Shown here: positions 1 through 23,558 of the stretch, piece after piece
How the letters are laid out: every line of letters starts with the position of its first letter
Numbering within the stretch: the first letter of the stretch is position 1
The notes under the pieces: generated by a model
The model's input: the letters and a program-made list of their open reading frames with translations, nothing else
Databases searched by the model: none
What the model was told of the DNA's origin: nothing
Origin: Bacteroidales bacterium
GTDB taxonomy: Bacteria > Bacteroidota > Bacteroidia > Bacteroidales > UBA12077
NCBI GenBank assembly: GCA_028282585.1
Contig: JANQHR010000053.1
Span: 1 to 23,558 of the forward strand
Reading direction: 5' to 3'
DNA: 23,558 bases
Made by a program: the position numbers and the translations under genes

Positions 1-86
1 TTGTGCCTGCTTTGTGAAACTTTGTGGTGTAATTATAAAAGACTGTTACACAGAGAACCACAAAGAAGACACAAAGTTACTCAAAG
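1..86. repeat. Imperfect inverted repeat built from CTTTGTG / CACAAAG units (REP-like palindrome, left end cut by the window edge)
   Basis: CTTTGTG at 10-16 and 20-26 (partial TTGTG at 1-5) faces CACAGAG 49-55, CACAAAG 59-65, CACAAAG 70-76 and CTCAAAG 80-86. Units recur every 10-11 nt. There is an inner TGTAA(28-32)/TTACA(46-50) pair. Confidence 0.6.
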
Positions 87-116
87 TAAAAAATACGAAT
101 AAAATTTAACTATTGT

Positions 117-132
117 ACTTTTTGGACACCCC
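117..132. mobile_element. Possible IS/MITE terminal-repeat-like motif ACTTTTTGGACACCCC
   Basis: 118-131 is 13/14 identical to 14426-14439. It resembles, from memory, IS1182-like ends (GGGTGTCCAAAAAGT). No transposase in the window. Confidence 0.3.
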
Positions 133-139
133 TTTTTTA

Positions 140-1411
140 TTATTTGGTTTTTTCCTCTATCATTTTTAAAATGGACCACTGGCATACCGGACAGAACCCA
201 TCGGCTGAATTTGATTTCATTCTGCAATCCATAAAAGGGCTAAACATTCCTTCACTTACATATCCTCCACCTTCATACGCTCCGATTATATTTTCATTAC
301 CTTTTACTCTTGGGGTTGGGATCGGCGTTCCCGGAACAATTTTATTTTCCCATTTTTTACTAAAATCAACCAAAGTTGTTAGGTTAGGCTGCCAAGGCTC
401 AATATCCAGATTAAAAAAATCATTATAAGCGGTTGAAGAATTAAAATATTCATCACCTAAACCGGCAAATGAATGCCCAAATTCGTGGATGAAGACTTCT
501 TTTGAATAAGCATGATCAACACTGGTTATTGCATAATAATTATATATACCTCCTCCTCCATACTTTTCAGAATTCACAAGAATATAAATGTCATCATATG
601 GTACAAGTGAAGCAACATCTCTTACTGCTAAGAAATCCTCTGTCATTAAATAACGCTCACTTCCGAATGTATAAAAACTACTATTTAAAACAGTTTCTTT
701 GTAAATACTATCTCCTGGAATATCAGTACCTGACTCTTTCGATTCTGATTTTACAAGCCATATATTTATTTTTTCTTTATGCGATTGATAAGGCTCATAT
801 TCAAACATATATTCGATCATCTTATTTGCATCTTCAACAAATTTATTCATTTCATCGGACGTGTAACCTTCTGCTAAAATTGCTATATCAAGATGCCTGG
901 AAGGGTCGCCATTATCTAGTAATTTCGTCACAGGAAAATTAATAGTCTCATTGTTTGGTGTATATTTTTTCGGATCAATATTGAATGTAAATAATTCCTC
1001 AAAACCACCTTCCCATGATCTACTGTAAATTTTTAAGAGAGCAGGTTTTTTTGGAGATGGAAAAATAATACTTTGTGAAAATTCTTTAAAAATCGAATCT
1101 GCTTCTAATGTAGTTTGCCATTCTTCGAACAAAGTAGAGAAACCTTGTGAAAAGATTAGTTCCCCGGAGTTAACATCATAAACCTCGAACTTATACTCAC
1201 CATAATCCAGTTTATTAGTAAAGTTAGTTTTTGAACCTCCCCAAAATGGTTCTTTAATAATTTTTAACAGCCTAATTTCTTCTGAATTTGCATCGCCGTA
1301 AAAGTTAAAATCAACCCGCATAGTTTGTTCCTCAAAATACTGATCATAAACAGTTTTATTATCGCATAACGAACAAACAAGAATTAAAATAAAAAATAAC
1401 AATGATCTCAT
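140..1411 (-). CDS. Secreted M64-family (IgA peptidase-like) zinc metallopeptidase
   Basis: Zn motif HEFGHSFAGLGDEY, plus DIAILAEGYT, YGGGGIYN, EGGGY and C-terminal CRMKSN...FCPVC motifs typical of Bacteroidota M64. Start moved to the ATG at 1411 (MRSLLFFILILVC..., signal peptide). Confidence 0.9.
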   Translation of the reverse strand: MRSLLFFILILVCSLCDNKTVYDQYFEEQTMRVDFNFYGDANSEEIRLLKIIKEPFWGGSKTNFTNKLDYGEYKFEVYDVNSGELIFSQGFSTLFEEWQTTLEADSIFKEFSQSIIFPSPKKPALLKIYSRSWEGGFEELFTFNIDPKKYTPNNETINFPVTKLLDNGDPSRHLDIAILAEGYTSDEMNKFVEDANKMIEYMFEYEPYQSHKEKINIWLVKSESKESGTDIPGDSIYKETVLNSSFYTFGSERYLMTEDFLAVRDVASLVPYDDIYILVNSEKYGGGGIYNYYAITSVDHAYSKEVFIHEFGHSFAGLGDEYFNSSTAYNDFFNLDIEPWQPNLTTLVDFSKKWENKIVPGTPIPTPRVKGNENIIGAYEGGGYVSEGMFSPFMDCRMKSNSADGFCPVCQWSILKMIEEKTK

Positions 1412-1472
1412 ACCTAGCTTTTTTTTATTTGTTAAATTTACAACTTCTAGATTTAGAAACACCTATTTGACT

Positions 1473-2744
1473 ATGAATACTACCATTGGATTAAAATTAA
1501 AAGAAATTTTGCTGAATTTAGGATTACCTGAACAAATTGCAATTCTCACCAAAAACACAATTGTACTAGTTGCCGTTATCGGTTTATCTTTTCTCGCATA
1601 TTTTATTACCAAAAAGATTTTAATAAATATTTTAAGAGGATTTGTTAAAAGAAGTAAGGTTGAATGGGATGATATCTTGTTAAACCAAAAAATTCTGAAA
1701 AGATTTTCTCATTTGGTGCCAGCTATAATTATATATTTCTTTTCAAAAAATGGATTATTGGAATATCCTAAAATATCAACTTTTATACAAGACGGATCAT
1801 ATATCTATATTGTATTTATTGTTATGTTTATTCTAGATGCATTTTTAAGTGCTTTACATGATATTTACCAGACTTTTCCAAGTTCTAAAGAAAGGCCTAT
1901 TAAAGGTTATATACAGGGAATAAAGATTATAATTTACTTCATAGGTGTAATTATTGTAATTTCAGTTTTGATAGGACAATCTCCTATGAAATTATTGGCA
2001 GGATTAGGAGCGGTTGCTGCAATCTTAATTTTAGTTTTTAAAGATACGATTTTAGGATTGGTATCAGGTATTCAGCTAACGGCCAATCAAATGGTTAAAA
2101 TTGGCGATTGGATTACAATGCCTAGCAAAAATGCCGATGGAACTGTAATGGAAATTACTTTAAATACAGTAAAAGTTCAAAATTTTGATAAAACCATTGT
2201 TACAATACCCACATATGCTCTTATATCCGAATCTTTCCAGAATTGGAAGGGAATGGAAGAATCGGAAGGAAGGAGGATTGCCCGCTCACTTTATATTGAT
2301 TTAAAAAGTGTGAAGTTTTGCGATCATGATATGCTTGAAAGGTTCAAAAAAATTAAGTTAATTCAGGATTATGTTACGGCTAAACAACATGAAATTGATG
2401 AACATAATAAAAAACTCGAGATTGACGATAATGATAGAGTAAGTAGACGGAATTTGACTAATGTAGGCGTATTTAGAAGATATATTGAGATTTACCTGGA
2501 AAAACACCCAAAAATCCATAATGCTGATTCGGGATATACTTTATTGATCAGACACTTACAACCAACTGAAAAAGGCTTACCAATTCAGATTTATTGTTTT
2601 AGTAAAGATCAGGACTGGGTGAAGTTTGAACAGGTTCAAGCCGATATATTCGACCATATTTTAGCAGTTGTTCCTGAATTTGAATTAAATGTATTCCAAA
2701 ATCCAACTGGTTCAGACTTTAAAAATTTAAATCAATTATCATGA
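1473..2744 (+). CDS. Mechanosensitive ion channel, MscS family (YbdG/MscM-like)
   Basis: N-terminal TM helices, then GLGAVAAILILVFKDTILGLVSGIQL, GDWI..P...ADGTV.EITLNTVKVQNFDKTI and FQNWKGM..SEGRRI. ATG at 1473 preferred over the upstream TTG at 1467. Confidence 0.92.
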   Translation: MNTTIGLKLKEILLNLGLPEQIAILTKNTIVLVAVIGLSFLAYFITKKILINILRGFVKRSKVEWDDILLNQKILKRFSHLVPAIIIYFFSKNGLLEYPKISTFIQDGSYIYIVFIVMFILDAFLSALHDIYQTFPSSKERPIKGYIQGIKIIIYFIGVIIVISVLIGQSPMKLLAGLGAVAAILILVFKDTILGLVSGIQLTANQMVKIGDWITMPSKNADGTVMEITLNTVKVQNFDKTIVTIPTYALISESFQNWKGMEESEGRRIARSLYIDLKSVKFCDHDMLERFKKIKLIQDYVTAKQHEIDEHNKKLEIDDNDRVSRRNLTNVGVFRRYIEIYLEKHPKIHNADSGYTLLIRHLQPTEKGLPIQIYCFSKDQDWVKFEQVQADIFDHILAVVPEFELNVFQNPTGSDFKNLNQLS

Positions 2745-3079
2745 ACACCAAATTATTGTTTATCCTCGGATTGATGATTTTATCTTTAAAATTATCTGCT
2801 CAAAAAGTCTATTCGGTAAAGTATGACTATCAGGCAGATGTGAAGGTTTTTATCACAGAACATGACTATCAGGCTGATTTGTTAGTATATAAAGTAGACT
2901 ACGATTATCAAGCCAAGGAAAATAAAGGCTTATGGTTTTTTACTAAATACGATTATCAGGCCAAAAAGAAAGTTTTTTTTACGAAATATGATTATCAGGC
3001 AGATCTAAAAATCTGTTTTGTTGATTATAATTATCAGGCAAAATGGAGGAACTCTCAAAAGAAACATTTAATGGAATAA
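2741..3079 (+). CDS. Small secreted repeat protein (DUF6150-like)
   Basis: Signal peptide ending LSA-Q, followed by six ~13-aa repeats each containing [Y/H][D/N]YQA. Overlaps the mscS stop by 4 nt (ATGA). Confidence 0.8.
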   Translation: MNTKLLFILGLMILSLKLSAQKVYSVKYDYQADVKVFITEHDYQADLLVYKVDYDYQAKENKGLWFFTKYDYQAKKKVFFTKYDYQADLKICFVDYNYQAKWRNSQKKHLME

Positions 3080-3120
3080 CTCGTATCAATACATAACTCT
3101 AATTTATTCATAAAAACCCG

Positions 3121-4338
3121 ATGACACAGCAAATATCAGATAAAAAGTATAAAGAAAATCAATCTGATAATCAACCCAAAAATGAAACAATGATAAAGGA
3201 TAATCCTGAACATTCTCAGGTTGAATCTTTTTTTAAAAAATCGCAGGAAGAAAATATAAAGCTTTCTGATAAAGTGGAAAGTCTTGAGCAAGCACAAGAA
3301 ATAATTTTTGAGCAATTTAAAACTTTGGAGCTTCAAAAACTAGAATTAGAAAAACAACAAAAAAAACTGGAAGAAGATAGCGTCAAGTTTCGAGGAAGAA
3401 CGATCGAACTTTTTGGTAAAATGATCGATCTGAAAAAAGCCAAAAAGACTATTAGTCAACAAAATGAACAATTGAAATTGCAACAAAATGAAATTGAAAA
3501 ACAGCAAATTTTATTGGAAAATTCTAACCAAAAATTCAGGGAAAGAACCATCGAATTATTTGGAAAAATGATTGATCTCAAAAAGGCAAAAAAAACGATA
3601 AGCCAACAAAAAGAAGAAATTGAAAATCATAGGGAGCAACTAAAAGAACTAAATGCAAGTAAGGATAGATTTTTTTCAATTATTGCGCACGACTTAAAAA
3701 ATCCTATTGCCGGATTTTTAAATCTTACCGAAATCTTAACTAATAATTTTGATGTATTCTCCGAAAACGAAAGCAAGGAATTCATCGAGGTTATGAACCA
3801 GGCTTCTAAACAATTGTATAATCTATTAGAAAATCTTTTACAGTGGTCGAGAGCTCAAACCGGAAGAATCACTTATGAACCTCAGTTTATTTCGATTAAA
3901 AAAATGGTTGATGAAACCATTGACGCATTAATGATAAATATTGAAAATAAAAGTATTAAAATTAACTTAATTATCGATGATAAAACCATTGCTTATGTTG
4001 ATGAAAATATGATAACTACAGTTATTAGGAATCTATTAAGCAATGCAATAAAATTTACTAATCATAATGGATCAATAAATATTCGATGTCAGGAATCTGG
4101 TAACTTTATTGAAACATCTGTTAGTGATAATGGTATCGGCATCTCTAAAGAGAATCAGAAAAAACTTTTCCGTATTGATCAAAGTGTAACAACGGAAGGA
4201 ACTTCTTCTGAAAAGGGTACCGGACTGGGTTTAATACTTTGCAAAGAGTTTGTAGAAAAGAATGGTGGAGAAATCAGGGTAGAAAGCGAAGTTAATAAAG
4301 GAGCCTCGTTCATATTTACTTTACCGAAAAAGTGTTAG
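3121..4338 (+). CDS. Soluble sensor histidine kinase with N-terminal coiled-coil tandem repeat
   Basis: H-box FFSIIAHDLKNP, N-box NLLSNAIKFT, G1 DNGIGI and G2 GTGLGL. No TM segment and no recognisable PAS/GAF domain. The N-terminal ~170 aa are Q/E/K-rich coiled coil. Confidence 0.9.
   Translation: MTQQISDKKYKENQSDNQPKNETMIKDNPEHSQVESFFKKSQEENIKLSDKVESLEQAQEIIFEQFKTLELQKLELEKQQKKLEEDSVKFRGRTIELFGKMIDLKKAKKTISQQNEQLKLQQNEIEKQQILLENSNQKFRERTIELFGKMIDLKKAKKTISQQKEEIENHREQLKELNASKDRFFSIIAHDLKNPIAGFLNLTEILTNNFDVFSENESKEFIEVMNQASKQLYNLLENLLQWSRAQTGRITYEPQFISIKKMVDETIDALMINIENKSIKINLIIDDKTIAYVDENMITTVIRNLLSNAIKFTNHNGSINIRCQESGNFIETSVSDNGIGISKENQKKLFRIDQSVTTEGTSSEKGTGLGLILCKEFVEKNGGEIRVESEVNKGASFIFTLPKKC
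3385..3609 (+). repeat. Intragenic tandem repeat, 147-nt (49-aa) period
   Basis: KFRGRTIELFGKMIDLKKAKKTISQQ (3385-3462) and KFRERTIELFGKMIDLKKAKKTISQQ (3532-3609). Confidence 0.95.
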
Positions 4339-4432
4339 TTTAATAGTTTGTTATAATTAAGAATCAAACATTATTTCATATTAATGCTTATCTTTAGCTC
4401 ATAATAACTGCTTTTCGAGCCTAAAAATTAAA

Positions 4433-6202
4433 ATGACTAAGTATCTAAAAATATATTTATTCTCAGTTTTAATATTCTCAATTTTAAGTTGTTCAGCGCA
4501 ATCATCCCAAATAGATAGTTTAATAAATATCCTTGAAGTTCAAAAAAGTGAAGAAAAAATGGCAACCTTGCAAAAGTTGTGTAGGGAGTACATAAATAAT
4601 TCGGTTGAGGATGTTATTAAATACGCAAATGAACTGTTAATTCTTGCAGAACAAGAGAGCAATCTTGAATATATTGATAAAGCTCATTCTTTTTTAGGTG
4701 AAGCTTATTTCTATATGAATGAACTTGATAAATCTATTGAGTATTTTGAAAAATACTTAGAAACCAAAATTTTACAAGAAGATATAGCCGGAATTGGCGA
4801 TGCATATAATAATCTTGGAATTGTTTACAGGTATATTGAAAAACATGAAACAGCTATCCAATATTATCTTGAAAGCCTTGCAATAAAAGAAAGGTTAAAA
4901 GATACAGCTGGATTAAGCAGCACACTGAATAACATTGGTGTACTATATTTTTATATGGGTAATTATAACGAAGCTCTTGATTATTATATAAGGTCTTATA
5001 ACCTGGAAATCAAAATAGGAAATAAATCCGGAATTGCAACATCTTTACTAAATATTGGGGAAGTTCATAGTTATTTAAATAATTATTCTGATGCATTAAG
5101 TCATTTTAACAGAAGTATAGAAATTTCAAAGAGTATCGAAGATATGCACACTTTGGAAGTTAATTACCAATGTATGTATGAAATGTACAAAAGACAAGTT
5201 AATTTTCAGAAAGCACTTTATTATCATGAGTTATATACAGAAATAAGAAACGATAGACTAAGCCAAGAATCCAGAAAAGAAATTGCTGAATTAGAAATAA
5301 AACATGAAACAAGTAAAAAAGAAAAGGAAATTGAATTGCTAAATAAACAAAACGAACTTAATAGAATTATAATCTTTATACTTTCAATTGCTTTTTTCGT
5401 ATTTATTTTCCTTTTGATTCTGCTTTACAAACAAGGCCAAGTTAAGAAGAAGACTTTAGAGCTGCTTTCAGAAAAGAATGAAGAGATAACTCTTCAATCC
5501 GAAATATTAAATAAATTGAATAATACAAAAGATAAATTCTTTTCAATTATATCTCATGATTTAAAAGGAGCAATTGGAGGATTCTTATCACAAACAGAAT
5601 TTCTAGCTGAAGACTTTAAATCCCTTCCTTCTGATGATATGCATGATTTAATAATTAAAATGAAATATTCATCGAAAAGACTATATGCTCTTCTGGAAAA
5701 CTTACTGGAATGGTCACGTACACAAACTGATAGCATTAAATTACAACCTGAAAAGTCCAATTTATTGGAACTGGTTGAAAATATACTTCTGATTTTTAAA
5801 GAATCAATGAAAGAAAAGGGAATTAAGCCAATCGTTAAAGTCGATTCAAGCTTACATATTTTTGCCGATATTAATATGGTTAGCACGGTTTTCAGAAACC
5901 TGATTACCAATGCAATTAAATTCTCTCACCCAAATACCAGCATTACAATCCATTCTTATAGTTCAAGTGGTTTTATACTTACAGAAGTAATTGATCACGG
6001 TATTGGTATAACTGATAAAAACCAAAAGAAACTTTTTAGAATTGACCATAGCTTTTCAAGTTATGGAACAAGTAACGAAAGCGGATCTGGCCTTGGATTA
6101 ATTATTTGTAAAGAATTTATTGAGCTAAACCAGGGTAAAATCTGGGTAGACAGTAAAATCGGCGAAGGTTCTTCCTTTAAATTTACTCTAAAAAAAGCAT
6201 AA
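4433..6202 (+). CDS. Membrane sensor histidine kinase with extracytoplasmic TPR domain
   Basis: Signal peptide, then TPR motifs (AYNNLGIVY..., TLNNIGVLY..., SLLNIGEVH...) and a TM helix IIIFILSIAFFVFIFLLILLY. H-box FFSIISHDLKGA, NLITNAIKFS, DHGIGI, GSGLGL. Confidence 0.92.
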   Translation: MTKYLKIYLFSVLIFSILSCSAQSSQIDSLINILEVQKSEEKMATLQKLCREYINNSVEDVIKYANELLILAEQESNLEYIDKAHSFLGEAYFYMNELDKSIEYFEKYLETKILQEDIAGIGDAYNNLGIVYRYIEKHETAIQYYLESLAIKERLKDTAGLSSTLNNIGVLYFYMGNYNEALDYYIRSYNLEIKIGNKSGIATSLLNIGEVHSYLNNYSDALSHFNRSIEISKSIEDMHTLEVNYQCMYEMYKRQVNFQKALYYHELYTEIRNDRLSQESRKEIAELEIKHETSKKEKEIELLNKQNELNRIIIFILSIAFFVFIFLLILLYKQGQVKKKTLELLSEKNEEITLQSEILNKLNNTKDKFFSIISHDLKGAIGGFLSQTEFLAEDFKSLPSDDMHDLIIKMKYSSKRLYALLENLLEWSRTQTDSIKLQPEKSNLLELVENILLIFKESMKEKGIKPIVKVDSSLHIFADINMVSTVFRNLITNAIKFSHPNTSITIHSYSSSGFILTEVIDHGIGITDKNQKKLFRIDHSFSSYGTSNESGSGLGLIICKEFIELNQGKIWVDSKIGEGSSFKFTLKKA

Positions 6203-6292
6203 ACCTTACAATCAATAGCATAGCGTTACACCGTAAGTTTTAAATAATCTGCAATATTAAAATCTGAAATTTCTTAGTCAAAAAATAAGCTA

Positions 6293-6331
6293 CGGAAATA
6301 TCTTATTTCCGAACGAAGTTTTAGTAAAACT
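6293..6331. promoter_or_regulatory. Two adjacent perfect palindromes (candidate operator sites or weak terminator)
   Basis: CGGAAATA-tct-TATTTCCG (6293-6311) and AGTTTTA-g-TAAAACT (6317-6331), between the TPR kinase stop and the peptide locus. Confidence 0.35.
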
Positions 6332-6481
6332 ATACGTTTAAATTATTTTATCCCTTTTTTAAAAATTTAGTTTTATGCAAATTCAAGATTTGTTTCTAAT
6401 TTAAATGTTCAAATTTGAGATTCTATAAGTATCTATTTCCTAATAACCAATCTCAATGTTAAACTTTTAAAATTAACTATT

Positions 6482-6694
6482 TTGAAAAACTCGCTAATAT
6501 TTATTCTAAAAAAATAAAGTAAGGAAAACAACATCAACTTTACTCCAGAAATACTTGTAAACGTTAGATCATTCCCAAGGGAATATGATACGCCCGACTT
6601 GCTTTATTTCATTGATGATTTAATTGAAGAAACTGAGCAAGAAAAAGTAGCAGTAGTTTCTGAAGTTGAAAATACAGAGGTAAAAATGAAATAA
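6482..6694 (+). pseudogene. Remnant of a C39-like/VKOR/thioredoxin-fold peptide-maturation gene (internally deleted)
   Basis: The frame from TTG 6482 reads MKNSLIFILKK*SKENNINFTPEILVNVRSFPREYDTPDLLYFIDDLIEETEQEKVAVVSEVENTEVKMK*, with an in-frame TAA at 6515-6517. INFTPEILVNxRSFPxEY...L.YFI..L matches, from memory, the DsbA-like C-terminus (cis-Pro TP loop) of Bacteroidota 'vitamin K epoxide reductase family' proteins found beside GG-leader peptides. Confidence 0.65.
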
Positions 6695-6708
6695 AAACTT
6701 ATATAAAT

Positions 6709-6742
6709 AACCGAAGCCTTGACGGTTTCAAAATGATCAAGG
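6709..6742 (+). promoter_or_regulatory. Predicted H-type RNA pseudoknot in the 5' leader of the peptide gene
   Basis: S1: AACCG 6709-6713 pairs with CGGTT 6723-6727. S2: CCTTGA 6717-6722 pairs with TCAAGG 6737-6742. Loops are 3, 0 and 9 nt, followed by 23 AT-rich nt to the ATG. Confidence 0.6.
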
Positions 6743-6765
6743 ATTATTAACTAAAAATTATCAAA

Positions 6766-6921
6766 ATGAAAAATTTGAAAAAGTTAAAAGGAGCAAAAAT
6801 GCTAGGTAAAAAGGAGCAAAAAGCCGTTAAAGGTGGACTTTTCCCATGTCTTAACGGGCACTGTTTAATTGGTTACACGTGTATTAATGGATACTGTGTT
6901 GAAGATGAATATCAACCCTAA
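6766..6921 (+). CDS. Double-glycine-leader, Cys-rich peptide precursor (bacteriocin/RiPP-like), 51 aa; absent from the ORF track
   Basis: MKNLKKLKGAKMLGKKEQKAVKGG / LFPCLNGHCLIGYTCINGYCVEDEYQP*. The leader fits the L-x-x-x-E-x-x-x-[VI]-x-G-G class. A-rich initiation region (TAAAAATTATCAAAATG). Confidence 0.85.
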   Translation: MKNLKKLKGAKMLGKKEQKAVKGGLFPCLNGHCLIGYTCINGYCVEDEYQP

Positions 6922-6932
6922 TTTTCGTCGAA

Positions 6933-7060
6933 ATGAGAAAACTAAAAGATTCAAATAGGGCAAAAACTCATACTAAAACGCAATGAAAGGCTATCAGGGA
7001 TGGAGTGATAAAATGCTTAAAAGTATCTTCTGGTTTCATAATACTAAAACTGTGTTATAA
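6933..7060 (+). pseudogene. Decayed paralogous double-glycine peptide precursor (3' end uncertain)
   Basis: MRKLKDSNRAKTHTKTQ*KAIRDG / VIKCLKVSSGFIILKLCY... aligns without gaps to the intact 24-aa leader (9 identities). In-frame TGA at 6984-6986, and GG changed to DG. Confidence 0.65.
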
Positions 7061-7075
7061 AGTTATAAAAACAAA

Positions 7076-7109
7076 AAATATCGCGGGGTTCATGAACCCT
7101 GTGATATTT
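7076..7109. terminator. Intrinsic terminator hairpin between the convergent peptide locus and rlmB, likely bidirectional
   Basis: AAATATCGCGGGGTT-catg-AACCCTGTGATATTT forms a 15-bp stem with two G:U pairs on the + strand. The A-tract on the left gives a U-tract for the minus strand. Confidence 0.7.
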
Positions 7110-7146
7110 CCATTTACACAGTTTTTAGGATACTACCAAAAATAAT

Positions 7147-7887
7147 TTAATTCAATCTCTGCTTTACAGCTTCGTACATTAAAATTGATGCTGCAACGGA
7201 TACATTCAAAGATTCAATCTCTCCCAAAATGGGGATTTTAACCATTTTATCCGCAACTTTTAAATATTCAAGAGCTACTCCACGATCCTCTGCACCCACT
7301 AAAATCGCTGTCGGTACAGTAAAATCAGTTTGGTAATATAATTCAGATGCCTTTTCTGTAGCAGCTACAATTTGCACACCACTTTCCTGTAAAAACTTTA
7401 TGGTCTTTGATAAGCTTTTTACCCTGCAAACAGGAATTTTATGTAAAGCTCCTGCAGATGTTTTAACAGCATCTGCTGAAATACGAGCTGATCCTTTTTC
7501 CGGAATTATGACCGCATCGACACTTGCACATTCTGCACTTCTCGTAATAGCCCCAAAATTTCTTACATCTGAAACTTTATCTAAAACAACAAACAAAGGC
7601 GTTTTTCCTGACTCAAATAAATTCGGTAAGATATTTTCAATATTCTGAAATTCAATAGGAGAGATAAATGCCAGTACACCCTGATGGTTCTTCATGGTTA
7701 CCCTGTTAATACGTTCATTTGGAACATATTGAACAGGAATTTGTAAATCCTTAACCAGTTCGATCAACTCAAAAAACAACTCTCCTTTCAATCCACTCTT
7801 AATCATCAACTTATCAATCTGTTTTCCTGATTTAATTGCTTCAATAACCGCTCTTATTCCAAATATAAAATCTTTATCCTGTTTCAT
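7147..7887 (-). CDS. rlmB: 23S rRNA (guanosine-2251-2'-O)-methyltransferase, SPOUT/TrmH family
   Basis: IFGIRAVIEA, NHQGV, LDKVSDVRNFGAITRSA, VGAEDRG and IESLNVSVAASILMYE SPOUT motifs. Confidence 0.92.
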   Translation of the reverse strand: MKQDKDFIFGIRAVIEAIKSGKQIDKLMIKSGLKGELFFELIELVKDLQIPVQYVPNERINRVTMKNHQGVLAFISPIEFQNIENILPNLFESGKTPLFVVLDKVSDVRNFGAITRSAECASVDAVIIPEKGSARISADAVKTSAGALHKIPVCRVKSLSKTIKFLQESGVQIVAATEKASELYYQTDFTVPTAILVGAEDRGVALEYLKVADKMVKIPILGEIESLNVSVAASILMYEAVKQRLN

Positions 7888-9179
7888 TCTAACCTTGTTT
7901 GAAAATAAATAATTTCACCTTTATTCCACATTTCCACCGCATTGTCCCAACCAGTATATTTTAATTTTTCCCTGTCTAACACGTAATGATTGAAAGTGAA
8001 AGGGTTTTCTTCATAATTAAATATAAACGTAATACCGGTACTAATACCTTCCGGATTATAAATCCATCTCTCCTCATCGCCAGATTTAAATAAATAATCT
8101 GGTAAACCATATATAATATAGATCATTCCCCGGTCTGTTTTCCAACCTTCTTTATAAGAAGTGAAATATTTATTAGCCAACATTACTCTATTATAATAAG
8201 CAATTAATAATTCTCTTGATTTGTCAATATTATTTGCTTTTGCCAGCCAAAAATCATCAACGGCTAATTTGGTTAACTTACCCGTTGAATCTGATCCAGG
8301 AATTGAATCAATATTTCCTAAATATTTAATAGGTTGTACAAGTTCCTTAGGGGTTCTTATTACCGGAAATTTTTCTCCATAATTAAATAATGCAACTCCA
8401 TTGTTATAATTTGATTCAAGTTTTTTTTCGGAAAAATAATATAATCCTTCTACTTTAAAATTCTCATAATTTATTGAGTCAAGATAACTAACCCAAACTG
8501 TATCTGCTAGCTGATTATTATCTATCAACGTATCTTCCATATATGGTGGTAAAGATGTATAAAAGTCATCTTTAAAGAAGTATACGTACATTGAATCAAT
8601 TTCTCTTTTAAAGTGTTTAATTCCAAACCTAAGTTTTGGCCTGATATATGAGTCAACTATGATTTCATTATTAGCTTTATTGTAATAGTAAAAGTCCTGC
8701 AGATTGTTTTCTTGAGTACGGTTAATTCTATAAAACGAATAATGACTATTTTTTCGATTGATATCTGTAGTTATAATCTCTAAAAGGTAATTTCCTCCTT
8801 TTTGGCTATTAACCTCAATTTCGACAGCTTCATATTGTTTCTTTGGATCTTTATCAAACTTAAATGTAATAGTAGAACTATCAACCAAATTTAGTTTATC
8901 GCTTAAATCATAGAGGTTATAAACAATCTGAACTTTTGATAAAAGTTTATTTCCAGGATTATTTTGATTAAATAATAATTCTTTTGTTTTTAGATACTCA
9001 ACAATAACCGAGCTTGTATCTGAGTTGCTATAAATCTTTATTTTCGGATGTAAGGTTGAACTTGACGGATCATAAATTCTCTCCAGATTCCGAGGTGCGG
9101 AGATTCTTTTATTTGTATTACATGAAATAGCAATCAACAAAATTAAAATCAAAACGGGATATTTTATTATTAATCGCAT
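7884..9179 (-). CDS. GWxTD-domain lipoprotein
   Basis: GWKTDRGMIYIIYGLPD...ERWIY motif. Lipoprotein signal MRLIIKYPVLILILLIAIS-C. 4-nt overlap with the rlmB start. Confidence 0.88.
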   Translation of the reverse strand: MRLIIKYPVLILILLIAISCNTNKRISAPRNLERIYDPSSSTLHPKIKIYSNSDTSSVIVEYLKTKELLFNQNNPGNKLLSKVQIVYNLYDLSDKLNLVDSSTITFKFDKDPKKQYEAVEIEVNSQKGGNYLLEIITTDINRKNSHYSFYRINRTQENNLQDFYYYNKANNEIIVDSYIRPKLRFGIKHFKREIDSMYVYFFKDDFYTSLPPYMEDTLIDNNQLADTVWVSYLDSINYENFKVEGLYYFSEKKLESNYNNGVALFNYGEKFPVIRTPKELVQPIKYLGNIDSIPGSDSTGKLTKLAVDDFWLAKANNIDKSRELLIAYYNRVMLANKYFTSYKEGWKTDRGMIYIIYGLPDYLFKSGDEERWIYNPEGISTGITFIFNYEENPFTFNHYVLDREKLKYTGWDNAVEMWNKGEIIYFQTRLE

Positions 9180-9211
9180 ATTCTTTATCAAGTTGAGAAT
9201 TATAAATATAG

Positions 9212-11152
9212 TTAAATTCTTTCTTGTTTCAATTCTTCAAGAATCTCCGTAAGTTCTTCCCACTTTTTCATTTCATTCTCAACCAGCTTTTTTAGCTCAT
9301 CATATTTAGAAAATAATGTAGGATCTTCATTCATTATATTCGGGTCAGATAGAATTGAACTTATTCTCTCCATTTCTGCCTCAGACTCTTCGATTCTTGC
9401 TTCACAATCCTTTACATTACTTTCTGCTTTTCTTATCTTTTTATCCAGCTCTTTACGTTCAAGGTATGATTGCTTATTAACAGAACCTTTTTTCTCTTTG
9501 TTTTGAACTACCTGCTTTTCTTTTTTTTCTAATTCCTTAAGGTTTTCCAATTTTCTTGTTCTCAAGAAATCATATATTCCACCTATATGTTGTTTAATCT
9601 TTTTATCTCGAAATTCATAGACCTTATCAATCAGTCCATCCAGAAACTCCCTGTCATGAGATACCAAAATTAAAGTTCCTTCGAAATCTTTTAGCGCTTT
9701 TTTAAGGATATCCTTCGAACGCATATCCAAATGATTGGTTGGCTCATCAAGCACTAACAAATTATACGGTTTCAATAATAATTTTGCCATTGATAAACGT
9801 GATCGTTCACCTCCCGATAAAACTTTCACTTTCTTATCAATATCCTCTCCTCCGAAAAGGAATGCGCCTAAAATATCTCTAATTTTAAGTCTAATATCAC
9901 CAACTGCAACATCGTCAATTGTTTGAAATACCGTTTTATTTTCATCCAGTAATTCATCCTGATTTTGAGCGAAATAACCTACTGAAACATTGTGACCAAT
10001 TTTCAATTCACCGTTATAATCCAAATCACCCACAATTATACGCGACAATGTTGTTTTCCCTTCTCCATTTCTTCCAACAAAAGCAATTTTCTCACCGCGG
10101 GTAACTGTCAGTTCAATATCTTTAAATACTGTTAAATCGCCATACTTTTTTGCCATATCTTTGGTCCGTACAACTAAATCTCCTGATCGAGGTGCAGGTG
10201 GAAACTTTATATTTATTGAACTTGTATCTAAATCATCAACTTCAATTCGTTCTATTTTTTCCAATTGTTTAATTCGAGATTGCACTTGAACTGCCTTTGT
10301 TGCCTTGTATCGAAAGCGTTCTATAAACTCTTCAGTTTCCTCAATCATTTTTTGCTGATTTCGATAGGCTGCTAATTGCTGTTCCCTTCTCTCCTTTCTC
10401 AAAACCTCATATTTTGAATATGGAGCATCATAATCATAGATCTTACCCATTGATATTTCTACCGTTCTTTTGGTTATATTATCCAAAAATGCACGGTCGT
10501 GAGAAATCAGAACAACTGCTCCCGGATAGTCTTTCAAAAAATCTTCAAACCATTGAATTGCTTCAATATCCAAATGATTTGTAGGCTCGTCTAAGAGTAA
10601 AACATTTGGTTTTTGAAGTAAGATTTTTGCCAGCTCAATTCGCATTCGCCATCCACCGCTAAACTCTGAAGTTGGTCGAGCAAAATCTGTCGATTTAAAC
10701 CCAAGGCCAACCAATGTTTGCTCAATACTTGCATCAATTGATCCTCCTCCTAATAACTGATAACGATCATTTGCTTCCGTCAAATCATGAATTAACCGGG
10801 AATATTCCGAAGATTCATAATCTGTTCTATCAGCTAACTGACTATTAATTTGTTTTATTTTCTCATCCAGTTTTAATACCTCTGAAAAAGCTTCGCGAGC
10901 TTCGTCAAAAACATTTCGTTGATCTTTAATAGTCATATTTTGAGGCAAATAACCAATAGTAACATCAGATGGAACAATTACGGTCCCTTTGCTTGGCGCC
11001 TGTAAACCCATAAATATTCTTAAGAGTGTAGATTTTCCTGCACCATTCTTCCCAACTAATCCAATTCTATCTTTTGGATTAATTAAAAACGTTACATCAT
11101 TAAATAACTGAAATGCTCCAAATTCAACGCTTAACTGCTCAACAGAAATCAT
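9212..11152 (-). CDS. ABC-F family ribosome-associated ATPase
   Basis: Two ABC domains (GKNGAGKST / FSGGW / LLLDEPTNHLD and GRNGEGKTT / LSGGE / VLDEPTNHLD), an interdomain linker, a C-terminal coiled coil and no TM segments. Start placed at ATG 11152 because the longer TTG start overlaps the promoter box. Confidence 0.93.
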   Translation of the reverse strand: MISVEQLSVEFGAFQLFNDVTFLINPKDRIGLVGKNGAGKSTLLRIFMGLQAPSKGTVIVPSDVTIGYLPQNMTIKDQRNVFDEAREAFSEVLKLDEKIKQINSQLADRTDYESSEYSRLIHDLTEANDRYQLLGGGSIDASIEQTLVGLGFKSTDFARPTSEFSGGWRMRIELAKILLQKPNVLLLDEPTNHLDIEAIQWFEDFLKDYPGAVVLISHDRAFLDNITKRTVEISMGKIYDYDAPYSKYEVLRKERREQQLAAYRNQQKMIEETEEFIERFRYKATKAVQVQSRIKQLEKIERIEVDDLDTSSINIKFPPAPRSGDLVVRTKDMAKKYGDLTVFKDIELTVTRGEKIAFVGRNGEGKTTLSRIIVGDLDYNGELKIGHNVSVGYFAQNQDELLDENKTVFQTIDDVAVGDIRLKIRDILGAFLFGGEDIDKKVKVLSGGERSRLSMAKLLLKPYNLLVLDEPTNHLDMRSKDILKKALKDFEGTLILVSHDREFLDGLIDKVYEFRDKKIKQHIGGIYDFLRTRKLENLKELEKKEKQVVQNKEKKGSVNKQSYLERKELDKKIRKAESNVKDCEARIEESEAEMERISSILSDPNIMNEDPTLFSKYDELKKLVENEMKKWEELTEILEELKQERI

Positions 11153-11167
11153 AAAAAATAATTTTCG

Positions 11168-11175
11168 CAAAGATA
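11168..11175 (-). promoter_or_regulatory. Bacteroidota primary-sigma -7 element (TATCTTTG) for the ABC-F/GWxTD/rlmB unit
   Basis: Exact TAnnTTTG on the minus strand, 15 nt upstream of ATG 11152. Confidence 0.7.
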
Positions 11176-11181
11176 AAAAAA

Positions 11182-11216
11182 ACAGAATACAGAAGTTAGA
11201 ATAAAGGAGTCAGAAG
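11182..11216. repeat. Degenerate heptamer tandem repeat
   Basis: ACAGAAT ACAGAAG TTAGAAT AAAGGAG TCAGAAG, lying between two divergent promoter boxes. Confidence 0.45.
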
Positions 11217-11276
11217 TCTATACAATTGTCAATTCTACTTGCTTTGAAATTTTAACTTTAAAATCTAAACTTTCTT

Positions 11277-11284
11277 TATCTTTG
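11277..11284 (+). promoter_or_regulatory. Bacteroidota primary-sigma -7 element (TATCTTTG) for rlmD
   Basis: Exact TAnnTTTG, 22 nt upstream of the GTG start at 11307. No well-spaced -33 TTTG found. Confidence 0.7.
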
Positions 11285-11306
11285 CCCAAATTTTAATTAC
11301 AGAAAC

Positions 11307-12716
11307 GTGGGAAGAAGAAAGAAACCGTTACCTTTAATTGAAAAGGTTGAAATAATTGATGTTGCAGCAGAAGGAAAAGCAATTGCCAAAATTGAAAATA
11401 AAGTTTTATTTATAACACAGGTAGTTCCTGGTGATGTTGTTGATGTTCAGGTAACCAAAAAACGAAAAAGCTTTATGGAAGGTATACCTGTCAAGTTCCA
11501 TAAACATTCGGATATTAAAGTAGAAGCTTTTTGTGAACATTTTGGCGTTTGCGGAGGGTGTAAATGGCAAAATCTTCCATACGAAGAACAATTAAAATAT
11601 AAACACCAACAAGTAATAGATAATCTGGAAAGAATAGCTAAAGTAGATTTACCTGAAATCGATTATATTCTTCCGTCAGAAAATACAACGTATTATAGAA
11701 ATAAACTTGAGTTTACTTTTTCTAATAATCGTTGGTTAACTAAAGATGAAATTAATTCAGAAAAGAAACTGGATAGAAGTAATGCTCTTGGTTTTCATGT
11801 GCCCAAAATTTGGGATAAAATTGTAAATATTAATACATGTTATTTGCAAAAGGATCCTTCCAACGCCATAAGATTAGAAGTGAAAAAATATGCAGATAAA
11901 AATAATCTTTCCTATTTTGATTTAAGAAAACAAGAAGGTTTGTTAAGAAATTTAATCATAAGAACATCTACTACCGGTGAACTAATGATTATTATGGTCT
12001 TTTATTATGATGATCAAAAGGAAATAACCAATTTACTTAATTATATTTCGGATAAATTTCCAAAAATTACTTCCTTAATGTATATCGTAAATTCCAAATC
12101 AAATGACTCTTATACTGATCAAAATGTAAAGCTATTCAAAGGAAAAGATTACTTTTTTGAACAAATGGAAGACCTAAAATTTAAAATCGGTCCTAAATCT
12201 TTCTACCAAACAAATTCTGAACAGGCTTACAACTTATATAAGTTTGCCAGGGAGTTTGCAGATTTAAAAGGCAAAGAAATCGTGTATGATCTATATACGG
12301 GAACAGGAACTATTGCAAATTTCGTAGCTAAAAAAGCTAAAAAAGTTATTGGAATTGAGTATGTTCCTGAAGCAATTGAAGATGCTAAAGTAAACTCGGA
12401 TATTAATCAGATTTCTAATACAGAGTTTTTTGCAGGTGATATGAAAGATATATTAACAAACTCATTCATCGAGAAACATGGAAAGCCTGATGTAATTATT
12501 ACAGATCCTCCTCGTGCCGGGATGCATCCTGATGTTGTTAACTCACTGTTAAAAGCAAATCCTCCAAAAATAGTTTATGTAAGTTGCAATCCGGCTACTC
12601 AAGCGCGTGACATCAATTTATTAGATGCAAATTATAAAGTTACAAAGGTGCAACCTGTCGATATGTTTCCCCACACATATCATGTAGAGAATATTGTATT
12701 ATTGGAACTTCGCTAG
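11307..12716 (+). CDS. rlmD: 23S rRNA (uracil-1939-C5)-methyltransferase
   Basis: TRAM domain, Fe-S motif CEHFGVCGGC, YRNKLEF, SFYQTN, DLYTGTGTI, DPPRAG, YVSCNPATQARD and DMFPHTYHVE. Confidence 0.93.
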   Translation: MGRRKKPLPLIEKVEIIDVAAEGKAIAKIENKVLFITQVVPGDVVDVQVTKKRKSFMEGIPVKFHKHSDIKVEAFCEHFGVCGGCKWQNLPYEEQLKYKHQQVIDNLERIAKVDLPEIDYILPSENTTYYRNKLEFTFSNNRWLTKDEINSEKKLDRSNALGFHVPKIWDKIVNINTCYLQKDPSNAIRLEVKKYADKNNLSYFDLRKQEGLLRNLIIRTSTTGELMIIMVFYYDDQKEITNLLNYISDKFPKITSLMYIVNSKSNDSYTDQNVKLFKGKDYFFEQMEDLKFKIGPKSFYQTNSEQAYNLYKFAREFADLKGKEIVYDLYTGTGTIANFVAKKAKKVIGIEYVPEAIEDAKVNSDINQISNTEFFAGDMKDILTNSFIEKHGKPDVIITDPPRAGMHPDVVNSLLKANPPKIVYVSCNPATQARDINLLDANYKVTKVQPVDMFPHTYHVENIVLLELR

Positions 12717-12876
12717 TTATTTGCTAAAGATTTATCGCCATAAATATTTAATTATGCGTTATCTGTCAATAAATCACGGATATCATGTATAATTTTTGAT
12801 TTTATTTTAATATATTAGTATACCTATTGCCGAACGCCTTATCAAGCAAGATTTTGGTTATTTATTTGAAATCGAA

Positions 12877-14268
12877 ATGAAACAAGATATTTCAGCTTCA
12901 AAAAAAAAGAAAAGTTATGGCTACACAGATATTCTTTTTGGTAATAGAGAAGAATATAGTCTGGAGCATCGTTTCTTTAACTCGGTTAGTTTATTTTCTG
13001 CATTAGCTGCATGTTTTGCTAGTATTACAAACCTTGCTCTACAGCTAGATCTAAAACTTACGTTATTTACTATTATCTCTACTTTTATTCTTTTTATGTT
13101 TTATTATTTATCACGTAAAAAGAAAATCTACAAAACACTTATTACGCCGTTCATAATATATTCACTGATTGTTCTTTCTACGGTTTGGTTTTTTAATGCA
13201 GGTTCAGAAGGTCCGGTTGTATTTGTTTATTTGGTTGGATTAGTACTTTTTATTATTATAACAGAAGGAAAAAATAGAATAATAACCATTTCATGCTTTT
13301 TATTGAATTTGTTGTTTCTTTTTTATATGGAAAAAAGATTTCCAAATCTTATTACACCTTATGAGAGCGATTTTATTAAATTTTATGATGTTACCATAAC
13401 GTTTCTGTTTTCATTTGTTCTGATTTATTTTGTTGTTGCTATTTTAGTAAAAAGTTATCGCGAAGAGAAGGCTATTTCAACCTTACAACAAGATGAACTT
13501 ATTTTTCAGAAAAACCAGATTACCGATAGTATTCAATATGCAAAGAGTTTGCAAAAAGGGTTGCTTACACAAAGAAAAGCAATAGAAAAAATTCTACCTG
13601 ATCATTTTATTTTATACTCGCCAAAGGATATTGTAAGTGGTGATTTTTACTGGGTAAAGAAAATTAGAGATGTGATCATTATAGCAGCGGCTGATTGCAC
13701 AGGACATGGAGTTCCGGGAGCTTTCATGAGTGTTTTGGGAATATCTTTACTAAACGAAATTGTAAGAAGAAAAGAAATTCTTAAAGCTAATCAGGCACTA
13801 GAAGTTTTAAGACATGAGCTTAAAGAAGCCTTGCACCAATCAGAAGAAGACTATTCATACAATAATGGTATGGACATCGCTCTTTGTGTTATAGATAGAA
13901 AACAAAAAACAATGCAATATTCGGGTGCAAATGCACCATTATATCTGATTAGAGATAATAAACTTATTGAATTTAAGCCTACACGTAATCCCATAGGGCT
14001 AACACCTCTTGAAATACCATTTCTAAATCATGAGATTGAATATGATGAGAAAGACAGTTTCTATTTATTCTCTGATGGATTTATGGACCAATTTGGAGGT
14101 GATGAAGGGAAAAAATTTCGTTCACGAAGGTTTAAACGTCTCTTATTAGACATTCACGACAAACCATTTGAAAATCAAAAAGATAACCTAAGGTTAAGCT
14201 TGACAAAATGGATGGGAAACAAGTATGATCAGGTAGATGATATAATGATCTTAGGATTTAGACCGTAG
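12877..14268 (+). CDS. Membrane-bound PP2C/SpoIIE (RsbU-like) serine phosphatase
   Basis: About six N-terminal TM helices, then SIQYAKSLQ, PKDIVSGDFYW, AADCTGHGVPGAFMS, GMDIA, FSDGFMDQFGG and QVDDI. Confidence 0.9.
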   Translation: MKQDISASKKKKSYGYTDILFGNREEYSLEHRFFNSVSLFSALAACFASITNLALQLDLKLTLFTIISTFILFMFYYLSRKKKIYKTLITPFIIYSLIVLSTVWFFNAGSEGPVVFVYLVGLVLFIIITEGKNRIITISCFLLNLLFLFYMEKRFPNLITPYESDFIKFYDVTITFLFSFVLIYFVVAILVKSYREEKAISTLQQDELIFQKNQITDSIQYAKSLQKGLLTQRKAIEKILPDHFILYSPKDIVSGDFYWVKKIRDVIIIAAADCTGHGVPGAFMSVLGISLLNEIVRRKEILKANQALEVLRHELKEALHQSEEDYSYNNGMDIALCVIDRKQKTMQYSGANAPLYLIRDNKLIEFKPTRNPIGLTPLEIPFLNHEIEYDEKDSFYLFSDGFMDQFGGDEGKKFRSRRFKRLLLDIHDKPFENQKDNLRLSLTKWMGNKYDQVDDIMILGFRP

Positions 14269-14373
14269 ATACAAGTTAAAAAAGAATAAGGCATTACAAT
14301 AATCCTGATGGCAATTAGGAGAATGACCTTGCCTGCTAAAGGCTTATAATCTATTAATTACCAAAATAAAAAG

Positions 14374-14412
14374 ATTGCTTCATCCTGACGTTTATAGTTA
14401 GGATGAAGCAAT
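14374..14412. repeat. 16-bp stem-loop (REP-like palindrome or terminator) between convergent genes
   Basis: ATTGCTTCATCCTGAC-gtttata-GTTAGGATGAAGCAAT, with one G:U pair on the + strand and no immediate U-tract on + strand. Confidence 0.7.
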
Positions 14413-14466
14413 GAGGTCTTCGAGTCTTTTTGGATACCCTTATGATTTAATTACACTTTGTATTTA

Positions 14467-16188
14467 TTATTTAATCTTTTCCGGAATCTTAATATCCGGA
14501 TGCTCCTTTTTAAACACACTCCAGTAGTTCTTAATTGTTGATTTAACTTCACGTTGTAATAATAAAATCCCTATTAAATTTGGAATTGCCATAAATACAA
14601 CTGTTAAAAGTGACAAGTTCCATATTATTGTTGTATCGGTAAATCCTGCAAAGAAGAATCCTACCACATAAAAAAGTCGATAAAAAACAACATATTTGGA
14701 TCCAAACAGGAATGTAACAGATCTATCACCATAATATGACCAGGATATTGCAGTTGAGAACGCAAATAACATTAAGCCAATTGATACTATATATTTACCC
14801 CATTCTCCAAAGAAACTTCGCGTAAATGCTTTTGCCGTTAACGGTGCACTATGTATCAACGATTTTCCGAAGAATGTTACATTCTCTTCTCTATTCTCAA
14901 TCTTTCCTTCGGTGATTTTTATTTCGCCGGTGAACGGCTGTTGGTTTAACAATACTTTAATATCTTCTGCTACCGACCTTGCATGAACGATAGTTAAATC
15001 ATTCTGAATTTCGCCTTCGTTAATCTGTAAATTACCATTAAATAAAGGTAAAGCCGTTTTCTTTGAAATATGATCGTAAATTGCCTTTTTATCATCGTCA
15101 GATTCACCATCATAAGAGTTCGAAAAAACTATCATGTCTGTGTTCTGGAACTGATTATCTAATTTCTCATTCCATACTCCCGAAGATAACAATACTAATC
15201 CTGTTATAGTGCAAATAATAATAGTATCAATAAATGGTTCTAAAATTGCAACTAATCCTTCAGAAACCGGTTCATGTGCTCTTGCAGCCGAGTGTGCAAT
15301 TGGTGCGGAACCCTGCCCTGCTTCATTTGAAAATAATCCACGGTTAACACCTTGATTAAACATAAATGCAAAACTTGCTCCTAAGAATCCTCCTACGGCA
15401 GCCTGTCCGGAAAATACATTTGAAAAAATAGCTCCAAAAGACGGAATAATATTTTGGTAATTGGCAATGATAACTGCAAATGCGCCAATCAAATAAATTA
15501 ATGCCATACCAGGAACCAAACGTTCCGTTACTTTTGCAATTCTTTTAATTCCGCCAATAATTACAAAAGCTAATAAAACCGCCATAACAGCACCTGTAAT
15601 AATCCTTTCAATACCAAAGGTCGCTAAAACAGAATCAGTTATACTATTTATCTGTGGCATACTTCCGGAGCCAAATGAAGATAAAATAGTAGCGGCTGCG
15701 AAAAAGATTCCAATCCACTTACCTGTTTTTATTACTTTTCCATTCTTCAGATTAATATTTAATCTCTTTTTCATATAATACATTGGCCCACCGGCTACTT
15801 GTCCTCTTTTATCAAAATCTCTGTATTTATGCGAAAGCGTTACCTCAACAAACTTGGTACACATACCAAAAAACGCCGTTACTAACATCCAAAATAAAGC
15901 TGCAGGACCGCCCATATGAATTGCTAATGCAACACCTGCAATATTTCCTGTTCCTACAGTTCCGGAAAGTGCTGTTGTTAGAGCCTGAAAATGCGATGTA
16001 TCTCCCTTATCTCCTTTTTTATCAAATTTGCCCCTTACAATTCGAATCGCATGTTTAAAATACCTTAATTGTGGAAATTTCAAATACAATGTAAAAAATA
16101 AACCTGTACCAACTAAAAGAAATACAAACCACGGATGTCCTCCTAAAACGCTGTGTAGAGTTTGAAAAAAATTATTAAGTTGTTGCAT
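14467..16188 (-). CDS. Alanine/glycine:cation symporter (AGCS/AlsT family)
   Basis: FQALTTALSGTVGTGNIAGVA, GGPAALFWM, GGPMYY, GGIKRIA, RGLFSNEAGQGSAPIAH, EPFIDTIIICT, FAFST..SWSYYG and MAIPNLI. Confidence 0.93.
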   Translation of the reverse strand: MQQLNNFFQTLHSVLGGHPWFVFLLVGTGLFFTLYLKFPQLRYFKHAIRIVRGKFDKKGDKGDTSHFQALTTALSGTVGTGNIAGVALAIHMGGPAALFWMLVTAFFGMCTKFVEVTLSHKYRDFDKRGQVAGGPMYYMKKRLNINLKNGKVIKTGKWIGIFFAAATILSSFGSGSMPQINSITDSVLATFGIERIITGAVMAVLLAFVIIGGIKRIAKVTERLVPGMALIYLIGAFAVIIANYQNIIPSFGAIFSNVFSGQAAVGGFLGASFAFMFNQGVNRGLFSNEAGQGSAPIAHSAARAHEPVSEGLVAILEPFIDTIIICTITGLVLLSSGVWNEKLDNQFQNTDMIVFSNSYDGESDDDKKAIYDHISKKTALPLFNGNLQINEGEIQNDLTIVHARSVAEDIKVLLNQQPFTGEIKITEGKIENREENVTFFGKSLIHSAPLTAKAFTRSFFGEWGKYIVSIGLMLFAFSTAISWSYYGDRSVTFLFGSKYVVFYRLFYVVGFFFAGFTDTTIIWNLSLLTVVFMAIPNLIGILLLQREVKSTIKNYWSVFKKEHPDIKIPEKIK

Positions 16189-16301
16189 GATTTTTAAATT
16201 CAGTTAGATAAAAAATGATAAGTTAACAAATGTACTAATATTTGTTAAAGTTCAAAATTTGATTTTTCGATAGATTGGATATTAAATTTTGAAAATAGTT
16301 T

Positions 16302-16332
16302 AAAAAAAAGCCCGAATAAATTCGAGCTTTTT
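16302..16332 (-). terminator. Intrinsic terminator of the efflux operon
   Basis: Minus strand reads AAAAGCTCGAA-ttta-TTCGGGC-TTTTTTTT, about 20 nt after the adaptor stop. Confidence 0.8.
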
Positions 16333-16353
16333 AACTAATTAGTAATTCCAATC

Positions 16354-17433
16354 TTACTTTGGAACTTTGATTTTATCCTCTTCTGCTATCCCTGATAAAA
16401 CCTCTATATTTATTCCATCGGATAAACCAACTTCAACAACTCGCTTTTCATAAATTTGAGGCCCGCTTTCAATTTCTACAAAAACAGAATCATTCTCAAA
16501 TACCAAAAGGCTTTCCTCAACAGCCAATACACTATCCTTTCTTGCAAGAACAATATCAGCGTTTGCACTATATCCGGCACGTACAAAAAAATCTTCTTTT
16601 AATTCAACCGCCGCTTTTATTTCAAACTGAATGGCTCCGTTTTCTTCTATCCCTTTAGGCGAAATATATTCTAAATATGCATTAAACTGCGTTTCTTCTA
16701 TGGCTCCAATGGTAAGTAAAAGATTCATTCCTGTCCTTATTTTACCAACTTCGGTTTCATCAACTTTACCTTCAAAAATCATTTCTCCCATATCAGCAAC
16801 AACTGCAATAGTAGTTCCATCATTAAAAGTGTTGCTTTCAATTACCGAATTTCCCTGCTCAACAGGAACATCTAAAACCATTCCTTCAATAGTTGAGCGA
16901 ATCAATGTATTCGATGAAGCCTCAGAATCTTTAGTAACACCTTCCTTTATTAATTGCAGATTATTTTCTGCTGCATTTAATTCTGATTTAGCTCTATTTA
17001 AAGAAATTTCATACTCCTGAAATTCTGCAGCCGGTATAACACCTTCATCAAAAATTTTCTTTTGTCTTTCGTGAACCCTTTGGGCATCTTCATAGTCGAT
17101 CCTGGCCTGGTCTAACCGAGCCTCTGCATTATTTAGGTTAATCATATTTGGAATGATCCTTACCTTGGCTATTAAATCTCCATTTTTAACTATATCTCCG
17201 GGCTCAAGGTATATTTCTTCAATTATACCTGAAACTTGTGGTTTAATTTCAATTTCTTTTCGTGGAACCACTGAACCTGTTGCTACGGTTTTCTTTACAA
17301 TATCAGTTACAAAAGCTGTTTTGGTTTCATAAACAACCGGTTTTGGTTTGGATTTTTGATATAAATAATAAATTGTAGCACCGAATATTCCAACTATAAT
17401 TGTAATTAGTGTAATTCTTAAAACTTTCTTCAT
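16354..17433 (-). CDS. Efflux periplasmic adaptor (MacA/HlyD-like membrane fusion protein)
   Basis: N-terminal anchor, ATGSVVP...IKPQVSGII..I...PGD.V..GD lipoyl half-motif, an alpha-hairpin, IRSTIEGMV and VDETEVGKI. Confidence 0.9.
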   Translation of the reverse strand: MKKVLRITLITIIVGIFGATIYYLYQKSKPKPVVYETKTAFVTDIVKKTVATGSVVPRKEIEIKPQVSGIIEEIYLEPGDIVKNGDLIAKVRIIPNMINLNNAEARLDQARIDYEDAQRVHERQKKIFDEGVIPAAEFQEYEISLNRAKSELNAAENNLQLIKEGVTKDSEASSNTLIRSTIEGMVLDVPVEQGNSVIESNTFNDGTTIAVVADMGEMIFEGKVDETEVGKIRTGMNLLLTIGAIEETQFNAYLEYISPKGIEENGAIQFEIKAAVELKEDFFVRAGYSANADIVLARKDSVLAVEESLLVFENDSVFVEIESGPQIYEKRVVEVGLSDGINIEVLSGIAEEDKIKVPK

Positions 17434-17451
17434 TTTATTTAAACATTTAAA

Positions 17452-18711
17452 TTATTCACTTCTAAGAGCATCTATGGGTTTAACATTAATTGCTCTTTTT
17501 GCAGGTACAAATCCTGCAAAAGCTCCTGTAATTATTAATATTATTAATGCTGTTATCGCTATTTGAAAATTTACCTCAGGATTTCTAAACATATTGGATT
17601 CGACTTCGAATTTTATCAAAGCAAAGTTTACTAATTCTATTAACCCAATTCCGATTACCAATCCGATATATCCTGCAAATGAGGTTAAGAATACAGATTC
17701 AGTAATAATCTGGCTTACAATTTTGACCGGTGTCGCTCCAATTGCTCGTTGAATACCAATTTCTTTTGTTCGTTCTTTAACTATTACCAGCATAATGTTA
17801 CTAACTCCTATGACACCGGCAAGTAACGTCCCGATTCCAACCACCCAAATCAATCCGTCAATTCCCATAAAAACGCCTTTCATTTGCTTAAATTCCTTTT
17901 CAACATTAAAATGCCCAATCGCCTGATCATCTTCGGGAGCAATCTTGTGTCTTTGTTTTAATATCCTGATTACTTTATCTTCAATTTTTGAAACGGAAAT
18001 ATGGTCCTCTGCTGTTATTGCATAAACTCCAACCATATCACCATAGTTATATGTTTTTTGTAATGTTGTAAATGGCATAAAAATAACCTGATTATCTCTT
18101 TCAGCTTGCTCTCCGGACTTTTTAGAAGAAAAAATTCCAACGACCTTGAAATATACGCCTTGAATTCTTATATATTCTCCAATTGGGTTTTCGTCGGGAT
18201 TAAACAATGATTCTTGCACTCTTGTACCAATAACAACTATTTTTCTTTTCTGCTCAATGTCTTTATCATTTATAAAACGTCCGGTCTCAATATTAACAGG
18301 GTCGATCAGGTTCATATCAGGATAATCTCCAAGTATTTGAAAAGCTCCTGAGTTTAGTCCTCGTATTACATTGTCTCCGGCAAAACTTGCACCGCGTAAA
18401 CGTGGTGCCAAATATTTGATCCCCGATACAGTTTGTTTAATTGCTCTAGTATCATCATTGTTGTAATTAAAAAAACGTCCCTTGGTAAATCCTTTGTATT
18501 CAACAGTAGTTCTTTGAGCCCAAATAAATACGCTATTTGTGGCAAAATCCCCAAAACCTTGAGTAACTCCGTTTTGAAGTCCCTGGCCTGAACCTAGCAT
18601 TACAATTAACATAAAAATTCCCCAGAATACTCCAAAAGCAGTTAAAAAGCTCCTTAACTTATTTTGTTTCAGAGAATAAAATATTTCTTGCCATTTATCT
18701 AAATCAAACAT
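17452..18711 (-). CDS. ABC transporter permease (MacB/FtsX-like)
   Basis: NKLRSFLTAFGVFWGIFML, a periplasmic domain, GVSNIMLVIVKERTKEIGIQRAIGA and PAKRAINVKPIDALRSE. Confidence 0.92.
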   Translation of the reverse strand: MFDLDKWQEIFYSLKQNKLRSFLTAFGVFWGIFMLIVMLGSGQGLQNGVTQGFGDFATNSVFIWAQRTTVEYKGFTKGRFFNYNNDDTRAIKQTVSGIKYLAPRLRGASFAGDNVIRGLNSGAFQILGDYPDMNLIDPVNIETGRFINDKDIEQKRKIVVIGTRVQESLFNPDENPIGEYIRIQGVYFKVVGIFSSKKSGEQAERDNQVIFMPFTTLQKTYNYGDMVGVYAITAEDHISVSKIEDKVIRILKQRHKIAPEDDQAIGHFNVEKEFKQMKGVFMGIDGLIWVVGIGTLLAGVIGVSNIMLVIVKERTKEIGIQRAIGATPVKIVSQIITESVFLTSFAGYIGLVIGIGLIELVNFALIKFEVESNMFRNPEVNFQIAITALIILIITGAFAGFVPAKRAINVKPIDALRSE

Positions 18712-18722
18712 AAATCATTCTT

Positions 18723-19964
18723 TTATTCATCTCGTAAAGCCTCTATAGGCCTAATATTAGCAGCTTTAATTGCGGGAAACATCCCTGCAAATGTTCCCGA
18801 GAATATTAATAATATTGTTGCACTAATAGCAACTCTCAAATCTGCCTGCGGATTAACGAAAAATTCGATAGGAGGTAATGCCCGCGATAATAACTCCATT
18901 AATCCAATACCTAAAACCAGTCCGACATAACCGGCAAATGCAGTAATTAAAATCGATTCTGTAATAATTGTACTTACTATGGAATATGGTGTAGCTCCTA
19001 TTGCCTTTCTTACACCGATTTCTTTTGTCCGTTCTTTTACAACAATTATCATAATATTACTAACACCAACAATACCTGCAATAATGGTTCCGATCCCGAC
19101 TATCCAAACAAATAACCTGATTCCTGCAAAAAGATCCATAGTTCTTTTATAATCTTCCGCTTTGTTCCAAATGTTGATAGCACGCCTGTCTTCTACATCA
19201 AATTTATGTACTGCTGAAAATTGTTTTCGTATTTGTTCCACCATTTTCTCAACCTCATCGAGCGTCTGATCACCGGTTGTCAGCGATATTTGATTAATTT
19301 CATTATCACCCATAAATACCCTTTGTGCAGTATAAATTGGAATATAGACTCTTCTTTGCTCATCCTCGGGACCTTCATCTGAAAAAATTCCTACAACCTT
19401 AAAAGGTACACCACTAATTTTTATATATGAGCCAACAGCCTTTTCTTTGTCACCATTTTTGAACAAAGCATCGTGAACTATGGTGCTAATTGCAACCACT
19501 TTTCTATACTTTTGTACATCAATCTCGTTTAAAAATCTCCCTTCTACAATTTGCACATCTTTTATAATTGCATAACTGGGATGGCAAGGACTTATGGTAA
19601 AATTACCGTATTCGTTTTTATATGAAATCGTATTATTTATATCAAACCATGAGCGAGCAGAGATAACATCTATTCCATCTATTGTGGTTTTAACTCTTTC
19701 GTAATCTTCATTCGTAAATTTAATATCTCTTCCCGGTTTGTAACCCTGAAAAGGTATTGTAGTTCTTCCCGCACTAATCCAGATTCCGTTATTTACAGAT
19801 CCTTTAAATTGATTTCTTACACCATTTTCCAAACCTTTTCCGGATCCTAACAGAATGATTAACATAAATATTCCCCAAGCCACACTGAATCCGGTTAGAA
19901 AAGTACGCAACCTGTTTTTCTTAATGGTTGCAAATATTTCTTGCCATTTATCTAAATCAAACAT
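18723..19964 (-). CDS. ABC transporter permease (MacB/FtsX-like)
   Basis: NRLRTFLTGFSVAWGIFML, GVSNIMIIVVKERTKEIGVRKAIGA and IRPIEALRDE. Start placed at ATG 19964 (MFDLDKWQEIF, same as the paralog), overlapping the ATPase gene by 8 nt. Confidence 0.92.
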   Translation of the reverse strand: MFDLDKWQEIFATIKKNRLRTFLTGFSVAWGIFMLIILLGSGKGLENGVRNQFKGSVNNGIWISAGRTTIPFQGYKPGRDIKFTNEDYERVKTTIDGIDVISARSWFDINNTISYKNEYGNFTISPCHPSYAIIKDVQIVEGRFLNEIDVQKYRKVVAISTIVHDALFKNGDKEKAVGSYIKISGVPFKVVGIFSDEGPEDEQRRVYIPIYTAQRVFMGDNEINQISLTTGDQTLDEVEKMVEQIRKQFSAVHKFDVEDRRAINIWNKAEDYKRTMDLFAGIRLFVWIVGIGTIIAGIVGVSNIMIIVVKERTKEIGVRKAIGATPYSIVSTIITESILITAFAGYVGLVLGIGLMELLSRALPPIEFFVNPQADLRVAISATILLIFSGTFAGMFPAIKAANIRPIEALRDE

Positions 19965-20649
19965 AAGACATCTCTTTTCTAATATGCTCAGACTCAATAA
20001 TACCGTCTTTTAAGTAAATAATCCGGTCTGTTTTTTCCGATATATCTTTTTCGTGTGTAACAATAATCATGGTTATACCCGTTTTATTGATTTCACGAAA
20101 AAGGTCCATTACCTCAATTGATGTTGCAGAATCCAAAGCTCCGGTTGGCTCATCTGCAAGAATTACTTTTGGCTTACTTATCATTGCCCTGGCAATAGCT
20201 ACTCTCTGCTTTTGCCCTCCTGATAATTCATTTGGCATATGTTCTGCCCATTCTCTGAGTCCCATTCGGTCAAGATATTCCAAGGCTATTTTATTTCTCT
20301 TCTTTCTGCTTATGCCTTGATAATAAAGCGGTAATGCAACATTTTCCATTGCATTTTTGAATGTTATAAGATTAAATGACTGAAAAACAAATCCAAGCAT
20401 ATTATTTCTGTAATGAGCCGCTTTTTTTTCCGATAAATTACTGATTAAGGTATTATTTAATTTATAAGAACCTTTATCATAAGAATCTAATATTCCAAGA
20501 ATATTTAGTAAAGTAGATTTACCGGATCCTGAAGAACCCATTATTGATACTAACTCTCCTTGCTCTATTTTCAAATCCAATCCCTTTAGCACATGTAATT
20601 CGTTATTACCTGTGAAATATGATTTATGTAAGCCTTGTAATTCTAACAT
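19957..20649 (-). CDS. ABC transporter ATP-binding protein (MacB/LolD-like)
   Basis: GSSGSGKST, GFVFQSFNL, LSGGQKQRVAIARA, ILADEPTGALD and VTHE. Confidence 0.94.
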   Translation of the reverse strand: MLELQGLHKSYFTGNNELHVLKGLDLKIEQGELVSIMGSSGSGKSTLLNILGILDSYDKGSYKLNNTLISNLSEKKAAHYRNNMLGFVFQSFNLITFKNAMENVALPLYYQGISRKKRNKIALEYLDRMGLREWAEHMPNELSGGQKQRVAIARAMISKPKVILADEPTGALDSATSIEVMDLFREINKTGITMIIVTHEKDISEKTDRIIYLKDGIIESEHIRKEMSYV

Positions 20650-21023
20650 ATATATTTTGATTATTGAGTATCATACCGAGCTTATCAACATTTATACCAA
20701 ACCATATATATTGTTAATATTCTTAACTTTAATAAATTTATCACCTGAACAGTCAAATACAAAATGCACGTATTTGTACATGACCTGTTCTATATCGTGC
20801 ATATGGCGCATTAAGTTTTGTTCTTGAAATTTATGCTTCCCTGTAAAAATCTTCTGTTAACTTTACTGCAGATTGCTTTCAAGGTTCATAATCGCCAGGT
20901 GAAAACCAAAACAAACATAGTTATCGTCAGCAAACCACTAAACACCTTTATACAGACTAACCTGTTGTTAAATACTGTGCACAGATACTACGTTGCTTGT
21001 AAAACTGGTAAAAACTTATCCTT

Positions 21024-21065
21024 AAAAAACAAGTGCATTTACATTGAAGAATTGCAAATGCACTT
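21024..21065 (-). terminator. Intrinsic terminator after the T9SS cargo gene
   Basis: Minus strand reads AAGTGCATTTGCA...TGTAAATGCACTT followed by GTTTTTT, 35 nt after the stop. Confidence 0.7.
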
Positions 21066-21100
21066 ATGTATTTTATAAATTAAATGGCTTTACTTTTTAT

Positions 21101-22921
21101 TTAATGTTGAATAAGAATTTGTTTACCATATTTTTTGCCATTATAGATCACTTGAAGTTGATAAATTCCATTTGGCAGGTTACTTACATTAATATCAAAT
21201 TTATTTTGATATGTTATATTGCTATATACAAGTGTTTGCATTTTGTTAAATAACCTAACATTAATTTTTTGTTTATCATTATTTCCAAAAACATCAATAC
21301 TTTCATTATCAATCAGTTCAACTTTAATAATATCTGATGCAGGATTTGGTGATATCATTAATCCTGTCTCTAAAGAAAGAGGAGTTATACCTCCACTGCA
21401 ATCCGTATCAATTTGCTTTGTATAATAAGAAGAGACACCACAGGCATTTTCGCCCCTTACATAAACTATAAATCCATGAGGGCCATCTATTGGATCGACA
21501 AATATAGTACCTGAAGGCCCGGTATATGTATTTGTGCCTGATACAGGAACAACAATTTCTCCTCCAGAAATAATCCACTTATATGTACTAGCTCCTGAGA
21601 CTAAATTTACATTTATTTCACCAACTGTGCATCCAAAAACCGGGTGTATTAAACTTGTTGGTGTTTCAGGTACACCTAACCAAACGTACTTTTTTTCAAG
21701 TTCTAAAACCCTTGCATTCGGTGCAATAATATTAGCTCCAATCCAGCCAGAGCCATCTGATATCTTAACAAAAGTGGCAGATGAACCAGATGAAGATTGT
21801 TTATTTAAATGAGAGCTACTGCTCCATGAAACAGTATAACCGGATAACAGGTCTTGAATTGTATACGTATAGCTTCCGGAACATACAGTAGAAGAACCGG
21901 TAATTTCGGGCAAAGGAAGTGTGGTTACCTGGGCATTATCGCTTCTGTCTGACGGGCCAACATTACTTAAGGCAATAACGTTAAAATTGTAGGCAGTGTT
22001 TGGGCCCAAACCTTCAATTTTGTATGAATTGCTTGTAATAGGTGAACTATTTAACTTGGTGTTTGCTGAGCCTGAAACTCGATACACATTATAACCGGTT
22101 GCTCCTGCCGAATGTAACCAGAATAAAGTTGCATCTATATATGTTATGTTGGAAAAAACCAGGCCAGCAGGTTTTGGTGGCGCAGTGGTCGCAGACTTTT
22201 CCGAAGCCTTTGCGTTTCCAACCAGATCATAAGCCGTTACACGTGCCTTATAGTTTGTATTTGAGTTAAGATCTTTGAATGTGTAATAATTATCATCAGT
22301 AACTTTTTTCGTTACCGTTTTTTTAATTGTTCCATTAGGATTTATTATCTCCAACTTGTATGTTTTTATACCACCAATACCTGCCGATTGGTTCCTTGTA
22401 GTATATATATTGGAACGTTCATCCCAACTGTACCATGAAGTAATAAATATTGTTGTACTGGTTTGGCTAACACTAAATGTTGGGGCTAAAGGAGGAGAAT
22501 TATCAACAATAATAATCTGGGAACTATAATTAAACTGATGTTCATCGCCGTCTTTATCTTTTGCATCAAAGTACAAATCCATTATAAAGTCGCAATCGCA
22601 AGTACCTGCCGGTACTTTAATAGTTAGAAGGAAATTTTTTGATTGAGAAGGAAACAATTTCAGGCTATTATTATCGATGCTAACCCACGAAGAAATATCC
22701 GCTCCCAATGAATTTTTATCGATAGAAACTGTAGTTGTATCTGATGTATTGTTTGTTACTTCAATTTGAAACTGATGACTACCTCCTGCTTTAATCGGCG
22801 GAAGATAGTGTCCAAAAGCATCTGTTGTTGGAATTTCTACTGTAAAATCCTGCGCTTGAATAATATTGTGTGTTATTAATAAAAATAGCAAAACACACAA
22901 ACAGTTAATGAGTTTTCTCAT
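21101..22921 (-). CDS. T9SS-secreted protein with Ig-like and fibronectin type III domains
   Basis: Signal peptide (IQA-Q). FN3 signatures DLNSNTNYKARVTAYDLVGN and GLGPNTAYNFNVIA. Type A CTD ISPNPASD...INVSNLPNGIYQLQV...KQILIQH. Confidence 0.88.
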   Translation of the reverse strand: MRKLINCLCVLLFLLITHNIIQAQDFTVEIPTTDAFGHYLPPIKAGGSHQFQIEVTNNTSDTTTVSIDKNSLGADISSWVSIDNNSLKLFPSQSKNFLLTIKVPAGTCDCDFIMDLYFDAKDKDGDEHQFNYSSQIIIVDNSPPLAPTFSVSQTSTTIFITSWYSWDERSNIYTTRNQSAGIGGIKTYKLEIINPNGTIKKTVTKKVTDDNYYTFKDLNSNTNYKARVTAYDLVGNAKASEKSATTAPPKPAGLVFSNITYIDATLFWLHSAGATGYNVYRVSGSANTKLNSSPITSNSYKIEGLGPNTAYNFNVIALSNVGPSDRSDNAQVTTLPLPEITGSSTVCSGSYTYTIQDLLSGYTVSWSSSSHLNKQSSSGSSATFVKISDGSGWIGANIIAPNARVLELEKKYVWLGVPETPTSLIHPVFGCTVGEINVNLVSGASTYKWIISGGEIVVPVSGTNTYTGPSGTIFVDPIDGPHGFIVYVRGENACGVSSYYTKQIDTDCSGGITPLSLETGLMISPNPASDIIKVELIDNESIDVFGNNDKQKINVRLFNKMQTLVYSNITYQNKFDINVSNLPNGIYQLQVIYNGKKYGKQILIQH

Positions 22922-22970
22922 AATCTTTTTGTTTTAATTAGTTTAAAATTTTAATGAATATTATTAAATA

Positions 22971-23558
22971 TTAATCTGTTTCTTTTATTAATCTTACAGA
23001 ATAACCATTCTGTTTGAAATTGGTGGCTTTATAAACAATAGTCGTATTTCTGTGTAGGTACAAAAAACCAGCTTTTTCGTTATCATATTCCGATGAAGTC
23101 CACAGTGCGTTATAAGAACCAATTCTAGATGAACTCTCCGATAAATAACGCCAACCATTAGGTATAGCTGTAAAACCACTACTGTTATTTGATATGACAG
23201 GAGCTCTCCAATGATAATCTCTAACCTCCTTTAGATGTTTAGAAGCTATGGTATCACCACCCAAATAATCAATAAGTTCCAGCCAATCGTTAATGGTTGG
23301 AACACGCCAACCTTCTGGCGCTAATTTTTGGATATCTGCAACCGCGTACCAATTGTAAAGCCTGCCATAGGTTGCAATGGTATCTAAATCTTTGGTATTG
23401 TTATAATTGCAGTATGCACCTGTTGTTAAGGCAGCCCATTCTTCGTTATCGGTAACATCAGGTATGGCAGTATCGTTGCGGTAATGCGTTACTCTGAGGT
23501 TTTCGGCCATCCAGGTTTGGTTGCCTATTACAATGGTTTTGTAAATGTTTCCGTCCAC
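22971..23558 (-). CDS. Fibrobacter succinogenes major paralogous (FISUMP) domain protein, 5' end outside the window
   Basis: DGNIYKT..IGNQTWMAENL, YGRLYNWYAV, PEGWRVPT..DW, SGFTAIPNG, WTSS and GYSVR motifs. The ORF runs to the window edge. Confidence 0.88.
   Translation of the reverse strand: MDGNIYKTIVIGNQTWMAENLRVTHYRNDTAIPDVTDNEEWAALTTGAYCNYNNTKDLDTIATYGRLYNWYAVADIQKLAPEGWRVPTINDWLELIDYLGGDTIASKHLKEVRDYHWRAPVISNNSSGFTAIPNGWRYLSESSSRIGSYNALWTSSEYDNEKAGFLYLHRNTTIVYKATNFKQNGYSVRLIKETD

Follow-up and report, generated by a model that had tools for sequence, protein, structure and literature searches.

A gene of only 51 codons, located on the plus strand at positions 6766-6921 of a 23,558-nucleotide stretch of Bacteroidales DNA (here called the window), on balance appears to encode the precursor of a secreted, bacteriocin-like peptide of the disulfide type, which has been orphaned in a decaying locus and would work only through helpers provided in trans. 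The translation is MKNLKKLKGAKMLGKKEQKAVKGGLFPCLNGHCLIGYTCINGYCVEDEYQP followed by a stop codon (6919-6921), and it divides into a basic leader of 24 amino acids that ends in VKGG (6766-6837) and a core of 27 amino acids (6838-6918). The core cysteines are residues 28, 33, 39 and 44, giving the spacing C-x4-C-x5-C-x4-C, and the peptide contains two CxNGxC units 11 residues apart and has an acidic tail. These details had all been described in a first-pass annotation of the window and were correct on re-translation. The ORF falls below the 60 amino acid cutoff of the long-ORF list but is present in the small-ORF list. The window has a G+C content of approximately 31%, and its genes for a T9SS sorting domain, a GWxTD protein, FimS-like kinases and a FISUMP domain point to an origin within the Bacteroidota.

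An ORF this short in AT-rich intergenic DNA could be fortuitous, and eight other ORFs of 23-46 amino acids lie within approximately 1 kb of it. Homology, conservation and purifying selection nevertheless indicate that it is a real gene, beyond what chance would produce. A family HMM built from 46 relatives, from which the window peptide (P0001) and its closest homologue (P0002) were excluded, scored the ORF at 81.6 bits (E 9e-26); the 59 remaining ATG ORFs of 30-130 amino acids in the window all failed to match it at E≤10. For the analysis of selection the peptide was compared with its orthologue in L001, a locus from a Bacteroidales MAG that is syntenic with the window, the 12 flanking proteins being 84-96% identical and the peptide 82% identical. 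The two peptide genes differ by 14 synonymous and 9 non-synonymous changes, corresponding to a dS of 0.77, a dN of 0.076 and a dN/dS ratio (omega) of 0.10 that is similar in leader and core, with a binomial p of 1.1e-5 against neutrality. The neighbouring genes have omega values of 0.035-0.10 in the same comparison. The HMM score and the omega value, taken with the phmmer relatives and the conserved glycines and cysteines described below, refute the chance reading, and we leave it next to no probability.

A word-indexed search returned a single close homologue, P0002, with 84% identity to the window peptide, while phmmer against 1,835,955,588 representatives found 55 proteins at E≤0.001. Forty-nine of these are peptides of 46-85 amino acids that align from their first residues across both leader and core. 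The other six are larger proteins in which only the core aligns, as repeats, and which contain generic EGF-like, EB or DUF7107-type cysteine repeats or no Pfam domain. They were rejected as functional homologues, what they share being a mini-fold motif of generic cysteine repeats. The family alignment has 48 rows and consists of P0001, P0002 and 46 of the 49 relatives; P0025, P0029 and P0033 were left out because their called starts give N-terminal extensions. Across these rows G23, G24 and C44 are invariant, and K2, L13, E17, Q18, C28, C33 and C39 are at least 90% conserved. The window peptide combines the profile match with the double glycine and with all four of these cysteines, and it is thus, as far as its sequence can tell, a genuine double-glycine-leader precursor from a large uncharacterised Bacteroidota family with 24-residue leaders and four cysteines, much as had been proposed.

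The wider family allows the general features of these peptides to be separated from those particular to one lineage. Among 114 unique family peptides the leader is 24 amino acids long in 82, and the core contains four cysteines in 70, six in 27 and five in 8, with the rarer numbers being seven (5 peptides), two (1 peptide) and none (3 peptides). The number of core cysteines is even in 98 of the 114, and the main framework is C-x(4-8)-C-x5-C-x4-C. Only two peptides of the 114 have a pair of CxNGxC units, namely that of the window and its orthologue in L001, and both asparagines are substituted in P0002, so the tandem Asn-Gly motif that had been singled out as the hallmark of the core is lineage-specific. 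The net charge of the cores ranges from -6 to +2, that is from neutral to acidic. This is unlike many cationic bacteriocins and counts against a bacteriocin role, as does the failure to identify an immunity gene.

Curated models of Bacteroidota double-glycine leaders match relatives in the family weakly, while the window peptide itself falls below cutoff or is unmatched. Of the 48 aligned peptides, 31 give matches at E≤1 to NF047798 (leader_Chryseo, bacteriocin-like protein), 16 to PF14406 (Bacteroid_pep), 12 to NF047792 (CCPGW family) and 8 to TIGR04149 (radical-SAM-modified RiPP of Bacteroidota), and the leaders are evidently related to those described by these models. The window peptide scores 9.8 bits against NF047798 (E 0.92, cutoff 23.5), has no match to PF14406 at E≤0.01 or at E≤1, and is unmatched by NF047792. 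The TIGR04149 model, which had been suggested as one example of a model for the leader, gives no match at E≤10. In the source databases all six of the peptides looked up are unnamed and one further cluster member is a “hypothetical protein”, PADLOC reported nothing for either the peptide or the fusion protein described below, and the literature searched, outside the subscription journals, held no published description of the family, the fusion or the RNA element.

To place the peptide in context we scanned species-representative genomes using a 10-row alignment of close leaders, which gave 18 loci, all labelled Bacteroidota with the exception of one 2.7-kb contig from a MAG labelled Mycoplasmataceae. 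An HMM scan of small ORFs identified 68 family peptides, 67 in these loci and one in the window, mostly arranged in tandem arrays and with hypervariable cores. Pfam annotation of 104 neighbouring ORFs and the L001 protein showed that the commonest neighbour is a VKOR-family protein of 518-547 amino acids, which adjoins peptides in 12 of the 18 loci; the six loci where it was not found include L003, whose contig measures 2.7 kb, and L004, which begins with the peptides. In 7 of the 18 loci the peptides adjoin a C39-peptidase ABC exporter of approximately 730 amino acids, and in six of these seven an HlyD_3 protein follows it, the next ORF in L008 lying outside the scan. Disulfide formation and C39-ABC export are therefore well supported as predictions from the genomic context of the family, and the proposal of a secreted disulfide-type peptide with C39 export fits this context.

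The same neighbourhoods bear on other ways in which the core could be modified. Radical-SAM thioether links or other enzymatic crosslinks between the cysteines would make the product a true modified RiPP, a route that the first-pass annotation had left open, and fairly so given that radical-SAM genes occur near peptides in 3 of the 18 loci (L002, L008 and L012) and that 8 of the 48 aligned relatives match TIGR04149 weakly. On the other side, the radical-SAM gene in L008 is preceded by two double-glycine peptides of another type that look like its own substrates, the VKOR/thioredoxin fusion is the commonest neighbour, and the window peptide has neither a TIGR04149 match nor a neighbouring radical-SAM/SPASM maturase gene. 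We consider enzymatic crosslinking very improbable, and disulfides remain the preferred reading of the four cysteines. A lanthipeptide had been judged unlikely on composition, and this stands: the core contains no serine and one threonine, leaving few partners for the cysteines, and no LanB/C, LanM, LanKC or LanL enzyme is encoded in the window.

The VKOR-family neighbour is a fusion protein, and in the intact L001 version of 547 amino acids Pfam identifies a Peptidase_C39 domain (residues 9-125), a VKOR domain (166-289) and a Thioredoxin_4 domain (373-522). In an alignment of 13 fusion proteins with 7 exporter C39 domains, the C39 catalytic cysteine motif and the catalytic histidine are replaced in all 13 fusions, and the C39-like domain is predicted to be inactive; the VKOR loop cysteine pair, the membrane CxxC and the thioredoxin CxxC are retained in all 13. 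The AF2 model of the L001 fusion (pLDDT 79.5) has six membrane helices, and Foldseek matched it to oxidoreductases of the DsbA/BdbD/ScsC type (E 8e-6 and up) and to PCAT1 (E 1e-4), with the thioredoxin domain matching the B. subtilis BdbD fold at E 9.7e-6. In this six-helix model the thioredoxin domain faces the same side of the membrane as the C39-like domain, the VKOR cysteine loop and the CxxC. A rough tally of hydropathy and of K+R, made without a canonical VKOR control, gave 12-17 lysines and arginines on that side against 0-2 on the opposite side in the seven proteins in which six helices were found, and by the positive-inside rule this excess would place the domains and their redox centres in the cytoplasm.

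The peptide itself was modelled by AF2 from the 48-row alignment with a pLDDT of 74, rising to 80-86 in residues 31-50. The model contains a hairpin with strands at residues 37-40 and 43-46, and short helices in the leader. A Foldseek search of the PDB with this model found no match at E≤0.001; the best E was 1.9, and the top weak matches were knottin-like peptides.

Known bacteriocin systems share individual features with this family. The sublancin 168 locus of Bacillus subtilis carries its own disulfide oxidoreductases, BdbA and BdbB, and the loci described here would resemble it in principle, the disulfide-forming enzyme being supplied by the bacteriocin locus itself. Here the enzyme is of the VKOR type and not the DsbB type, and the VKOR domain is fused to a thioredoxin partner and to a domain resembling one that binds leaders. 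The leaders of class II double-glycine bacteriocins follow the pattern L-S-x-x-E-x-x-x-[IV]-x-G-G. The present family is like these bacteriocins and the microcins in having a leader of this pattern and, in related loci, C39-ABC exporters with HlyD proteins, and the family profile gives a weak match (E 0.0098) to the leader and core start of the carnobacteriocin B2 precursor (PDB 1ry3). The family differs from both in its much smaller, neutral to acidic cores, in its phylum and in its dedicated VKOR-type oxidoreductase with a C39-like domain. It also differs in lacking YGNGVxC, the motif given in PMC6671954 for the mature N-terminus of pediocin-like class IIa bacteriocins; this motif is absent from the window core, which places the peptide outside class IIa.

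By description, as opposed to sequence comparison, the closest characterised analogues would be the bacteroidetocins, double-glycine-leader peptides with four cysteines that have been proposed as class IIf bacteriocins of Bacteroidales (PMC6671954, PMC8546649). According to these papers, bacteroidetocins kill Bacteroidales through BamA (PMC8546649) and are encoded in four-gene clusters that include a thiol oxidoreductase and an ABC/peptidase protein, both needed for activity, as well as a gene for a five-TM protein (PMC6671954). Deletion of the oxidoreductase attenuated activity, and the authors ascribe the need for it to the lack of a general disulfide machinery in Bacteroides (PMC6671954). 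What is shared on this account is the Bacteroidota origin, the double-glycine leader and the four cysteines. In size the two groups are distinct, since the bacteroidetocins in the same account have leaders of 15-16 amino acids and mature peptides of 42-48 amino acids whose cysteines are similarly placed (PMC6671954), against 24 and 27 amino acids here, so by the dimensions reported there the window peptide is not a class IIf bacteriocin. The fusion architecture and the RNA element demonstrated for the present family also set it apart from the bacteroidetocins as they are described there.

The RNA element lies immediately 5' of the peptide gene. In blastn comparisons the sequence directly 5' of the peptide genes proved to be conserved both between loci and between the copies within an array, and inspection by eye and by script revealed in it a pair of interleaved stems whose distance from the ATG is constant. 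In the window this pseudoknot-like element occupies 34 nucleotides of the plus strand (6709-6742) and ends 23 nucleotides before the peptide ATG; stem S1 pairs 6709-6713 with 6723-6727, stem S2 pairs 6717-6722 with 6737-6742, and a conserved loop spans 6728-6736. In an alignment of 41 copies, 95.3% of cells are paired compared with 79.8% after shuffling, a value reached in none of 500 shuffles, although the script had pre-selected these copies for pairing and the percentage is biased accordingly. Sliding the partners reduces pairing to 24-48%, and 11 of the 12 pairs show changes on both sides.

A covariance model encoding stem 2 only, R1, was run on both strands of the window and the 18 loci (333,675 nucleotides) and gave 47 matches at E<0.1, all on the peptide strand. 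Forty-six of these end 16-23 nucleotides before the ATG of a family peptide, and the remaining one precedes a different double-glycine-leader peptide beside a radical-SAM gene. The single match in the window (6700-6750, 56.3 bits, E 1.4e-8) stands in this position before the peptide gene, and the element is present before 46 of the 65 plus-strand family genes. On the alignment made by R1, which is blind to stem 1, that stem is 96.6% paired and four of its five pairs are changed on both sides, though the changes are mostly between two sequence types and represent few independent events. G-U pairs exceed A-C pairs by 39 to 8 overall, and the ratio is 29 to 1 when only the nine inner pairs are counted; while the cells are not independent, this excess favours an RNA read from the sense strand over a DNA palindrome.

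Folding of 6700-6775 as a single sequence gives a different, nested structure (-9.8 kcal/mol, z -2.25), which was set aside in favour of the comparative structure. A tiny uORF starting from the conserved ATG of the loop was dropped because several copies, including that of the closest relative L001, were seen by eye to have no ATG. Rfam gave no matches in the window at gathering thresholds, and the sub-threshold matches in 6600-6800, L003 and L011 were all chance ones of no relevance. A tRNA scan found none. The Bacteroidota-type -7 box TAnnTTTG occurs 32 times against 38.9 expected, with none on the plus strand between 5864 and 9779, and a scan for sigma-70-type promoters picked up a single weak site within the element (6719-6747); neither scan is taken as marking a promoter. 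Our guess is that the element controls the translation, processing or stability of individual cistrons; whatever its role, it provides a compact, covariation-supported marker for finding unannotated genes of this kind.

Comparison with L001 shows that the locus around the peptide gene is decaying. In L001 the TPR kinase gene is followed by an intact fusion gene (L001:8288-9931) and then by the peptide gene. Window positions 6150-6515 align to L001 7957-8321 (91.8% identity) and positions 6508-6800 to L001 9745-10035 (89.5%), and these blocks flank a missing stretch, so approximately 1.42 kb of the interior of the fusion gene has been deleted in the window, with the junction in an A-run at approximately 6508-6515. 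What remains on the plus strand is a 5' stump (6482-6517), with a TTG start and 11 codons before a stop, and a 3' stump (6518-6694) made up of the last 58 codons and the stop, which cannot be translated from a start and in which 161 of 179 nucleotides are identical to L001 9753-9931. The VKOR/DsbA-type partner that had been guessed at in the first-pass annotation is thus present immediately upstream of the peptide, as the wreck of a gene of that kind.

Downstream, a second peptide paralogue (6933-7145, plus strand) has a leader-like start and an in-frame TGA at 6984-6986, and its core frame diverges from the L001 copy. That copy lies inside an ORF at L001:10122-10316 (HMM E 3.3e-9) and is itself irregular, its leader ending in SG and the usual ATG being out of frame. 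Among the 17 long ORFs of the 23.5-kb window there is no C39 exporter, no VKOR gene and no radical-SAM gene. The earlier statement that no transporter is intact in the window thus holds for exporters of the C39 type and does not hold more generally, as an intact MacB-type ABC system with an HlyD-family adaptor, different in kind from C39 exporters, is located at 16354-20649. With the fusion gene reduced to stumps, the paralogue a pseudogene and no C39 exporter in the window, the peptide is an orphan that needs helpers in trans, and the present-day function of the locus in this genome is uncertain.

These losses raise the alternative that the peptide gene is itself a recently orphaned, non-functional relic, whose ORF remains open only for want of elapsed time. 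The deletion within the oxidoreductase gene, the stop codon in the paralogue and the absence of a C39 exporter from the 23.5 kb are all as this alternative would have it, and the attenuation of bacteroidetocins on deletion of their oxidoreductase, as reported in PMC6671954, points the same way. The selection signal also spans the whole divergence from L001, so that a recent loss of function is compatible with the low omega of the peptide. However, nothing has been lost from the ORF, the GG site, the four cysteines, the 5' element or the probable promoter region further upstream. The intergenic region that separated the TPR kinase gene from the former fusion gene is retained on the plus strand at 6203-6481 (252 of 279 nucleotides identical to L001 8010-8288); it is probably the promoter region, still reading towards the peptide, and transcription in that direction may therefore persist. 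The dead 3' stump, with 5 synonymous and 11 non-synonymous differences from L001, has an omega of 0.50 that is not different from neutral (p 0.18), and the difference between stump and peptide is no more than suggestive (Fisher p 0.105). In L007, another peptide locus on the relative's contig, there is neither a VKOR fusion nor an exporter among the ORFs scanned from 4.5 kb upstream to 5.6 kb downstream, so service in trans may be normal in this family. We therefore rate a dead relic as unlikely, while giving it real weight, and continue to prefer a peptide that would be served by helpers in trans.

A different function for that secreted peptide would be as a signal. Two sensor histidine kinase genes, at 3121-4338 and 4433-6202 on the plus strand, the second with TPR repeats, lie directly upstream in the window and are syntenic in L001, and these kinases are possible regulators of the peptide locus. 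Regulators are also found upstream in many of the related loci: HisKA ORFs with stand-alone LytTR proteins in L006, L007, L008 and L012, other kinases in L001, L002 and L004, and AraC-type regulators in L014-L018. Gram-positive class II bacteriocin loci have pheromone, kinase and LytTR circuits, which the kinase-type and LytTR-type regulators in L002, L004, L006, L007, L008 and L012 recall. The peptide could accordingly be a pheromone sensed by the adjacent kinases and controlling its own or other loci, a role that would suit both the non-cationic cores of the family and the retention under selection of a single copy amid decaying neighbours. On the other hand, the window yielded no response regulator, the kinase gene is 563 nucleotides away from the peptide gene with a former gene in between, and the literature searched on Bacteroidetes peptide signalling and on LytTR with double-glycine peptides contained nothing relevant. 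Tandem arrays of hypervariable cores, moreover, fit peptides of competition better than they fit a signal. Signalling is in our estimate improbable, though it deserves to be kept in mind, and a bacteriocin-like competitor is the role we favour.

The mechanism that we propose on this basis has four steps. By analogy with related loci, the 24-residue double-glycine leader would be recognised by C39-type domains, and the membrane fusion oxidoreductase would join the four core cysteines into two disulfides. A C39-peptidase ABC exporter with its HlyD-type adaptor would then cut after the double glycine and secrete a beta-hairpin peptide of 27 residues, which would function extracellularly, its likeliest role being that of a bacteriocin-like competitor. 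The pseudoknot-like RNA just 5' of the ATG probably takes part in expression. In the present genome the surviving peptide would work only if paralogous helpers encoded elsewhere serve it in trans.

More tentatively, the family may represent a phylum-wide system in which each peptide cistron carries its own H-type pseudoknot RNA, and in which an inverted VKOR serves as a leader-guided cytoplasmic disulfide synthase that acts before export. We regard this as possible but doubtful as a whole. If it is true, the inactive C39-like domain, the VKOR redox centres and the thioredoxin domain would all lie on the same, cytoplasmic, side of the membrane, and the pseudoknot RNA would control each peptide cistron at the level of translation, processing or stability.

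The peptide bacteriocins and signals of Bacteroidota have barely been explored beyond the bacteroidetocins. The gene described here points to a family of hundreds of mini-peptides of the disulfide type, hypervariable and spread over Bacteroidales and Flavobacteriia, whose recognisable tool kit consists of the C39-like/VKOR/thioredoxin fusion, the C39-ABC exporter and sensor or regulator genes. This tool kit would allow narrow-spectrum antimicrobials or signals to be mined directly from environmental and gut Bacteroidota, and the family offers a natural case for the study of leader-guided disulfide formation, with the locus in this genome caught in the middle of its decay.

The region 5′ of the peptide ATG contains a pseudoknot-like element of 34 nt (window 6709-6742, within a covariance-model match at 6700-6750) that is also present in copies across the 18 related genome loci (L001-L018), where it is conserved and shows strong covariation. 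The element precedes the ATG in 46 of the 65 plus-strand genes checked from the peptide family, which combines a 24-residue double-glycine (GG) leader with a four-cysteine core, and the gap to the ATG is approximately 16-23 nt when counted from the end of the model match. Its hosts belong to the Bacteroidales and Flavobacteriia, and a comparison with Rfam matched no family.

Approximately 10 nt upstream, many copies of the element also have a short inverted repeat with a sequence such as TTCTTTCGCAAAGAA or TTCTTGCAAGAA; examples are found in loci L003, L004, L006, L010, L012, L013 and L016. This additional repeat, which could be a protein site or a further hairpin, is absent from the window. 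In locus L008 (10440-10883) the same RNA element lies 5′ of a GG-leader peptide of another kind (10506-10667), and a second peptide of that kind (10710-10883) is followed by a radical-SAM gene and a gene for a CAAX-type protease. Large CHAT-domain/TPR proteins adjoin the peptide genes in three of the 18 loci (L004, L007 and L013). Locus L003 is an entire contig of 2,686 nt from a metagenome-assembled genome (MAG) labelled Mycoplasmataceae, and carries six peptides of the Bacteroidota-type family together with the element. As it is closely similar to L004, which comes from a Bacteroidales MAG belonging to the same series, the contig has probably been mis-binned.

A second GG-leader paralogue downstream of the peptide gene (window 6933-7145) has decayed to a pseudogene: its reading frame is interrupted by a TGA at 6984-6986, and its core is shifted. 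The copy in the syntenic locus L001 looks irregular too, in that its leader ends in SG and the usual ATG is out of frame. A GC-rich hairpin (GGGTTC ... GAACCC, window 7083-7100), noticed on inspection by eye, separates the decayed paralogue from the convergent rlmB gene and may serve as a shared terminator; the consensus scan did not return this hairpin.

The two histidine kinases encoded 5′ of the peptide (window 3121-6202) are paralogues, sharing 47% identity over the C-terminal 250 residues as determined through their L001 orthologues; the window showed no gene for a response regulator. On the minus strand (window 16354-20649), at a distance of 10 kb, there is an intact MacB-type ABC system that comprises an ATPase, two FtsX-type permeases and an HlyD-family adaptor and has no evident connection to the peptide. 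Its ATPase resembles the darobactin-export ATPase model with a score below the model cutoff, and the system keeps its synteny with L001 up to the end of that locus.

The gene for a fusion of an inactive C39-like domain, VKOR and thioredoxin, intact in L001 (8288-9931), has lost most of its length in the window (6482-6694) through an internal deletion of 1.42 kb, leaving one 5′ stump and one 3′ stump with the deletion junction inside A-runs. The dead 3′ stump (6518-6694) has an unusually low dS of 0.165 relative to L001, compared with 0.5-0.9 for neighbouring genes, which could reflect either a recent deletion combined with chance, or constraint on the stump as part of the upstream region of the peptide. 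Six membrane helices are predicted for the L001 fusion protein and its 12 homologues in L002-L015, a number that would put the VKOR redox centres on the same side of the membrane as both the inactive C39-like domain and the thioredoxin domain. Counts of lysine and arginine residues suggest that this side is the cytoplasm which, if true, would make the fusion an inverted VKOR.
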